A stretch of DNA of 64,000 bases from Alphaproteobacteria bacterium (GCA_965232515.1 CBDDPY010000002.1:5536001-5600000); one strand, 5' to 3'; numbered from the stretch's first letter, positions 1-64,000 are shown. Notes: a model not told the origin generated them from the letters alone. Program-made: numbers and translations.

Positions 1-1
1 C

Positions 2-988
2 TGGCTCCAGCGCATGGCCGAAAGCCGCTCGCGCACGGCCATCGTCTCCGGCGGCCTCGAGCCGGTCAGCGACGGCGGCGGTGACGGCCATTCGGTATTC
101 GCCCGCAAGCTGATCGAGGCGCTGCGCGGCAACGACGACGTCATGGAGGCGCAGGGCCTGTTCGACCGCATCAAGGGCCAGGTCGTGGTCAACGCCGACC
201 AGACGCCGCGCTATTCCGACATCCGCCGCGCCGGTCACGAGGGCGGCGACTTCCTGTTCGTGCCGACGGCGATTACCGCCGTCGAAGAGGCGCCGCCCCC
301 GCCAACGGCGGCCGGCGGCGTCGACAGCGAGACCGCGGTCGAGCTCGCCTTCTGGGACGCCATCAAGGACAGCCAGGAGGCCGCCGACTACCAGGCCTAT
401 CTCGACGCCTATCCGAAGGGCCGCTTCGCCAGCCTCGCCCGCCTGCGCCAGCAGCGGTTCGCGGTCGCGGCCCGGCCGCCTGCGCCGCGACAGCCGTCGC
501 CGGCGCCCCAGCCTGCCCCGCAGGCCGCGCCCGCGCCGCCGACGATCCTCGCGCCGGCGCCCAGAACGAAGCCGGCGCTCAGGCCGGCGGAATCCGCGCC
601 GCCGCCAACGCCGGCGCCCGAGCCCGAACCTGAGACGAAGGTCGCCGTCGCACCCCTCGTGCCGAAGGCCGCCGTCGATCCGCGCCGCTTCGACGGCGAC
701 TGGCGCGGCGACACCGACATCTGCGGCCGCATCATCCGCGGCCTGAAAGAGCGGACGTTCCGCCTGGAATACACCGTCCGCGACGGCCGCATCGACGGCT
801 ACCTCTACGAAGAGGTGGTGTTCGGCGGCAGCGAACCGCACCGCATGCAGGCCGAATTGCCGGCCGACGGCACGGTCGAGATCGACTTCCCGCTGTTCCG
901 TTCGGTGCTGCGCTTCACCACCGACGCCGCCGGCAACCTCACCGCCCGCATCAACGACTGCCCCGTCCGCCTGCGCAAGCGCGGCTGA
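2..988 (+). CDS. Caspase-like (peptidase C14) domain protein, 5'-truncated by window edge, with Pro-rich linker
   Basis: Frame open from window start. SRTAIVSGGLEPVSDGGGDGHSVF...QTPRY...GHEGGDFLF resembles the C-terminal half of bacterial caspase domains, followed by the ELAFWDAIKDS...YLDAYPKGRF motif common in these proteins. Confidence 0.75.
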   Translation, partial: WLQRMAESRSRTAIVSGGLEPVSDGGGDGHSVFARKLIEALRGNDDVMEAQGLFDRIKGQVVVNADQTPRYSDIRRAGHEGGDFLFVPTAITAVEEAPPPPTAAGGVDSETAVELAFWDAIKDSQEAADYQAYLDAYPKGRFASLARLRQQRFAVAARPPAPRQPSPAPQPAPQAAPAPPTILAPAPRTKPALRPAESAPPPTPAPEPEPETKVAVAPLVPKAAVDPRRFDGDWRGDTDICGRIIRGLKERTFRLEYTVRDGRIDGYLYEEVVFGGSEPHRMQAELPADGTVEIDFPLFRSVLRFTTDAAGNLTARINDCPVRLRKRG

Positions 989-1011
989 CAAGGCGTCGTC
1001 CCTGGGGCCAC

Positions 1012-1041
1012 TGGATGCCCGGATCACGTCCGGGCATGACG
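1012..1041 (-). repeat. CGTC-type REP-like palindrome
   Basis: Reverse complement reads CGTCATGCCCGGACGTGATCCGGGCATCCA; lies between convergent genes. Confidence 0.75.
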
Positions 1042-1070
1042 GTTACGGTGTCGCTATCAACGAAAACTCG

Positions 1071-1727
1071 TTATTGCCGGGCGCGCCGCCGGTACCAGGC
1101 GAGGCCGGCGAGGCCGAGGCCGAACAGCGCGAAGCCGGCCGGCTCCGGCACCTTGGCGAACGACAGGTTGTCGGCCTGGAAAACTTCCCTGAAATCTGGG
1201 TTCAGATCTTCGCCTGCGAAGATGATCGTGCTGAACGCGGCGTCGCCCACCACGCCCAGGAAGCCGTCCCCTTCGCCGCCCAATTCAGAAAAGAAGCTGA
1301 CAGTCGCGTCGCCGGCGCCGTCGAAATCGCCAGTCACGGTCAGGCCGTTCAACGACGCCGTGCTGGTCCAGTCGGCGCCGAAGGCGAAAATCGGCATCGG
1401 AAAGTCCCAGGCGATGGTGTCGTAGGTGCCAGCATCGGGACTGCTCCCACGCACCGCTCCTAGATAAGCGCCGGGGAAGCCGACTTCGTTCAGGTCGGTC
1501 GCCGTTGCCGGCGTTCCGGTGCTGATTACGCCGCTGTCGAAGGTGATGCTGTCGGCGCCGGCGATGTCATTGTCGAACGGATCGTCGATAACAGGCCCGC
1601 CCAGCGGCGAGGCCGCCACCGCGGCTTCCCACGAGTTGCGGTCGGTGAAGATCTGAAAGGCGTGGGCGCTCGCCGTCATCGCGAACACGGCAATGCCGAC
1701 AAGACCGGCGACAAGCGATTTGATCAC
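1071..1727 (-). CDS. PEP-CTERM sorting domain protein
   Basis: GTG start after a GGGGGA RBS, signal peptide, and C-terminal VPEP + hydrophobic helix + RRRAR. Confidence 0.9.
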   Translation of the reverse strand: MIKSLVAGLVGIAVFAMTASAHAFQIFTDRNSWEAAVAASPLGGPVIDDPFDNDIAGADSITFDSGVISTGTPATATDLNEVGFPGAYLGAVRGSSPDAGTYDTIAWDFPMPIFAFGADWTSTASLNGLTVTGDFDGAGDATVSFFSELGGEGDGFLGVVGDAAFSTIIFAGEDLNPDFREVFQADNLSFAKVPEPAGFALFGLGLAGLAWYRRRARQ

Positions 1728-1872
1728 GGAAGTCCCCCTGCGTTTGGCGTCCGCCGCGCCGCGCCAACCGCGCGCGCAACCGGACAAGACGCGCATTTAA
1801 CCTTAAGCGATTATCGCGTCAGAAAGTAGAATCAACGATTTCAGTGGTTTGGCCGATTAGCATCGGCGCATT

Positions 1873-1889
1873 TGTGGCAATCACCGACA
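1873..1889. promoter_or_regulatory. Possible TGT-N11-ACA enhancer site upstream of PEP-CTERM gene
   Basis: TGTGGCAATCACCGACA; no convincing sigma54 -24/-12 box found. Confidence 0.3.
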
Positions 1890-1997
1890 CTGCCGTGCGC
1901 GAAAGCCGGCGAGTTCTCGGCTAAGCGCTCGATTACAATGAAAAACCGACGCCCGTTCAGTCGTTAAGGATTTCGACGCCGCGTTCGATGCGGCGCC

Positions 1998-2765
1998 TCA
2001 CCAGGCCGTGTAGCCGCCATCGAGCAGCAGGTCGGCGCCGGTCATGAAACTGGCGTCGTCGCTCGCCAGGAACACGGCGCCGCGGGCGATCTCGTCCGGC
2101 TGGCCGAGCCGGCCCATGGGGTGCTTCGGGCCCCAGATGCGTTCCGCCGCGTCCAGGTCGCCGAAGCGTTTCGCCAGCCGCCCCGTGGCGATGCCGCCCG
2201 GCGACAGCGTGTTGACGCGGATCTTGTCGTCGGCGTGGTCCAGCGCCATGCCCTTGGCGAGCTGCACCAGCGCGCCCTTGGTCGTGCAGTAGGCGGCCTG
2301 GCCGGCGTTGGCCACGCGCGCCATCTGCGAGGCCATCAGGATGATGCTGCCGCCGCCGGCGGCGCGCAGGTGGGGAATCGCGTATTTGCAGATGTGAAAG
2401 GCTCCGGTCAGGTTGACGTTCAGGGCCTGTTGCCAGTCATGCTCCGTCATGTCGGCGATGGTGGTGATCGGCGAGAACACCGCAGCGTTGCAGACCACGA
2501 TATCGAGTCCGTCGAAAGCGTCGACCGCCGCCGCTACCGCCTGCTGTGCTGAAACGCTGTCGGCGACGTCGCAACGCTGCGCCGCCGCCCGCCCGCCGCC
2601 GGCGCCGTTTATCTCGGCCGCGACGGCCTCGGCATCGTCGACGGCGATATCCGCGCACAGCACATCGGCCCCCTCCGCCGCGAAGGCCAATGCGATCGCC
2701 CGCCCGATGCCATTGCCCGCGCCCGTGACAATGGCGCTGCGGCCGTCCAACTTGCCTGTCGTCAT
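1998..2765 (-). CDS. SDR family oxidoreductase
   Basis: TGAGNGIG Rossmann motif, NAA, YCTTK catalytic motif, DGGY C-terminus. Confidence 0.95.
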   Translation of the reverse strand: MTTGKLDGRSAIVTGAGNGIGRAIALAFAAEGADVLCADIAVDDAEAVAAEINGAGGGRAAAQRCDVADSVSAQQAVAAAVDAFDGLDIVVCNAAVFSPITTIADMTEHDWQQALNVNLTGAFHICKYAIPHLRAAGGGSIILMASQMARVANAGQAAYCTTKGALVQLAKGMALDHADDKIRVNTLSPGGIATGRLAKRFGDLDAAERIWGPKHPMGRLGQPDEIARGAVFLASDDASFMTGADLLLDGGYTAW

Positions 2766-2869
2766 TCCAAGCTCTCCCAATCTTGGCCCCGATTGTAGGT
2801 CGCGCGGTCTCGGTTGGCATCCGTCGATACGCATTGACCCGTCGGCGCGCGCCGCTTAGACGTAGCGCC

Positions 2870-4480
2870 ATGGCCAGTGCAGCGGATCTCATTGCCCGCC
2901 GGCTCTATGACGCCGGCTGCCGCCACGCCTTCGGGATTCCCGGCGGCGAGGTGCTCACCCTCATCGACGCGCTCAATCGTGCCGGCATCGAGTTCGTGCT
3001 GACCAAGCACGAGAACGGCGCCGGCTTCATGGCGGAAGGCACCTATCACATGACCGGCGCGCCGGGCATCCTGGTCGCCACCATTGGTCCGGGCGCCGCG
3101 AACGCGGTCAACGTGGTCGCCAACGCCGAGCAGGACCGGGTGCCGCTGATCGTGCTGACGGGCTGTGTCGACGCTGCTGAAGCGCTGACCTACACGCACC
3201 AGGTCTTCGACCACGGCGCCATGTTCGGGCCGATCAGCAAGGCTACGTTCAAGGTCGCCGACGGTGCTGCCGACGTGCTGGCCGACAAGGCCGTCGCCAT
3301 CGCGCTCGACGACCGGCCGGGCCCGGTGCATATCGACGTGCCGATCTCGCTCGCCGGCCAGGAGCAGGCCGAGACGCCGTCGTCCCGCCGCGCGCCGACC
3401 GCGCCGGCTGCGCCCGCCGAGGGGCCCGAGCTGGACCGGGCGCGCCAATGGCTGGCGGCGGCCGAGCGGCCGATCATGATCGCCGGCCTTGATGTCATGA
3501 ACCATGACGCCGTCGCCGATGTAACGGGCCTCGCGGAAGACTTCGGCATCCCGCTCATCACCACCTACAAGGCGAAGGGCGTGCTGCCGGAGGATCATCC
3601 GCTGGCCTTGGGCGGCGCCGGCCTGTCGCCGGTCGCCGACCGCGAGCTGCTGCCGCTGATCGGCGAGGCCGACCTCATTCTGCTGGCCGGCTACGACCCC
3701 ATCGAGATGCGCACCGGCTGGCGCCACGTCTGGGACGCAAGCCAGCAGAACGTCGTCGAATTCGCGGCCGCGCCCAACACCCACTACATGCACCAGGCCA
3801 CGGTCAGCTTCGTCGGCCATGTCGGCGCCGGCCTCAAGTGTCTGCGCAACGGCGCCGCGCCGCGCCAGACCTGGCCCGACGGCGCGCCGGCCCGCGTCAA
3901 GGAAGCCGTGCAGGCTGCCTACGGCCCGAACGAAGCCTGGGGTCCGACCGCGGTGGTCAAGACCGTGCGCGCGAACCTGCCGCGCGACGGCGTGGCGACG
4001 GTTGACAGCGGCGCGCATCGCATCCTGCAGAGCCAGGTCTGGGAAGCCTACGAGCCGCGTACGCTCTTGCAGTCGACCGGCCTCTGCACCATGGGCTGCG
4101 CCCTGCCGCTCGCCATCGGCGCCAAGGTCGCCGCGCCCGAGCGCGCCGTGGTGGCGTTTACCGGCGATGCCGGCCTGGAGATGATCCTGGGCGAGCTGGC
4201 GACCCTGCGCGACTTGAGGCTACCGCTCGCGGTCGTGGTCTTCGTCGACGCCTCGCTGGCGCTGATCGAGATGAAGCAGCGCGGCGTCGGCCTCGGCAAT
4301 CTCGGCGTCGATTTCGGCGAAACGGACTTCGCCGCCGTCGGCCAGGCCATGGGCGGCTACGGCGTCACCGTCGAGAGCCGCGAGGCACTGGCCGAGGCCA
4401 TGCAGACCTCGCTCGCCGCCGACCGCTTCACCGTCATCGCCTGCCGCATCGGCGCGGCCGCCTACGACGGCCGGATTTGA
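2870..4480 (+). CDS. Thiamine pyrophosphate-binding enzyme (acetolactate synthase-like)
   Basis: FGIPGG, KHENGAGFMAEG, GPGAAN, TMGCALP and GDAG TPP-binding motif. Confidence 0.92.
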   Translation: MASAADLIARRLYDAGCRHAFGIPGGEVLTLIDALNRAGIEFVLTKHENGAGFMAEGTYHMTGAPGILVATIGPGAANAVNVVANAEQDRVPLIVLTGCVDAAEALTYTHQVFDHGAMFGPISKATFKVADGAADVLADKAVAIALDDRPGPVHIDVPISLAGQEQAETPSSRRAPTAPAAPAEGPELDRARQWLAAAERPIMIAGLDVMNHDAVADVTGLAEDFGIPLITTYKAKGVLPEDHPLALGGAGLSPVADRELLPLIGEADLILLAGYDPIEMRTGWRHVWDASQQNVVEFAAAPNTHYMHQATVSFVGHVGAGLKCLRNGAAPRQTWPDGAPARVKEAVQAAYGPNEAWGPTAVVKTVRANLPRDGVATVDSGAHRILQSQVWEAYEPRTLLQSTGLCTMGCALPLAIGAKVAAPERAVVAFTGDAGLEMILGELATLRDLRLPLAVVVFVDASLALIEMKQRGVGLGNLGVDFGETDFAAVGQAMGGYGVTVESREALAEAMQTSLAADRFTVIACRIGAAAYDGRI

Positions 4481-4522
4481 TAGGCCGAGAGGGCCGTTTC
4501 CGAATTTGAGTGAGGCGCATTA

Positions 4523-4602
4523 GGCCGCGACTGCGGCCCGCCGGCTTATCCGGCGCGCCCGCGCAGGCGCGGACCGTCAGGTCCGCTGCCGTGAGCGCAA
4601 AA
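4523..4602. repeat. 80-bp multi-hairpin dispersed repeat, copy 1
   Basis: Identical to 16711-16790; variants at 25963 and 30322. Confidence 0.95.
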
Positions 4603-6315
4603 CTAAGTCGCGGGATGGGCGTGCGGGCGTGGGTCGAGCGGGCTGCGCACGATCGCCCCGCCGCGCCGCCGCAGGCGGCTGGCGGCGAGCTCGCCGGCCT
4701 GGTCCAGGATCGGATAGGCCACGGCCGTCAGGTGCGAGTTGATGCGCTTCAGGTCGCGCAGGATGTCGAGATGCAAGGCACTGGTCTCGATGCTCGCGGT
4801 CTGGCCCGAGCGCAGGCGGGCGAGATGGTTCTCGGCGGCCTGCCGTTCCAGGTCGCGGAAGCGTTCCTTCGCGGTCAGCAGGTCGCGCGCGGCCGCCACC
4901 TCGCCCGTCAGGAACACACTCAAGGACAGCTTCAGCGTCGCCATCACCCGGTGGTGCAGGTCGACCAGCTCGCACAGGCCCTCATCCGAGAACTGATAGC
5001 GGTTGCGGATCTTCTTCCGCGCCAGCTCCATCAGGTTCTTGTCGATGATGTCGCCGACATGCTCCAGGTTGGTGGCGAAGGTGATGATGTCGATGCAGCG
5101 GTCGCTGTCCTGGCCGTTCAGCGGCTCGCGCGAGAACTCGGTCAGATAGAGCTTGATCGACTCGTGCAGCGCGTCGACCTGGTCGTCCATGGCCTCGACC
5201 TCGGCCTTCAGCTTCTTGTCGTCGGCTTGGAACACCTCGATGGTCTGCGCCAGCATGTTCTCGACCAGGTCTGCGAGCCGCAGCGTTTCGCGCGTGGCGC
5301 CGGCCAGCGCCAGGTTCGGACTGTCGAGCGCTGATGTGTCCAGGTGCCGCGGCTGGCCCTCGTCGTCGGCCGCCGCCGGCGCCGGCAGCAGGCGCTCGGT
5401 CAGCCGCGCCACCGGTCCGGTCAGACCGAGGAAGACGACGGTCAGCAGCAGGTTGAAGCCGAGATGCGCGTTCGCCACCTGCCGGATCGGCTCGGTCCCG
5501 AATTCCGCGAGGTGCGGCGTCACAAAGGGCAGCAGCGGCAGCAGGACAACCGCGCCCGTCACCCGGAACAGCAGGTTGCCCAGCGGCACGCGCCGGGCCT
5601 GCGGCGGCTCGTTCAGCGTTACCATCAGCGCCGGTAGGGCCGCGCCGGCATTGGCGCCCAGCACCAGGACAAAGGCGAGATCGAGCGGTATGGCGCCGGT
5701 CGCCGCCAGTGAGGCGATCAGCAGCACGATGGCCAGGCTGGAATGGGCGAGCCAGGTGAGCGCGGCGGCCAGCAGGAAGGCCAGCAGCGGTTCGCTCGCC
5801 AGCGCCACGAACAACGCGTGCAGCAGATCGCTGTCGTTGATCGGCATGGCCGCGCCGCGGATCAGATGCAGGGCCAGCAGCATCAGGCCGAGGCCGATGG
5901 CGATGCGGCCGAAATGTCGGACCCGCGGCGTGTCGCTCGCCATGAAGCAGGCGACGCCCAGGAACAGCAGCACCGGGAAAGCGGCGGTCACGTCGAGCGT
6001 GAACACTTGCGCCACCAGGCTGGAGCCGACATCGGCGCCAAGCATGAGCGCGAGCGCCGGCGCCACGGCAATCAGTTCGCGGCCGGCGAACGACGTCGTC
6101 AGCGTCGCCGTCGCGGTCGCGCTCTGCAGCAGCGCGGTGACGCCGAGGCCCGTCAGCCAGGCCGTGAACCGGTTGCGCGTGCTGGCGGCCAGCAATCGGC
6201 GCAGGTCGGCCCCATAGGCGCGCAAAACGCCCGTGCGCACCATGCGCGTGCCCCAGATCAGCAGCGCCACGCCGCCAAGAACGTTGAGCAACAATTCCGT
6301 ACCGGACAACGCCAT
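4603..6315 (-). CDS. Na/Pi cotransporter family protein with PhoU-like C-terminal domains
   Basis: LLQSATAT, GADVGS, HSSLA and GANAG repeats; NLEHVGDII and RDLKRINSH PhoU-like motifs. Confidence 0.93.
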   Translation of the reverse strand: MALSGTELLLNVLGGVALLIWGTRMVRTGVLRAYGADLRRLLAASTRNRFTAWLTGLGVTALLQSATATATLTTSFAGRELIAVAPALALMLGADVGSSLVAQVFTLDVTAAFPVLLFLGVACFMASDTPRVRHFGRIAIGLGLMLLALHLIRGAAMPINDSDLLHALFVALASEPLLAFLLAAALTWLAHSSLAIVLLIASLAATGAIPLDLAFVLVLGANAGAALPALMVTLNEPPQARRVPLGNLLFRVTGAVVLLPLLPFVTPHLAEFGTEPIRQVANAHLGFNLLLTVVFLGLTGPVARLTERLLPAPAAADDEGQPRHLDTSALDSPNLALAGATRETLRLADLVENMLAQTIEVFQADDKKLKAEVEAMDDQVDALHESIKLYLTEFSREPLNGQDSDRCIDIITFATNLEHVGDIIDKNLMELARKKIRNRYQFSDEGLCELVDLHHRVMATLKLSLSVFLTGEVAAARDLLTAKERFRDLERQAAENHLARLRSGQTASIETSALHLDILRDLKRINSHLTAVAYPILDQAGELAASRLRRRGGAIVRSPLDPRPHAHPAT

Positions 6316-6373
6316 TACCCCCTCAAGCCTGCCGGCATGCCGCATTGGCCATACCGTGGTCCCCAGGTGAATG

Positions 6374-6391
6374 TTGTCGTAAAACTGTAAT
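6374..6391 (+). promoter_or_regulatory. Putative Pho box (PhoB site)
   Basis: TTGTCGT-AAAA-CTGTAAT closely matches CTGTCAT-A(A/T)A(T/A)-CTGT(C/A)A(C/T) and lies next to a phosphate transporter gene. Confidence 0.65.
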
Positions 6392-6495
6392 AAAAAATTA
6401 ACATTAACAGATTCCTGCCGTGAACGCTCGGACGCGACGCTAGCAAACGGGATTGTGAAGGCTTGTGCGGTGCCTCACATCGTAGGCTTCCGGCG

Positions 6496-8094
6496 ATGCG
6501 CGCGAGATGCCCGGGCCCGATCGTTGTGGCGTTTGCTTCGCTGATCACGACGGCGACGCAGGCTGAGACCAGGCTGGAGGTGCTGGCCCGGGTCGGGCCC
6601 TGGCCGGTCGTGTCGCAACTGATCGGCTATGACGGCCGGGTCTGGTTCGCCAACAGCGTCAAGGGTCGCAACCACAACTCCGCCGATATCTACAGCTACG
6701 GTCCGCCGGGCGGCGAGCTTCGCTACGAGCGGCATCTGTTCAGCCAGGACGCCGGCAAGCCCGTGGTCGCCGACGGCCTGCTGTACTGGCCGTTCGAGGA
6801 TTCCCGATTCAGCCTCGGCTGGGGCCATTTCATGGTCACCAACGGCCGCGACTGGCGCTACGGCGCGATTCCCACGGCGCTCTCGTTCCACACCCATGCC
6901 ATGGCCGCCGCCGGCGGCCGTCTGGTCGCGGCGACCTCGGCCTGGCGCGCCGGCCTGCAGGTCTCCGACGATGCCGGGACGACCTGGCGCCAAGTTTACG
7001 ACCACCCGACCGCCAACCGCCGCCTCAGCCGCATTTATGAGATGGCGGCGCTCGGTTCTGTTCTGTTCGCGCCGCTCGTCGACCGCAGCAGCAGTCCACC
7101 GGTTCGACGACTGCTTCGGTTTGCGAGCGACGACGTGGGTGACGTACCCGGATGGCCCGTGCAGCGGATCGTCCTCGGCATGGCGTCGTTCGACGCTTGG
7201 CTCTACGCCGCGATTTGGGACGACGACGGGGCCGCGATCTGGCGCACCGACGGTCGAATGAGCGAACGGATCACAGAACCGCGGGCTGGCTGGCGCGTGC
7301 GGGATCTGGCTGCCGGTCCGGACGGTCTCTGGGTGCTCGAGGCCGCTGGCAATGGCGGCCGTCTGTGGTTCAGCGCCGACGGCCGGACTTGGCGGATCAG
7401 CCGGACGATCGACGGCGGCCAGCCGCAGGACCTGCTGGTCTATGGCGGCGCGGCTTACGTCGGGGGCGCCGGCGATGACGGGCAGGGAATACTGTGGGGC
7501 GACGCCGCACCACTGGCCGTTCCAGCGGCGGCGCTAAAACCGTTGCCGCCGATACCGGCCGGACGGCCGCGCGACTGGCCGGCGCTGGCGGCGGAACTGG
7601 ATGCCTTGTTGGCCCGGCCAGACAGCTACGATCGCCACGGCCGCGTACTGCGCGACGCGCTCTATCGGGCCGTCATCTCATCGCCGCCGCCGGGCTGGCT
7701 GGCGGCGCGCCTCAGCGCCGCGATGCCGGACCGGCGGCTGTCGCTGATCGGCGGCGCGGTCACGGTGCCCGCGCACAAGCTCGGCCAGTGGGCCGTGCTC
7801 TGGGCCATGGCGCTCGCCCGCCAGGGATCTGTGCCGGTCGATCTGATCGCCGCTCCCTGGACCGCGCCCGACAACGGCAGCGAAAAGTATTTCGAGCCCG
7901 CGCCGGCGGCGATCTGGGCCGCCGCCATGGCCGGTCAGGACGATCCCGACACGATCGCGTCCCTGATCGACCGCCTGGACCGTCCGGGCGATCCGCTCTG
8001 GCTGCGCGGCGACGTCGTCGGCGCGCTCACCGCACTCACCGGTCAACGTTTCGGCTACGACATCGCCGCCTGGCGACGGTGGCAAACACGCTGA
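6496..8094 (+). CDS. Secreted beta-propeller (BNR/Asp-box) protein with helical C-terminal domain
   Basis: Signal-like N-terminus, Asp-box motifs SDDAGTTW and SADGRTW, HEAT-like C-terminus (ALTALTGQRFG). Confidence 0.6.
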   Translation: MRARCPGPIVVAFASLITTATQAETRLEVLARVGPWPVVSQLIGYDGRVWFANSVKGRNHNSADIYSYGPPGGELRYERHLFSQDAGKPVVADGLLYWPFEDSRFSLGWGHFMVTNGRDWRYGAIPTALSFHTHAMAAAGGRLVAATSAWRAGLQVSDDAGTTWRQVYDHPTANRRLSRIYEMAALGSVLFAPLVDRSSSPPVRRLLRFASDDVGDVPGWPVQRIVLGMASFDAWLYAAIWDDDGAAIWRTDGRMSERITEPRAGWRVRDLAAGPDGLWVLEAAGNGGRLWFSADGRTWRISRTIDGGQPQDLLVYGGAAYVGGAGDDGQGILWGDAAPLAVPAAALKPLPPIPAGRPRDWPALAAELDALLARPDSYDRHGRVLRDALYRAVISSPPPGWLAARLSAAMPDRRLSLIGGAVTVPAHKLGQWAVLWAMALARQGSVPVDLIAAPWTAPDNGSEKYFEPAPAAIWAAAMAGQDDPDTIASLIDRLDRPGDPLWLRGDVVGALTALTGQRFGYDIAAWRRWQTR

Positions 8095-8187
8095 AACATG
8101 CCGTCTTCACGCCGCCAAGGCGTTGATCCTAAGATGTGGCCATAACAACGGCCGATTCGGCCGCAGAACACGAACGGGGGGCAGCTT

Positions 8188-11145
8188 ATGCGCATCCAGC
8201 TCGTGGACGATTTTCGCTTCGTTCATGAGCCGCGCGGCCTGGACGCGACGCCGGGCCGCGCCCGTGTTGTCGCCCGCGATTCGGACGCCGAGGCGCTTGC
8301 GAGCCGCATCCTGCTGTCCGACGGCGGCGCTTTCCTGATCACCGGCTATCGCGGCGTCGGCAAGACGACGTTCGTGAATGAGGTCGTCGGCCGCGTGCGC
8401 GATCGCCTGGAAAGCGGGCGTGTCACCGGCGGCACCGCGCACCTGCTCGACGTCTATCTCAGTCTCGCCCGGCCGATGACCGGCGTTGAGCTCATGCACC
8501 ACATCCTGCGCGGCCTGCACGACCGGCTGCGCCGCGACCGCCTGCTGCGCCGCCTGGCGCCAGGTCTGCGCGAGGACATCGAGCTGGCTTTCATGCGCAC
8601 CAGCACGACGCTCGCCTACAACACGTCCGAAAGCGCCGAGCACAGCTACAGTCTCGGCGGACTTTCCGCCAAGCTGCCATTCCTCGGCCTCGCGCCGTCG
8701 CTCGATCTCGGCGGCAAGCGCAGCCGCGGCCTCAGCCGGCAGATGACGTATCTCGCCTATGACGACAAGGCTGCCGAACAGGATCTGATCCGCATCGGCC
8801 GCGAGCTGACCGACGGCTACGAGACGCAGGCCGCCACCCTTCGCCGGCTCGCGCGGCTGTTCGGCGCCGCGCCGCGGCGCCTGCCGATCAAGGTGCTGTT
8901 CGTCTTCGACGAGCTTGACAAGCTGGAACGCGGCGGCAGCGACGCCGCGAGCGCCGTCGACGAGATGCTGGGCAGTCTGAAGACCCTGCTGACGACATCC
9001 GGCATGTCGTTCATTTTCGTCGCCGGCAAGGATTTTCACGACCGCTGGCTCGCCGACGTCAGTCGCGGCGACAGCATCTACGAGAGTGTCTTCGCGCATG
9101 TCAGCTATTTGCCGGCGCTATGGGCCGATATCGGCGAGTTCTGCGATCCCGTCGTGCACAAAACGGAGCACGAAGGCGGCGGCAGCGCCACGCGCCGCGC
9201 CTATGGCGACTTCAAGAAGTTCCTCGCCTTCAAGGGCCGCGGCATTCCGCGGCGCATCTTCCGCGGCTTCTACGAGCATGTGGTCTGGGAGGACGGCGCT
9301 GCACGCCTCGCCTTTGACGCCGAGGATTTGCGCCGCTTCGAATTTTTCGCCGGTCTGTTCGATGCGCTGCAAGCGGGCGAGCGGGAGCTGTTCGGCGAGC
9401 GCGCCGGCGAACGCCAGAGCGAGCGCACCGACCAGCAGCGGCTCGGCATCTACTACCTTACTGACTGGATCCTGAACCGAGGCGCGCAGTGGTTCAGCAA
9501 GGAGGACGCGCTTGCCGCGTCCAGCCGCCTGAGCCGCCTGGTGGCGCCGGCCGAGGACGTGGCGCCGTCGGTCGTCGAGGGCCTGACCGCGCTGCTTATC
9601 GCGCGGGGCTACCTCGAGCCGGTGAAGGACGAAACCGTCGCCCGCGTCGTGTCGAAGGAGGGCCAGACCCCTGTCTGGTACCGCGTGCCGCGCCGGCGTT
9701 TGATCGAGATGGGCCGCATGTCCGGTTTCTTCGAGCGCGAGTCCGAGGCGCTGCATGACGAGGACGCGCCCGGCGTGCCGCGCGAGCGCTACGAGATCCT
9801 GGGCGAGATCGGTCGCGGCGGCTCCTCCACCGTGTTCAAGGCGCTCGACCGGCGCACCGGACAGCTCGTCGCCATCAAGCAGCTCCACGCCTCGCTGGTC
9901 GATTCCGATCTGGCGCCGCGCTTCCGCGCCGAGATCGAGTTCCTCGCCAACCTGCACCATCCGGGCATCGTGCGGCTGCATGACGCCGGCCTCGACGCCG
10001 AACGGCCCTACCTGGTGATGGACTATCTCGAGGGCGTGTCGCTGCGCCACACCATCGGGCGCGACCAGGGCCTCGAGCCCGACGCCGTGCTCGCTCTCGC
10101 CGATCCGTTGCTCGACGTGCTGGCCTACATTCACGAGCAGGGCGTGCTCTGGCGCGACGCGAAGCCGTCGAACGTGCTCCTGACGCCGCAGGGCCGGCTC
10201 GTCATTATCGACTTCGGCATCGCCCAGGCCATGCGCGACGAGCTGACCCGGACGCAGAGCGTGATTGGCACGCCGCGCTACATGGCGCCCGAGCAGATCC
10301 GCGGGGAGCGTCTCGACACCCGCACCGACATCTACGCCGTCGGCACCATCCTCTACGAATTGCTGACCGGTCACGCGCCCTACGAGGCGACGCAGATCGT
10401 CGAGGCCATGCAGCGCGTGCTGAACGAGACCGCCGCGCCGCCGTCCTCGCTTGCCGACGTGCCGCCGGCTCTGGACGCCGTCGTCATGAAGTGCATGGAA
10501 AAGGACCGCGACGACCGGTACGAGTCGGCCGCGGCCCTGCGTGCCGCGCTGCCGGCGCCGTCGTCGAAGATTGATCTGCGCGACATCGCCGCGCGGGCAT
10601 TGGCTCGCAAGCAAGACGCGGACAGCTACGAAGCCGCCGCGACACGGCTCGTCACCATGGCGGCGACCATGGCGACCGAGGTCGCGCCGCCGCCGCCCGT
10701 CTCGCCGGCACCCGCGCCGCCACCGCCGCCACAACCGACCGCTGTCGCGCCGACCGTACTGGTGCCGGACCAGCCGGCGGAAGCGACGGTCATGATCGCG
10801 GCACCGGCCGCCGGTCCGCGCATCGTCGTGGAATCTGACGCCGGCACGCGCCAGATCGTGCTGGGCGGGCACGACGCCTCCATCGGCCGCAGCCATGACA
10901 ACCGCATCGTCGTCCGCAGCAGCGGCGTGTCGCGTTACCACGCCATCCTCCGCGCACGGGACGCGGGTTATGTCGTCGAGGACGTGAACAGCGCCAACGG
11001 TCTGATGGTCAACGACAGGCTCACGCGCGGCCCGACCACGCTCAACGATGGCGACGTGCTGCGGATCGGCGACGTGAATCTGCGTTATCGCGAGGGCGCC
11101 GACGACCGGGTGGACGAGACCGCGGAAAATGCCGCGGCCTCGTAG
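8188..11145 (+). CDS. P-loop NTPase - Ser/Thr protein kinase - FHA fusion protein
   Basis: Walker A GYRGVGKT and Walker B VFDELDK; kinase motifs GRGGSSTV, VAIK, WRDAKPSN, DFG, APE; FHA motifs IGR, SRYHA, NSANG. Confidence 0.9.
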   Translation: MRIQLVDDFRFVHEPRGLDATPGRARVVARDSDAEALASRILLSDGGAFLITGYRGVGKTTFVNEVVGRVRDRLESGRVTGGTAHLLDVYLSLARPMTGVELMHHILRGLHDRLRRDRLLRRLAPGLREDIELAFMRTSTTLAYNTSESAEHSYSLGGLSAKLPFLGLAPSLDLGGKRSRGLSRQMTYLAYDDKAAEQDLIRIGRELTDGYETQAATLRRLARLFGAAPRRLPIKVLFVFDELDKLERGGSDAASAVDEMLGSLKTLLTTSGMSFIFVAGKDFHDRWLADVSRGDSIYESVFAHVSYLPALWADIGEFCDPVVHKTEHEGGGSATRRAYGDFKKFLAFKGRGIPRRIFRGFYEHVVWEDGAARLAFDAEDLRRFEFFAGLFDALQAGERELFGERAGERQSERTDQQRLGIYYLTDWILNRGAQWFSKEDALAASSRLSRLVAPAEDVAPSVVEGLTALLIARGYLEPVKDETVARVVSKEGQTPVWYRVPRRRLIEMGRMSGFFERESEALHDEDAPGVPRERYEILGEIGRGGSSTVFKALDRRTGQLVAIKQLHASLVDSDLAPRFRAEIEFLANLHHPGIVRLHDAGLDAERPYLVMDYLEGVSLRHTIGRDQGLEPDAVLALADPLLDVLAYIHEQGVLWRDAKPSNVLLTPQGRLVIIDFGIAQAMRDELTRTQSVIGTPRYMAPEQIRGERLDTRTDIYAVGTILYELLTGHAPYEATQIVEAMQRVLNETAAPPSSLADVPPALDAVVMKCMEKDRDDRYESAAALRAALPAPSSKIDLRDIAARALARKQDADSYEAAATRLVTMAATMATEVAPPPPVSPAPAPPPPPQPTAVAPTVLVPDQPAEATVMIAAPAAGPRIVVESDAGTRQIVLGGHDASIGRSHDNRIVVRSSGVSRYHAILRARDAGYVVEDVNSANGLMVNDRLTRGPTTLNDGDVLRIGDVNLRYREGADDRVDETAENAAAS

Positions 11146-11219
11146 TTTCGCCGCGAACTCCCATCTAAGAGGGGCAGAGGCGCCGGATGGTGTAAACTCG
11201 GCGCTATGAAGGGATCCGC

Positions 11220-14072
11220 GTGAGCGAACAACGGCAAGCCGATACCGACGTCGACCGCACCGACGCCATGGCCGGCCAGGTGCTGCAGATCGTTCACGAT
11301 CTCGCGGTCGAGCTCAATCCCGGCCGCGAACGCACGCTTCAGGTCGGCCTGAATAGTTCGCTTGACCGCGACCTCGGCCTCGACAGCCTCGGCCGCGCCG
11401 AATTGCTGCTGCGTCTGGAACGCGCCTTCAAGGTCGAGATGCCGCAGAGGCTTTTGGGCGAGGCCGAGACGCCGAACGATCTGCTGGCCGTGCTCGCGTC
11501 GCTGGAGCCGGCCGAGGGCTGGGGCGTCGCGCCCGAGCGCCGCCGGCCGGCTCTCGAAGTGGTCGACGCGGCGCCGACCGAAGCCGAAACCCTGATGGAG
11601 GTGCTGGACTGGCAATACGACCGGCACCCCGACCGGCCGCACATCCTGCTGGCCGAGGACGAGGGCGGCGAGCGCACCATTACCTATCGCGATCTGACCG
11701 AGGCCGCGCGCGCCCTCGCCGCTCGCCTGCAGCATTGGGGGTTGGCGCCGGGCGACCGGGTGGCGCTGATGCTGCCGACCTGCCGGGAGTTCTTCGACGC
11801 CTTCTTCGGCATCCTCTATGCCGGCGGCGTGCCGGTGCCGATCTATCCGCCGATGCGGTTGTCGCAGCTCGAGGAGCATATGCGCCGTCAGGCGGTGATC
11901 CTGGAGAATGCCGGCGCCGTGTTGCTGATCACCGTGGCGGAAGCGCGCCGGGTCGCGGCCGTGCTGCGCGCCCGTGTCGACAGCCTGCGCGCCGTCGAGA
12001 CCGTCGACAGCCTGCCGACCGCGTCGGCGGCCTGGACCCCGGTGCCGCGGCAGCCGGACGATCTGGCGCTGTTGCAATACACCTCCGGCAGCACCGGCGA
12101 TCCAAAGGGTGTGATGCTGACGCACGCCAATCTGCTGTCGAACTCGCGCGCCATGATCGAGGCCATGCACGCGGACTCGTCCGACGTCTTCGTCAGCTGG
12201 ATGCCGCTCTACCACGACATGGGCCTGATCGGCGCCTGGCTCAGCACCATGTACTGTTCGGTGCCGGTCAACATCATGTCGCCGCTGGCGTTCCTGGCGC
12301 GGCCGTCGCGCTGGCTCTGGGCCATGCATCGGCATCGCGGCACGCTGTCCGGCGGCCCGAACTTCGGCTTCGAGCTCTGCCTTCGCAACGTCGACGATTC
12401 CGAGATCGAAGGCCTCGATCTCAGCAGCGTGCGCATGATCGTCAACGGCGCCGAGCCGGTGAACGCCGACACGCTGCAGCGGTTCTCGGAGCGCTTCGCG
12501 CGCTACGGTCTGCGGCCGGACGCCGTGGCGCCGGTCTACGGTCTCGCCGAATCCACCGTCGGCCTCGCTTTTCCGCCGCCCGAACGCCTGCCCATCATCG
12601 AACATATCCGCGCCGGCCCCCTGGCGACGACCGGCGTCGCCGAACTGGCGCTCGCCGGCGAAACGGATACGCACACATTCGTCGCCTGCGGCCGGCCGAT
12701 CCCGCGCCATGAGGCCCGCATCGTCGACGAGACCGGCCGCGAGGTCGGCGAGCGCCGGCAGGGCCGGCTCGAATTCCGCGGCCCGTCGATGACGCAGGGC
12801 TATTTCGGCAAGCCCGAGGAGACCGCGAAGATCTACCACGACGGCTGGATCGACAGCGGCGACTTCGCCTACATGGCCGGCGGCGACATCTTCATCACCG
12901 GCCGCAGCAAGGACATCATCATCCGCGCCGGCCGCAACATCTATCCGCACGAAGCCGAGGCCACGGTCGGCGAAGTGCCGGGCGTGCGCCGCGGCTGCGT
13001 CGCCGTGTTCGGCAGCACTGACGCCGCGGCCGGCACCGAGCGCATCGTCGTGCTCGCCGAAACCCGCGAGACCGATCCGGCGGCGTTGGAGTCGTTGCGT
13101 GGACGCGTCAGCGAAGCGGCCTCCGACGTGCTCGGCGGGCCGCCCGACGAAGTCGTGCTGGCGCCGCCGCAAAGCGTGCCGAAGACATCGAGCGGCAAGC
13201 TGCGCCGGTCGTCCGCCCGCAGGCTCTACGAAGAGGGCCGGATCGGCAGCAAGGCCCGCGCCGTCTGGTGGCAGATCGCCCGCATGACCGCGGCCGGCCT
13301 CGGCGCCGTGGTCCGGCGGCAGGCGCGCCGCGCGCTGTCGCTGGTCTATGCCGGTTATTGGTGGACCGTTATCGGCCTGCTCGGCGCCGTTTGCTGGCTG
13401 CTGGTTGTGGGCGTCAGTCCACCGTCATTGCGCTGGGCTGTCGTGCGCGGCGTCGGCCGGGTGTTCCTGGCGCTGACCGGCGTGCGCTTCACCGTCGAGG
13501 GCGAGGGCAGGGCGTCGACCGGCGACGCCATCGTCGTTGCCAACCACTCAAGCTATATCGACAGTCTGGTGCTGGCGATGGCGGTGCCGGCCGACCTCAG
13601 CTTCGTTGCCAAGAAGGAGCTGGAGAGCCAGCGCGTCGCCGGCCCGTTCCTGCGCCGGCTCGGCACGCTGTTCGTCGAACGCTTCGATCCGGAAGCCGGC
13701 CTCGCCGACGCCGCCGCCGCGGCCGGCGCGGCCCAGGACGGCCATCCGCTGGTGTTCTATCCCGAGGGCACCTTCACCCGGGCGCCTGGTCTGCTGGCGT
13801 TCCGGCTCGGCGCCTTCAAGACCGCGGTCGATGCCGGGCGGCCGGTGCTGCCGGTAACGCTGCGCGGCACCCGCTCGCTGTTGCGCGGCGGCCAGTGGTT
13901 CCCCCGCCGCGGCCCGCTCTCGGCCGTGATCGGAGAGACCATCGCGCCCGACGGCAGCGACTTTGGTGCGGCCATCCGCCTGCGCGACGCCGCCCGGGCG
14001 CAGATCCTGGCGCAATGCGGCGAGCCCGACCTGGCGCACGAACGGCCGGCGATCTTCGACGCCGACGGCTAA
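11220..14072 (+). CDS. ACP - fatty acyl-AMP ligase - lysophospholipid acyltransferase fusion
   Basis: DLGLDSL phosphopantetheine site, LQYTSGSTG, PLYHDMGLIG, YGLAE, NHSSYID (HX4D) and YPEGT. Confidence 0.92.
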   Translation: MSEQRQADTDVDRTDAMAGQVLQIVHDLAVELNPGRERTLQVGLNSSLDRDLGLDSLGRAELLLRLERAFKVEMPQRLLGEAETPNDLLAVLASLEPAEGWGVAPERRRPALEVVDAAPTEAETLMEVLDWQYDRHPDRPHILLAEDEGGERTITYRDLTEAARALAARLQHWGLAPGDRVALMLPTCREFFDAFFGILYAGGVPVPIYPPMRLSQLEEHMRRQAVILENAGAVLLITVAEARRVAAVLRARVDSLRAVETVDSLPTASAAWTPVPRQPDDLALLQYTSGSTGDPKGVMLTHANLLSNSRAMIEAMHADSSDVFVSWMPLYHDMGLIGAWLSTMYCSVPVNIMSPLAFLARPSRWLWAMHRHRGTLSGGPNFGFELCLRNVDDSEIEGLDLSSVRMIVNGAEPVNADTLQRFSERFARYGLRPDAVAPVYGLAESTVGLAFPPPERLPIIEHIRAGPLATTGVAELALAGETDTHTFVACGRPIPRHEARIVDETGREVGERRQGRLEFRGPSMTQGYFGKPEETAKIYHDGWIDSGDFAYMAGGDIFITGRSKDIIIRAGRNIYPHEAEATVGEVPGVRRGCVAVFGSTDAAAGTERIVVLAETRETDPAALESLRGRVSEAASDVLGGPPDEVVLAPPQSVPKTSSGKLRRSSARRLYEEGRIGSKARAVWWQIARMTAAGLGAVVRRQARRALSLVYAGYWWTVIGLLGAVCWLLVVGVSPPSLRWAVVRGVGRVFLALTGVRFTVEGEGRASTGDAIVVANHSSYIDSLVLAMAVPADLSFVAKKELESQRVAGPFLRRLGTLFVERFDPEAGLADAAAAAGAAQDGHPLVFYPEGTFTRAPGLLAFRLGAFKTAVDAGRPVLPVTLRGTRSLLRGGQWFPRRGPLSAVIGETIAPDGSDFGAAIRLRDAARAQILAQCGEPDLAHERPAIFDADG

Positions 14073-14075
14073 TTC

Positions 14076-14504
14076 GTGCTGAACGACGCCGAGCGGCGCT
14101 TCCTCGACAGCCAGCCGGTCGGGCGGCTGGCGACGGCCGACGCCGCCGGTCGGCCGCACGTCGTGCCGGTCTGCTTCGCCATTGCCGGCGATAACGTCTA
14201 TGTCGCCATCGACGCCAAGCCCAAGCATGGCGATCCGCTGCGCCTCAAGCGCCTGCGCAACATCGCCGAGAACCCATCGGTATCCCTGGTCGTCGACCGC
14301 TACACCGACGACTGGTCCCGCCTCGGCTGGGTGCTGCTCCACGGCCGAGCCGAGATCCTGACCGGCGGCGCGGAACACGCAAACGCGCAAGACCTCGTCC
14401 GCGCCCGCTACCCGCAAATGCAGGCCATGGACCTCACCGGCCTGCCGGTCATCGCTCTCCGCGTCGCCCGTACCAGCCACTGGGGCGACCTGACGCCGGA
14501 TTGA
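14076..14504 (+). CDS. PPOX-class (probably F420-dependent, Rv0121-like) oxidoreductase
   Basis: GRLATAD...PHVVPVCF, DAKPK, RLRNIAENP, DRYTDDWSRLGWV. Confidence 0.8.
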   Translation: MLNDAERRFLDSQPVGRLATADAAGRPHVVPVCFAIAGDNVYVAIDAKPKHGDPLRLKRLRNIAENPSVSLVVDRYTDDWSRLGWVLLHGRAEILTGGAEHANAQDLVRARYPQMQAMDLTGLPVIALRVARTSHWGDLTPD

Positions 14505-14524
14505 GCTAAACCGCAAAAATGATG

Positions 14525-14546
14525 GTCATCCTGGCGCAGGCCAGGA
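14525..14546 (+). repeat. REP-like palindrome interrupted by IS30 (left part)
   Basis: GTCATCCTGGCGCAGGCCAGGA continues as TCCA at 15587; intact twin at 21518-21544. Confidence 0.85.
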
Positions 14547-15536
14547 GGTGGATTCACATTCGAAGTGCAACAGGTGTTCGATGAAGACCTCGGCTGGGGT
14601 TCTGTAGTCAAGGCATTTCCGCGGCGTGGTGTTGTAGGCGCGCAGGTATTGGTGCAGGCGCCGGCGGTTGAGCTCGTCGAGGTTTGTCTTTCGGGGGATG
14701 AAGCGTCGGAAGCGGCCGATGGCGTTTTCGATGCCGCCCTTCTGCCAGGGGGCATGGGGGTCGCAGAAGTAGGTTTGCATGTCGATGTGCTGGAGTTCGG
14801 TGTGGCGGGCGAATTCGGTGCCGTTGTCGAAGGTGACGGTCTGGCGCAGGTCGGGCGGCAGGTCGGCGAACAGGGCGTGCAGGTGGTCTGCGATGGGCTG
14901 TGCGGCCTTACCCGGTGGCCGGGTGGCGAGGAGGATGCGGGAGAGACGTTCATGGCAGACGAGGATGGCCTGGCCGTAGGTCGCGAACAGCATGAGGTCG
15001 GCTTCCCAGTGTCCCGGGGTTGTGCGGTCGTCGACGTCGGCCGGGCGATCGGCGATGGGCACGCGGCCGGCGATGAAGCTGGCCGGGCTGCCGCCCCTGC
15101 GGCCGCGCCAGCCGCGTTTGCTTTTGCCGCGCGGCAGCAGCAGGCGCCAGCGGAAGTCCTGGGTGCGGGCGAGCTGGGCATAGACGAAGCGGTAGATGCT
15201 TTCATGCGAGATGACGTGTTGGCCGGCGGTGTGGGCGAGCCGGCCGGCGACCTGTTCCGGCGACCAGCCGCGTTTGAGGCCGTCGAGGACGCGGTCGCGC
15301 AAGCTCGGATCGCGTTGCAGGCGGGGCCCGGACCAGCGCCGGGCGCGGGCCTGCTGCTGGGCATAGGCTGGCTTGTAGCCGACCTGTCGGCCGCTGTTGC
15401 GTTTCAGTTCGCGAGAGACTGTTGATGGCGCGCGATCCAGAGCTGCCGCGATTTGCCGGATCGAGCGGCCGGCGGTTTGAAGGCGGGAAATCTCACACCG
15501 CTCTTCCAGTGACAACTGGGCGTAATCGGATCCCAT
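14526..15536 (-). CDS. IS30-family transposase
   Basis: HTH (STVSRELKRN), WSPEQVAG, GHWEADL, TFDNGTEF, PWQKGGIEN, PRKCLDYRTP. Confidence 0.97.
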   Translation of the reverse strand: MGSDYAQLSLEERCEISRLQTAGRSIRQIAAALDRAPSTVSRELKRNSGRQVGYKPAYAQQQARARRWSGPRLQRDPSLRDRVLDGLKRGWSPEQVAGRLAHTAGQHVISHESIYRFVYAQLARTQDFRWRLLLPRGKSKRGWRGRRGGSPASFIAGRVPIADRPADVDDRTTPGHWEADLMLFATYGQAILVCHERLSRILLATRPPGKAAQPIADHLHALFADLPPDLRQTVTFDNGTEFARHTELQHIDMQTYFCDPHAPWQKGGIENAIGRFRRFIPRKTNLDELNRRRLHQYLRAYNTTPRKCLDYRTPAEVFIEHLLHFECESTSWPAPG

Positions 15537-15583
15537 CGCAACACCTCCAACACAAGGTGTTGCACTTCGTTTGTGAACTCAGG
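14547..15583 (-). mobile_element. IS30-family insertion sequence
   Basis: Imperfect 26-bp IRs (GGTGGATTCACATTCGAAGTGCAACA and, as reverse complement, CCTGAGTTCACAAACGAAGTGCAACA), flanked by a GGA duplication at 14544-14546 and 15584-15586. Confidence 0.92.
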
Positions 15584-15605
15584 GGATCCATGTTGGAGTC
15601 AGCGA

Positions 15606-15632
15606 TGGATACCGGCCTTCGCCGGTATGACG
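15606..15632 (-). repeat. CGTC-type REP-like palindrome (partner of the interrupted REP)
   Basis: Reverse complement CGTCATACCGGCGAAGGCCGGTATCCA. Confidence 0.8.
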
Positions 15633-15669
15633 ATGGTTTTGGGCCTCGGCCGAATGTCTCCGCCGCCCC

Positions 15670-16608
15670 TCAAGCCTCCACCGGCACTGCCGCCAGCGTC
15701 GGAATGGCCGGCAGAACCTCGTCGATCAGCCGTTGCGTCTGCTCCACGATGTCGTCCGAGCCGGCGAGCGGCCGCAGCACGAACTTCGACACGCCCGCGG
15801 CGACATAGGCCCGCAGGCAGTCGATGATCGCGTCCGTGTCGCCGACCGCGAAATAGTCCGACGGATCGCGCTTGAAACGCTTGGCGTAGCTCTCGGCTTG
15901 GCGCTTGACCGCTGGCTCGTCCCAACTGCCGAAACGAAACGGCATGCCGGCGCCGTAATGGTCGTCGTCGATGCGCCGGCCGGCCGCTTTGGCCGCCGCC
16001 TTGATGGCGCTGACCACCGGCGCCACCTGGGCCGGCGTTTCCAGGCCGGCGAGCCAGCCGGTGCCGAAGCGGGCCGTGCGCCGGATCGCCGCCTCGCTGG
16101 AACCGCCCAGCCACAGCGGCAACTGCTTCTGCACCGGTCGCGGCGCGATCGTGGCGCCTTCGAGCGTGAAGTATTCGCCGTGGAAGTCGACCTTCTCCTC
16201 GTGCCAGAGCCGGCTGATGATCTCCAGCGCCTCATCGCTGCGCTTGCCGCGGCCCTTGGTCGGCCGGCCCGTGGCCTGCCAATCCGGCGCCAGCACGTGG
16301 CCGAGACCGAAGGCCGGCAGCAGGCGGCCGTCGCTCAGCACGTCGATGGTGGCGCATTGCTTGGCCAGCAGCAGCGGGTCGCGCAGGCCCACCGAGGCGA
16401 CGTTCATGCCGAACTTGAGGCGCATCGTGCCGCCGGCCAGCGCCGCCATCGCGCTCATGCATTCCAGCATCGGCTCGCGCGAGACCAGCCGGTCGGTCTG
16501 CCAGATCGAATCCACCGGGCTGTCCTCGCACAGCGCCACCCAGCGCCAGAAGTCCTTGGCCGTCTCGAACGGAAAGACCGAGAGCCCGAGACCGATCGCA
16601 ATGCCCAT
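15670..16608 (-). CDS. LLM-class flavin/F420-dependent oxidoreductase
   Basis: LRDPLLLAKQCATIDVLSDGRL, FHGEYF, PLWLGG. Confidence 0.9.
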   Translation of the reverse strand: MGIAIGLGLSVFPFETAKDFWRWVALCEDSPVDSIWQTDRLVSREPMLECMSAMAALAGGTMRLKFGMNVASVGLRDPLLLAKQCATIDVLSDGRLLPAFGLGHVLAPDWQATGRPTKGRGKRSDEALEIISRLWHEEKVDFHGEYFTLEGATIAPRPVQKQLPLWLGGSSEAAIRRTARFGTGWLAGLETPAQVAPVVSAIKAAAKAAGRRIDDDHYGAGMPFRFGSWDEPAVKRQAESYAKRFKRDPSDYFAVGDTDAIIDCLRAYVAAGVSKFVLRPLAGSDDIVEQTQRLIDEVLPAIPTLAAVPVEA

Positions 16609-16710
16609 GCCGCTGCCTCCTAAAAGTGAAGGCTATGCTAGCACTGACGCTTGGCCATTGGCTGTTGGAAGTTCAGTTTGGATTGACGGATTGCCGAAGA
16701 CTCGCTTCCA

Positions 16711-16790
16711 GGCCGCGACTGCGGCCCGCCGGCTTATCCGGCGCGCCCGCGCAGGCGCGGACCGTCAGGTCCGCTGCCGTGAGCGCAAAA
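16711..16790. repeat. 80-bp multi-hairpin dispersed repeat, copy 2
   Basis: Identical to 4523-4602. Confidence 0.95.
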
Positions 16791-16793
16791 GAA

Positions 16794-17447
16794 CTAAATC
16801 CCGCTGCGAAGCCCGTTCGGCTCGCGGTGATGCTGCAATTCCGACGGCAGACTGGCGACGGTCATCAGCATGTCGACCGCGCTGCCGTCGCTGGTCAGCG
16901 GCAGGGTCAGCCGCCGCATGGTGTGCGTCTTCCAGCCGTCCGAGAACTGCAGTTCGTGCAGCACCGGCCGGCGCAGCCGCACGGCCTCGGCGAAGGCGTC
17001 GTGGATCAGTGCGGCATAATCCGGCGGCGTCAGGTCGCGGACGCTGCGGCCGGTGACGTCGCGGCCATAGGCCTGCACGACGCCGGTGCCAACCAGGCGG
17101 AACCGGAACGCCGGCAATTGCGGCCGCACGTCGATCAGGTTGATCCAGCCCAGGCTGCGGCACAGGTCCTCGGGCCGGATATCGGCGCGGCCCGGCATCT
17201 CGCGCACGCCGCGGCGTTCCTGCCAGTAGGCATAGACCGCGCGCAGCCGCTCGTCGCGCAGGGCTTCCACCGGCCGGCTGCGCTGACTGACGCGTTCAAT
17301 GGGGAACAGGCGTGGCGACACCGGGCTCGTCACGGCGATGCGCGCAAGATCGTGGGCGTTGAAATCGGCATCGAACCGTCCCTCTTCACCTGGGCTGACG
17401 GACTTGCCGGCTGCTGCAACCGTATCGACGCTGGATATCACGGCCAT
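16794..17447 (-). CDS. PAS_5-type domain protein
   Basis: YAYWQERRG...MPGRADIRP, FRFRLVGT...GRDVTG, RLTLPL. Confidence 0.8.
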   Translation of the reverse strand: MAVISSVDTVAAAGKSVSPGEEGRFDADFNAHDLARIAVTSPVSPRLFPIERVSQRSRPVEALRDERLRAVYAYWQERRGVREMPGRADIRPEDLCRSLGWINLIDVRPQLPAFRFRLVGTGVVQAYGRDVTGRSVRDLTPPDYAALIHDAFAEAVRLRRPVLHELQFSDGWKTHTMRRLTLPLTSDGSAVDMLMTVASLPSELQHHREPNGLRSGI

Positions 17448-17760
17448 GGACCCCCTGGTTGTGCCTCTCGGCTCCGTCGAGCGTCGAGAGGCTAGACTGC
17501 CTATACGGCCCCACAAGGTCGAAAATGGGGCCATATTGCGGCGTGCGCTGTGAAGCGCTTCACAGCGCACCGGGGATTTTCGGGAAACCGCGTCGCCGGC
17601 CGCCACGGAATCGCCTAATTGGTTGACGGATAAGCGGTTTTCGACCCGCTCGAAGCACCGGATTCGACGCAAAGTTAACCGGCCCTTAGCGCCGGCCGGG
17701 GTATCAAGGTCCGTCCGGCGGCGAGGTCCGCCGGGCCGCCAGTGCGGAGGGCGCCGGCCC

Positions 17761-18744
17761 ATGGACCTGACACACTTCTTCAGCAGTATCGCCGCGCCGT
17801 TTTTCTATGTGCTGATGCCGAACCAGCGCATCTTCATGCTCTATCTGCTGAGCGCGCTGGTCCTGGCCTTCGCCGTCTATTTCGTGCGCAGGCGCCGGTC
17901 GACAGCGGCCAGCGATAAAGGATTTTGGTCCTATGTATTGCCGAAATCGGTCTACTGGCACCCCTCGGCACGGGTCGACTACCGCTATTTCATCATCAAC
18001 CGCATCGCCCACGCTCTGATCCTGGCGCCGGTGATCGCGGTCAGCATCGTCGGCGCCAAGTCGGTCGCGGCGCTCGCCACGCTGCTGTTCGGCGAGATGA
18101 GCGCGCCCTTGCTGCCGGTAACGCCGCTGACGACGGCGCTGGTCACGCTCGCCGCCATCCTGGCGTTCGACTTCGGCCTCTACGTCACCCATTACCTGCA
18201 GCACAAGGTGCCGAGCCTCTGGGAATTCCACAAGGTGCACCATTCGGCCGAAGTGCTGACGCCGATCACGGTCTACCGCATGCATCCTGTCGACGACCTG
18301 TTCAGCGCCACGACGGCGGGTTCGCTGATCGGCATTGTGCATGGCGTTTTCGGCTATCTGACGGCCGGCGGGGCCGAGGAATACCGGCTTTTCGGCATGA
18401 ACGTGCTGCTCGCGGTGTTTTACGTGGCCGGCTACAACCTGCGCCATTCGCATGTCTGGCTGCCGCTCAAAGGCGTCTGGGGGCGTCTGTTCATCAGTCC
18501 GGCCCACCATCAGATCCACCACAGCGACGCCGAGCGCCATTACGACCGCAATTTCGGCTTCATCTTCGGCATTTGGGACTGGGCCTTCGGCTCGCTCTAT
18601 GTGCCTGAAAAGTATGAGAAATTGAGCTTCGGCCTGTCCGAGGGCGAGCATCGCGAATATGACGGCGTCTGGCGGCTCTACGCCCTGCCGTTCGTCAAGG
18701 TTCTACGCCGCTTGGCGCCGCCGGTCCGGAGCAGCCGCACGTGA
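17761..18744 (+). CDS. Sterol desaturase / fatty acid hydroxylase family membrane protein
   Basis: His boxes HYLQH, HKVHH, RHSH and HHQIHH; NFGFIFGIWD; TM helices. Confidence 0.92.
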   Translation: MDLTHFFSSIAAPFFYVLMPNQRIFMLYLLSALVLAFAVYFVRRRRSTAASDKGFWSYVLPKSVYWHPSARVDYRYFIINRIAHALILAPVIAVSIVGAKSVAALATLLFGEMSAPLLPVTPLTTALVTLAAILAFDFGLYVTHYLQHKVPSLWEFHKVHHSAEVLTPITVYRMHPVDDLFSATTAGSLIGIVHGVFGYLTAGGAEEYRLFGMNVLLAVFYVAGYNLRHSHVWLPLKGVWGRLFISPAHHQIHHSDAERHYDRNFGFIFGIWDWAFGSLYVPEKYEKLSFGLSEGEHREYDGVWRLYALPFVKVLRRLAPPVRSSRT

Positions 18745-19580
18745 AGCGCCTGCTGGCCGCGTTCGCGGGCGTTATCGGCGGTCTCGCCGTCGCCTACGGC
18801 CTCGCCGTCGGCGGCCCGGTGACGGCGCCGCTTAGCGACCGGGTCGAGATCGGGGCTCTGACATGGGTCGAGCTGCGCGAGCTGGTGCGCCACGGCAAGA
18901 CCACGGCCATCGTGCCCACGGGCGGCGTCGAGCAGAACGGCCCGCACATGGTACTCGGCAAGCACAACCACGTCGTCCGCCATGCCGCCGCGGCCGTCGC
19001 CCGCCGTCTCGGCGACGCGCTGGTGGCGCCGGTCGTCGCTTATGTGCCCCAAGGCGACATCGACCCGCCGTCCGGCCACATGCGGTTTCCCGGCACGCTG
19101 TCGGTGCCCGAGCCCGTGTTCGAGCAGATCCTGGAACACACCGCCCGCAGCCTGCGCGCCCACGGCTTCCGGACCGTGCTCTTCCTGGGCGACAGCGGCG
19201 GCAACCAGGCCGCCCAGACACGGGTCGCCGAACGCCTGGATGCGGCCTGGCGCGACGACGGCGTACGGGTGTTTCACGTCGGCGACTACTACGCGCCGGA
19301 GGCCAACGGACAGATCCGCTGGCTCGAGGATCGCGGTGAGACCCGGGCCGCGATCGGCACCCACGCCGGCATCCGCGACACCTCCGAGCTGCTCGCCGTG
19401 CACCCCGACGGCGTGCACATGGACCGGGCCAGACCGCATGGCGGCTACCGCCTCAGGGACGTCGGCGTGAACGGCGATCCGAGCCGCGCCAGCGCCGAGA
19501 TCGGACGCGCGCTGATCGACTTGAAGGTCGACGCTGCGGTCCGGCAAATTCTGGCCCTACGCAACCAACCGTTGTCGTAG
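18741..19580 (+). CDS. Creatininase family protein with N-terminal signal/anchor
   Basis: LTWVE, PTGGVEQNGPH, FPGT, DSGGN, HAGIRDTS; 4-nt overlap with the upstream gene. Confidence 0.88.
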   Translation: MKRLLAAFAGVIGGLAVAYGLAVGGPVTAPLSDRVEIGALTWVELRELVRHGKTTAIVPTGGVEQNGPHMVLGKHNHVVRHAAAAVARRLGDALVAPVVAYVPQGDIDPPSGHMRFPGTLSVPEPVFEQILEHTARSLRAHGFRTVLFLGDSGGNQAAQTRVAERLDAAWRDDGVRVFHVGDYYAPEANGQIRWLEDRGETRAAIGTHAGIRDTSELLAVHPDGVHMDRARPHGGYRLRDVGVNGDPSRASAEIGRALIDLKVDAAVRQILALRNQPLS

Positions 19581-19649
19581 CGCGACCCCGGCTTTCCCTC
19601 GGTCGCGACCGGCGTTAGGCTGGTCTGGAACGGCCGAAAGGATGCCGGC

Positions 19650-19994
19650 ATGCCGGACACCGAGATCGACGTTGACGCCTTTAAGGCGCTGCTGCTGGCG
19701 CGCCGTCAGGACCTGACCGACACCGCTGCGGCATCGAGCGATGAGCGCTGCCCGGTCGACCTGGACCAGACCAAGGTCGGTCGTTTGTCGCGCATGGACG
19801 CCATGCAGGCGCAGGCCATGAGCATCGAGACCGACCGCCGTCGCAGCCGCGAGATCGCCCGCATCGACGCGGCCCTGAAGCGCATCGAGAGCGGCGACTA
19901 CGGCTACTGCCTGACCTGCGGCGATGAGATCGCCTTGAAGCGTCTGCAGACCGATCCGGCGACGCCCACCTGCGTCGACTGCGCCGGTCGCTGA
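19650..19994 (+). CDS. TraR/DksA C4 zinc-finger protein
   Basis: LDQTKVGRLSRMDAMQ, YGYCLTCG...RL..DP..PTCVDC. Confidence 0.92.
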   Translation: MPDTEIDVDAFKALLLARRQDLTDTAAASSDERCPVDLDQTKVGRLSRMDAMQAQAMSIETDRRRSREIARIDAALKRIESGDYGYCLTCGDEIALKRLQTDPATPTCVDCAGR

Positions 19995-20111
19995 CCGGTT
20001 GGCGGCCCGGTAAACCAGAAATTCGGGTCGACAAAAGAGCACGTGATGGATAGTGCTAAGATCTAAAGCATCGATTTTCGGCACTACGCAACTCAAATTA
20101 ATGACTTAAGA

Positions 20112-20156
20112 TCAGAAGAAGTTTCTGAAATTAGCTTGGGTACCCACAAGGGTACC
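20112..20156. other. Possible relic integrase binding sites
   Basis: AT-rich patch with inverted repeat TCAGAA-N5-TTCTGA (20112-20128) and tandem GGGTACC (20138, 20150) just downstream of the integrase. Confidence 0.4.
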
Positions 20157-20226
20157 AGTGATTTTCCAGTCAGTTCGACCGATTTCGGGCACCTGAGGGC
20201 CGCAAAATCGGCCTGTCGGGCGGGCC

Positions 20227-21402
20227 CTACCGGACCGTTTCGGCGATCCCACGCACGTGCTCACCCCAGGCTTCCAGCGCCGTCCGCATGTCCTCGAAAC
20301 CGCTCCGCGTATCGCCGACATCGACGCCGCCGACGGTCGAGCTGGCGGTCCGGTCGAGGATGTTCCGGACCACCGGCGCCGGCGCCCCCAGCGCCATCAT
20401 TCCGGCCGCGGCGGTGCGGCGCAGGTCGTCCGTGCGCCAGTCCGCGACGCCGGACAGATCACTCGCCCGGCGGGCCGCTTTCGAGAAGCCGGAGACATGT
20501 CGGTCGGGCTTGCCGCGGGCCGGAAACACATAGCGGCTGGTCGTGCGCGGCACCGAGGTCACGACCTCCAGGGCCTGGGCCGAGAGCGGGATCTCGTGCC
20601 CTAAATCCGATGTGCCGGTCTCCGGCGGCACGGTCCAGATCTGGTCGGCGAAGGTAACATCCGTCAGGCGTAAACTCGCCACCTGGTTGCGTCGCTGGCC
20701 GGTCAGCAACAGCAATTTGAACAGCGTTCCAAATGGCCAGGCCATGTGCGCCCAAGCCCGCCACAAGGCCCCGATCTCGGCCTCGTCCAGCACCCGCTGG
20801 CGCCGTACCTCGCGCCCCGGCGCGGTGATGCCGACCACCGGCGTCGCCCGCACCATGTCGACCTCGACGCCCCAGGCGAACATGGTGCGCAGCAGCGACA
20901 GGCGCCGATTGGCGGCATAGCCGTGGCCGCGGGCATTGATGGTTTCGATCACCTCGATGACGTCGCGGCGGCCGATGCCGTCGACCGCGCGCCGGCTCCA
21001 GACCGGCAGCAGGTCGCGTTCGATCATGCGCGCGTCCGACCGCCAGGTGCGCTTCGACCGCTTGGCGTAGCGTTCCACATAGGCCGCGGCGAAGCGCTCG
21101 AAGGTCAGTTCGCCGCCGCGCACCGCCGCGCGCTGGGCGGCCGGGTCCTGACCCTTCGCCACCTCGGCCAGCGTCGCCCGGGCCGCGTCGCGGGCGAGCT
21201 TCAGCGGCAGAGCTGGGAAGTTGCCCAGCGTCAGCCGCCGCTTGCGGCCACCGATCCGGTACATCACCTGCCAGGTCCGCCGCCCCGAGGACGAGATCCG
21301 CAATCCGAACCCCGGCAGCTCCGCGTCCCACAGCTCCACCCGCCCCGCCGCCGGCACCGCGGCATCCATCACCACCCGGTCGTTCAGCGTCTCGGTGGGC
21401 AT
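20227..21402 (-). CDS. P4-type tyrosine recombinase homologue with Arm-DNA-binding domain, apparently catalytically dead
   Basis: N-terminal LPGFGLRISSSGRRTW...LTLGNFP arm domain, TGQRR, DDLRRT; catalytic K, H, H and Y positions replaced. Confidence 0.88.
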   Translation of the reverse strand: MPTETLNDRVVMDAAVPAAGRVELWDAELPGFGLRISSSGRRTWQVMYRIGGRKRRLTLGNFPALPLKLARDAARATLAEVAKGQDPAAQRAAVRGGELTFERFAAAYVERYAKRSKRTWRSDARMIERDLLPVWSRRAVDGIGRRDVIEVIETINARGHGYAANRRLSLLRTMFAWGVEVDMVRATPVVGITAPGREVRRQRVLDEAEIGALWRAWAHMAWPFGTLFKLLLLTGQRRNQVASLRLTDVTFADQIWTVPPETGTSDLGHEIPLSAQALEVVTSVPRTTSRYVFPARGKPDRHVSGFSKAARRASDLSGVADWRTDDLRRTAAAGMMALGAPAPVVRNILDRTASSTVGGVDVGDTRSGFEDMRTALEAWGEHVRGIAETVR

Positions 21403-21517
21403 TTCCGTCCGTTATCCCGACGAATCAGCGATCGCCGGCGCATTATCCACCCATCGCGTAATCGGTCATACCGGCGGAAACGCCCGAAGGGCACTGCACA
21501 GGCCAATTCGCACTCAC

Positions 21518-21544
21518 CGTCATCCTGGCGCAGGCCAGGATCCA
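21518..21544 (+). repeat. CGTC-type REP-like palindrome
   Basis: CGTCATCCTGGCGCAGGCCAGGATCCA. Confidence 0.85.
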
Positions 21545-21671
21545 TTGTTTGTGTTTTTCACGTTGTTTGAAAACCCGCAACAGCCGGCTTTTGCCATTAC
21601 ATAATGTCATTGTAGTTGATTGGGATATTATTCACAGATTGTTATGTCGTTATCCCCGGCGTTCGCGGTAA

Positions 21672-21698
21672 TGGATGCAGGCCTCCGCCAGCATGACG
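21672..21698 (-). repeat. CGTC-type REP-like palindrome (inverted partner, degenerate)
   Basis: Reverse complement CGTCATGCTGGCGGAGGCCTGCATCCA. Confidence 0.7.
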
Positions 21699-21734
21699 GA
21701 TTGGCGTCCAATGGCAGGCGACTCGATCACGGCG

Positions 21735-22553
21735 TCAATCGCCGCCCTTGCCGAACACCGGCGCCCGCTTCTCGATGAAGGCCCGCACGGCTTCGCGGTG
21801 GTCGTCGGTCTGGGCCGTGCGCACCATCAGCACGGCCTCGTGGTCGAGCGCGCTAAAGAAGTCGTCGCTCAGTGCCCGGTCCAGGTTCTCCTTGATATGC
21901 CGCAGCGCCGTGCGCGGCCCCGCTGCCAGCCGCCGCGCTAGCTCGAACGCGGTCTCCTGCAGCTGATCGTCCGGCACCACCTGGTTCACCAGCCCCGTAC
22001 GCTCGCAGGTCGCGGCGTCAATCTTCTCGGCCGTGAACATGAACTGCCGGGCGCGGGCCGTGCCGACCAGCCGCGTCAGCAGCCAGGCAATGCCGTAATC
22101 GCCGCTGAGTCCTACCCGCGCATAGCCCGTGCTGACAAACGCCGAGGCCGCCGCAATGCGGATGTCGCAGGCCAATGCCAACGCCAGCCCCGCGCCCGCC
22201 GCGGGCCCCGGCAGCGCCGCGATGGTCGGCACGCGCACCCGCACCAGCGCGCCCGTCAGTGTACGCTGCCGCTCCTGCAGGTCGGCGACGGCTTCCTCCG
22301 GCGTCATCGTGCGTTTGCGATTGTCGCCCATGCCCTTGACGTCGCCACCGGCGCAGAACGCCGTGCCGGCCCCGGTGATCACCAGCGCGCCGACATCTTC
22401 GTCGTCGCCGCAACTCTTGATCATCCGCCTGAGCGCCGGCGTCAACTCGTTCGACAGCGCGTTCCGCGCCTCCGGCCGGTTCAGCGTCAACGTCGCCACG
22501 CCCTCGCGGACTTCCGCCAATACCTGTTCCGTCCCCGTCTCCAACCGCGTCAT
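21735..22553 (-). CDS. Enoyl-CoA hydratase/isomerase family protein
   Basis: LNRPEARNAL, AFCAGGDV, GAGLALALACDIR, AFIEKRAPVF. Confidence 0.93.
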   Translation of the reverse strand: MTRLETGTEQVLAEVREGVATLTLNRPEARNALSNELTPALRRMIKSCGDDEDVGALVITGAGTAFCAGGDVKGMGDNRKRTMTPEEAVADLQERQRTLTGALVRVRVPTIAALPGPAAGAGLALALACDIRIAAASAFVSTGYARVGLSGDYGIAWLLTRLVGTARARQFMFTAEKIDAATCERTGLVNQVVPDDQLQETAFELARRLAAGPRTALRHIKENLDRALSDDFFSALDHEAVLMVRTAQTDDHREAVRAFIEKRAPVFGKGGD

Positions 22554-22560
22554 GTCCCGC

Positions 22561-22980
22561 TCACGCCCCGTATTTCGTCCGCATGTAATCCACCGACAGC
22601 CGCACCAGCTCCGCCAGCACCTCGAGGTCCACGTCGTCGAGCTTGTTGATGTAGAGGCAGGATTTCCCCGTCCGGTGCTTGCCGAGCCGCGCCATCAGCC
22701 CGTCGTACTGCGAAAACCCCGGCATGATGTAGACCGTCAGCGCCGATTTGCGCGGCGCGAACGCGGTCAACATCCATTCCCCCTCGCGCCCGCTGTCGTA
22801 TTTGTAGCGATACCGCCCGAACCCGACGATCGACGGCCCCCACATCTCAGGTTCTTCGCCCGTCACCCGCCGCATCATCGCCAGCACAACGCGCGCGTCC
22901 TCCCGCCGCCGCGCATGCCCGACCGCATCGATAAACGCGTCCACGCTCACCCCGGTCGGCTTCGTCTTCGGCTCCGCCAC
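22561..22980 (-). CDS. DUF1801 domain protein
   Basis: MWGPSIVGFGRYRYKYDSGREG, FAPRK, LGKHRTGKSCLYI. Confidence 0.88.
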   Translation of the reverse strand: MAEPKTKPTGVSVDAFIDAVGHARRREDARVVLAMMRRVTGEEPEMWGPSIVGFGRYRYKYDSGREGEWMLTAFAPRKSALTVYIMPGFSQYDGLMARLGKHRTGKSCLYINKLDDVDLEVLAELVRLSVDYMRTKYGA

Positions 22981-23051
22981 GTGCTTGCCCCCTGCCGCAC
23001 TTCCGCCAAGCTACCACGCCCCCCGCCGCTCTGTTATACCTGTCCCGCGCT

Positions 23052-23128
23052 GTCCCCGTAGCTCAGTCGGATAGAGCACTGGATTCCTAATCCAGGGGTC
23101 GCAGGTTCGAATCCTGCCGGGGACGCCA
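23052..23128 (+). tRNA. tRNA-Arg(CCT)
   Basis: GTCCCCG/CGGGGAC acceptor stem, D arm, CTGGA-TTCCTAA-TCCAG anticodon arm, GGTTCGAATCC T loop, encoded CCA. Confidence 0.98.
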
Positions 23129-23155
23129 CACTGCTTCGCCGGCCCGCCGCATCAC

Positions 23156-24016
23156 TCACTTCTCCACCGTCGCTTTCTCAATCGCCAGCAGCTTGTCGAG
23201 GCCGATGGTGGCGTGCAGTTCCCGTTGCAGGGCGGACCAGTCGTCAGACGTGCGTGTGCCGTCGCGGAAGCCGTCGGCGAGGTGGGCGTAGACGGATTTC
23301 ATGGCGGCGTAGGCGGCGAGGAGTGGCGTCGAGGTGTCGATCAGGAGCTTGAAGCCGAGGGCGGCCATCTCCGCCGGCGTCAGGCCGATTTGGGCGAGGC
23401 CGCCGGGTGGGCAGAGATACATGAGCGGCGGTTCGAGGCGTTCGCCGATGTGGCGGGCTTCCTCGGCGTTGCGCGGCGATAGGAGCAACACATCGGCGCC
23501 GGCGGCGCGGTAGGCGTCGGCGCGAGTGAGCGCGTCCGACATGTCGCTGGCGCGGACGCCGTTGGTGCGGGCGATGATGATGAAGTCGGGGTTGCGCCGC
23601 GCGGCGACGGCCTCGCGCACCTTCGCGGCCATGAGGTCGACCGGCACCATGTGCTCGATGCCGATATGGTGGTGGGCGCGTTTCGGCAGGATCTGGTCCT
23701 CGATCTCGATGCCGGCGAAGCCCGCGGCCTCCGTCATGCCGATCGTGCGGTGCATGTGCATGGGATCGCCCCAGCCGGCCGCACCGTCCAAAATCAGCGG
23801 CAGGTCCGACACCGCGCCGATGTCGATCCCGGCCTGCGCCATCTCGCTCAGGTTCAGGTTCGCTTCCAGCGCCACCTTCTGATAGCCCGTGGCGCCGCCG
23901 CCGAGATAGAGCGCCTTGAAGCCCGCGGCCTCGGCCAGCTTCGCCATCAGCGGGTTCAGCACCAGCGGCACGCAGACCGGGTCCGCCCCCGCCAACATCG
24001 CGCGCAAGCCTGCCAT
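23156..24016 (-). CDS. Isocitrate lyase/PEP mutase family protein
   Basis: AGFKALYLGG, LPLILDG..GWG, IEDQILPKRAHH, IIARTN. Confidence 0.9.
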   Translation of the reverse strand: MAGLRAMLAGADPVCVPLVLNPLMAKLAEAAGFKALYLGGGATGYQKVALEANLNLSEMAQAGIDIGAVSDLPLILDGAAGWGDPMHMHRTIGMTEAAGFAGIEIEDQILPKRAHHHIGIEHMVPVDLMAAKVREAVAARRNPDFIIIARTNGVRASDMSDALTRADAYRAAGADVLLLSPRNAEEARHIGERLEPPLMYLCPPGGLAQIGLTPAEMAALGFKLLIDTSTPLLAAYAAMKSVYAHLADGFRDGTRTSDDWSALQRELHATIGLDKLLAIEKATVEK

Positions 24017-24052
24017 GATGTCCTCCCCCTTGTTGCCGTCGTTGGCGTGAGC

Positions 24053-25090
24053 TTAGCGGGCGGCGTTGTTGTCCGAAACAGGACTGCGGCAGATGTCGCC
24101 GGCACAGTCGACCGCCTCGGGGTGCATGCCGAACAGGCGGCCGGTGGCGAGGGTGAGGGCGATGCCGGCGAGCATGGCGGCGAAAGCGGGGAGCGCGTGC
24201 GGGGACAGGTTGGGGATGCCGTGCAGGAGCAGCACGTCGTTGCCGCCCGGCACCACGGCGGCGCCGGCGCCCATGGCGAGCCCGCCCGCGAAATGGCGCA
24301 GCCAGACCGGCCGCGGCCTGGCGTCGATCCGCAGGCTGCCGCGTTGCCAGGCCGAGAGCGTCATGCCGGCGAGCACGGCCGCGAAGAGGGCCCAGAACAG
24401 GAGCGGCGGCCCGGCGGCGCCGCCCAGCGCCAGGCGCAGCGTGCGGGTGTAGATCCAGGGGCCGTGCAGGGCGTAGAGCAGGCCGTTCGCGACGCCGATC
24501 AGCGCGGCGGCCGTCGACAGCCGGTAGAGGTCGGCCAGCAGCAGCGCCCGCCAGCCCTGGCCGCGTGGCCGCGTGCGGACAAGGCGCGCCAGCTCCCAGG
24601 CCATCCATGCCGCGAGCGCCAGCAGCAGCCAGGGCGCGCGCGCGTGCGCCGTGGTCGCCAGCGGCGGCGCGTCGGCATTGGGAGGCAGCAGGCCGAGCGT
24701 GGTGCCGGCATCGAGCGCGACCACGCCAAAGCCGAAGCCCAACAATGTGCCGAGCATGCCGAGCTCGCCGCTGCCGAGCCGGTTCAGGGTCGAGATGGCG
24801 CAGCCGCCGTTGACGCCGGCGCCCAATCCGAACAGCAACCCGCCGCCGAGGCCGGCGAGCGTCAGCGCCCAGCTCTCCGGCCTGAGGCGTGCGTCCGGCA
24901 CAAAGAGCGCGATCGCGAGCGTGACGCCCGCGACCCACAGCACCGACTTGGCGAACGCCAGCAGCATGAAGCCGCGCCGCGTGGCGAAGACCTCCTCGAC
25001 CGCCTTCACCGTGCACAGGCCCGCCCGGTGCGCCGAAAAGCCCAGCAGCGCCGCCAGCGCCAGCGACACCGCGCCCGTAACGATTTCCAC
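24053..25090 (-). CDS. YeeE/YedE family sulfur-compound transporter
   Basis: AGLCTV, FGLGAGVNGGCAISTL, PGGND; multiple TM segments; start estimated. Confidence 0.85.
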   Translation of the reverse strand: MEIVTGAVSLALAALLGFSAHRAGLCTVKAVEEVFATRRGFMLLAFAKSVLWVAGVTLAIALFVPDARLRPESWALTLAGLGGGLLFGLGAGVNGGCAISTLNRLGSGELGMLGTLLGFGFGVVALDAGTTLGLLPPNADAPPLATTAHARAPWLLLALAAWMAWELARLVRTRPRGQGWRALLLADLYRLSTAAALIGVANGLLYALHGPWIYTRTLRLALGGAAGPPLLFWALFAAVLAGMTLSAWQRGSLRIDARPRPVWLRHFAGGLAMGAGAAVVPGGNDVLLLHGIPNLSPHALPAFAAMLAGIALTLATGRLFGMHPEAVDCAGDICRSPVSDNNAAR

Positions 25091-25173
25091 CGCCGTCGCC
25101 CCCGATTTCCGGATCCGGTCCCGTCGTCCGTCCGGCGGGCCGCGTTTCGTTGGATGCGGGAAGCCGCGCGCGG

Positions 25174-25599
25174 TTACGCCGGCCGGTCGTCGGTCCGATC
25201 GTGACAGGCGGCGAGGTTGTCCGGTAGCACGAAAACCTCGCGCGCGATGTCGGAGGCGAGGGTTTCGCGGCGATAGAGGCTGTTCAGCAAGGGGTTCGGA
25301 TAGTCGAACAGGTCGGGATTGCGCCGGCGGAAGGTATCCCACGGCGCGTCGCGGCCCTGGCGCTGCATGCGCTCGTTGATGGCGACGATGAAGGCATACG
25401 TGATGGTCTCGTGGTAGAGCCCGTCCTTGCCGAGCGCCGCGGCGTAGCGCTTGAGGCCACCCGAGAACCGTTTCATGGCGTCCGGCAGCGGGGCGTCGCG
25501 CAAGTACAGCCAGGCGAGCCGGATATGGTCGGCATGCCGGAACTTTTCGGGCGGCAGGGTCGTCGCCTCGAAGGCGGCGATGAAGTCGGCGTCGTTCAT
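25174..25599 (-). CDS. Conserved hypothetical protein (FxHxxH...YHETIT type)
   Basis: FRHADHIRLAWLYL, YHETIT, FVLPD; overlaps the stop of the upstream gene. Confidence 0.75.
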   Translation of the reverse strand: MNDADFIAAFEATTLPPEKFRHADHIRLAWLYLRDAPLPDAMKRFSGGLKRYAAALGKDGLYHETITYAFIVAINERMQRQGRDAPWDTFRRRNPDLFDYPNPLLNSLYRRETLASDIAREVFVLPDNLAACHDRTDDRPA

Positions 25600-25901
25600 G
25601 CCGGCGCACCCCGTTTGGCCGGGGTGGGCGGCGCCGCGAACGCGTCCACCAGCCGGTGGCTCGCCGTGGCGTCGAGGTCGAGGCCGTAGACCCGCTTCAG
25701 ATCGGCGATCCGTTGCAGCGTGGCCTCGCCGAACGGGCATTTGCCCTCGAAATTGTGCAGCACGATGCCCTCGATCAGGTCGCCCAGCGTCAGGTCGTGC
25801 AGCTCGGCCACCGCCTTCAGCACCTTTAGCGTCCGCTTCTCGATGCGCACCCCGGTCTGCACCCGCTCAACCCGGATCCGCCCCGCATTGTCGATTGTCA
25901 T
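25596..25901 (-). CDS. Small putative ribbon-helix-helix regulator
   Basis: VERVQTGVRIEKRTLKVLKAVAELHDLTLGDLIEGIV has a strand-helix-helix pattern. Confidence 0.7.
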   Translation of the reverse strand: MTIDNAGRIRVERVQTGVRIEKRTLKVLKAVAELHDLTLGDLIEGIVLHNFEGKCPFGEATLQRIADLKRVYGLDLDATASHRLVDAFAAPPTPAKRGAPA

Positions 25902-25910
25902 GACTAACTT

Positions 25911-25930
25911 GTACCAATGTACCATGGTAC
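25911..25930. promoter_or_regulatory. GTAC-repeat operator candidate
   Basis: GTACCAATGTACCATGGTAC: three GTAC at 8-bp spacing just upstream of the RHH-like gene. Confidence 0.55.
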
Positions 25931-25962
25931 TGATCAAGCCATAGTTGACGTCAGTCCCCAGA

Positions 25963-26045
25963 GGCCGCGACCGCGGCCCGCCGGTCGTCCGGCGCGCCCG
26001 CGCAGGCGCGGATCCCGTTGGGATCCGCTTACCGTGAGCGCAAAA
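25963..26045. repeat. 80-bp multi-hairpin dispersed repeat, copy 3 (divergent)
   Basis: Same scaffold with altered loops and a compensatorily lengthened stem GCGGATCCC/GGGATCCGC. Confidence 0.9.
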
Positions 26046-26085
26046 ACGCCAGAACCCCCGCCCATGAAATGGGCGGGGGTCCTGG
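26042..26085 (-). terminator. Intrinsic terminator-like hairpin
   Basis: Minus strand CCAGGACCCCCGCCCA-TTTCA-TGGGCGGGGGTTCTGG followed by CGTTTTT. Confidence 0.75.
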
Positions 26086-26090
26086 AGAAA

Positions 26091-26214
26091 TTACGTCCCT
26101 GCCGGCCGATGCCGGAACCGTGCGTGGCACCACTGCTGCATTGGGTCGGGTGATGAGTTTATTGGTTCAACACCAAACCACGACGCGGCGCCGGTGCGGC
26201 CGGCAGGGACGCAA
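26091..26214 (-). ncRNA. Candidate structured RNA (124-nt rod-like hairpin)
   Basis: 18-bp closing stem, further internal helices and an AT-rich apex; not matched to any family I recognise. Confidence 0.4.
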
Positions 26215-26228
26215 GTCGGGGTCTTCGT

Positions 26229-26531
26229 TCAGCAGAGCTTCCTGAAAACCTTCACGTTGGCGATAAATGAGTCGGCCGATATGCCGAAGTCCTCGAAGCG
26301 GCCCTGGGCCACCGAAAAGGTCGGCTCGACGATCAGCCCCGCTTTGACGGCGTCGTCCATGGCTTCGTTCAGCGTCCTGACGGCGCCGACGATGGCCGCG
26401 GCGATCTCGGCATCGCGGCCCTGCGCGCCATCGGCCACGGCCGCCAGCGGCGCCGGGCTCTCGGACGGGGAAGCCGGCTTTTTGTCCCGGCCCTTGGCCA
26501 GGTCCAGCCTTGCGATATTGGGGGCGTTCAT
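26229..26531 (-). CDS. Hypothetical protein
   Basis: ATG after a GAGAG RBS; protein-like C-terminus (LNEAMDDAVKAGLIVEP...VKVFRKLC). Confidence 0.7.
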   Translation of the reverse strand: MNAPNIARLDLAKGRDKKPASPSESPAPLAAVADGAQGRDAEIAAAIVGAVRTLNEAMDDAVKAGLIVEPTFSVAQGRFEDFGISADSFIANVKVFRKLC

Positions 26532-26692
26532 ACTCTCGGTCCCTTCGGTAGCCCCGCTGCCTTGCCTACGCCGCAAGGTCGGTGGCTTTGCGTCCCGCCG
26601 TTGCCGACGGTTTGCCGTTTCGAGGACATGGGCGACGGCACGCGCCAACGGCGCTGCGTCCCAGGTCTTGCGGGGACTTTAGCGGACCTGCC

Positions 26693-26708
26693 TTAACGGC
26701 GGGTTAAC
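26693..26708. promoter_or_regulatory. CtrA-binding site
   Basis: TTAA-CGGCGGG-TTAAC is an exact TTAA-N7-TTAAC match in GC-rich intergenic DNA. Confidence 0.65.
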
Positions 26709-26831
26709 GGCGGGTCGACAATTCGTTCCGGGCAGGCCGGATCGCGGTCCGGGGTGACGTCGGTTTGTTTCGTAGAATCAAACGGTTGCGGCTGATATGC
26801 GGTCCGACGGGCCGATCGGCCAAGCCCCCAA

Positions 26832-27350
26832 TCAGTCGCCGAACAGGGCGTCGAACGGCACCGCATAGGTCAGCACCAGGTTCTCGGTCCCCGGGTTGTC
26901 GTCGCCAATCCCGGCATTTGACATATGCGACAACGCGACGCCCAACCGCGACCTGTTGTCGAAGCGGTAGCTGACCTCGATCTGCGAGCGGAACTCCAGC
27001 ACGCTGCCCAGGTCCTTGCTGTCGCCCTCGATATAGGCGCCCGGCGCGAAGCTGGGCGTGACCACGATCCGCCGGCCGAAGAACAGGTCGATCAGCACGC
27101 CGGCATAGACATAGCCGCCGCCGTCGCCGTTCGCCATCACGCCGCCGAACGGCTTGAACATCCACCAGCGCCAGTCCGAACGGTATTCCAGCCGCCCCTC
27201 GACCGTGGTCTCGTCGTCGTTGACGTCGAAGGCGCCCAGGCTGACGGCGAGGAAGTCCGGATCGTCGGCCGCCGCCGGCCCGGCCCCCAGCAGAATGATG
27301 GCGATCAGACCCGCCGCCTGGCGACGCAGCCGCATAAATGAAACAGGCAT
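26832..27350 (-). CDS. Acyloxyacyl hydrolase / PagL-like lipid A deacylase outer-membrane protein
   Basis: Signal peptide, DLGSVLEFRSQ, HMSNAG...NPGTE motif, beta-barrel pattern. Confidence 0.85.
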   Translation of the reverse strand: MPVSFMRLRRQAAGLIAIILLGAGPAAADDPDFLAVSLGAFDVNDDETTVEGRLEYRSDWRWWMFKPFGGVMANGDGGGYVYAGVLIDLFFGRRIVVTPSFAPGAYIEGDSKDLGSVLEFRSQIEVSYRFDNRSRLGVALSHMSNAGIGDDNPGTENLVLTYAVPFDALFGD

Positions 27351-27401
27351 CGGTCGGGAGAGGTCTCTTTTGGTTATGCTTTTCTGAATCGGACAGCCGG
27401 A

Positions 27402-28226
27402 GTGTATGAGAACTTGGTGATTGTTCAAAGCACGGTTGCTCGCCGCGCGCGCCTGAGCGTCGGTTTGTTATTGATTGTGGCCGCGTTGCACGGCCGCGTC
27501 CCGGCCTTGGCGTCGGAGCTGACCGGCGGGGGCGCGGCGCAGGTGGTCGAGATCGTGGACGGCGACACCGTGCTGCTCGACGACGGCCGGGAGGTGCGTC
27601 TCGTCGGCATCCAGGCGCCGAAGCTGCCGCTCGGTCGGGCGCACGTAAAGAAATGGCCGCTCGCCGACGACGCCAAGGCCGTGCTGGCGGGGATGACGCT
27701 GAACCGCCGCGTGCGCCTGTCCTATGGCGGCCGCCGCCTCGACCGCTACAAGCGCGTGCTGGCCCACCTGCATGACGAGAGCGGCCGCTGGATCCAGGGC
27801 GAGCTGTTGCGCCGGGGCATGGCGCGGGTCTACAGCTTCCGCGACAACCGCGCGCTGGTGGCCGACATGCTGGCGCTCGAGCGCGAGGCGCGGGCCGCCG
27901 GCCGTGGCATCTGGGGCCTCGACTGGTATGGCGTGCGCGATGCCACGCAATCGCCGCAATTCGTCAATAGCTTCCAGCTCGTGACGGGACGCGTGCGGGA
28001 GGTGGCCGTGGTCCGCGGCCGGGCGTATCTCAATTTCGGCGCCGATTGGCGCAGCGACTTCACGGTGACGATCGCGCCGCGCGACCGTAAGCTGTTCGAC
28101 CGCGAGGGCGTCGACTATCGCGGCCTCGCCGGACGGCAAATCCGCGTGCGCGGCTGGCTGAAGGATTTCAACGGACCGATGATCGAGGCGACGCATCCCG
28201 AGCAGATCGAGGTGTTGCCGGAATGA
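27402..28226 (+). CDS. Thermonuclease (SNase-like) family protein
   Basis: VDGDTV, VRLVGIQAP, DRYKRVLA, EARAAGRGIW; C-terminal OB-like domain; start uncertain. Confidence 0.9.
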   Translation: MYENLVIVQSTVARRARLSVGLLLIVAALHGRVPALASELTGGGAAQVVEIVDGDTVLLDDGREVRLVGIQAPKLPLGRAHVKKWPLADDAKAVLAGMTLNRRVRLSYGGRRLDRYKRVLAHLHDESGRWIQGELLRRGMARVYSFRDNRALVADMLALEREARAAGRGIWGLDWYGVRDATQSPQFVNSFQLVTGRVREVAVVRGRAYLNFGADWRSDFTVTIAPRDRKLFDREGVDYRGLAGRQIRVRGWLKDFNGPMIEATHPEQIEVLPE

Positions 28227-29698
28227 GGCGCGGCCGGCGTTTCGCGGCCTTGTCCGTCGTGGCCTTGACGACGATGGCGGTGGGCCTGACCGGCTGCAGG
28301 ACGACCAATCCGGCGACCGGCCAGAGCGAGTTCACGCCCCTGATGACGCCGGCCCAAGAGGTCCAGGTCGGCGCCGAGGAACATCCCAAGATCATCAAGC
28401 GGTTCGGCGGCGTCTACGACGATCCTGATGTCGGCGGCTGGATCGCTCAGGTCGGCGGCGGGCTGGCCGCGAATTCCGAGCTGCCCGATCTCGCCTTCAC
28501 CTTTACCGTGCTGGATACGGATCAGGTCAACGCCTTTGCCGTGCCGGGCGGCTACATCTACATCACCCGCGGCCTGATCGCGCTCGCCAATACCGAGGCC
28601 GAGATCGCCGGCGTGCTGGCGCACGAGATCGGTCATGTCACGGCCCGGCACACGGCCCAGCGCTACAACCGCACGGTGGCGGCGAACCTGCTGACCACGG
28701 TGCTCGGCGCCGCCACCGGCAGCCGCGAGATCGCCCAGGTCGGCCAGCTCGTCGGCGCCGGCGTGCTCGCCAGCTATTCGCGCGACCAGGAATTCGAGGC
28801 CGACGTCCTGGGCGTGCGCTACATGAGCCGGACCGGCTACAACCCCTACGGTCAGGCCGACCTGTTGAGCCAGCTGCAGCGCGAGCGCGAACTGGCCTTG
28901 GCCATCGCCGGCCGCGAGGGCGAGGACCCGACGGCCAATTTCTTCGCCAGCCATCCGAATACGATCGAACGCGTGCAGCGCGCCGTTGCCGCCGCCAACG
29001 AAACCGGCGCCGCCAACGCGCCCTACCGCCGCGACGAATTCCTGGCCCGCGTCGATGGCCTGATCTATGGCGGCTCGCCCGACCACGGCTATATCCGCGG
29101 GCGCACCTTCTGGCATCCGAAGCTGCGCTTCGCCTTCACCGTGCCGCCCGATTTCCGGCTGATCAACACGCCGCGCGCGGTCTACGCCAAGGGGCCGGGC
29201 GGCGCGCAGATCCGCTTCGACATTTCCAAGAAGGCCGGCGGCGGCGATCCGCTCGCCTATCTCACCGATGTCTGGGCCCGCAAGCTGTTGCTGCGCGAGG
29301 TCGAGCGCATCACCGTCAACGGGCTGCCGGCGGCGACGGGGGCGGCCGACGTGAACACGCGGTCCGGCCGGCGCGGTCTCCGGCTGATCGCCGTGCGCTC
29401 ATCGACCGGCGCCATGTTCCGGCTGATGTTCGTGACGCCGCCCGGCCTCGAGGACCGGCTGCGGGAAGACCTGCAGCGCACGACGTACAGCCTGCGCGAG
29501 CTCAGCCCGGCGGAGGCGGCCCGGCTGAAGCCGCGGCGTATCCGCGTGGTTACGGTCGGCGTCGGTGATACGGTGGAAACGCTGGCCCAGCGCATGACCG
29601 TCGACGACTTTCCGGTCGAGCGCTTCCGGGTGCTGAACGCGCTGACGGCGGACGCCCGCCTGCGCGTCGGCGAGCGTGTAAAGATCGTTTCGGAGTAG
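28223..29698 (+). CDS. M48 family metalloprotease lipoprotein
   Basis: Lipobox LTGC, NAFAVPGG, HEIGH, EFEAD, SHP; LysM-like C-terminus. Confidence 0.93.
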   Translation: MRRGRRFAALSVVALTTMAVGLTGCRTTNPATGQSEFTPLMTPAQEVQVGAEEHPKIIKRFGGVYDDPDVGGWIAQVGGGLAANSELPDLAFTFTVLDTDQVNAFAVPGGYIYITRGLIALANTEAEIAGVLAHEIGHVTARHTAQRYNRTVAANLLTTVLGAATGSREIAQVGQLVGAGVLASYSRDQEFEADVLGVRYMSRTGYNPYGQADLLSQLQRERELALAIAGREGEDPTANFFASHPNTIERVQRAVAAANETGAANAPYRRDEFLARVDGLIYGGSPDHGYIRGRTFWHPKLRFAFTVPPDFRLINTPRAVYAKGPGGAQIRFDISKKAGGGDPLAYLTDVWARKLLLREVERITVNGLPAATGAADVNTRSGRRGLRLIAVRSSTGAMFRLMFVTPPGLEDRLREDLQRTTYSLRELSPAEAARLKPRRIRVVTVGVGDTVETLAQRMTVDDFPVERFRVLNALTADARLRVGERVKIVSE

Positions 29699-29703
29699 GG
29701 GCA

Positions 29704-30294
29704 ATGGTGGCGACGGCACGGGACAAGCTCGCGGATGGCATCGTCGACGCGGCGTTAGAGATCGCCGATGAACGGGGCTGGGATGCGGTGCGCCTGCACG
29801 ACGTCGCCGACCGGCTCGGCGTCGGTCTGCCGCGGATCCGCGCCTGCTATCCGGACCGCGACGCCGTCGCCGATGCCTGGCTTGGCCGCGCCGACGACGC
29901 CATGCTGTCGGTGCGCGAGCGCCCGGGCTTCGCCGAGCTGCCGGCGCGCGAGCGGCTGCAGGCGGCCTTGGACGCCTGGTTCAACGCGCTCGGACCCCGC
30001 CGGCGCATCCTGCGCAGCGTGCTGGTCTACAAGCTGCAGCCGCCGCACCTGCATCTGCAGGCGGGGCTGGTGGTCGCGACGTCGCGCCGGGTGCAATGGC
30101 TGCGCGAGGCGGCCGGCCTCGACGCCGAGGGCTTTCAATGCAGCATCGAAGAGTCCGGCCTGACGGCGCTGTTCGTGGCCGCCGTCGGCGTCTGGCTCAC
30201 CGATGACAGCGAGGACTACCGACGCACCCGCAATTTCATCGCCCAGCGGCTGCAGAACGCCGAAAATCTGATGCAGCGACTGTTCCGCGGCTGA
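29704..30294 (+). CDS. TetR/COQ9-like helical regulator
   Basis: AALEIADERGW...LHDVADRLGV HTH; WLTDDSEDYRRTRNF C-terminus. Confidence 0.75.
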   Translation: MVATARDKLADGIVDAALEIADERGWDAVRLHDVADRLGVGLPRIRACYPDRDAVADAWLGRADDAMLSVRERPGFAELPARERLQAALDAWFNALGPRRRILRSVLVYKLQPPHLHLQAGLVVATSRRVQWLREAAGLDAEGFQCSIEESGLTALFVAAVGVWLTDDSEDYRRTRNFIAQRLQNAENLMQRLFRG

Positions 30295-30321
30295 GCGGTC
30301 ACATTGCTACGTTGTCGCCAA

Positions 30322-30400
30322 GGCCGCGACCGTGGCCCGCCGGCTTATCCGGCGCGCCCGCGCAGGCGCGGACCGCTAGGTCCGCTGCCGTGAGCGCAAC
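30322..30400. repeat. 80-bp multi-hairpin dispersed repeat, copy 4
   Basis: Differs from copy 1 mainly in loops (GACC, GCTA) and one G-T pair. Confidence 0.93.
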
Positions 30401-30402
30401 AG

Positions 30403-30439
30403 GCCTAAAACCGACCCGTCCCAAGGGACGGGTTTAGGC
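30403..30439. terminator. Hairpin at the rpoH2 3' end
   Basis: ACCCGTCC-CAAG-GGACGGGT extended by GCCTAAA/TTTAGGC; A-tract gives U-tract on the minus strand. Confidence 0.6.
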
Positions 30440-31318
30440 GATCAGCAGTTCGGTATCGTCCGTATCGCCGACGCGGCGCTCCAGCGACACGCGCAGTTTC
30501 TTCATGGCCTGGTGCTCGATCTGCCGCACCCGCTCCTTGCTGATGCCGAGGCGTTGGCCCAGCGCCTCCAGCGTCACCGTCTCCTCGCTCAGGCGCCGCT
30601 CGCGGATGATGGTCTGCTCGCGCTCGTTCAGCGCGCCCAGCGCCTCGTTCAGCCAACGGGCCCGGGTGGCGCCGTCGCGCAGCGCCGTTACCACCTCTTC
30701 CGGACCGGGACGGTCGTCCTCCAGAAAATCCTGCCATTCGCCGTCGCTGTCCTCGCCGACCGTGGCGTTCAGCGACCGGTCGTTGGCGCTGAGGCGCACC
30801 TCCATGGCCTCGACCTCGTGCAGGGCGACGTTCAGCTCATCCGCGATGAACTGCCGGCCCTCGTGGGTCAGCTGCAGGTCGCCGCCCTCGATCATCGCCC
30901 GCAGCCGGCGCAGGTTGAAGAACAACGATTTCTGGGCCGCGGTCGTGCCGGTGCGCACGATCGACCAGTTGCGCAGGATGAAGTCCTGAATGGCCGAGCG
31001 GATCCACCAGCTGGCATAGGTCGAAAAGCGCACCTCGCGGTCCGGATCGAACCGCGCCGCCGCCTGCATCAGGCCGATATTGCCCTCCTGCACCAGGTCG
31101 CCCATGGGCAGGCCATAGCTGCGGAAGCGCGACGCGGTGCTGATGACGAGGCGCATATAGGCCGAGACCAGCTCGTGCAGGGCTTCTTCGTCCTGCTCGA
31201 AGCGCCAGCGCTTAGCCAGGTCATGCTCGTGCTCGCGGCTGAGCAGCGGCGCCTTCATCGCCGTCTTGATGAAGCGGCGATTTGCCCGCTGCGTTTCCGG
31301 TGTGTCGATGAATGCCAT
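30434..31318 (-). CDS. rpoH2: RNA polymerase sigma-32 factor (RpoH2-like)
   Basis: DLVQEGNIGLM, RFSTYASWWIR, RpoH box QKSLFFNLR, SKERVRQIE; adjacent to carD/M48. Confidence 0.9.
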   Translation of the reverse strand: MAFIDTPETQRANRRFIKTAMKAPLLSREHEHDLAKRWRFEQDEEALHELVSAYMRLVISTASRFRSYGLPMGDLVQEGNIGLMQAAARFDPDREVRFSTYASWWIRSAIQDFILRNWSIVRTGTTAAQKSLFFNLRRLRAMIEGGDLQLTHEGRQFIADELNVALHEVEAMEVRLSANDRSLNATVGEDSDGEWQDFLEDDRPGPEEVVTALRDGATRARWLNEALGALNEREQTIIRERRLSEETVTLEALGQRLGISKERVRQIEHQAMKKLRVSLERRVGDTDDTELLIA

Positions 31319-31573
31319 GCGCGCGTTCCCCGGTTGCTCGCCTGCGACCACCCACCTGGCTGGCGTACCGGTTCGGCTTGCGGCTTGACCCGTACCCAGG
31401 CGCTAGGCGTGTCCCCCCTGCATTCATGTACGTACCGGATTCCACGTTGGATCAATTCTAAAACTCAGAAAATTCGACTCGACGCCGAATTCATCGATCT
31501 GCACGAATGATAAAATATTAGTTCAATTTAAGATTGTGTAGCCGGCGCGCTCGGACGGCCTTGGCGGCGCCGA

Positions 31574-32380
31574 TCAGGCTTCGATCCAGTCCAGGATCTC
31601 GCCGTGGGGGGTCAGGCAGGCGGCGCAGAGCGGGCCGCCGAAGCCGCACCCGCCGTCGATCGACAGCGTGTGCTCGGTGACCACGCGGCCGGCATGGTTG
31701 CGGTCGAAGCCGCGCACGATGCGCCGGAAATCGCCGTAAGGCGCGCGGATATCGTCGAAATAGCTGCTGCCCCACCAGAAGGTATCCCGCTGTTCCGACA
31801 GCGGCCGGTGCGGGTCGACGCCGGCATGCACGAACAGCAGATCGCCGCTGTCGCTGACCGCATAGCGGCGCAGCGCCGTCACCAGATCCTCATGACCGTG
31901 ATGCCGGCGCATGGCGGCCCGCAGCTCCATGGTCCAGCGGGTGATCGACACCGTGCCCTCGCGGCAGCGCTGGCGGGCGAGATCGATGTCGTCGCCATAG
32001 CTGGTCAGCGTCGCGCCGACGCCCTGTGCCAGCATCCACTCCAGGACTTCGGGCGGATTGGGCGCGAACTGGATCTGCAGCAGCTTCTGCCACATCTCTT
32101 CCTGCGTGCCACGCAGGTAGACAATGTCCCAGGGCTGGGCGCCCGGCACGGTCAGCAGCAGCCGGCGGAACGCCAGCAGCTCGTTCAGCGTGCCGACGAT
32201 ATCGGCGCCATGGCCTAGATAGTTGCCCAGATAGACCACCCGGTCGCCGCGTTCGAGACGGTCCTGCAACGCCCCGTGCAGGTCCGCCAGGCGCTCGGTG
32301 ACGCCATGGATGGCGGCCACTGTCCAGATCCGCTTGGGCCGCTCCAGCACGGCGTAGACCTCGGTTCCGGTATCGGGCAT
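31574..32380 (-). CDS. Metallophosphoesterase-like protein with degenerate metal motifs
   Basis: AIHG, GNYLG, RGTQE, FVHAGVDP, IDGG align to calcineurin-like motifs. Confidence 0.8.
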   Translation of the reverse strand: MPDTGTEVYAVLERPKRIWTVAAIHGVTERLADLHGALQDRLERGDRVVYLGNYLGHGADIVGTLNELLAFRRLLLTVPGAQPWDIVYLRGTQEEMWQKLLQIQFAPNPPEVLEWMLAQGVGATLTSYGDDIDLARQRCREGTVSITRWTMELRAAMRRHHGHEDLVTALRRYAVSDSGDLLFVHAGVDPHRPLSEQRDTFWWGSSYFDDIRAPYGDFRRIVRGFDRNHAGRVVTEHTLSIDGGCGFGGPLCAACLTPHGEILDWIEA

Positions 32381-32405
32381 CGCGCTCTATCTGCGGCGGG
32401 GGTCG

Positions 32406-32442
32406 AAACGAAAGCGGCCCGGCAACGTCTGCGCCGGGCCGC
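32406..32442 (-). terminator. Intrinsic terminator after carD
   Basis: GCGGCCCGGC/GCCGGGCCGC stem followed by TTTCGTTT on the minus strand. Confidence 0.7.
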
Positions 32443-32466
32443 GTTTCATGTCTTTATCCGCTGCGG

Positions 32467-32985
32467 TCAGGCGGCGGCAAGCATCTTTTCCAGGCGGTCG
32501 GTGGCCTGGTCTTCGTCGAGGCCTTCGACGGCCGCCAATTCCCGCACCAGGCGGTCCAGCGCGGCCTCGTAGATCTGGCGCTCCGAATAGGACTGCTCGG
32601 GCTGGCCGGCGGCGCGGTGCAGGTCGCGCACGACCTCGGCGATCGACACGGGATCGCCGGAATTGATCTTCGCCTCGTATTCCTGCGCCCGGCGGCTCCA
32701 CATGGTGCGTTTAACCCGGGCCCGGCCCTTCAGCGTGGTCAGCGCCGACTTCATCTTGTCGGGCGAGCTGAGCCGGCGCATGCCGGTCGTCGGCGCTTTC
32801 GCCACGGGCACGCGCACCGTCATCTTTTCCTTATCGAATTCGATAACGAAAAGTTCCAGGTCCATGCCGGCGATGTTCTGTTTTTCGATGTCGGTGATCT
32901 TGCCGACACCGTGGGTCGGATACACAACGAAATCGTTGACGGAGAAGGGGAGCTTCTTGCTGCTCGACTTTTTTGCTTTGGCCAT
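32467..32985 (-). CDS. carD: CarD family transcriptional regulator
   Basis: VVYPTHGVG, MWSRRAQEYEAKINSGD, QSYSERQIYE. Confidence 0.96.
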   Translation of the reverse strand: MAKAKKSSSKKLPFSVNDFVVYPTHGVGKITDIEKQNIAGMDLELFVIEFDKEKMTVRVPVAKAPTTGMRRLSSPDKMKSALTTLKGRARVKRTMWSRRAQEYEAKINSGDPVSIAEVVRDLHRAAGQPEQSYSERQIYEAALDRLVRELAAVEGLDEDQATDRLEKMLAAA

Positions 32986-33375
32986 GTTCCTCGCTCACTA
33001 AGCGTCGCGGTTATCTTTGTCGGCGGCCAATCGCCGCTTGCTGCGCACCGCCCCTGCGCCACAAGAATGGCATGTTCGACATTCGCGCGATCCCGTCGAA
33101 ACGCCGGACGCCCCGCAGGCGCCGGTTGTGAGCCGCGCGATTCAAGGCCACTCGCCAAGATTTGTTACGTTATGTGACACTATCATAAAAATGCGGCGAA
33201 ATAAAGGTTCGCACACGAACGATTGCCGCAATACGCTACTATTTCGAGTATTCCTGCCTTTGCTTGCCCGCGATAACGAATTTGATCCGTTTTCCCGACA
33301 ATGCGGCGATCAAACAGCGCCCGTTGCCTGCCGGTTCAAGATCCGTTCGAGGTCGAGGGACGCCTCTTCCGCAGG

Positions 33376-33714
33376 TCAGCTGCCCTGCCCGGGATTGGCG
33401 CTGAAATGCTTCTCGAACTTGTCGCCGACATCCTTCCATTCGTCGGAATCGGCCGGCGACTCGCCCTTGCGCGTGATGTTCGGCCATTTCTCGGAGTATT
33501 CGCGGTTGACCTCAAGCCATTTCTCGGTGCCGTCCTCGGTGTCGGGCAGGATGGCCTCGATCGGGCATTCCGGCTCGCAGACGCCGCAGTCGATGCATTC
33601 GTCCGGGTGGATAACCAGCATGTTTTCGCCTTCGTAGAAGCAGTCCACCGGACAGACCTCCACGCAGTCCATGTACTTGCACTTGATGCACCCTTCGGTC
33701 ACCACATACGGCAT
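33376..33714 (-). CDS. fdxA: 7Fe/8Fe ferredoxin
   Basis: [30 protein letters not shown]. Confidence 0.97.
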
Positions 33715-33755
33715 TCGCGAACTCCTGATCCGCTGTTTTTTGTTTACGCCGACGC

Positions 33756-34238
33756 CTAGTCCGCGCCTGTCGCCTCGTCGATGCCGAGGCGCGCCATCGC
33801 CCGCTTGCGCGCGTCGCCCCGCTCCCGGTCGGTCACATAAATAAGCCCCGCGACGCGGCGAAGCAAGTTGGCCTCATAGTCGTGCAGCACGCCGTCGGCA
33901 TAGACCACTTCCCACAGCATTTCGATCACCTCGATGCGCTCGTCATGGTCGAAATGCTGCTTCACGGCGCTGGTAAACCTCAAGAGCTGGGTGCTCTCGG
34001 CGCTGGCCCGCGTCGCTTCCTCGATCAGGTCGTCGGCCTCGGCCGCGCTCAGGCCGAACCGCCGCATGGCCACGTCCTGGATTACGTTGCGCTCGGCCTC
34101 GTCAAGCTGCCCGTCCATGGTTGCCGCGACAGCCATCAGCGTTGCCGCGGCGAGCTGCTTCTCGTCGCGACTATGGCTCGCGTCGGCCGTCTCCTTGGCG
34201 CCGCCGTCGCGCAGAAATGCCTTGATCCGATTGATCAT
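33756..34238 (-). CDS. TerB family tellurite-resistance-like protein
   Basis: [19 protein letters not shown]...[12 protein letters not shown]. Confidence 0.88.
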
Positions 34239-34329
34239 GCCGCTGCCTACCACGCCCGACAAACACGTTCAACCGGACGTGCGGTAGGGCTATTTGGGTG
34301 GCTTTTGGCCTAGGCTGAAAATGATCGAA

Positions 34330-34367
34330 CCTCACCCTGAGGAGCGGCGCAGCCGCGTCTCGAAGGG
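34330..34367 (+). repeat. CCTCA-type palindromic repeat, copy 1
   Basis: CCTCACCCTGAGGAGCGGCGCAGCCGCGTCTCGAAGGG. Confidence 0.9.
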
Positions 34368-34396
34368 TGCCGGCGAGGCATTCGCAGAGAAGAGAA

Positions 34397-34738
34397 ATGA
34401 CAGCTTATGTCTACATCCTTCGCTGCGCCGACGGCAGCTACTATGTCGGCACGACGCGAGGTAGCCTCGAGCGTCGAATTGCCGAGCACAATGCAGGATC
34501 ATTTGGCGGTTACACGAAGCGTCGGCGACCAGTCGAACTCGTCTACCAGCAGGATTTCGAGCGAATAGCCGATGCAATCAGCGCTGAACGGCAGCTGAAG
34601 GGCTGGCGTCGCGCCAAGAAAGAAGCCCTGATCCGTGGTGACTTCGATACGCTAAAGCAACTGTCGAAGCGGCAAACAAGCGGCACGCCGCCCTTCGAGA
34701 CGCCGCCTGCGGCGGCTCCTCAGGACGAGGGAGACTAG
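34397..34738 (+). CDS. GIY-YIG nuclease family protein
   Basis: YVYILRCADGSYYVGTT, RIAEHNAG, YTKRRRPV, AERQLKGWRRAKKEALI. Confidence 0.95.
   Translation: MTAYVYILRCADGSYYVGTTRGSLERRIAEHNAGSFGGYTKRRRPVELVYQQDFERIADAISAERQLKGWRRAKKEALIRGDFDTLKQLSKRQTSGTPPFETPPAAAPQDEGD
34691..34730 (-). repeat. CCTCA-type palindromic repeat, copy 2 (inverted, inside the GIY-YIG 3' end)
   Basis: Reverse complement CCTCGTCCTGAGGAGCCGCCGCAGGCGGCGTCTCGAAGGG. Confidence 0.9.
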
Positions 34739-34790
34739 GGGGATCACCGTTCCAATATGCTCTCTCGCACCAATCCGCCATAAAGCCGAG

Positions 34791-34828
34791 CCTCACCCTG
34801 AGGAGCGGCGTAGCCGCGTCTCGAAGGG
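34791..34828 (+). repeat. CCTCA-type palindromic repeat, copy 3
   Basis: Differs from copy 1 by one loop base (GTA vs GCA). Confidence 0.9.
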
Positions 34829-34860
34829 TGATGACGAGCTATGCGCCGCAGTGCCCAACC

Positions 34861-35730
34861 TCACTCGTCCAGCGTCGAGCCGGCGCCGCGGACGCGGGTC
34901 TGGCGCATGTAGCGGCGGTGCTTGTCGGCGTCGTAGCCGGCGCCGCGGTGCAGCAGGCAGCGGTTGTCCCAGATCACCAGGTCGCCCGGCCGCCAGGGAT
35001 GCGTATAGATGTGCTCGGGCCCGGTCGCCCGGTCCAGCAGATCGTCCAGCAGCGCCCGGCTTTCGGCCTCGTCCCAACCCTCCACCTGCCTGGCGTGCGA
35101 GCCGACATAGTAGTTCTTCGCGCCCGTCCGCGCATTGGCCCGGACCAGCTTCTGCCGCACCGGCGGCAGCGACGCCGCGTGCGAGGGCGAGACCGCGTCG
35201 GGCCCGACCTTCGAGCGCGAGAAGACATAGTCGTGCACGACGATCAGCGGATCGATGGTCGCGCGGATCTCGTTGGGCAGCCGCGCATAGGCCGTCCGGC
35301 CGCTGACGAACAGCGTCTCGCCGCCCTCCGATGGCGTTTCGTAGGCGCACATGATCGAGACGAAGGACGGCGTCTCCCGGAACGAGGAGTCCGAGTGCCA
35401 CATATAATTGCCGGTCAGAAACTTGGTGTGCTTGTCGGCGTTGCCACGGGCGGTGCCATCGCCGCGCACGTTGCCGATGGTGCCGAAATACTCGATCCGT
35501 CCCTCGCGCCCCAGCGAGACATGGTTCTCCTCCGGCTCGCCCAGCGCGCGCGTGAACGCGAGCTGCAGGTCGTCGTCGAACGGCTGCTCGGGAAACCAGA
35601 GAAACGAATATTCGTCGATGGCCTGACGGATTTCCTCGACCACCTCGTCGGCCAGCGGCGGCCGCAGGTCAACCCCCGTCATGCGTGCCCCGAACTCGGC
35701 ATGCAGCGGCTCGATATTGAAATGCGCCAT
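34861..35730 (-). CDS. TauD/TfdA family 2-oxoglutarate-dependent dioxygenase
   Basis: WHSDSSF, GGETLF, DLVIWDNRCLLHR. Confidence 0.94.
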   Translation of the reverse strand: MAHFNIEPLHAEFGARMTGVDLRPPLADEVVEEIRQAIDEYSFLWFPEQPFDDDLQLAFTRALGEPEENHVSLGREGRIEYFGTIGNVRGDGTARGNADKHTKFLTGNYMWHSDSSFRETPSFVSIMCAYETPSEGGETLFVSGRTAYARLPNEIRATIDPLIVVHDYVFSRSKVGPDAVSPSHAASLPPVRQKLVRANARTGAKNYYVGSHARQVEGWDEAESRALLDDLLDRATGPEHIYTHPWRPGDLVIWDNRCLLHRGAGYDADKHRRYMRQTRVRGAGSTLDE

Positions 35731-35875
35731 GGACCCCGCCTCTGACATTTCCAGCTGACGTGATTCAAGCACCAACGCGGCCCGGAACCAAGCCCGCCCG
35801 TCGGTCTGGCGGCGCGCCACCGGATCGGATATCTATGCGCATTCTCTTCACCACGCGTCGGAACGGCCGGAACCG

Positions 35876-36385
35876 ATGATACCGAGAGCGACGGAACGGC
35901 TGCGTTTCCGGGAGATGCGGCCCGTCGACGTCGACGATCTCTACACGATGTTTGCGGACGCCGCCGCGCGCCGGTTCTATCCGCGCATGCGCGACGTCAC
36001 GCACGTGCGCGGCTGGATCGACTGGAACCTGCAGAACTATCAACGCCACGGCTTCGGTCTCTGGGCGCTGCACCGCATCGATACCGGCGTCTTCGTTGGC
36101 GATTGCGGCCTGACCTTTCAGCCGGTGGAGGGCGCGGACGCGCTCGAGATCGGCTATCACGTCACCGCGGCCGAGCGCGGCAAGGGCTTCGCGGTCGAGG
36201 CGGCGACGGCGGTGCTGGCGCACGGCTTCGGCGTCACCGACGCCGACCGCATCTGCTCGATTGTCGCGCCGGACAATGCCGCGTCGATCCGCGTCGCGTC
36301 GCGCGTGCACGCATCGCGGCGCCGCTTCACGAACGCCGAAGGCGACGAGCGGCTGCTGTTCCATACCGAGCGCTCGTCGCTTTGA
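35876..36385 (+). CDS. GNAT (RimJ/RimL-type) acetyltransferase
   Basis: TERLRFR, FVGDCGL, EIGYH, RGKGFAVEAA, NAASIRV. Confidence 0.92.
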   Translation: MIPRATERLRFREMRPVDVDDLYTMFADAAARRFYPRMRDVTHVRGWIDWNLQNYQRHGFGLWALHRIDTGVFVGDCGLTFQPVEGADALEIGYHVTAAERGKGFAVEAATAVLAHGFGVTDADRICSIVAPDNAASIRVASRVHASRRRFTNAEGDERLLFHTERSSL

Positions 36386-36485
36386 TGCCCGCACGCCGTC
36401 AACGTGCGTAATCGCGCGATGACGGGAATGTCAATGAAGTGTCACTGGAATGTCGGCGCGCGCGGTGCTTCGTTCCCTTTACTAA

Positions 36486-37280
36486 ATGCTTTCGGAGGAC
36501 ACCGACGTGAAACGACGGCGTTTTTTACAGGCAGGCGCGGCATTGCTGACCTGCCCGATTTGCACAGGACTGGCCGGGCGGGCCGCGTGGGCGGCGGGCG
36601 ATAAGCCGCATTGGTCGTACCACGGTGCGACCGGGCCCGACGCCTGGGGCACGCTGGATCCGGCCTATGGCGCTTGCGGCGCCGGCACGCAGCAATCGCC
36701 GATCGATCTCGCCGGCGCCGTGAAGGCGGATTTGCCGCCGATTGCCGTTCAGTGGAAGCCGGTCAAGCTCGACGCGGTCGTCAACAACGGCCACACTATT
36801 CAGGTCAACACGGCCACCGGCGGCCACATGGTACTCGACGGGGCGCGGTACGACCTGCTGCAGTTCCACTTCCACCACATGAGCGAGCACACCCTCGACG
36901 GCAGGCAGTTCCCGCTCGAGGTGCACTTCGTGCACAAGGCGACCGGCGGCAACGGGCTTGCGGTGATCGGCGTGTTCTTCGCCGAGGGCGCCGAGAACGC
37001 GACGCTGGCGCCGATCTGGCAGGCCATGCCCGAGCGCGAGGGCGAGGCGTCGAGTAGCGCTACGGTGGATCCGGCGACACTTCTGCCGGCCTCGCGCACG
37101 GCCTTTCGTTATGCCGGCTCGCTGACGACGCCGCCCTGTTCCGAGATCGTCAATTGGACCGTCTTCGGCGAGCCGCTATCGGCGTCCTCGGGCCAGATCG
37201 CTGCCTTCGCCAAGATGTTCCCGAACAACTTCCGCCCGGTGCAGCCGCGCAACCGCCGCTTCCTGCTGTCCTCGGGCTGA
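36486..37280 (+). CDS. Alpha-class carbonic anhydrase, Tat-exported
   Basis: RRRFL signal, HWSY, QSPID, QFHFH, EVHFVH, GSLTTPPCSE; start may be GTG at 36507. Confidence 0.95.
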   Translation: MLSEDTDVKRRRFLQAGAALLTCPICTGLAGRAAWAAGDKPHWSYHGATGPDAWGTLDPAYGACGAGTQQSPIDLAGAVKADLPPIAVQWKPVKLDAVVNNGHTIQVNTATGGHMVLDGARYDLLQFHFHHMSEHTLDGRQFPLEVHFVHKATGGNGLAVIGVFFAEGAENATLAPIWQAMPEREGEASSSATVDPATLLPASRTAFRYAGSLTTPPCSEIVNWTVFGEPLSASSGQIAAFAKMFPNNFRPVQPRNRRFLLSSG

Positions 37281-37312
37281 CGGCAGCGTTCGGTGCCGGG
37301 CGCTTGCGGGCC

Positions 37313-37783
37313 TTACTCGATGCGGACCTGGCCCTGCATGCCGAAGACGTCGTGCAGGGGAACCGAGCATTCGAACGCGTATGTCCCTTTGACGATCGGC
37401 ACGAAATAGAGCTGCTTCGACTGCCCGGCGGGCACCGCGATCGTCTCCGGATAGGGGTTGGCGATCTCGCCGTCGGCGGAGACCAGCCTTTGCGCGGCGA
37501 TCGCCTTGAAGAACGCCTCGGAGCGGAACGTGTGGGGCCGGTCGCCGTCGTTCCTCAGCGTGAGACGTGTCGGAACGCCGGCTCGGAAGACCGGGGCGTC
37601 GGGCGCGAAGCTGAACTCCGATAAGGTCAGGGTAACGTCCTCGGTCGCCGACCAGTCCGCTGCGGCGACGCGCGCTGCGGCGTCCGGCAGATATCCCGCC
37701 GGCGGTTCGCGCGACACGATGTCGCCGCGCGCGCAAGCGATCAATGCGAGGGGCAGAACCAGGCTGAGAATGCGCATTCGCAT
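37313..37783 (-). CDS. Cupredoxin-domain lipoprotein
   Basis: Lipobox LIAC, PHTF, CSVPLH...GM type-1 copper ligands. Confidence 0.85.
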   Translation of the reverse strand: MRMRILSLVLPLALIACARGDIVSREPPAGYLPDAAARVAAADWSATEDVTLTLSEFSFAPDAPVFRAGVPTRLTLRNDGDRPHTFRSEAFFKAIAAQRLVSADGEIANPYPETIAVPAGQSKQLYFVPIVKGTYAFECSVPLHDVFGMQGQVRIE

Positions 37784-37800
37784 CGGATCTTGATCCGTTG

Positions 37801-38106
37801 CTATTCCTCGGGCTCGGTGGTGAACGAGAGTGGGTGGCCGGCGCGGCGGCCGGCGTCGGTGGCTTCCGTCGCCTTGGTCTCGGCCACATCGCGGGTATAG
37901 ACGGCGACGACGCAGGCGCCGCGCCGGTGCGCCGTCATCATCACCTTGTAGGACTGCTCCTCGCTCATGCCGAAGAACGCCTTCAGCACCACGACGACGA
38001 ACTCGCGCGGCGTGAAGTCGTCGTTCAGCAGGATGACCTTGTGCAGAGGCGGCCGCTTGGTCTTCGGCTTGACCTTGGTCTTCGGCTTGGTGACGAGGTC
38101 GCTCAT
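37801..38106 (-). CDS. clpS: ATP-dependent Clp protease adaptor ClpS
   Basis: KVILLNDDFTPREFV, MMTAHRRG, DVAETKA, HPLSFTTEPEE. Confidence 0.95.
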   Translation of the reverse strand: MSDLVTKPKTKVKPKTKRPPLHKVILLNDDFTPREFVVVVLKAFFGMSEEQSYKVMMTAHRRGACVVAVYTRDVAETKATEATDAGRRAGHPLSFTTEPEE

Positions 38107-38150
38107 GGCACCACCCAACGCCCGGTGACGGGGCAACGGCGCAGTAGACG

Positions 38151-38789
38151 TTAGTCTCGCAAAACGCGGCGCCGGCGTCCATGCGGTGTCGGTGCGGTGG
38201 GCTCGCTCAGCAGCGTCTTCATGATCGTTGCCTTCAGCACCGCCGCTGCCCGCTTCGGTGGCCAATCGCGCTCAACCACCAACAGGCTCCAGACCTGTAC
38301 GGACGATGCGACCCAGACGTAATCGGCGGCGTCGTCGACGGTCCAGGGCGGTGCCAGTGCGCCGTCGGCCGCGACCGTTTGCAGCAATTCGCGCAGCCAG
38401 GACCTGAGCTCCGCCATGCGGTCTTCCCAGGCTGCCGATGCATCCGGGTCGGTCGCCCGCAGTCGGATCAGGTCCGTCGCCACCGGCAGGATCTTCGGCA
38501 CGAAGGCGAGCCAGGCGTCGAGGCAGGCCGCCAGCCGATCGGCGGCGGTCGGCGCGGCCATGGCGGCGAGGAAGCCCTCGCGGATCGCGAACCGCTCGTC
38601 GGCACGCTTGACCAGCGCCATCAGCAGGCCGCCCCGCGTGCCGAAATGCAAATAGACAGCTTGACGGCTGATCCCGGCCGACTTGGCGATCTCCGCCATC
38701 GACACCTCCGTGCCGCGGATGGCGATCAGATCCCAGGCGGCGTCCAGGATCTCCATTTGGGTCTTGGCGGACCGAACGTTTCTTGACAC
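38151..38789 (-). CDS. TetR/AcrR family regulator
   Basis: ILDAAW...SMAEIAKSAGISRQAVYLHFGTR; start GTG at 38789 or ATG at 38756. Confidence 0.92.
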   Translation of the reverse strand: MSRNVRSAKTQMEILDAAWDLIAIRGTEVSMAEIAKSAGISRQAVYLHFGTRGGLLMALVKRADERFAIREGFLAAMAAPTAADRLAACLDAWLAFVPKILPVATDLIRLRATDPDASAAWEDRMAELRSWLRELLQTVAADGALAPPWTVDDAADYVWVASSVQVWSLLVVERDWPPKRAAAVLKATIMKTLLSEPTAPTPHGRRRRVLRD

Positions 38790-38822
38790 GTGTAAAGCGA
38801 TACCAATATTGACACGTGTCAA
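38783..38822. promoter_or_regulatory. Twin palindromic TetR operators
   Basis: TTGACACGTGTAAA (38783-38796) and perfect TTGACACGTGTCAA (38809-38822) between divergent genes. Confidence 0.8.
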
Positions 38823-38837
38823 GTTTAAGGAGCGGAC

Positions 38838-39308
38838 ATGACGAACGTCAATCTTCAGCGCGACGAACAGCTACGACAGCTCGGCGAATGGTACGGCGAC
38901 GGACAGGACGGCGCCTGTCCAACGTCGGACCAGTGGCGGCGCATCCTCGAGCGGCCGGCGGACAAGTCGATCACGTTGATCAACTTCTTCAAGCTCCGCG
39001 AAACCGCCCGTTATCCGGTCGGCGCGCAACCGGAGGCGGGCGCGATCTCGGGCGAGGACGCTTTCGGCAGGTATTCGGCCGTCAGCATGCCAACCATGCA
39101 GCGCGTGGGCGGCCGTTTCCTTTTGGTCGGTCCCTACGAAGGCATGTTCCAGGGCGAGGACGAAGACTGGGACCTGATCGCCATCGGTGCCTATCCCGAT
39201 CTGCAATCGTTTCTCGGTCTCTACACCGATCCCGACTACCGCGCCGTGTTCCACCACCGCACCGCCGCCTGCGCGCGGCAGAAGGTCGTCGTTTGCGCCG
39301 GCGGCTAG
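38838..39308 (+). CDS. DUF1330-like protein
   Basis: LINFFKLR, SGEDAFGRY, WDLIAIGAYP, HRTAA. Confidence 0.75.
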   Translation: MTNVNLQRDEQLRQLGEWYGDGQDGACPTSDQWRRILERPADKSITLINFFKLRETARYPVGAQPEAGAISGEDAFGRYSAVSMPTMQRVGGRFLLVGPYEGMFQGEDEDWDLIAIGAYPDLQSFLGLYTDPDYRAVFHHRTAACARQKVVVCAGG

Positions 39309-39333
39309 CCCCGCCAGGCGCTCGGCGCGCCGG

Positions 39334-39786
39334 TCAGCCGGGCGCCATGCCCTTGGCGGTCAGTTCCTCGACGGCGCTGTCGCTCTTGGCGAGGCCGTCG
39401 AGGCCCATGCCGCGCAGCACGTGCGGCGCCTTGGTGAACTGGATATTCTGATAGCCGACGATCTCGATGCGGTTGCCCCAGGGATCGAGGAAATCCAGGA
39501 ACGGGCCGGGCAGGGGCTCGACACCCATCTCGGCGAGCGCCTCTCGCACCGCCTCCTTGTCGTCGACCACCAAACCCAGATGCCGGTCGTCGTCGGGCGC
39601 CTGCCGCCGGCCTTTCGACAGCGCCAGGAACTGATCGCCAAGGTCGATGAAGGCTGACGTCGCGCTTCTGCTGCGCAGCGTGAAGTCGACAAAGCGGCCG
39701 TAGAAGTCGATCGCCTCGTCGATATCGCCGACCTCGAGCGCCACGTGATTGAAGCCGACGGCCCGGGCTTTCCTGCTGTCCGCCAT
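39334..39786 (-). CDS. VOC/glyoxalase family protein
   Basis: NHVALEVGD, HLGLVVDD, FLDPWGNRIE. Confidence 0.9.
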   Translation of the reverse strand: MADSRKARAVGFNHVALEVGDIDEAIDFYGRFVDFTLRSRSATSAFIDLGDQFLALSKGRRQAPDDDRHLGLVVDDKEAVREALAEMGVEPLPGPFLDFLDPWGNRIEIVGYQNIQFTKAPHVLRGMGLDGLAKSDSAVEELTAKGMAPG

Positions 39787-39903
39787 AACTGTTCTCCTGA
39801 AGCCGGAAAAAAGCTTTGTTCGTTCGGCGCGCGAGTTCCCCCGCGCAATCGATCTATGTTCATATGTAGGTTGTAATACGATCGGCCACAAAGGCCGACT
39901 CTT

Positions 39904-39980
39904 GACCCATCCCGCTCCCCCACCCGACCACCCACGGGAGTATGCTTGATGGGTGGTCGGGTGGGGGAGCGGGATGGGTC
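39904..39980. repeat. Long perfect inverted repeat (31-bp arms, 15-nt spacer)
   Basis: GACCCATCCCGCTCCCCCACCCGACCACCCA and its exact complement. Confidence 0.9.
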
Positions 39981-40037
39981 GAGCCCAATGACCATTGGTA
40001 TGACGCGCGGCGAGTGAACCGCTGCCGAGGGGAAAGC

Positions 40038-40625
40038 ATGCGACGTGTCGGTATTCGTTTCGGGCTCGGCCTGTTGTTGACGTTTCTTGCGCTCGCGGCG
40101 GCGCGGGCGCAGGACGCGCCGCTCGCCACCGGCGCCGTCAGCGCGTCGGCCCGCGGCGAGGTAACGCCCAGCACCGAACTGCTGGTGCGCCCGCCCGACG
40201 CCTCGCCTTTGAGCCAGGACATCGCTGCCTTTATCGCGGCCGAGCTGCGCGATCGCGGCTACCGCGTCGGCCAGGGCGGCGGCTATGTGATGAATTTCCG
40301 GCTGATCCGCGACGCCGACAATCTGCGCGAACGGCGGTCGCCGCTCGAGCTGCGCGGCGATGTCGGCAGCGCCAGCGAAAGCACGGTCGAACTGCTCTAT
40401 AACTTCCGGGTTCTGCGCAACGATCAGCCGCCGACGCCGCGGCGCCGGCCCGACCGGCGGCGCGATTTCACGCTGACGCTATTGGACCGCGACAACCAGA
40501 CCGTCTGGGACGCCCGCGTCAGCGCCAGCAGCGCCAGCGACGACGACTACGCCGTGATCATCAGCCTGCTGCCGGCTGTGCTTGACCGCCTCGGCCGCGA
40601 GGCCGTGGACGAACGCATCCCCTGA
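40038..40625 (+). CDS. Secreted hypothetical protein
   Basis: GGGGAAAG RBS, signal peptide ending ARA-Q, TVWDARV C-terminal strand. Confidence 0.65.
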   Translation: MRRVGIRFGLGLLLTFLALAAARAQDAPLATGAVSASARGEVTPSTELLVRPPDASPLSQDIAAFIAAELRDRGYRVGQGGGYVMNFRLIRDADNLRERRSPLELRGDVGSASESTVELLYNFRVLRNDQPPTPRRRPDRRRDFTLTLLDRDNQTVWDARVSASSASDDDYAVIISLLPAVLDRLGREAVDERIP

Positions 40626-40869
40626 CGCGGCCGCGGTCCGGGCGAGGCCGCGGTATCCCACCATGTGACCGCGCAGGCGGCCCGTTTCCCATTTCCGATC
40701 AAATCCGCGTGTCGATCACGGGTTCCTAATCTGGTTGGTTGGGATATCATTGGGACCATGTACGCGTACGTAAGCAATAGGAGTAACCCTTAGATAAGTG
40801 AAAATTTGACGGCCCGTACCCGGTGCCAAAGCTGCCGCGTCGGACCACAACAGAGGAGGAAACCCAATC

Positions 40870-42213
40870 ATGGCGAAACCTAAAAAACAATCACGCCGCC
40901 AGTTCCTCGCATCGACCGCGGCGGTATCGGCAACCGCGTTCGCGGCGCCGTATGTCAAGCGAGCCTATGCCGCCGGATCGTTGTCCGTCGGGCTCTGGGA
41001 CCACTGGGTGCCGGGCGCGAACGAGGCGACCAAGGCCCTCGTCGACGAGTGGTCGAAGAAAGAGAATGTCGAGGTCAAGCTCGACTTCATCACCTCGCAG
41101 GGCCGCAAGATCCTGCTGACCCAGGCCGCCGAGGCGCAGGCCGGATCGGGTCATGACATCCTGCCGTTCTCGACCTGGTATCCGGCGCAATACGCCGAAA
41201 AGCTCGAGCCCATGAACGACATCGTCGATCCGTTGATCGCCCAGAACGGCGCCGTCAACGGCACGGTCGAGTATCTCGGCAAGGTCGACGGCAAGTGGCT
41301 CGGCGTGCCGGCGACCGTCGGCAGCCAGATGAAGGGTCCGTGCTCGCGCATCGATCTGTTGAAAAAGCATGCCGGCATCGACATCCAGGCGATGTATCCC
41401 GCCGGCGCCGCGCCGAAGGACGAGGACTGGAACCTCGACACCTTCATGGCGGCGGCCAAGGCCTGCCACGCCGGCGGCAATCCGTTCGGCATCGGCCTCG
41501 GTATCACGTCGGACAGCGTCGATTCCGTTGGCGCCTTCTTCCATGCCTTCGGCGCCGAGCTGGTCGACGAGAACGGCGACATCACGGTGAGCTCGCCGGA
41601 AGTCGAGGCGGCGCTCAACTATATGGCGGAGCTCGGCCCGCTGCTGGCGCCGGACGCGCCGGCCTGGGACGATTCCTCCAACAACAAGTGGCTGGTCTCC
41701 GGCCGCGGCTCGATGATCATGAACCCGCCGAGCGCCTGGGCCGTTGCCAAGCGCGACGCGCCCGAGATCGCCGAGCAGTGCTGGACGCACGGCTTCCCCG
41801 CCGGTCCGAACGGCCGCTACGGTCCGTTCCTGCCGTTCTTCTGGGGCATCTGGGGCTTCAGCCAGCAGAAAGAAGCGGCCAAGAGCCTGCTCGTGCATCT
41901 GTCGCAACCGGACGCCGCGTTGAAGATGGTCGAGGCCAGCGGCGGCTATGACATCCCGGCCTTCGCGAACCTGACCAAGTTCGACACCTGGGGCAACGTC
42001 GAGCCGCCGAAGGGCACGCTCTACCATTATCCGGATCCGCACGGCCATCAGGTCCTGTCGATCGCTGCGGCGCCGGCGCCGCACAAGATCGCGGTGCAGA
42101 TCTATGCCCAGGGCGTGATGCCGAAAATGGTCGTCCGCATGATGCAGGGCGAGGCCATGAAGGACACGCTCCGCTGGGCCGAAAGCGAAGTCGAAGGCTT
42201 CATGCGCACCTAA
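40870..42213 (+). CDS. Carbohydrate-family ABC transporter substrate-binding protein (Tat)
   Basis: SRRQFL signal, WDHWVPG, NPPSAW; first gene of an ABC operon. Confidence 0.92.
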   Translation: MAKPKKQSRRQFLASTAAVSATAFAAPYVKRAYAAGSLSVGLWDHWVPGANEATKALVDEWSKKENVEVKLDFITSQGRKILLTQAAEAQAGSGHDILPFSTWYPAQYAEKLEPMNDIVDPLIAQNGAVNGTVEYLGKVDGKWLGVPATVGSQMKGPCSRIDLLKKHAGIDIQAMYPAGAAPKDEDWNLDTFMAAAKACHAGGNPFGIGLGITSDSVDSVGAFFHAFGAELVDENGDITVSSPEVEAALNYMAELGPLLAPDAPAWDDSSNNKWLVSGRGSMIMNPPSAWAVAKRDAPEIAEQCWTHGFPAGPNGRYGPFLPFFWGIWGFSQQKEAAKSLLVHLSQPDAALKMVEASGGYDIPAFANLTKFDTWGNVEPPKGTLYHYPDPHGHQVLSIAAAPAPHKIAVQIYAQGVMPKMVVRMMQGEAMKDTLRWAESEVEGFMRT

Positions 42214-42231
42214 ACGCGCGGCGACAGCCAT

Positions 42232-42278
42232 GGCACCCATCGGATCGGATCCGCATCGCGGATCTGCCGGTGGGTGCC
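42232..42278 (+). other. Intercistronic stem-loop after the SBP gene
   Basis: GGCACCCATCGG..CGGATCCGC-ATC-GCGGATCTG-CCGGTGGGTGCC; G-T pairs favour the + strand. Confidence 0.65.
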
Positions 42279-42313
42279 GCTTCGGTCCCTAACCACAATC
42301 TGCGAGCGCACCG

Positions 42314-43240
42314 ATGGCAGAAGCAATCGTGCAGCCCGGCGCAAAGCCGGCGAAACGGCGTAATGGCATGCGGCGCATGTTGCAACGCAAGTCGACCATC
42401 GCCTTCCTGATGACCTTGCCCCTGATCCTGCTGATCGGCCTGCTGGTGCTCTATCCGGCCGGCTTTGCCGTCCACCTCGCGACGCTGAACAAGGGCATGA
42501 CGAAATTCGTCGGCTTCGGCAATTTCGAGTTCCTGTTCGGCCGCGAGACCTTCTGGATGGTCGTGAAGCAGTCCTGCATCTTCGCGATTACCGCCGTCAT
42601 CTTCAAAGCGCTCATCGGCTTCATCGTCGCGCACTTCGTGCACAACATCCCCAGCAAAGGCCAGCGCAAGTGGCGCGGCATGCTGCTGGTGCCCTGGGTG
42701 ATCCCGCCGGCCATGAGCACGCTCGCCTGGCTCTGGCTGTTCGATCCGTCCTACAGCGCCTTCAACTGGGTGTTGAATTCGCTCGGCGCCGAGTCGGTTC
42801 CCTGGACCGGCGACGCCTATTGGGCGCGCTTCTCGGTCATCCTGGTGAACATCTGGATCGGCTCGCCGTTCTTCATGATCATGTATCTGGCGGCGCTCAA
42901 ATCGGTGCCGGATCAACTGTACGAGGCCGCCCTTATCGACGGCGCCAACTGGTGGCAGCGCATCTGGTACATCACGCTGCCGATGATGCGGAACATCATC
43001 GCCATCACGGCTTTGTTCTCGCTGATCGTCACCTTCGCCAACTTCGACATCGTGCGCATCCTCACCGCGGGCGGCCCGCTCGACAAGACGCATGTCTTCG
43101 CCACCTGGGCCTTCGTGGTCGGCATCGAGAGTGGCGACATCCCGCTCGGCGCCAGCGTGTCCTTGTTCATGATGCCGTTCCTGGCCATCGCCGCGATCAT
43201 CATTCTGCGCGACGTCACCAAACGGGGGAACGAAGCATGA
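42314..43240 (+). CDS. Carbohydrate ABC transporter permease
   Basis: TM helices and EAA loop LYEAALIDGA. Confidence 0.95.
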   Translation: MAEAIVQPGAKPAKRRNGMRRMLQRKSTIAFLMTLPLILLIGLLVLYPAGFAVHLATLNKGMTKFVGFGNFEFLFGRETFWMVVKQSCIFAITAVIFKALIGFIVAHFVHNIPSKGQRKWRGMLLVPWVIPPAMSTLAWLWLFDPSYSAFNWVLNSLGAESVPWTGDAYWARFSVILVNIWIGSPFFMIMYLAALKSVPDQLYEAALIDGANWWQRIWYITLPMMRNIIAITALFSLIVTFANFDIVRILTAGGPLDKTHVFATWAFVVGIESGDIPLGASVSLFMMPFLAIAAIIILRDVTKRGNEA

Positions 43241-44151
43241 CGACGGCCGCTCCTTCGATCGACCGTGGCGCACCGACCCGGCCGCGCTATGGCAGCATGC
43301 GGCGCAGCCGCCAATGGGCGCTGCGCTGGTCCTATTTCTTCCTGGTGCTGTTCGCGATCTTCTTCCTGCTGCCGCCGATCTACATGCTGATCACGTCGCT
43401 CAAGACCAGCGCCGAGATCTCGGCGGCGACCAATCCCTGGTGGGTGTTCAACCCGACGCTCGAAAACTACATCGAGCTGCTGACCACGGATCAGTATCTG
43501 GTCTTCTTCCGCAACTCGGCCATGGTCTCGATCATCGTCGTGACCTTGACCATGCTGATCAGCGTGCCCGCCGCCTTCGCGCTCTCGCGCATGAAGTTCT
43601 GGGGCTCGGCGACGCTGGCGACCGGCGTCTTCCTCACTTACCTGGTGCCCGAGACGCTGCTGTTCATCCCGCTGTTCAAGATCTTCGCCGAGTTCCGCAA
43701 CATCACCGGCATCGAGCTGATCAACAACTGGTGGGTGCTGCTGATCCTCTATCCGACGCTGACCGTGCCGTTCTGCACCTGGATCATGATCGGCTATTTC
43801 GCCTCGATCCCGAAGGAGCTGGACGAGGCGGCGTTGCTCGACGGCGCGACCTGGATTCAGACGCTGACCAAGGTGTTCATTCCGGTGGCGCTGCCGGGCC
43901 TGATCGCCGCGACCATTTTCGCCTTCACCGTCTCCTGGGCTCAGTTCCTCTATCCCCTTGCGTTTACCACATCGGTGGAGGAACTGGTGCTGCCGGTCGG
44001 CATCGTCACCACGCTGATCAAAGGCGACGTCTTCAACTGGGGTCAGATCATGACCGGCGCGCTGCTCGGCGCGGCGCCGCCGTTGATCATCTATGCCTTC
44101 CTGATGGACTATTACATCGCCGGCCTGACCTCCGGCGCGACAAAGGGGTAA
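43237..44151 (+). CDS. Carbohydrate ABC transporter permease
   Basis: IPKELDEAALLDGA EAA loop; ATGA overlap with the upstream gene. Confidence 0.95.
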   Translation: MTTAAPSIDRGAPTRPRYGSMRRSRQWALRWSYFFLVLFAIFFLLPPIYMLITSLKTSAEISAATNPWWVFNPTLENYIELLTTDQYLVFFRNSAMVSIIVVTLTMLISVPAAFALSRMKFWGSATLATGVFLTYLVPETLLFIPLFKIFAEFRNITGIELINNWWVLLILYPTLTVPFCTWIMIGYFASIPKELDEAALLDGATWIQTLTKVFIPVALPGLIAATIFAFTVSWAQFLYPLAFTTSVEELVLPVGIVTTLIKGDVFNWGQIMTGALLGAAPPLIIYAFLMDYYIAGLTSGATKG

Positions 44152-44155
44152 GTCG

Positions 44156-45256
44156 ATGGCTGAGGTTTCGCTGCAACATCTGGTCAAGCGCTTCGATGAG
44201 GTCGAGGCCGTCGCCGGCATCGATCTCGCCATCGACGATCAGGAATTCGTCGTGCTGGTCGGCCCCTCCGGCTGCGGCAAGTCCACCACGCTGCGCATGA
44301 TCGCCGGCCTGGAAGACATCACCGCCGGCGACATCCGCATCGGCGGCGACGTCATCAACGACGTGCCGCCCAAGGACCGGGACATCGCCATGGTGTTCCA
44401 GAACTATGCGCTTTATCCGCATATGACGGTGTCCGAGAACATGTCCTTCGGCCTGCGCCTGAAGCGGTTTCCCAAGGCCGAGATCCGTCAGCGTGTCGAC
44501 GAGGCCGCGCGCATCCTCAACATCACCGACTTGCTCGACCGCAAGCCGCGCCAGCTCTCCGGCGGCCAGCGTCAGCGTGTGGCCATGGGCCGCGCCATCG
44601 TGCGCAATCCCAAGGTTTTCCTGTTCGACGAGCCGCTCTCGAACCTCGACGCCAAGCTGCGCGTGCAGATGCGCACCGAGATCAAGCGCGTGCATCAAAA
44701 AGTGCCAGTGACGACGATCTACGTCACCCACGACCAGGTCGAGGCGATGACGCTCGCCGACCGCGTCGTGGTCATGAACAACGGCCTGATCGAGCAGGTC
44801 GACGCGCCGAACGTGCTCTACCATTCGCCGGCGACCCGCTTCGTCGCCGGCTTCATCGGCTCGCCGGCCATGAACTTCCTGCCCTGCCAGCTCGAGCAGA
44901 ACGCCGACGCGCTGACGCTGCACCTGTCGGACGAGATCCGGCTGCCGCTGCCGGCCGCGCGCACCGAGCGCTACCGCGCCTATGTCGGCCGCCCGCTGCT
45001 GTTCGGCCTGCGCCCCGAGCACCTGACCGAGGTCCGGCCCCACGCCAACGGGGGCGAGATGGCCGAGCTCACGGCCACGCCCGACGTGGTCGAGCCCATG
45101 GGCATGGAGACGCTTGTGTACTTCTCCGTCGACGGCGAGGAAGTCTGCGCCCGCCTCGATCCCGTCGCGGCGCCGCAGGTCGATCAGCCCATCGGCCTCG
45201 CCGCCAACCTCGGCCACATGCACCTCATCGACCCCGACACCGACCGCGTCCTCTAA
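44156..45256 (+). CDS. MalK/UgpC-type ABC ATP-binding protein
   Basis: GPSGCGKS, LSGGQRQR, DEPLSNLDA, TOBE-like C-terminus. Confidence 0.96.
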   Translation: MAEVSLQHLVKRFDEVEAVAGIDLAIDDQEFVVLVGPSGCGKSTTLRMIAGLEDITAGDIRIGGDVINDVPPKDRDIAMVFQNYALYPHMTVSENMSFGLRLKRFPKAEIRQRVDEAARILNITDLLDRKPRQLSGGQRQRVAMGRAIVRNPKVFLFDEPLSNLDAKLRVQMRTEIKRVHQKVPVTTIYVTHDQVEAMTLADRVVVMNNGLIEQVDAPNVLYHSPATRFVAGFIGSPAMNFLPCQLEQNADALTLHLSDEIRLPLPAARTERYRAYVGRPLLFGLRPEHLTEVRPHANGGEMAELTATPDVVEPMGMETLVYFSVDGEEVCARLDPVAAPQVDQPIGLAANLGHMHLIDPDTDRVL

Positions 45257-45278
45257 CGGTGTCGCGAACAAAATGGGG

Positions 45279-45380
45279 TTCACCACAAAGACACGAAGAC
45301 ACAAAGAACCAAAAGGTTTGTTGGCGCGAAGCGCCGAAAAAGCAGGTTTGTTCTTCGTGTCTTTGCGTCTTTGTGGTTCA
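45279..45380. repeat. ~100-bp CACCAC-ended palindromic element, copy A
   Basis: Arms CACCACAAAGACACGAAGACACAAAGAA / TTCTTCGTGTCTTTGCGTCTTTGTGGT; central GGCGC-GAA-GCGCC. Confidence 0.85.
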
Positions 45381-45416
45381 AAAATCCGGGATCACCACCG
45401 GCACCGTGCCTGATGA

Positions 45417-46334
45417 TTACGGCGCGGCGTTGAGCAGCCGCGGCGTGTCGGCGCGCAACAGCTCGACCAGCGCCTCCATCGTGGCGCTGCGATAGCCGCC
45501 ACGGCGTTGCACCAACGTCACCGGACATTCCGGTTTCATGCCGGCGACCTCGACGATGCGCAGGCTGCCGACCCGCAGCTCCTCGCGGATGCTGGCGAGC
45601 GGCATCAACGAGATCCCGAACCCGGCCTCGACCAGCCGCTTCTGCGCCGTCAGGCTGTCGACCGCGGTGATCGCCGGCTCGGTCAGTCCGGCGCCGATCA
45701 GCGCCGTCTCCAGCATCCGGCCGAAGGACTCCGGTTGGCCGCGGCTCACTGGAAAGCCGAGCCAGCGGTCTTCGGCGAAGACATGGATGTCCTTGACCCG
45801 TTTCGCCCGCACCCGATGCCCCGCCGGCACCACCACGAACAGCCGTTCGGCGCCGAGCGGGCTCAGCTCCAGCCGCCGGTCATTATCCGGCCAGTAACGC
45901 AGGCCCAGATCGGCGTCGCCCCGCCGCACCAGGTCGCTCACCTCGCGGCTCGTCGCCGTGCGCAGCTCGATGCGTGCTTGCTTGAAGCGCGCCTGAAACC
46001 TGCGCAGGGTGCCGACGACATGCGCGTCCGCCAGCGTGCCGACGATCGCCAGCGTCAGCGCGTCGTCCGCGCGCGCGCCGATCCCGCGCACCGCCTTCGC
46101 GCCGTCGCGCATCGCCGCCAACGCCGCCTCCGCGTGCGGCAGCAGCGCCCGGCCCGCCGACGTCAGCGCCACGCCGCGTCCGACCCGCTCGAACAACGGC
46201 GCCCCCAGCGTCTCTTCCAGCAGCGCGATCCGCCGGCTGATCGCCGGCTGCGACCGGTTCAACCGCTCCGACGCCTTCGTGAACCCGCCGAGCTCGGCAA
46301 TGCACACGAACGCCTCGATCTCGTCCAGAGTCAT
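45417..46334 (-). CDS. LysR family transcriptional regulator
   Basis: FTKASERLNRSQPAISRRIALLEETLGAPLFER. Confidence 0.96.
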   Translation of the reverse strand: MTLDEIEAFVCIAELGGFTKASERLNRSQPAISRRIALLEETLGAPLFERVGRGVALTSAGRALLPHAEAALAAMRDGAKAVRGIGARADDALTLAIVGTLADAHVVGTLRRFQARFKQARIELRTATSREVSDLVRRGDADLGLRYWPDNDRRLELSPLGAERLFVVVPAGHRVRAKRVKDIHVFAEDRWLGFPVSRGQPESFGRMLETALIGAGLTEPAITAVDSLTAQKRLVEAGFGISLMPLASIREELRVGSLRIVEVAGMKPECPVTLVQRRGGYRSATMEALVELLRADTPRLLNAAP

Positions 46335-46336
46335 GA

Positions 46337-46353
46337 CATCAGAATAACTGATG
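46337..46353. promoter_or_regulatory. LysR recognition site candidate
   Basis: CATCAG-AATAA-CTGATG dyad containing T-N11-A at the LysR start. Confidence 0.6.
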
Positions 46354-46472
46354 AATAGAAGAAAGACTATGCATTAGACATATGATTAATTGGCGGGCAA
46401 CCTGTCCTGGAAATCGAACACTGATCGACGCGTACGAACGCCCTCAGGCCGCATCAAACCCAGGAGCCTCCC

Positions 46473-47288
46473 ATGACCGACCAGACCGCCAAAGCCGTCG
46501 CCTTCCGCGACCTGCACGACCGGCCCGAGCCGTTCCTCCTGCCGAACCCCTGGGACGCCGGCAGCGCCCGGCTGCTGGCCGACCTGGGCTTCCCGGCGCT
46601 TGCCACCACCAGCCTCGGCGTCGCCGTCAACCACGGCAAGGCGCGGGCCACGGCCGACGAGATCATCGAGAACTGCCGGGTTATCGCCGCGGCGACCGAT
46701 CTGCCGGTGAACGCCGATCTCGAGAACGGCTACGCCGACGATCCCGAAGACGCGGCGAAGATGATCGCACGGGCCTACGCGGCGGGCGTCGTCGGCGCCT
46801 CCATCGAGGACGCCACCGGCGATCGCGCCAAACCGATCTACGATCTCGACCTCGCCGTCGCCCGCGTCGCCGCCGCCGTCGAAGCCGCCCGCGCCCTGCC
46901 GCAGCCGTTCATGCTGACAGCTCGGGCCGAGGGGCTGCTCTACCGCGTGCACGACCTGGATGAGATTATCCGCCGCCTGCAGGCCTTCGAGGCCGTCGGC
47001 GCCGACGTGCTCTACGCGCCGGCGCTGATGACGACATCAGACATGCGCACCGTCGTCGAGTCCGTCGGCAAGCCCGTCAACGTGGTCATGGGCCTCTCCG
47101 ACCCCAACATCACGTTGCCCGAGCTCGCCGAGGCCGGCGTCCGCCGCGTCAGCATCGGCGGCGCCTTCTCCCGCGTCGCCCTGCAAGCCGTCACCCGCGC
47201 CGCCACGGAAATGCGCGAAGGCCGCTTCACCTTCGCCGCCGACCTGTTCCCGGTCAAAGAGCTCCGCCGCATCTTCCCCGACGAGTAA
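46473..47288 (+). CDS. Isocitrate lyase/PEP mutase family protein
   Basis: LPNPWDAGSAR, ALATTS, PVNADLENGY, SIED, LTARAE. Confidence 0.92.
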   Translation: MTDQTAKAVAFRDLHDRPEPFLLPNPWDAGSARLLADLGFPALATTSLGVAVNHGKARATADEIIENCRVIAAATDLPVNADLENGYADDPEDAAKMIARAYAAGVVGASIEDATGDRAKPIYDLDLAVARVAAAVEAARALPQPFMLTARAEGLLYRVHDLDEIIRRLQAFEAVGADVLYAPALMTTSDMRTVVESVGKPVNVVMGLSDPNITLPELAEAGVRRVSIGGAFSRVALQAVTRAATEMREGRFTFAADLFPVKELRRIFPDE

Positions 47289-47311
47289 GCCGACGCGGCC
47301 AACAAACCGGT

Positions 47312-47413
47312 TTCACCACAGAGGGCACAGAGTTCACAGAGAACCAACCTGTTTGTTAGGCGCTTTGCGCCAACCAGCTTTTTCTCTGTGTGCTCGGTGT
47401 CCTCTGTGGTGAA
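47312..47413. repeat. ~100-bp CACCAC-ended palindromic element, copy B (core inverted)
   Basis: TTCACCACAGAGGGCACAGAG...CTCGGTGTCCTCTGTGGTGAA; central GGCGC-TTT-GCGCC. Confidence 0.85.
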
Positions 47414-47442
47414 TAGATCGGGCGTGCCGACGGCACATCCGC

Positions 47443-48192
47443 TCAGGATGCCTTCAGCATATGCAGGCGGGCGAGCAGCTCGGTCTGGTTGCCGCAGTCC
47501 AGCTTGTCCTTGATGCGCCGGTAGTGCGTATGCACCGTGTTGGTCGAGCGGCCGTTTCGGCGCGCGTAGTCCGGCAGCGCCTCGCCCAGCGCGAGGCATT
47601 TCGCCAGCTGACATTCGGCCGCCGTCAAACCGAGGCTCGCCAGGACCCTGACGAACCGCTCCGTATCGACCTGGTCCCGCTGGCCGGCCCAGCAGAGCGA
47701 CAGGGACCGCTTGATATGCGGCTCCAGCAGCCGCATGACGGTGAAGTGGTCGTCGCTCGCGGCGCCGTCCCGCGCCCGTAGCTGGAACGCCAGGAAGGCC
47801 ACGAAATTGTCGTCCAGGATCGGCGTCTGCGCCGAAATGAAGTAACGCAGTCCGGACGGCGCCAGCAGCTCCTGATAGAACGGGTCGCGGTCCATCTGGG
47901 GCTCATCGATCAGCAGGTGATCGTGGCCGATCACGCCATTCCTGAACGTGTGCAGATAGGCGTTGCGCGGATTGTGACTGTAGTCGCGCGCATAGCGCAT
48001 GGCGTTCGACATATCGAGGCGCACGCTTTCGATCCGCGCGACATGTTTGTCGTCGACGCGGTGGATCTCCATCGTCGCGCCGTCGGCGTTCAGCTCTTCC
48101 GCGATTGTGGTCAGAACCGGATCCCAGGCGATTTCGCCCGTGGCGGCGGCGTACAGGCCGTCGACCGTTTCCAGTATCCAATCGCGTTTCAT
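47443..48192 (-). CDS. LuxR-type HTH regulator with GAF-like N-terminus
   Basis: GLYAAATGEIAW, DPFYQELL, C-terminal GLTAAE...TVHTHYRRIKDKLDCGNQTEL. Confidence 0.85.
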   Translation of the reverse strand: MKRDWILETVDGLYAAATGEIAWDPVLTTIAEELNADGATMEIHRVDDKHVARIESVRLDMSNAMRYARDYSHNPRNAYLHTFRNGVIGHDHLLIDEPQMDRDPFYQELLAPSGLRYFISAQTPILDDNFVAFLAFQLRARDGAASDDHFTVMRLLEPHIKRSLSLCWAGQRDQVDTERFVRVLASLGLTAAECQLAKCLALGEALPDYARRNGRSTNTVHTHYRRIKDKLDCGNQTELLARLHMLKAS

Positions 48193-48245
48193 TACGCCGG
48201 TCTCCCGAACCGCTTGTCGCGATCCATTTATGGTTAAGTAAATCC

Positions 48246-48265
48246 CATCACCGGATCTGGTGACG
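48246..48265. promoter_or_regulatory. Palindromic operator candidate
   Basis: CATCACC-GGATCT-GGTGACG between the LuxR-type gene and the divergent PEP-CTERM gene. Confidence 0.5.
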
Positions 48266-48492
48266 ACAGCCCCAATACTCGAACGTTAGCTTAGCTGGAC
48301 AAACGATTCCATGCGGTCGTGGCTTCGAGATGGTCAAGGAGTTTGCCGGGAAAAACTTAAAACCGTTTCACCGAGTCCCAGACCAAGACCAAGCCACGTG
48401 AGTTCTTGGCGGTGCGAAAACAACGACGGCGCTGCGCCAGCTTTTGGTGACATCCCCGGCCGCCAGCGTCCTGCCGAGTTCGAGGAGGCACC

Positions 48493-49689
48493 ATGAAACA
48501 CCGTAAGCTCATTCTCGCCGGCGTCTGCGCCGTTGGCCTGACGGCGTTCGAGGCCGCGGCGCTACCGTTGAACCCTAACGATTTCGCCTCGCTCGGCCAG
48601 CTCAACGGCGCCGCCATAACCATCGACACCGACGCGCTCACCTTCAACGGCGGCGCCGGCGGCACGCTGTTCAGCCAGGGCGGCGCGCCCTTCGGCGAGC
48701 GCACGGGCGGGCCGCCCGACATCGCCGTCTTCGCCTTCGACGGCGGTTCCGTTCTGGGCGACGTCACCGTCACCGGCGCGAATGCGGTCGCCTTCCTGTT
48801 CCTCGGCGACGTCACGGTCTCGGGCGCCATCGACATCGGCGGTCAGACCACCAATGCGGCCAATCCCGGCGTCACATCAGGCGGCGATGCCGGTCCGGGC
48901 GGCGGCCAGGGCCGCCGGGGCTTCCGCGGCCTCAGCAATCCCCGCGAGCAGGACGGCTTCGGGCCGGGCGGCGGCGAGCACGGCAGCGTCGACAACGGCG
49001 GCTCGAACGACAGCGGTGGGGCCGGCGGTGGTTTCGGCACGCCGGGCGGTGACGCGGGCGCCGGCATCGGTGGCGTCGACGGCGGCGTCGTCCATGGCGA
49101 TCTCGCAGCCGCGCTCCAGGGCGGCTCCGGCGGTGGCGGCGGCGGTGGCTTTCAGGGCGCCTTTTTCGGCGGCGGCTCCGGCGGCGGCGGGGGCGGTGGC
49201 GCGCTCGAGATCGGCGCGCTGGGCGCGCTCAGCTTCGTCGGCGCCGAGATCAGCGCCGACGGCGCCGACGGCAATTTCCTGCCCGGCCGCGTCACCGGCG
49301 GGGGCGGCGGTTCCGGCGGCGGGCTGTTCTTCCACGCCTTCGACATCGTGATCGATCTCGACACGGTGCTCACCGCCAACGGCGGCGATGGTGGCGGCGC
49401 GGGCGGCGGTCGCGGCGGCTGCGGCGGCGGTGGCCGCATCACCTTCCTCAGCAACACCGACGGCAGCCTCACCAACAACGGCCAGATCGAAGCCAACCCC
49501 GGCGCCGCCGGCGGCGCTTGCGACCCCCTCACCACCAACATCAGCTTCCTCACCGCCCCCGACATCGGCGATCCCCCAACCCAATCCCCACCCGTCGCCC
49601 AAATCCCCGAACCCGCCACCGCTCCGCTCCTGGCCCTCGCCCTCGCGCTCCTCGCCTGGCGCGGTCGGCGCCAACCGCCCACAACCTAA
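48493..49689 (+). CDS. Glycine-rich PEP-CTERM surface protein
   Basis: GAGGAGG RBS, signal peptide, GGGSGGG runs, C-terminal IPEP + TM + RGRR. Confidence 0.88.
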   Translation: MKHRKLILAGVCAVGLTAFEAAALPLNPNDFASLGQLNGAAITIDTDALTFNGGAGGTLFSQGGAPFGERTGGPPDIAVFAFDGGSVLGDVTVTGANAVAFLFLGDVTVSGAIDIGGQTTNAANPGVTSGGDAGPGGGQGRRGFRGLSNPREQDGFGPGGGEHGSVDNGGSNDSGGAGGGFGTPGGDAGAGIGGVDGGVVHGDLAAALQGGSGGGGGGGFQGAFFGGGSGGGGGGGALEIGALGALSFVGAEISADGADGNFLPGRVTGGGGGSGGGLFFHAFDIVIDLDTVLTANGGDGGGAGGGRGGCGGGGRITFLSNTDGSLTNNGQIEANPGAAGGACDPLTTNISFLTAPDIGDPPTQSPPVAQIPEPATAPLLALALALLAWRGRRQPPTT

Positions 49690-49780
49690 TTCCGGTGACA
49701 GTAACTGTAATTATCGCGGTTGTGCTAAGGGCGGGTCCATCGCGATCCGACCGTGCCACGCGGCGCGAATAAACGAAATC

Positions 49781-49873
49781 TCACCACATAGGCACAGAGA
49801 AACAAAAACTGGTTGGCGCGCAGCGCCAAAAATCCAGGTTGGTTCTCTGTGCTCTCCGTGTCTCTGTGGTTCA
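49781..49873. repeat. ~95-bp CACCAC-ended palindromic element, copy C
   Basis: CACCACATAGGCACAGAGAA...TTCTCTGTGCTCTCCGTGTCTCTGTGGT; central GGCGC-GCA-GCGCC. Confidence 0.85.
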
Positions 49874-49990
49874 TCGAACGGCCGTTGTTCGGTTTGACGC
49901 ACCGACCGTAAGCACGCATGCCTTAACGCGCCTCAACCCGTAACCGTCGAAACCGTCTCTTCGCCGGTCTTTCGGGACGGGCCGGCACCG

Positions 49991-50503
49991 CTATCTCAAA
50001 ACATCCGCCGGCGCGTGATCGATCATAAATTGGGAAAGCTCTTCGGCCGGAACGGACAGATATCGTTCGGGATAGCGCAGACGCAGCGAGCCAAATATCC
50101 GGCCCACGACGTACGCGACCGATCGCCGCTTCGGCACCACCCTGAACGCCCGTGCATAAGCCGCGTTGCGCCAGCCGCAGGACCGAATATCGCGCCAGCG
50201 CAGCATCCGCGGCCGTTTGCCCCAATGGTCCTCCAACCCCTCTGGCGTAATGACGAGGATCGGCCCGCGAAACCGGCTCAATCGAACGAGCTGCCAACTG
50301 GCATTGACGAGCGAGACGAACAGCCACCCGAGGACCAGCCCGCCGAGGGTCCACGCGAGCGGACCGCTCCCTTCGAACCTGCCGAACAACGCCAGGAGCA
50401 GAATCCAGCCATACAGTACCGACGTAATCGCACCAAGGACGCCGGCCCCGATCATCGCCTGACGCGGATTAACCTCTATCGCGAGTTTCCCCATATCGTT
50501 CAT
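49991..50503 (-). CDS. Membrane protein, two TM helices plus PH-like domain
   Basis: Two hydrophobic segments then PILVITPEGLED...LRWRDI. Confidence 0.65.
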   Translation of the reverse strand: MNDMGKLAIEVNPRQAMIGAGVLGAITSVLYGWILLLALFGRFEGSGPLAWTLGGLVLGWLFVSLVNASWQLVRLSRFRGPILVITPEGLEDHWGKRPRMLRWRDIRSCGWRNAAYARAFRVVPKRRSVAYVVGRIFGSLRLRYPERYLSVPAEELSQFMIDHAPADVLR

Positions 50504-50540
50504 TTGGACATCGGTCTCAGACCTAGAAATTCGCGCCCCT

Positions 50541-50807
50541 TTATTTGACGGTGTTGGCTGAAATCGCCCTGGAGTTTGTGAGCATCTCAAGCAACGCTTT
50601 CAGTCGTGAGGTGACATCGTGCTCGTCATAAAGATGCTCTCCGCCGCCCGGTCGATACGAGGCCAGCATCGTAACGACATCCTGCATGCCGTCGTCATCA
50701 GGAAACAGCGCATCAAGTTCCGCCTCGATTTCGCTCGCGAGTGAGATCGAAACATCTCTTCGGGAGATGAACGTCTCAATGAGATCAGTTAACCGCGGGG
50801 CGTTCAT
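50541..50807 (-). CDS. Small acidic hypothetical protein (immunity-like)
   Basis: ATGA overlap with upstream gene; LASYRPGGGEHLYDE motif. Confidence 0.7.
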   Translation of the reverse strand: MNAPRLTDLIETFISRRDVSISLASEIEAELDALFPDDDGMQDVVTMLASYRPGGGEHLYDEHDVTSRLKALLEMLTNSRAISANTVK

Positions 50808-51325
50808 CTGTCTGGCTTCTGTCCCCAAGACAAGTTGGGCTGGGTCGACGCAACGTCGTCGAGGCTGTCATGGACCGACATCATCAACACGGCTTCGCTC
50901 CGATAGTCCTCCAGCTCGGTGCCGGGATAGCCGACGCCGGGCCTCTCAACAAAGAACCGCACCGTACAGCCGGATGCGGGGCCGTGCAGGCCCACGATGG
51001 CCGCCAGATCCGAGTATCCGTCGGTCGACCGCTGGTTCGCAAAGACGCGCCGCACATACGCCAGCGCCATCGGCAGAAACGGTGGCGGCGCGTAATCGTC
51101 AATATGTACCTTGCTGACAAAGCACTCGAAGCCGGTTTCGTCGCCAAAGTCTTCGATGTCGTGCGTTTCGTAGCGGGCGTCAAACAGTGCGCGCTGGAAA
51201 TAGCAGCCATTGCGATGCCAAAAGAATCCATCGCCGGCCCAGGCTTCCAGTTCGTACGGCAAGTCGGGCAGGTGATGCAGATCGACATCCGCAAGAAACC
51301 GTTTCATCCGGCTATTGAGCTTCAT
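50804..51325 (-). CDS. Hypothetical protein (immunity-like)
   Basis: Translationally coupled; DETGFECFVSKVHIDDY...CTVRF. Confidence 0.7.
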   Translation of the reverse strand: MKLNSRMKRFLADVDLHHLPDLPYELEAWAGDGFFWHRNGCYFQRALFDARYETHDIEDFGDETGFECFVSKVHIDDYAPPPFLPMALAYVRRVFANQRSTDGYSDLAAIVGLHGPASGCTVRFFVERPGVGYPGTELEDYRSEAVLMMSVHDSLDDVASTQPNLSWGQKPDR

Positions 51326-51977
51326 CACCAATATCGAACAGTTCGGCCAACTCGCTGATCAGCGTGGTTTCGCCAACGGCCACAAATCCAGACTCGACGT
51401 CATCAAATTCACCGACCGCCTTTATGAGAAAGCCGTCTTGATCGATAACACCTTCCAAAAGCTCGCCGTCGAATCCTCGGGCTTCGAGCCAACCCTTACG
51501 GACGATCTCTTCGACATCAGCATTCTCGGGGAACAGTGCCAAATAAACCGCCAGCCCTTCTGGCATCAACCTTACGACTGACGTTTTTGATAACTCTGAT
51601 ATTTCTTTCGCACCGAAGAATTTCAGTTCTCCATCGTATTCAACCATCGCTTCATATGACGTGCCGAAGTGCGATATGTCGATGCCGCTAGCCTTCAGGC
51701 CCTTCCATAGCCCCCAATATCGGGTGATTCTGTTGTTGGGCTGAAACGCCGAGTGGCCGACCAGCACCCAAAATCTGTAATCAGAAGCACTCCGAAAAAT
51801 AGTGCGGTATAACCGGCTCAATATTCTTTCTTGAGATTTCTCTCTTTCGCTCGATCGGATTATCCAAGCAATTCCACCAATAATCCGATCCCCAACAATG
51901 TCGTTTCTATGGACGTCATATACGAGGTTGGTTTGGGTTACGTCCTCGGCGGTCAATATCTCGATATCATCCAGCAA
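51312..51977 (-). CDS. Hypothetical protein, AT-richer than genome
   Basis: 221-codon ORF in AT-richer DNA; LKFFGA and GEFDD motifs. Confidence 0.7.
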   Translation of the reverse strand: MLDDIEILTAEDVTQTNLVYDVHRNDIVGDRIIGGIAWIIRSSEREKSQERILSRLYRTIFRSASDYRFWVLVGHSAFQPNNRITRYWGLWKGLKASGIDISHFGTSYEAMVEYDGELKFFGAKEISELSKTSVVRLMPEGLAVYLALFPENADVEEIVRKGWLEARGFDGELLEGVIDQDGFLIKAVGEFDDVESGFVAVGETTLISELAELFDIGDEAQ

Positions 51978-52024
51978 GAAATACCTGCTTGTCCGTAAAT
52001 CGATATACGGGAATTTGGAGCACT

Positions 52025-52300
52025 TTATCCTGCGCCGTAAGGCAGTGAAATATGGTGTGATTTCAGCGCCAACTCATAGTCTCTTTTTACCTCGTCAAAT
52101 CGGATGAGCAGGTCTTCCAATATTTCGGTCAGTTCCTCGTCGCCGGTTTTCGATGCCCGTGCCAGTGTCTTCGACAAATCCGAAACCAGGGACGCCAAAG
52201 AGTCACCCTGCACCACAACGCCCGGATAGCGTCGCTCGGGCAGCCTGACCACGGCGTAATTCGTCTGCGCCGTATAGAGTTCCATCTCTACAAGCTTCAT
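52025..52300 (-). CDS. DUF6959-like small protein
   Basis: NYAVVRLPERRYPGVVVQGDSL...YELAL...LPY (family recalled, not searched). Confidence 0.7.
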   Translation of the reverse strand: MKLVEMELYTAQTNYAVVRLPERRYPGVVVQGDSLASLVSDLSKTLARASKTGDEELTEILEDLLIRFDEVKRDYELALKSHHISLPYGAG

Positions 52301-52335
52301 GATGTTTTCAGAGCCTTTCTGGCGGGGGCCTGGAT

Positions 52336-52887
52336 TTAGAGGACAAAGACTATCCGGAAGTCTTGAACGATCTCTTCGTCCAAATCCTTGTCGGGATCGA
52401 ACAGGCGGCTTGCTGATGGGCGGTCCAAAGGCAGGACATCCATCGCGGCCAATATCCCTTCGTAAGCCGCGCCTCTGAACTCGGGCAACTCGGACGCGTC
52501 GTTGAGCGACTGTAGGAGCGTTGTAGCCATTTGAGCGCGGAGCTGAAAGTTGGTGACCTTATGCAATATCTCGCCGATGCCGCAGAGCGCGATGGCGCGC
52601 ACAAGTGTATCCGGATCGCTCTTCGCGAGTTCCAAACATCGGTCACCCAGATCGGGCTGTCGAAACCGGGTGAACAGCACGCCGGCCGCGTTCCACCGCA
52701 CCATGGAGTCTTCCGAATCCAGGCATAGGCCGATTTCGGGAGAGGCATCGAATGCCGCGCAGTCGCCAGCGACAGTAATCGCCGAATAGGGATCGTCGCC
52801 ACGGATCAGTTCCTTGAGGATGCCAATCGACCGCCGCGAAATACGCCCGTTGACTTGGTATTCCCGCTTTACGTCTTCCAAGTCCAC
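52336..52887 (-). CDS. HEAT-repeat protein
   Basis: LDSEDSMVRWNAA, SDPDTLVRAIALCGIG, FRGAAYEGI; start estimated. Confidence 0.75.
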   Translation of the reverse strand: MDLEDVKREYQVNGRISRRSIGILKELIRGDDPYSAITVAGDCAAFDASPEIGLCLDSEDSMVRWNAAGVLFTRFRQPDLGDRCLELAKSDPDTLVRAIALCGIGEILHKVTNFQLRAQMATTLLQSLNDASELPEFRGAAYEGILAAMDVLPLDRPSASRLFDPDKDLDEEIVQDFRIVFVL

Positions 52888-53008
52888 ACGACTACCCGTC
52901 GATGTGAACGCCCTATGGAGAACGCAGGCGTCCAATTGGGCACAACATCGCAACGATCTCGTGGTGCGTAGACAAGCGTTCGTCCAGATTTCGGCAGCGA
53001 CCGCAAGG

Positions 53009-53407
53009 CTACGGCAGAAAGACCAAATGGAACGGCGTGTTCTCCCGCCGCCATTGCTCAGCCGCGACCTGCCAGGCCGAGATCAGCTTGCCGGCCGTCG
53101 CCGGCGCGTTCCGCCAGAACGCCGCGGTACCAGTGAGCACCAGCAGGTATCCCGCCGCCGGAAACCAGCCCATGTCCGATAGACACTCGTCCAAGGCATC
53201 CCAGTTGCGGCCGAAATAGTCGGGGAACCTGAACGCCTCCGACACCAGGTCGAACAAGTCGCCGTCCGTCCGTACGGCCGAGGCATCGCGTTCGACAACA
53301 GTAAGCGACGGTCCGCCAAGGTTTTCCCGCAGGCCCGCCAACTGTTCCGGCGACTCGAAATGAACGCAGACCCAAGCGGCACTATGCGGTTCGGACGTGT
53401 CTATCAT
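53009..53407 (-). CDS. Barstar family RNase inhibitor
   Basis: FRFPDYFGRNWDALDECLSDMGW. Confidence 0.92.
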   Translation of the reverse strand: MIDTSEPHSAAWVCVHFESPEQLAGLRENLGGPSLTVVERDASAVRTDGDLFDLVSEAFRFPDYFGRNWDALDECLSDMGWFPAAGYLLVLTGTAAFWRNAPATAGKLISAWQVAAEQWRRENTPFHLVFLP

Positions 53408-53574
53408 CGACCGCTCTTCAGCCAGGTTGCATTTCGGCATTCGAGGTCAACATCTAATGCCCTTACACGCGACGGCCTGTTCGCCCCGCTGCCCCTTGAG
53501 CTTCATTGCCAAGGTCAAACAGCTTTACGGGCTTACTTATCGGCATGCGCTCACCGATCGTCCCCAACTTAGCC

Positions 53575-54429
53575 TCAGTCTCGTCTGCCTTGATGGGGAT
53601 GCGGACGATCAGGTTGCGGCAGATCTTCGCGGTTCATTATCCATTGGTAGATTAGCGAGATTCCGCTGGCCGTAATGGCGATTTGAGTGAAAATAACAAA
53701 GAGGTATAAAAAATCAGCGATGAAATATAAAATAAAGTGTTCTTTAGCGCTCTCGATAATTCGACTGAATAAAAGAATCATTATCGTGGGAACTGGGATG
53801 CCGGTAATCAGGATAATCATAAGCATGCGTATCGTGCATTTTTTTGTTTTCTTCCAATATCTCGGAATAGAAATATTTTTATTTAGTGCGATTTCGGGAT
53901 ACATTAAAGAAAGCTTCGTAACAACTGCAACGGCTAACACGATATAAATAAAGTATAGTATTAAAGTCAGACCAGAGATGCTTCCTAAAAATTCTGGGTT
54001 TTGACTCGCGTATAAAGAGAAGGCGTTGCCGGGTCCGGCCACCAAATAGAACAATAGAACCCAAGCGACGAAGAACTTTATCTCTCGTTTGCCGAATTCC
54101 ATGCCAATAGACGTTCGTACCTTTGCGTCCGTCGGGCCGAGCAAAACCACCCGGTGCCAAGCAACGGCGAATGCTGCAAAGAAGATCCATTGGGCATGAC
54201 GTGCGACAGCCGCCCAGATCCGCGAGGGATCATCTGTTCCCTGCGCCTCTCCGGAATATCCGACCAAAAACCCGACTGCAAAGCCTGCCGCATAGCTCAG
54301 GATCAGCGGCACGACCATAAGACGAATCAGCGTCGCGGAATTGATCAGCGGAAACTGATAAGCCTCGGCAACAGTATCCAGAATTGGCAGCTTTTCGCCG
54401 CGGCCGACAATCGAACCACCAACGGTCAT
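53575..54429 (-). CDS. Polytopic membrane protein, AT-rich
   Basis: GAGGGGG RBS, five to six TM helices, AVAWHRVVLLG motif. Confidence 0.8.
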   Translation of the reverse strand: MTVGGSIVGRGEKLPILDTVAEAYQFPLINSATLIRLMVVPLILSYAAGFAVGFLVGYSGEAQGTDDPSRIWAAVARHAQWIFFAAFAVAWHRVVLLGPTDAKVRTSIGMEFGKREIKFFVAWVLLFYLVAGPGNAFSLYASQNPEFLGSISGLTLILYFIYIVLAVAVVTKLSLMYPEIALNKNISIPRYWKKTKKCTIRMLMIILITGIPVPTIMILLFSRIIESAKEHFILYFIADFLYLFVIFTQIAITASGISLIYQWIMNREDLPQPDRPHPHQGRRD

Positions 54430-54857
54430 TGGCCCCCCTCAATCGTATCCGCGCAGGTGCGCCCGTCATGACAGCGCGCTGCTTTTCCAACATGCCTCGA
54501 TCGTTGATGCAATCATAGCGGGATACTGGGCGGTGCGCCTGCACTTATTTCTAGCCTCGGCAAATTGTCTTTTCCCGTTTGCATCCGTATGCCGAGCGAA
54601 ATCGGCACGATGTCGACCGTGACTGCCGACAGCGCAAACTCCGGATCGCCATCGGCTGGAACGTCGCCAGGCATTCCCTTGACGCCTTCGGGAAGTCTCC
54701 GGAACACAATTCGTTTCGATATTTTTAGAAATATCGTAATAAATTGATTTCAAACATTTCTTTTTCCTTGACGTTCCTGTGCATGGGGTTGTTCCGCAAT
54801 CTCCCCTGCGCGACACCCCCTGGTCCGCTATAGCCCGTCGGGCGACGGCGGCCTGGG

Positions 54858-55250
54858 CTAGTCGTCGGGCTGCTTCAGGGCGTCGAGGGCGCGGCGGTCG
54901 CGCTTGGTGGGGCGACCGCTGCCTGGAGCGCGGGTGGGGGGCTTGCTGGTCGGATCGGCAGCCTCGGTCTCGGTCGGGCGCGGAGCGGGCGGGTCGAGGT
55001 CTTCGTAGAGGGTCTGGGCCTCGGCGGCGGGGCCGCGGCGCTGGCCCAGGTCGAGGACCTTGATCACGCGGATGCGGCGGGCCTGCGGGAAGGTGATCAC
55101 GTCGCCCACCTTCAGCGTGGCGCTCGACTTGGCGATGACCTGGCGGTTGACGCGCACGCGGCGGCCGTCGCAGGCCTTGGCGGCGAGCGTCCGGCTTTTG
55201 AAGAACCGGGCGAACCAGAGCCAGCGGTCGATGCGTTGGCTGTCCGGCAT
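54858..55250 (-). CDS. hslR: RNA-binding S4 domain protein (Hsp15-like)
   Basis: RIDRWLWFARFFKSRTLA, RRGPAAEAQTLYED, GRPTKRDRR. Confidence 0.93.
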   Translation of the reverse strand: MPDSQRIDRWLWFARFFKSRTLAAKACDGRRVRVNRQVIAKSSATLKVGDVITFPQARRIRVIKVLDLGQRRGPAAEAQTLYEDLDPPAPRPTETEAADPTSKPPTRAPGSGRPTKRDRRALDALKQPDD

Positions 55251-55259
55251 CCGCCGCCG

Positions 55260-57764
<2,505 letters not shown>

Positions 57765-57830
57765 TTCAGAATAACAATCGGTGCTGCTGGCCGGATTGGC
57801 AAGGGGGCCGGTCGGTGTATGCTTTCGGCC

Positions 57831-58253
57831 ATGGACGCGATCGATGCGATGCACCCGACGCCCGAGCAGCTCGCGCGGCTGGGCGCCACGGACGACGACG
57901 AGCCGGTCGTCATGCTCAATCTGGTGAAGTTCCGCGAGCGCTCGCTCGACGGCGACGGCAGCGGCGAGGACGCGTATCTGCGCTACAGCCGGGGCACGAT
58001 GCCGCTGATCAAGGCGCGCGGCGGCACCATCATCTGGTCCGGCCGGCAGGATCAGGTCGCCATTGGCGACGATGCCGGCGACGACTGGGACCTCGCCGTG
58101 CTGGTGTCCTATCCGAACCGGGCGGCGTTCATCGACATGATGACGTCGGACGAGTACGCGGCGGTCAACCCGCACCGCCTGAACGGCCTCGCCCGCCATG
58201 TGATCCTGGCGACGACGACGCAGTATTCCAAGCTGAAGGACGCCGGCGCGTGA
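57831..58253 (+). CDS. DUF1330 domain protein
   Basis: PVVMLNLVKFR, SGEDAYLRY, WDLAVLVSYP, HRLNGL. Confidence 0.85.
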   Translation: MDAIDAMHPTPEQLARLGATDDDEPVVMLNLVKFRERSLDGDGSGEDAYLRYSRGTMPLIKARGGTIIWSGRQDQVAIGDDAGDDWDLAVLVSYPNRAAFIDMMTSDEYAAVNPHRLNGLARHVILATTTQYSKLKDAGA

Positions 58254-59128
58254 GCGATTTCGAGCACGGCTATGCCGAGGTGAACGGCGTGCGGCTGCAC
58301 TATGCCGCGGCCGGCGAGGGGCCGCTGCTGCTGTTCCTGCACGGCTTTCCCGAGTTCTGGTACGCCTGGCGGCACCAGCTCGCCGATCTCCGCGACCGCT
58401 TCCGCGCCGTCGCCATTGACACGCGCGGCGTCAATCTGTCGTCCCGGCCGGCCGACGTCGATGCCTATCACCTCGACCACCTCGCCGCCGATCCGGCCGC
58501 GCTGATCCAACATTTCGGCTATGAAACGGCCACCGTCATCGGCCATGACTGGGGCGGCATCACCGCCTGGTGGGTGGCGATCAAGAAGCCCGAGTTGCTG
58601 GACCGGCTGGTGATCGTCAACGCCGCCCATCCCGGCGTCTTCGAGCGGCTGCTGCGGGACGAGCCGCGCCAGCAGCAGGCCAGCGCCTATATGCAGGCCT
58701 TCCGCAGCGACCGCGGCGAAGAGCTGCTGTCGCGCGACGACTTCGGCGCCTTCCGCCAGAACATCCTCGAGCCCGGGCGGGCGGCGGGGCACCTGAGCGA
58801 CGACGACCTCGACGCCTATCTCACGGCCTGGCGGCGGCCGGGCGGGCTCACGGGCGGCTTGAACTACTATCGCGCCAATCGGCGCCACGGTCCGGACGAC
58901 GAAGACGCGCCGCCGCCGATGTCGCCGGCCGAGACCCGGGTCGATGTGCCGACGCTGGTGATCTGGGGCGAGAAGGATCCCTATTTCGTGCCCGAGAACC
59001 TCGATCTCATGCCGGACTACGTGACGGATCTCCGGATCGAGCGGTTCCCCGACAACGACCACTGGATCGTGCACCAGATCCCGGCCGAGGTCGGCCGGCT
59101 GATTGGCGCCTTTGCCACGCCCGGCTAG
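58250..59128 (+). CDS. Alpha/beta hydrolase (epoxide hydrolase-like)
   Basis: HGFPE, GHDWGG, NYYRA, WGEKD, catalytic His in HW. Confidence 0.93.
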   Translation: MSDFEHGYAEVNGVRLHYAAAGEGPLLLFLHGFPEFWYAWRHQLADLRDRFRAVAIDTRGVNLSSRPADVDAYHLDHLAADPAALIQHFGYETATVIGHDWGGITAWWVAIKKPELLDRLVIVNAAHPGVFERLLRDEPRQQQASAYMQAFRSDRGEELLSRDDFGAFRQNILEPGRAAGHLSDDDLDAYLTAWRRPGGLTGGLNYYRANRRHGPDDEDAPPPMSPAETRVDVPTLVIWGEKDPYFVPENLDLMPDYVTDLRIERFPDNDHWIVHQIPAEVGRLIGAFATPG

Positions 59129-59131
59129 ACG

Positions 59132-59380
59132 TCAGCCGCGATCGCGCTCGCTTAGAACGGCCAGATACCGGCGCTTTGCCGTCACCGCGCCATAGGTGGC
59201 GACGCAGTAGGGCACGAGGTAGGTCAGCGCCGCTTTCCACAAAACCGGGATTTCGCCGGCGAAGATCTGATCGCCCTGGTTGATGAGCACCAGGATCGTG
59301 CCCACGATCAGGCCGACCTTCGCCGCCTGAACCGGCGTGCCGTCGGAAAACGCCAGCCGGAAAAAGCCGGAATCTGCCAT
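59132..59380 (-). CDS. NrtS-like small membrane protein
   Basis: VGTILVLINQGD...LTYLVPYCVATYG. Confidence 0.8.
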   Translation of the reverse strand: MADSGFFRLAFSDGTPVQAAKVGLIVGTILVLINQGDQIFAGEIPVLWKAALTYLVPYCVATYGAVTAKRRYLAVLSERDRG

Positions 59381-59587
59381 GCGTTTGGCCTTCGACCTTC
59401 GACAATCCGCGTTTCCGGCGGCGCCCGGCCGGCCGGCGGCCGACAACCTACACCGTCGCGCCGCGCCGGCCTAGCCAGCTGGACCCCGATCGGCCACAGG
59501 CCGTGTGACGGACGACATTTGACTCCCGGCGAATCCGGTGTAGAACCGAGCATGTATTTTGTCGAGGCAAGATCCTGAGCACTCTCC

Positions 59588-60436
59588 GTGGCTACCGCCA
59601 CCGACGAATTCCCCGACTTTCGGCGCGATACCGCCCCTCGCCGGCGGCGTTCGCCCAGTCAGATGGCTATGCTTAAGCGGGTCTTCGGCCTGGGCTTGAC
59701 GCTGGCCTGGCTTGCGGCCGGCGTCGCCTATGTGGTGTTCGAAATCGGCCTGCCGGCGTTCATGTCCTGGACAGCCGCGAACTATGCCGATTTCTCCCTC
59801 GGCCTGTTCGCGCCGTTGGTGTTTCTGTGGCTGGTCATCGGCTACATCCAGCAGGGTCAGGAGCTGGCGCATAGCCGCCAGCTGCTGCAGCAACAGCAGA
59901 ACGAGCTGCTGAACTACAGCGACCGGATAAAGGAAAACACCGACGCGCTGGCCAAGCAGACGGCCGATCTGAAGCCGGTGCTGGACAACACCAAGATCCA
60001 GGCCGCGGTGATCCGCGATCAGGAGGTGCAGGCGCGCCGTGAAACCCTGATGCGGGTGGTCGACGTGGTGTTCGACGACCTCGAATACCTGCTCGACAGC
60101 ATCGAGGACGGCGTACCCGAGTTCGACGACGCCTTCGTCAACAGCCTCTGGATCGAGCAGGACAAGAACGGCGACGAGATGGACCGCCGCTACCGCTGTC
60201 GGTTCATCGGCGATTCAGCGCAATACATGGCCGTCGAAACGCGATTTCGCGAGGCGCTCGAAGCGGAATCGCCGTCCGGCGTCAGCATCCTGCATTTCGC
60301 CATGCAGTTCGGCGCCTTGATCGAGGAGGCGCGCAAGGTCGACATCGACCATCTGGTGCGCGAAAGCCTGATCCGCAGCCGCATCGGCCGCTGTTACGTG
60401 TTCTTCAAGCAGATCGTCGAAAGCCAGAAAGACTAG
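59588..60436 (+). CDS. Membrane-anchored coiled-coil hypothetical protein
   Basis: Two TM helices, FAPLVFLWLVIGYIQQGQEL, Gln-rich coiled coil. Confidence 0.75.
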   Translation: MATATDEFPDFRRDTAPRRRRSPSQMAMLKRVFGLGLTLAWLAAGVAYVVFEIGLPAFMSWTAANYADFSLGLFAPLVFLWLVIGYIQQGQELAHSRQLLQQQQNELLNYSDRIKENTDALAKQTADLKPVLDNTKIQAAVIRDQEVQARRETLMRVVDVVFDDLEYLLDSIEDGVPEFDDAFVNSLWIEQDKNGDEMDRRYRCRFIGDSAQYMAVETRFREALEAESPSGVSILHFAMQFGALIEEARKVDIDHLVRESLIRSRIGRCYVFFKQIVESQKD

Positions 60437-60438
60437 CC

Positions 60439-60492
60439 ACGAACGTGCCGCGCGCCGCGCCGTATTGCGGCGCGGCGCGCGGCCGCGTTCGT
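60439..60492. terminator. GC-rich hairpin between convergent genes
   Basis: ACGAACG..GCCGCGCGCCGCGCCG-TATTG-CGGCGCGGCGCGCGGC..CGTTCGT. Confidence 0.6.
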
Positions 60493-61094
60493 CAGGCGCC
60501 GAAGGTCAGCGCATCTTTCGGCAGGTCGCGGCCCAACGCGGCGGCGAGCGCCGTCCAGTGCATGGTCTCGTCCGCGGCCAGGCGGCCGGCGGCCTGCGCC
60601 AGGCTGCGGTCGTTGAACGAGGGGATCACGCTCAAGTAGATGTCGGCCGCCTGCTTTTCCAGCGTTGCGGCCAAGCTCAGCACGTCGGTCTGTGATTTGA
60701 GCGTGCCGGCCTTCAGCTTCTCGGCATATTGCGCCAACGTCAGCGGACCGGCCGGCGCGCCGCCGAACTTGGTGACGGCGTTGGTCAGCGCCTCGGCATG
60801 CTGCTTGTGATGGCTTTGGAACAGGACCGCCACCGGCAGCACCTCGGGTCGAAGCAGGCCGCTTTCGGCGCCGAGTTGATAGGCGCCGATGGCCTCGTGC
60901 TCGAGGCCGAGAGCAGTGTTGAGGATGGCGACGTCTGCTGCCGGATCGGCTGCTTTGTCCGACTGGGCGATGCTCTCGCAGCCGACGATCGTCGCCACCG
61001 CGGTCGCGGACAGCGCGGCTTTGCCGGCGCCGCTCAACAACGCGCGTCGGGACCAGGTCTCGTCAGGTGCGTCCATCCTCTCATTACTCGTCAT
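60492..61094 (-). CDS. Tat-exported ferritin-like domain protein
   Basis: SRRALL signal, ILNTALGLEHEAIGAY, HKQHA, LEKQA, DETMH. Confidence 0.85.
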   Translation of the reverse strand: MTSNERMDAPDETWSRRALLSGAGKAALSATAVATIVGCESIAQSDKAADPAADVAILNTALGLEHEAIGAYQLGAESGLLRPEVLPVAVLFQSHHKQHAEALTNAVTKFGGAPAGPLTLAQYAEKLKAGTLKSQTDVLSLAATLEKQAADIYLSVIPSFNDRSLAQAAGRLAADETMHWTALAAALGRDLPKDALTFGA

Positions 61095-61248
61095 GTTGCA
61101 GCTCTCCTCTGTCTTTATCGATACGATGCGCGTCCGAATCCCGATGCATGCATCGAACGCCGCGGTATATTCCGCGCCAGGATCATATTGTCGGAAAACC
61201 GGCTTGTCGCCGTTCTTGATGTCGTGGCGGCGGCCGCCGCCTCGAATG

Positions 61249-62082
61249 TCAGGGCAGTTGAGTGGCCGCCTGTTGCGGGCCGTCCCGGCGCGTTCGCACG
61301 GTCGTCAGGTGCCCGACGGCTTTACCGTACTTGGACGCCGCTTCCAGCCGCACCGGCACGACAATGCCGGCGTCGGGCAGTAATGCGACCCAGACGTAGG
61401 TCGGCGGCCGCTCTTCCCGACGTTCTTCCTCGGCCTCCTGGGACTTCTTGAAGCCGGCGACACGCTCGATCGAGATCTCGCATTTCAGCGCGCGACCGGC
61501 AAAGCCCGACAATTCGCTGGGCGCCAGCACGTCGTCGCTGACCACGGTCAAGCGCAGGTCGTAACGGCGCCGGCCGTCAAATATCGGCACCGCCCGATTG
61601 CAATAGTCCTGCGGCCGCTTCACCACCAGACCGGTAAGGGTCGCGGACAGAACGTCGAGCGTGCCCGCGCGCAGCGCATCAGGCACCGGCTCGCGGTCAT
61701 CGTCGTCCGGCGGCGGCGTGATATTGGCCTCAACGTCGCCGTCGCGGTCGTAATAAAGGCGTGTCAGGCGCTCGTTGAAGCGCCAGCGGCCGTCCTGGCG
61801 GTGCCATGCGGGTTTGACGCGGCCGTCCTCGATGACACCCTCGGAACTGCTGTCGGATCGCCATTGCGCGATCAGGTCGGCCATGCCCTGCGTGCGGGCG
61901 TTGGCGTTGATGCGATAGCGCGTGCCATCCAGCTTGGCGGAGATGTCCATCGCCATGGCATGCAGGCCGGCGGCGTAGAGATCGATCCGAAGATCCAGCA
62001 ACAGCGGCTTGTCGGCGGCCTGCCCGGTCAGGGGGAGGGCGACGATTGCCGCGATCGCGGCCGGACGGAGGAGGTGTCGCAT
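61249..62082 (-). CDS. DUF3108 domain secreted protein
   Basis: Signal peptide, LYAAGL, TLDVLSA, IFDGRRRYDL, VPVR. Confidence 0.8.
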   Translation of the reverse strand: MRHLLRPAAIAAIVALPLTGQAADKPLLLDLRIDLYAAGLHAMAMDISAKLDGTRYRINANARTQGMADLIAQWRSDSSSEGVIEDGRVKPAWHRQDGRWRFNERLTRLYYDRDGDVEANITPPPDDDDREPVPDALRAGTLDVLSATLTGLVVKRPQDYCNRAVPIFDGRRRYDLRLTVVSDDVLAPSELSGFAGRALKCEISIERVAGFKKSQEAEEERREERPPTYVWVALLPDAGIVVPVRLEAASKYGKAVGHLTTVRTRRDGPQQAATQLP

Positions 62083-62189
62083 GACTTCGCTAACGTCGTT
62101 CGAATTACGCCGGCGTCAAGGTCCGGTCCGAAGATGTGATCGTATGACCGGCGGCTGTTGTCATAATGCCTCTGACGCGCCGTGCAAAC

Positions 62190-62660
62190 TCAAATTTTCA
62201 TGACGGTCTGCGCATCCGGGGTTGCGCGCTGGCTTTCGGCCATCCGGCCCAGCAGGCGATGGACCTTCTCCGGCGTGTGGCCGAGCTGCACGAACGCTTC
62301 GCCGGCCTTGGCGATGTCCTCGTAGCGGGCGATCAGGCCGTCACGCAGTTTGAACAGGCCGACACCGTCCATGAAGATGCGCCGTCCCTCGCCGGGACCG
62401 ACCTTGCCGGTGAAGCTGAAGGCCCAGCGGGCATAGCCGGTCTCGCCGTCGCTGACCGGATCGATCATCCGCCAGCGGAAATCCTTGCCGTCGCGGTAGA
62501 AATAGTTGGTCAGCATATCGCTGATGGCGTCCCGGCCGGTGAATTCGCCGTAGAAAACATCGTCATAGACGCCGTCCGGCGTAAAAGTGGCGGCCAGCGC
62601 ATCGCCGTCGCCGGCCTCGACGGCGGCGCAGAAGGTCGACAGCAGGTCCTGGAAATCCAT
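62190..62660 (-). CDS. NTF2/SnoaL-like protein
   Basis: FTPDGVYDDVFYGEFTGR, LRDGLIARYED. Confidence 0.85.
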   Translation of the reverse strand: MDFQDLLSTFCAAVEAGDGDALAATFTPDGVYDDVFYGEFTGRDAISDMLTNYFYRDGKDFRWRMIDPVSDGETGYARWAFSFTGKVGPGEGRRIFMDGVGLFKLRDGLIARYEDIAKAGEAFVQLGHTPEKVHRLLGRMAESQRATPDAQTVMKI

Positions 62661-62798
62661 GCACGTTCTCCTGTTCAGGCGTCTTGACGCTGTCGGCCGC
62701 TTGCCGTAAACAGCGGGGCCGTTGCCATGGCGGCGCCGACAGGCGCGCGTGGCAGCCGAATTAACCATCATTTTCTCAGACTTAACCGGATCAAGGCA

Positions 62799-63098
62799 AT
62801 GGCGCGACGTTGTGAACTCACGGGCAAGGCGGTGCAGGCCGGTAATAACGTCAGCCACGCCAACAACAGGTCCCGGCGGCGGTTCCTGCCGAACGTCCAG
62901 GACAAGACGCTGCAATCCGACGCGCTGGGCCGAACGGTCCGTTTCAAGGTGTCGACCGCGGCTTTGCGGTCGGTCGAACATAATGGCGGCCTCGACAATT
63001 TCCTGCTCAAGGCGCGCGACACCGACCTGTCGCTGAAGGCGCGCCGCCTGAAGCGCGACATCGCCAAGGCGCGGGCCGCGCAGACCGCGACCGCCTGA
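62799..63098 (+). CDS. rpmB: 50S ribosomal protein L28
   Basis: [10 protein letters not shown]...GNNVSHANN...RRFLPN. Confidence 0.98.
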
Positions 63099-63129
63099 GC
63101 GCGGCGCCCTGCCGCCGGCGGGTTCTGTC

Positions 63130-63684
63130 ATGAACGACACGGGGTTCCGGCCGCTGGTCCTGCCGGTGATCGCGATGATCTGCGTGGTCGTCGCCTCGAA
63201 CGTGGCCGTGCAGTATCCCTTCACGCCGCTCGGCCTTGCCGACTGGCTCACCTGGGGCGCGTTCACTTATCCCATTGCCTTTCTGGTGACGGACCTGACG
63301 AACCGTCGGTTCGGCGCGGCGGCAACGCGGAACGTTGTCTATGTCGGGTTCGCGCTTGCCGTTGTGCTGTCGGTCGTTGCCGCCGGCTGGCGGGTTGCCG
63401 TCGCCTCGGGGACGGCGTTCCTGATCGCGCAGCTGCTGGATGTGTTCATCTTCGACCGCCTGCGCAAGGCGGCCTGGTGGCAGGCGCCGCTGGCGTCGTC
63501 GCTGCTGGGCTCGGCCGTCGACACGGCGTTGTTCTTCAGTCTCGCCTTCGCTTATACCGGTCTGCCCTGGCATACCTGGGCGATGGGCGATTTCGCCGCC
63601 AAGCTGATCATGGCCGCGGCCCTGCTGCTGCCGTTCCGCGCCGCCATGCGCTGGATCGCGCCGCAGCCCGCTGCCGCTCGTTAA
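63130..63684 (+). CDS. Queuosine precursor transporter (VUT/YhhQ family)
   Basis: ASNVAVQ, TWGAFTYPIAFLVTDL, ASGTAFLIAQLLD, DTALFFSLAF. Confidence 0.9.
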   Translation: MNDTGFRPLVLPVIAMICVVVASNVAVQYPFTPLGLADWLTWGAFTYPIAFLVTDLTNRRFGAAATRNVVYVGFALAVVLSVVAAGWRVAVASGTAFLIAQLLDVFIFDRLRKAAWWQAPLASSLLGSAVDTALFFSLAFAYTGLPWHTWAMGDFAAKLIMAAALLLPFRAAMRWIAPQPAAAR

Positions 63685-64000
63685 CCGGTTTCGTCAAGCG
63701 CGAACAACAACAACAGTGTCCGCTGCAGCAGGCGGTTGAAGTTGTCGTCCGACAGGATGTAGATCAGCGTCGCGCCGTCGGGATCGCGGTCGACGGCGAT
63801 GCCTTCGAAATTGTCGACGCTGAGCGACCGTTCGAGCCGCGCCAGCTCTGTGCCGACGAGGCGTGCGCCGGGTCTGATCGTGTTTCTCGAGATCCGCTGC
63901 ACCCGTCCGGCGACCCCGCCCACGGCGGTGAAGCGTCGCTCCAGAGCAATGACGTCGCCGTCGGGAAGGACGGCAAAATCAGTCGGCTTGAATTGGCCGG
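63681..64000 (-). CDS. Esterase-like activity of phytase family protein, 5'-truncated by window edge
   Basis: LPDGDVIALERRF, DNFEGIAV, ILSDDNF...QRTLLL. Confidence 0.85.
   Translation of the reverse strand, partial: GQFKPTDFAVLPDGDVIALERRFTAVGGVAGRVQRISRNTIRPGARLVGTELARLERSLSVDNFEGIAVDRDPDGATLIYILSDDNFNRLLQRTLLLLFALDETG

Follow-up and report, generated by a model that had tools for sequence, protein, structure and literature searches.

The minus strand of the window, the 64,000-nt stretch of DNA analysed here, carries at 20227..21402 a gene for a heterobivalent P4-type integrase homologue that, judging from its sequence, is no longer able to cut DNA. Its homologues indicate that it belongs to a single old alphaproteobacterial clade of pseudo-integrases. 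Patterns of substitution indicate that the gene is not a decaying relic and is kept under strong selection, and its stop codon is followed by a conserved candidate attL-like site. The best explanation, to which we give a probability of about 0.6, is that the protein is non-catalytic and would form a 'frozen intasome' on this site of its own. The first-pass annotation had read the gene as a dead integrase retained as a DNA-binding protein; that reading is supported by the present analysis, with DNA binding as a prediction.

The coding sequence, an uninterrupted ORF of 391 aa on a strand that the first-pass annotation had not given, was assigned from the reading frame, its Pfam domains, the alignment to canonical relatives, an AlphaFold2 model and fold matches. 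Pfam found the full architecture of a P4-type integrase, all on the minus strand: an arm-type DNA-binding domain (aa 7-93, 21124..21384; Arm-DNA-bind_3, PF13356, E 2e-18), a SAM-like core-binding domain (aa 101-188, 20839..21102; Phage_int_M, PF22022, E 7.5e-8) and a catalytic-fold domain with a degenerate active site (aa 205-357, 20332..20790; Phage_integrase, PF00589, E 3e-14). The three regions had been called from the sequence by the annotation, and the profiles bear this out. The PF00589 score was 53.5 bits against a cut-off of 27.1. Matches to the integrase and Xer models of NCBIfam were all below threshold, with XerC/XerD equivalog scores of 21-27 bits compared with cut-offs of 330-335. 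The AlphaFold2 model, built from 32 homologues, had a mean pLDDT of 86.6 and an integrase fold, which together with the PF00589 profile places the protein in the tyrosine recombinase superfamily; its combination of arm-binding and SAM-like core-binding domains is that of the P4 type. Using Foldseek, the best PDB match of the model was full-length lambda integrase (E 1e-8), and matches to lambda Int, Xer and Tn1549 Int ranged from E 1e-8 to 1e-6. The P4-like arm-binding domains 3ju0, 3jtz and 3rmp were matched with a target-normalised TM of 0.80-0.90 and an rmsd of 1.3-1.5. A phmmer search of PDB sequences gave four hits in all, among them 3ju0 and 3jtz for the arm domain. Codon GC3 of the gene is 0.89, the same as in adjoining genes; host-like GC had been noted earlier. 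A sigma-70-like promoter match, by consensus, lies 40 bp upstream of the start codon (21442..21469, minus strand).

We compared the active site with the catalytic set R-(E/D)-K-H-R-(H/W)-Y of canonical relatives. Two of the seven positions remain, both of them phosphate-binding: Arg-I (R237, in TGQRR) and Arg-II (R328, in WRTDDLRR). The other five are gone: the acidic residue of the canonical QRRxE is Q240, the Lys is T264 (Lys hairpin WTVPPETGTSDLGHEIPL), His-I is D325 (WRTDDLRR), His-II is R351 (ILDR) and the Tyr nucleophile of (I/V)Y(N/D)R is G363 (GGVDVGD). The motifs called by eye in the first-pass annotation (TGQRR and LRR kept; the Lys loop, DDLR, LDR and GGVDVG changed) hold against the canonical relatives. 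The four losses that it reported also hold, but its count does not, since the acidic position, now Q240, makes five of seven. It had further stated that the last ~95 residues are without Tyr; the last Tyr is Y291, and the final 100 residues contain none. A displaced catalytic Tyr, set beforehand as a finding that would count against inactivation, was not found: the Tyr column of 29 canonical relatives, among the best 120 of 2198 homologues, aligns to G363. The segment that formerly held the Tyr (aa 352-364) is a low-confidence loop in the AlphaFold2 model (pLDDT <50), the only long stretch of this kind in the catalytic domain.

A search of 5.8 billion protein clusters for homologues gave 2198 matches, of which the best 120 were listed. 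The alignment took in 117 of these, each of at least 330 aa; P0090, P0095 and P0113 were left out. Among these best 120 matches, active sites were degenerate in all 87 homologues of at least 46% identity (P0001-P0087, 87 of the 117 aligned), and no active allele was found in close relatives, the other result that would have counted against a retained dead protein. Tyr is absent from 65 of the 87, and 22, all of one subclade, retain it but have lost both His. Ten keep His-I without His-II and Tyr, and His-II is missing from 84. The closest canonical homologues in the same set are 30 proteins among P0088-P0120, with 38-45% identity; 29 have the R-K-HxLRR-LNH-Y set, and P0115 ends before the last two motifs. 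The motifs of this group are QRRxE, a hairpin with T-K, HDLRR, LNH and (I/V)Y(N/D)R.

For the tree, 63 sequences were analysed by maximum likelihood with a quick search, and the root was set by an imperfect outgroup. All 35 degenerate rows in it fell on one side of a branch with an SH-aLRT of 95. The group keeping His-I (5 rows) was sister to the other 30 degenerate rows (support 100), and the group keeping Tyr formed one clade (support 98). These results fit a single inactivation in the ancestor, after which residues that had become dispensable were lost piecemeal, with the direction of change suggested by the rooted tree.

Selection was estimated from the DNA of 39 genome loci, using NG86 dN/dS on close, unsaturated pairs. 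Close pairs from five subclades gave values of 0.03-0.17: 0.08-0.17 for L028/L029/L030, 0.165 for L032/L034, 0.136 for L035/L036, 0.156 for L066/L068 and 0.03-0.12 for the closest 12 Anderseniella pairs. The median over 152 unsaturated of 153 Anderseniella pairs was 0.109. All three domains are constrained in close pairs; in 12 such pairs from other loci dN/dS was 0.00-0.14 for the arm domain and 0.00-0.13 for the core-binding domain. Between the window and its nearest DNA relative, L042 (77% aa identity), it was 0.29 for the gene at a dS of 0.54, 0.29 for the arm domain and 0.37 for the core-binding domain. Flanking housekeeping genes in the same genome pairs had dN/dS of 0.01-0.27, with dS broadly similar to that of the gene. 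Because both measures are similar, the gene and its flanks appear to have diverged together. The window copy was also compared with a relative of ~96% identity, known from contigs of two RNA libraries. Over the ~741 coding bases covered there were 22 differences, 18 synonymous and 4 non-synonymous, so neutral evolution of the window copy is not what we observe. Neutral drift of the gene, against which the first-pass annotation had asked for its reading to be weighed, is contradicted by this count and by the close-pair values. The contigs of the relative (X4 and X5) cover parts of the pseudo-integrase gene, with DNA carry-over possible. A poly-A RNA run (X21) was rejected as an expression signal; its 38-nt pile-up inside the TraR gene was spurious.

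The same data bear on the possibility that the gene is all that survives of a genomic island now eroded, its reading frame spared by chance under neutral evolution. Several observations would suit such a relic. Island cargo is not adjacent, an orthologue was found in none of 60 sampled relatives, there is an IS30-like ORF as well as a dispersed repeat in the vicinity, and aa 320-391 are more relaxed in subclades without Tyr (dN/dS 0.19-0.78, from few sites). However, all 87 degenerate homologues among the best 120 of 2198 are at least 341 aa long, most of them 387-430 aa; of the shortest, three are either marked as partial at source or found on very short contigs. The close-pair dN/dS equals that of housekeeping neighbours, the differences in the window's own lineage are 18 synonymous against 4 non-synonymous, and the flanking cis site is conserved. 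We consider a decaying relic highly improbable.

The neighbours of the gene in the window encode a TraR/DksA zinc-finger protein, a creatininase, a fatty-acid hydroxylase, an enoyl-CoA hydratase and a DUF1801 protein; no phage or ICE genes adjoin it, and the earlier statement that such cargo is absent stands, the neighbours being metabolic genes. The IS30-like transposase ORF (14526-15536) is 4.7 kb from the gene. A tRNA-Arg lies 1.65 kb off, beyond two genes, and the gene does not adjoin its 3′ end. The gene thus lacks the setting of P4-type integrases, whose genes mark one end of an integrated element with direct-repeat att sites on both sides, in most cases where a tRNA gene ends. An Rfam scan of 15000-27000 found nothing but a c-di-GMP riboswitch and this tRNA-Arg, with no hit in the intergenic stretches that flank the gene. 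As a guide to where the gene stands relative to the replication origin or terminus, cumulative GC skew along the 7.3-Mb contig gave a weak signal, flat between 4.2 and 5.8 Mb.

No close orthologue was found in the 60 sampled relatives, 32 of which are of the same family; in these 32 the best match had 39% identity, and the genome of the same genus is only 81% complete. Two of 400 evenly sampled genomes of the class gave a match at E 1e-75 or better. By this sampling the clade is lineage-restricted and patchy, and in this genome its presence is patchy rather than demonstrably vertical. Creatininase was found in one of 12 relatives searched for the window's own flanks; these relatives are too distant for synteny, and tblastx of the flanks was discarded as it returned only high-GC noise. 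Within lineages, the gene is syntenic among housekeeping genes. About 18 Anderseniella-type genomes share the order purK, purE, DUF465, DAO oxidoreductase, gene and then acyl-CoA synthetases. In L028-L030 the gene stands between sulfite reductase and CtaA, in L044, L045 and L051 it follows a glutamate-synthase-like gene, and in L066-L068 it follows patatin. The suggestion in the first-pass annotation that the protein may be domesticated has to be tempered for this genome, for which the 60 sampled relatives provide no close orthologue; synteny is conserved within other lineages that carry the clade.

Between subclades the locus differs, and different loci in different lineages imply movement after inactivation, which the frozen-intasome model does not explain. 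The differing loci would suit a protein that is still part of a working recombination system, either as a non-catalytic targeting or architectural subunit with an active partner in trans (as TnsF is for Tn6022) or, gene and att-like site together, as a minimal element mobilised by helper integrases. The clade is sometimes found beside tRNA-Met, tRNA-Phe or tRNA-Glu, one MAG carries two diverged copies (L042 and L036), and Tyr is retained in one subclade (22 of 87 degenerate homologues among the best 120 of 2198). Against such a system, neither a partner recombinase nor a conserved neighbour gene was linked to the clade in any subclade, and synteny together with dS matching the flanks points to long residence rather than recent movement. 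A general tRNA linkage of the clade was rejected, a tRNA being within 8 kb at only 8 of 39 loci and its identity varying (Met, Phe, Glu, Arg). The genome's three canonical P4-type integrases lie by tRNA genes, and GGTACCC tandems are absent from the flanks of these that were examined. Further points for and against this possibility come from the DNA sites described below.

The first-pass annotation had singled out 20100-20160 as a region of interest, and this stretch contains the conserved candidate binding site. On the minus strand, 71 bp after the stop codon, there are two direct heptamers, GGTACCC-N5-GGTACCC (20138..20156), which are candidate arm-type sites; the single heptamers are at 20150-20156 and 20138-20144. 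They are followed by an AT-rich spacer (20058..20137, minus strand), whose sequence varies between loci, and by a core-like imperfect palindrome, AGCAC-N11-GTGCT, containing ATCACGTGCTC (20037..20057, minus strand). The TraR/DksA gene runs convergently, and its stop is 43 bp short of the palindrome. The arm-type repeats and core site that adjoin a P4-type integrase gene thus have candidate counterparts here. The order of gene, arm sites, AT-rich spacer and core appears to match that of the attL P′ arm beside lambda int.

Downstream regions of the pseudo-integrase genes are otherwise unalignable between subclades, and the tandem heptamers are common to them. The consensus is GG(A/T)ACCC in a direct pair spaced 12 bp apart (5 nt between). 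A strict tandem on the gene strand was found within 400 bp after the stop at 33 of 39 genome loci, at distances of 7-137 bp; the pattern matched about 49 times elsewhere in the ~480 kb, many of these being the same site on the other strand. At metagenome loci, some of them near-duplicates of genome loci, a tandem followed the stop in 16 of 16, at 49-147 bp. The strict pattern failed at L042, L044, L051, L045, L066 and L067. Degenerate tandem copies are clearly recognisable by eye in L042, L044 and L051 and are much weaker in L045. L066 and L067 have their tandem before the start, some 30 bp upstream, and the related L068 has one on each side of the gene. Among 18 aligned Anderseniella-type loci the heptamers are invariant save one base in L064, while the N5 spacer varies. 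The ~60 bp past the heptamers at these loci is unalignable, after which a conserved palindrome, GGCAnATGATTTATAATCAnnTGCC, appears. In Anderseniella loci a further heptamer match, 1164 bp downstream, was dismissed because it codes for the AMP-binding motif in an acyl-CoA synthetase.

The core motif in the subclade of the window is ATCACGTGCT(C/A), in places with one base changed, and lies some 90-125 bp further downstream than the heptamers; carriers include L042, L028-L031, L111, L113-L116, L134 and L136. A+T content over the 90 bp that follow the heptamers is 64% in the window and 53-76% in other loci with correctly picked heptamers. An IHF consensus gave no consistent match in the AT-rich spacer. 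Across 19999-20262 the ~96% relative differs by 15 substitutions and 1 deletion, none of them in the heptamers or core, changes few enough that by themselves they give weak support. No second core copy accompanies the site in the window; the sole other match to ATCACGTGCT there, with at most one mismatch, is 28 kb off at 47912.

A different reading takes the heptamer pair of the window as only an intrinsic terminator, a hairpin that serves two convergent genes and has no connection with the protein. The sequence GGGTACCC in the window is self-complementary, and a scan calls a 7-bp stem with a T-rich tail on the plus strand. But the heptamer at most loci is GGAACCC, direct copies of which cannot pair, and it is nevertheless invariant around an N5 of fixed length and variable sequence. 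More distant relatives, moreover, have the tandem upstream of the start. A terminator as the sole meaning of the pair is hardly credible.

The number of sites was determined in whole genomes. GGWACCC has 5 matches in the 64-kb window, 3 of them at 20138-20156. In the 7.39-Mb genome the exact tandem heptamer is present in a single copy, and so it is in all five others searched (3.3-4.8 Mb), always beside the gene. When one mismatch was allowed, this genome had 4 tandem matches, two of which are the site itself on either strand, compared with 16 for a reversed-pattern control. These counts bear on whether the protein is a global transcription factor acting at many promoters through dispersed operators. 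There is a precedent in MrpR (YopR), described in PMC10516654 as master repressor of the Bacillus subtilis prophage SPbeta, which it represses through repeated SPBRE sites. However, the exact tandem is unique in 6 of 6 genomes, the one-mismatch matches fall below the control, the site is 3′ of the gene and outside the promoter, and MrpR is not among the PDB sequence matches. We regard a global regulator as improbable.

Tandem heptamers are not confined to the degenerate clade. A similar tandem, G(G/T)TACCC, precedes the start by 40-110 bp in 20 of 32 relatives that are more remote, mostly ones with canonical motifs. In L102, which has canonical motifs and is frame shifted in its assembly, the sequence GGTACCC-N5-GGTACCC is identical to that of the window. 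The basal group that keeps His-I has upstream tandem sites, with L068 also having one downstream. For tRNA-associated integrases, attL arm sites overlap the integrase promoter, as stated in PMC2951348, and the upstream tandems are in the corresponding position, as arm sites of P4-type integrases are too. The upstream tandems in relatives and the identical tandem of L102 are most simply read as meaning that the heptamers are arm-type sites of this integrase subfamily.

A working recombination system would also suit the existence of relatives that share the heptamers, L102 with its canonical motifs among them even though frame shifted, and of a second tandem heptamer elsewhere in this genome, at C2:6898629, which is accompanied in attR-like order by 11 nt matching the core. 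That second site, however, is 1.34 Mb away and, by tblastn, has no integrase remnant. Together with the missing partner and the long residence described above, this leaves a working system quite unlikely.

The frozen-intasome model, which we prefer, may be put as follows. The N-terminal domain would bind the tandem heptamers, which are one helical turn apart, while the core-binding and catalytic-fold domains would clamp the core-like palindrome. The AT-rich spacer between them would be bendable, and the protein would bridge and loop its own 3′ flank into an intasome that does not recombine. As to the purpose of such a complex, we prefer that an att-type site is kept occupied, in competition with related active integrases using the same heptamers. 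This role is favoured because relatives with canonical motifs have the same heptamers; we give about the same weight to a regulatory or insulating role confined to the locus. Several points count against the model, besides the patchy presence in this genome, the differing loci, the six loci that fail the strict pattern and the lack of a consistent IHF match given above. The heptamers are linked to the protein by association, and what the host would gain from a strong site solely beside the protein's own gene is not obvious. The dN/dS between window and L042 is higher, at 0.29, and the two heptamers of the window can also pair as a terminator-like hairpin.

The clade might go further and act as a device against mobile elements. 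The dead integrase on its unique att-type site would still recognise the arm heptamers and core of active relatives and, as a dominant-negative partner, would poison their intasomes and block integration. We hold this to be possible, though unlikely. If it is true, immunity at the level of integration would be inherited by the host.

Comparison with known systems places the protein closest to P4/CP4-57-type integrases (Arm-DNA-bind_3, Phage_int_M and Phage_integrase), which it resembles in three-domain architecture, in fold and in tandem arm-type repeats by the gene. It differs from them in lacking five of seven active-site residues including the Tyr, in having no island, flanking direct-repeat att pair or adjacent tRNA, in arm sites placed after the stop codon and not in the promoter, and in a gene that sits among housekeeping genes and is syntenic within lineages. 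XerC/XerD and dif offer another tyrosine-recombinase-fold protein paired with one unique chromosomal site. Xer proteins, however, are active and have no arm-binding domain, and dif is not beside the xer genes.

Two dead recombinases that bind DNA were found in a full-text literature search, MrpR and TnsF; dead P4-type integrases were not found by that search. In the classification paper PMC8138268, 'inactive' and 'catalytic tyrosine' do not occur in the main text. In PMC10516654 MrpR is described as a protein that has the recombinase fold and has lost recombinase function, with most catalytic residues missing, Lys and Tyr kept, and CB and CAT domains only. The likeness is a dead tyrosine-recombinase fold with sequence-specific DNA binding, described there and proposed here. 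MrpR is phage-borne with many SPBRE repeats, whereas the window protein has an arm domain, keeps two Arg only, is chromosomal and has one unique site. The pseudo-integrase had no sequence similarity to MrpR in the phmmer search of PDB (four hits), so neither a sequence relationship nor multiple dispersed operators connect the two. TnsF is presented in PMC10293859 as an inactivated tyrosine-recombinase derivative that is the target selector of Tn6022-like Tn7 transposons. It is described there with N-terminal zinc fingers and tandem CB domains, together with TnsABC, in a comM-targeting transposon, none of which is seen here; Pfam and the neighbouring genes showed neither a zinc-finger region nor tnsABC linkage for the pseudo-integrase. 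The clade is distinct from both in being P4-type with an arm domain and its own att-like site, at one site per genome, and in being chromosomal and syntenic. Among the papers searched, none was found to describe dead P4-type integrases with an arm-binding domain that form a conserved clade and retain an att-like site of their own.

Few cases are known in which dead tyrosine recombinases are reused as DNA binders. Genes annotated 'integrase' serve as markers of mobile elements, and the pseudo-integrase clade would give false island calls. If the frozen-intasome model is true, the protein would provide a natural intasome that assembles and never fires, useful for studying arm-core cooperation without chemistry, and could represent a new means by which bacteria fix, silence or fend off integrative elements.

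Besides the candidate attL-like site 3′ of the pseudo-integrase gene, the source genome contains one clean tandem heptamer, GGTACCC-N4-GGTACCC, which lies outside the window at positions 6898629-6898646 of contig C2 (locus L142). This second tandem is located in a 1.2-kb intergenic region, 1.34 Mb from the pseudo-integrase gene. Approximately 30 nt from its heptamers, a stretch of 11 nt (CTATCCATCAC) matches the core region of the attL-like site. This core match is followed by the arms, an attR-like order relative to the attL-like site. No integrase remnant was detected at the C2 site by tblastn.

The heptamers also accompany related genes in other organisms. In a relative with the canonical motifs from an Aliidongia MAG (L102:3091-4500), heptamers identical to those in the window precede the start codon by about 40 bp; as assembled, this gene has a frameshift near codon 110. 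A single Kiloniellales MAG contains two diverged pseudo-integrases, L042 and L036, which are 77% and 53% identical, respectively, to the protein encoded in the window. In both, a heptamer tandem is found 3′ of the stop codon, as a strict match in L036 and as a copy with two mismatches in L042.

Several other features lie around the pseudo-integrase gene. A tRNA-Arg(CCT) gene is present on the plus strand at 23052-23128; since the genes for an enoyl-CoA hydratase and a DUF1801 protein intervene, the pseudo-integrase gene does not adjoin the 3′ end of this tRNA gene. On the minus strand, 4.7 kb from the pseudo-integrase gene, an ORF at 14526-15536 has an HTH_38 domain and a weak match to the rve integrase core (28.5 bits, below the Pfam cut-off of 32.6 bits), and looks like an IS30-family transposase. 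A c-di-GMP-I-GGC riboswitch aptamer was identified with Rfam at 26543-26625 on the minus strand, scoring 62.1 bits compared with a gathering score of 59.

Two small contigs of the source assembly, C3 (5.5 kb) and C4 (10.9 kb), have GC contents of 46% and 42%, respectively, the main contig having 65.5%; they may be foreign to the source organism. In the poly-A RNA run X21, 160 reads align to a 38-nt stretch within the TraR/DksA gene (19792-19829). These reads show 90-95% likeness and all have unrelated flanks; they probably come from another organism's transcript that resembles this stretch by chance.

The 332-bp intergenic region upstream of the pseudo-integrase gene contains a 30-nt inverted repeat (21517-21546 and 21670-21699), whose arms are 87% complementary and 123 nt apart. 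In contigs of sequencing runs X3 and X4, the latter an RNA library of a ~96% relative, the same arms enclose different inner sequences. The arms are therefore part of a dispersed repeat, which is REP- or MITE-like.
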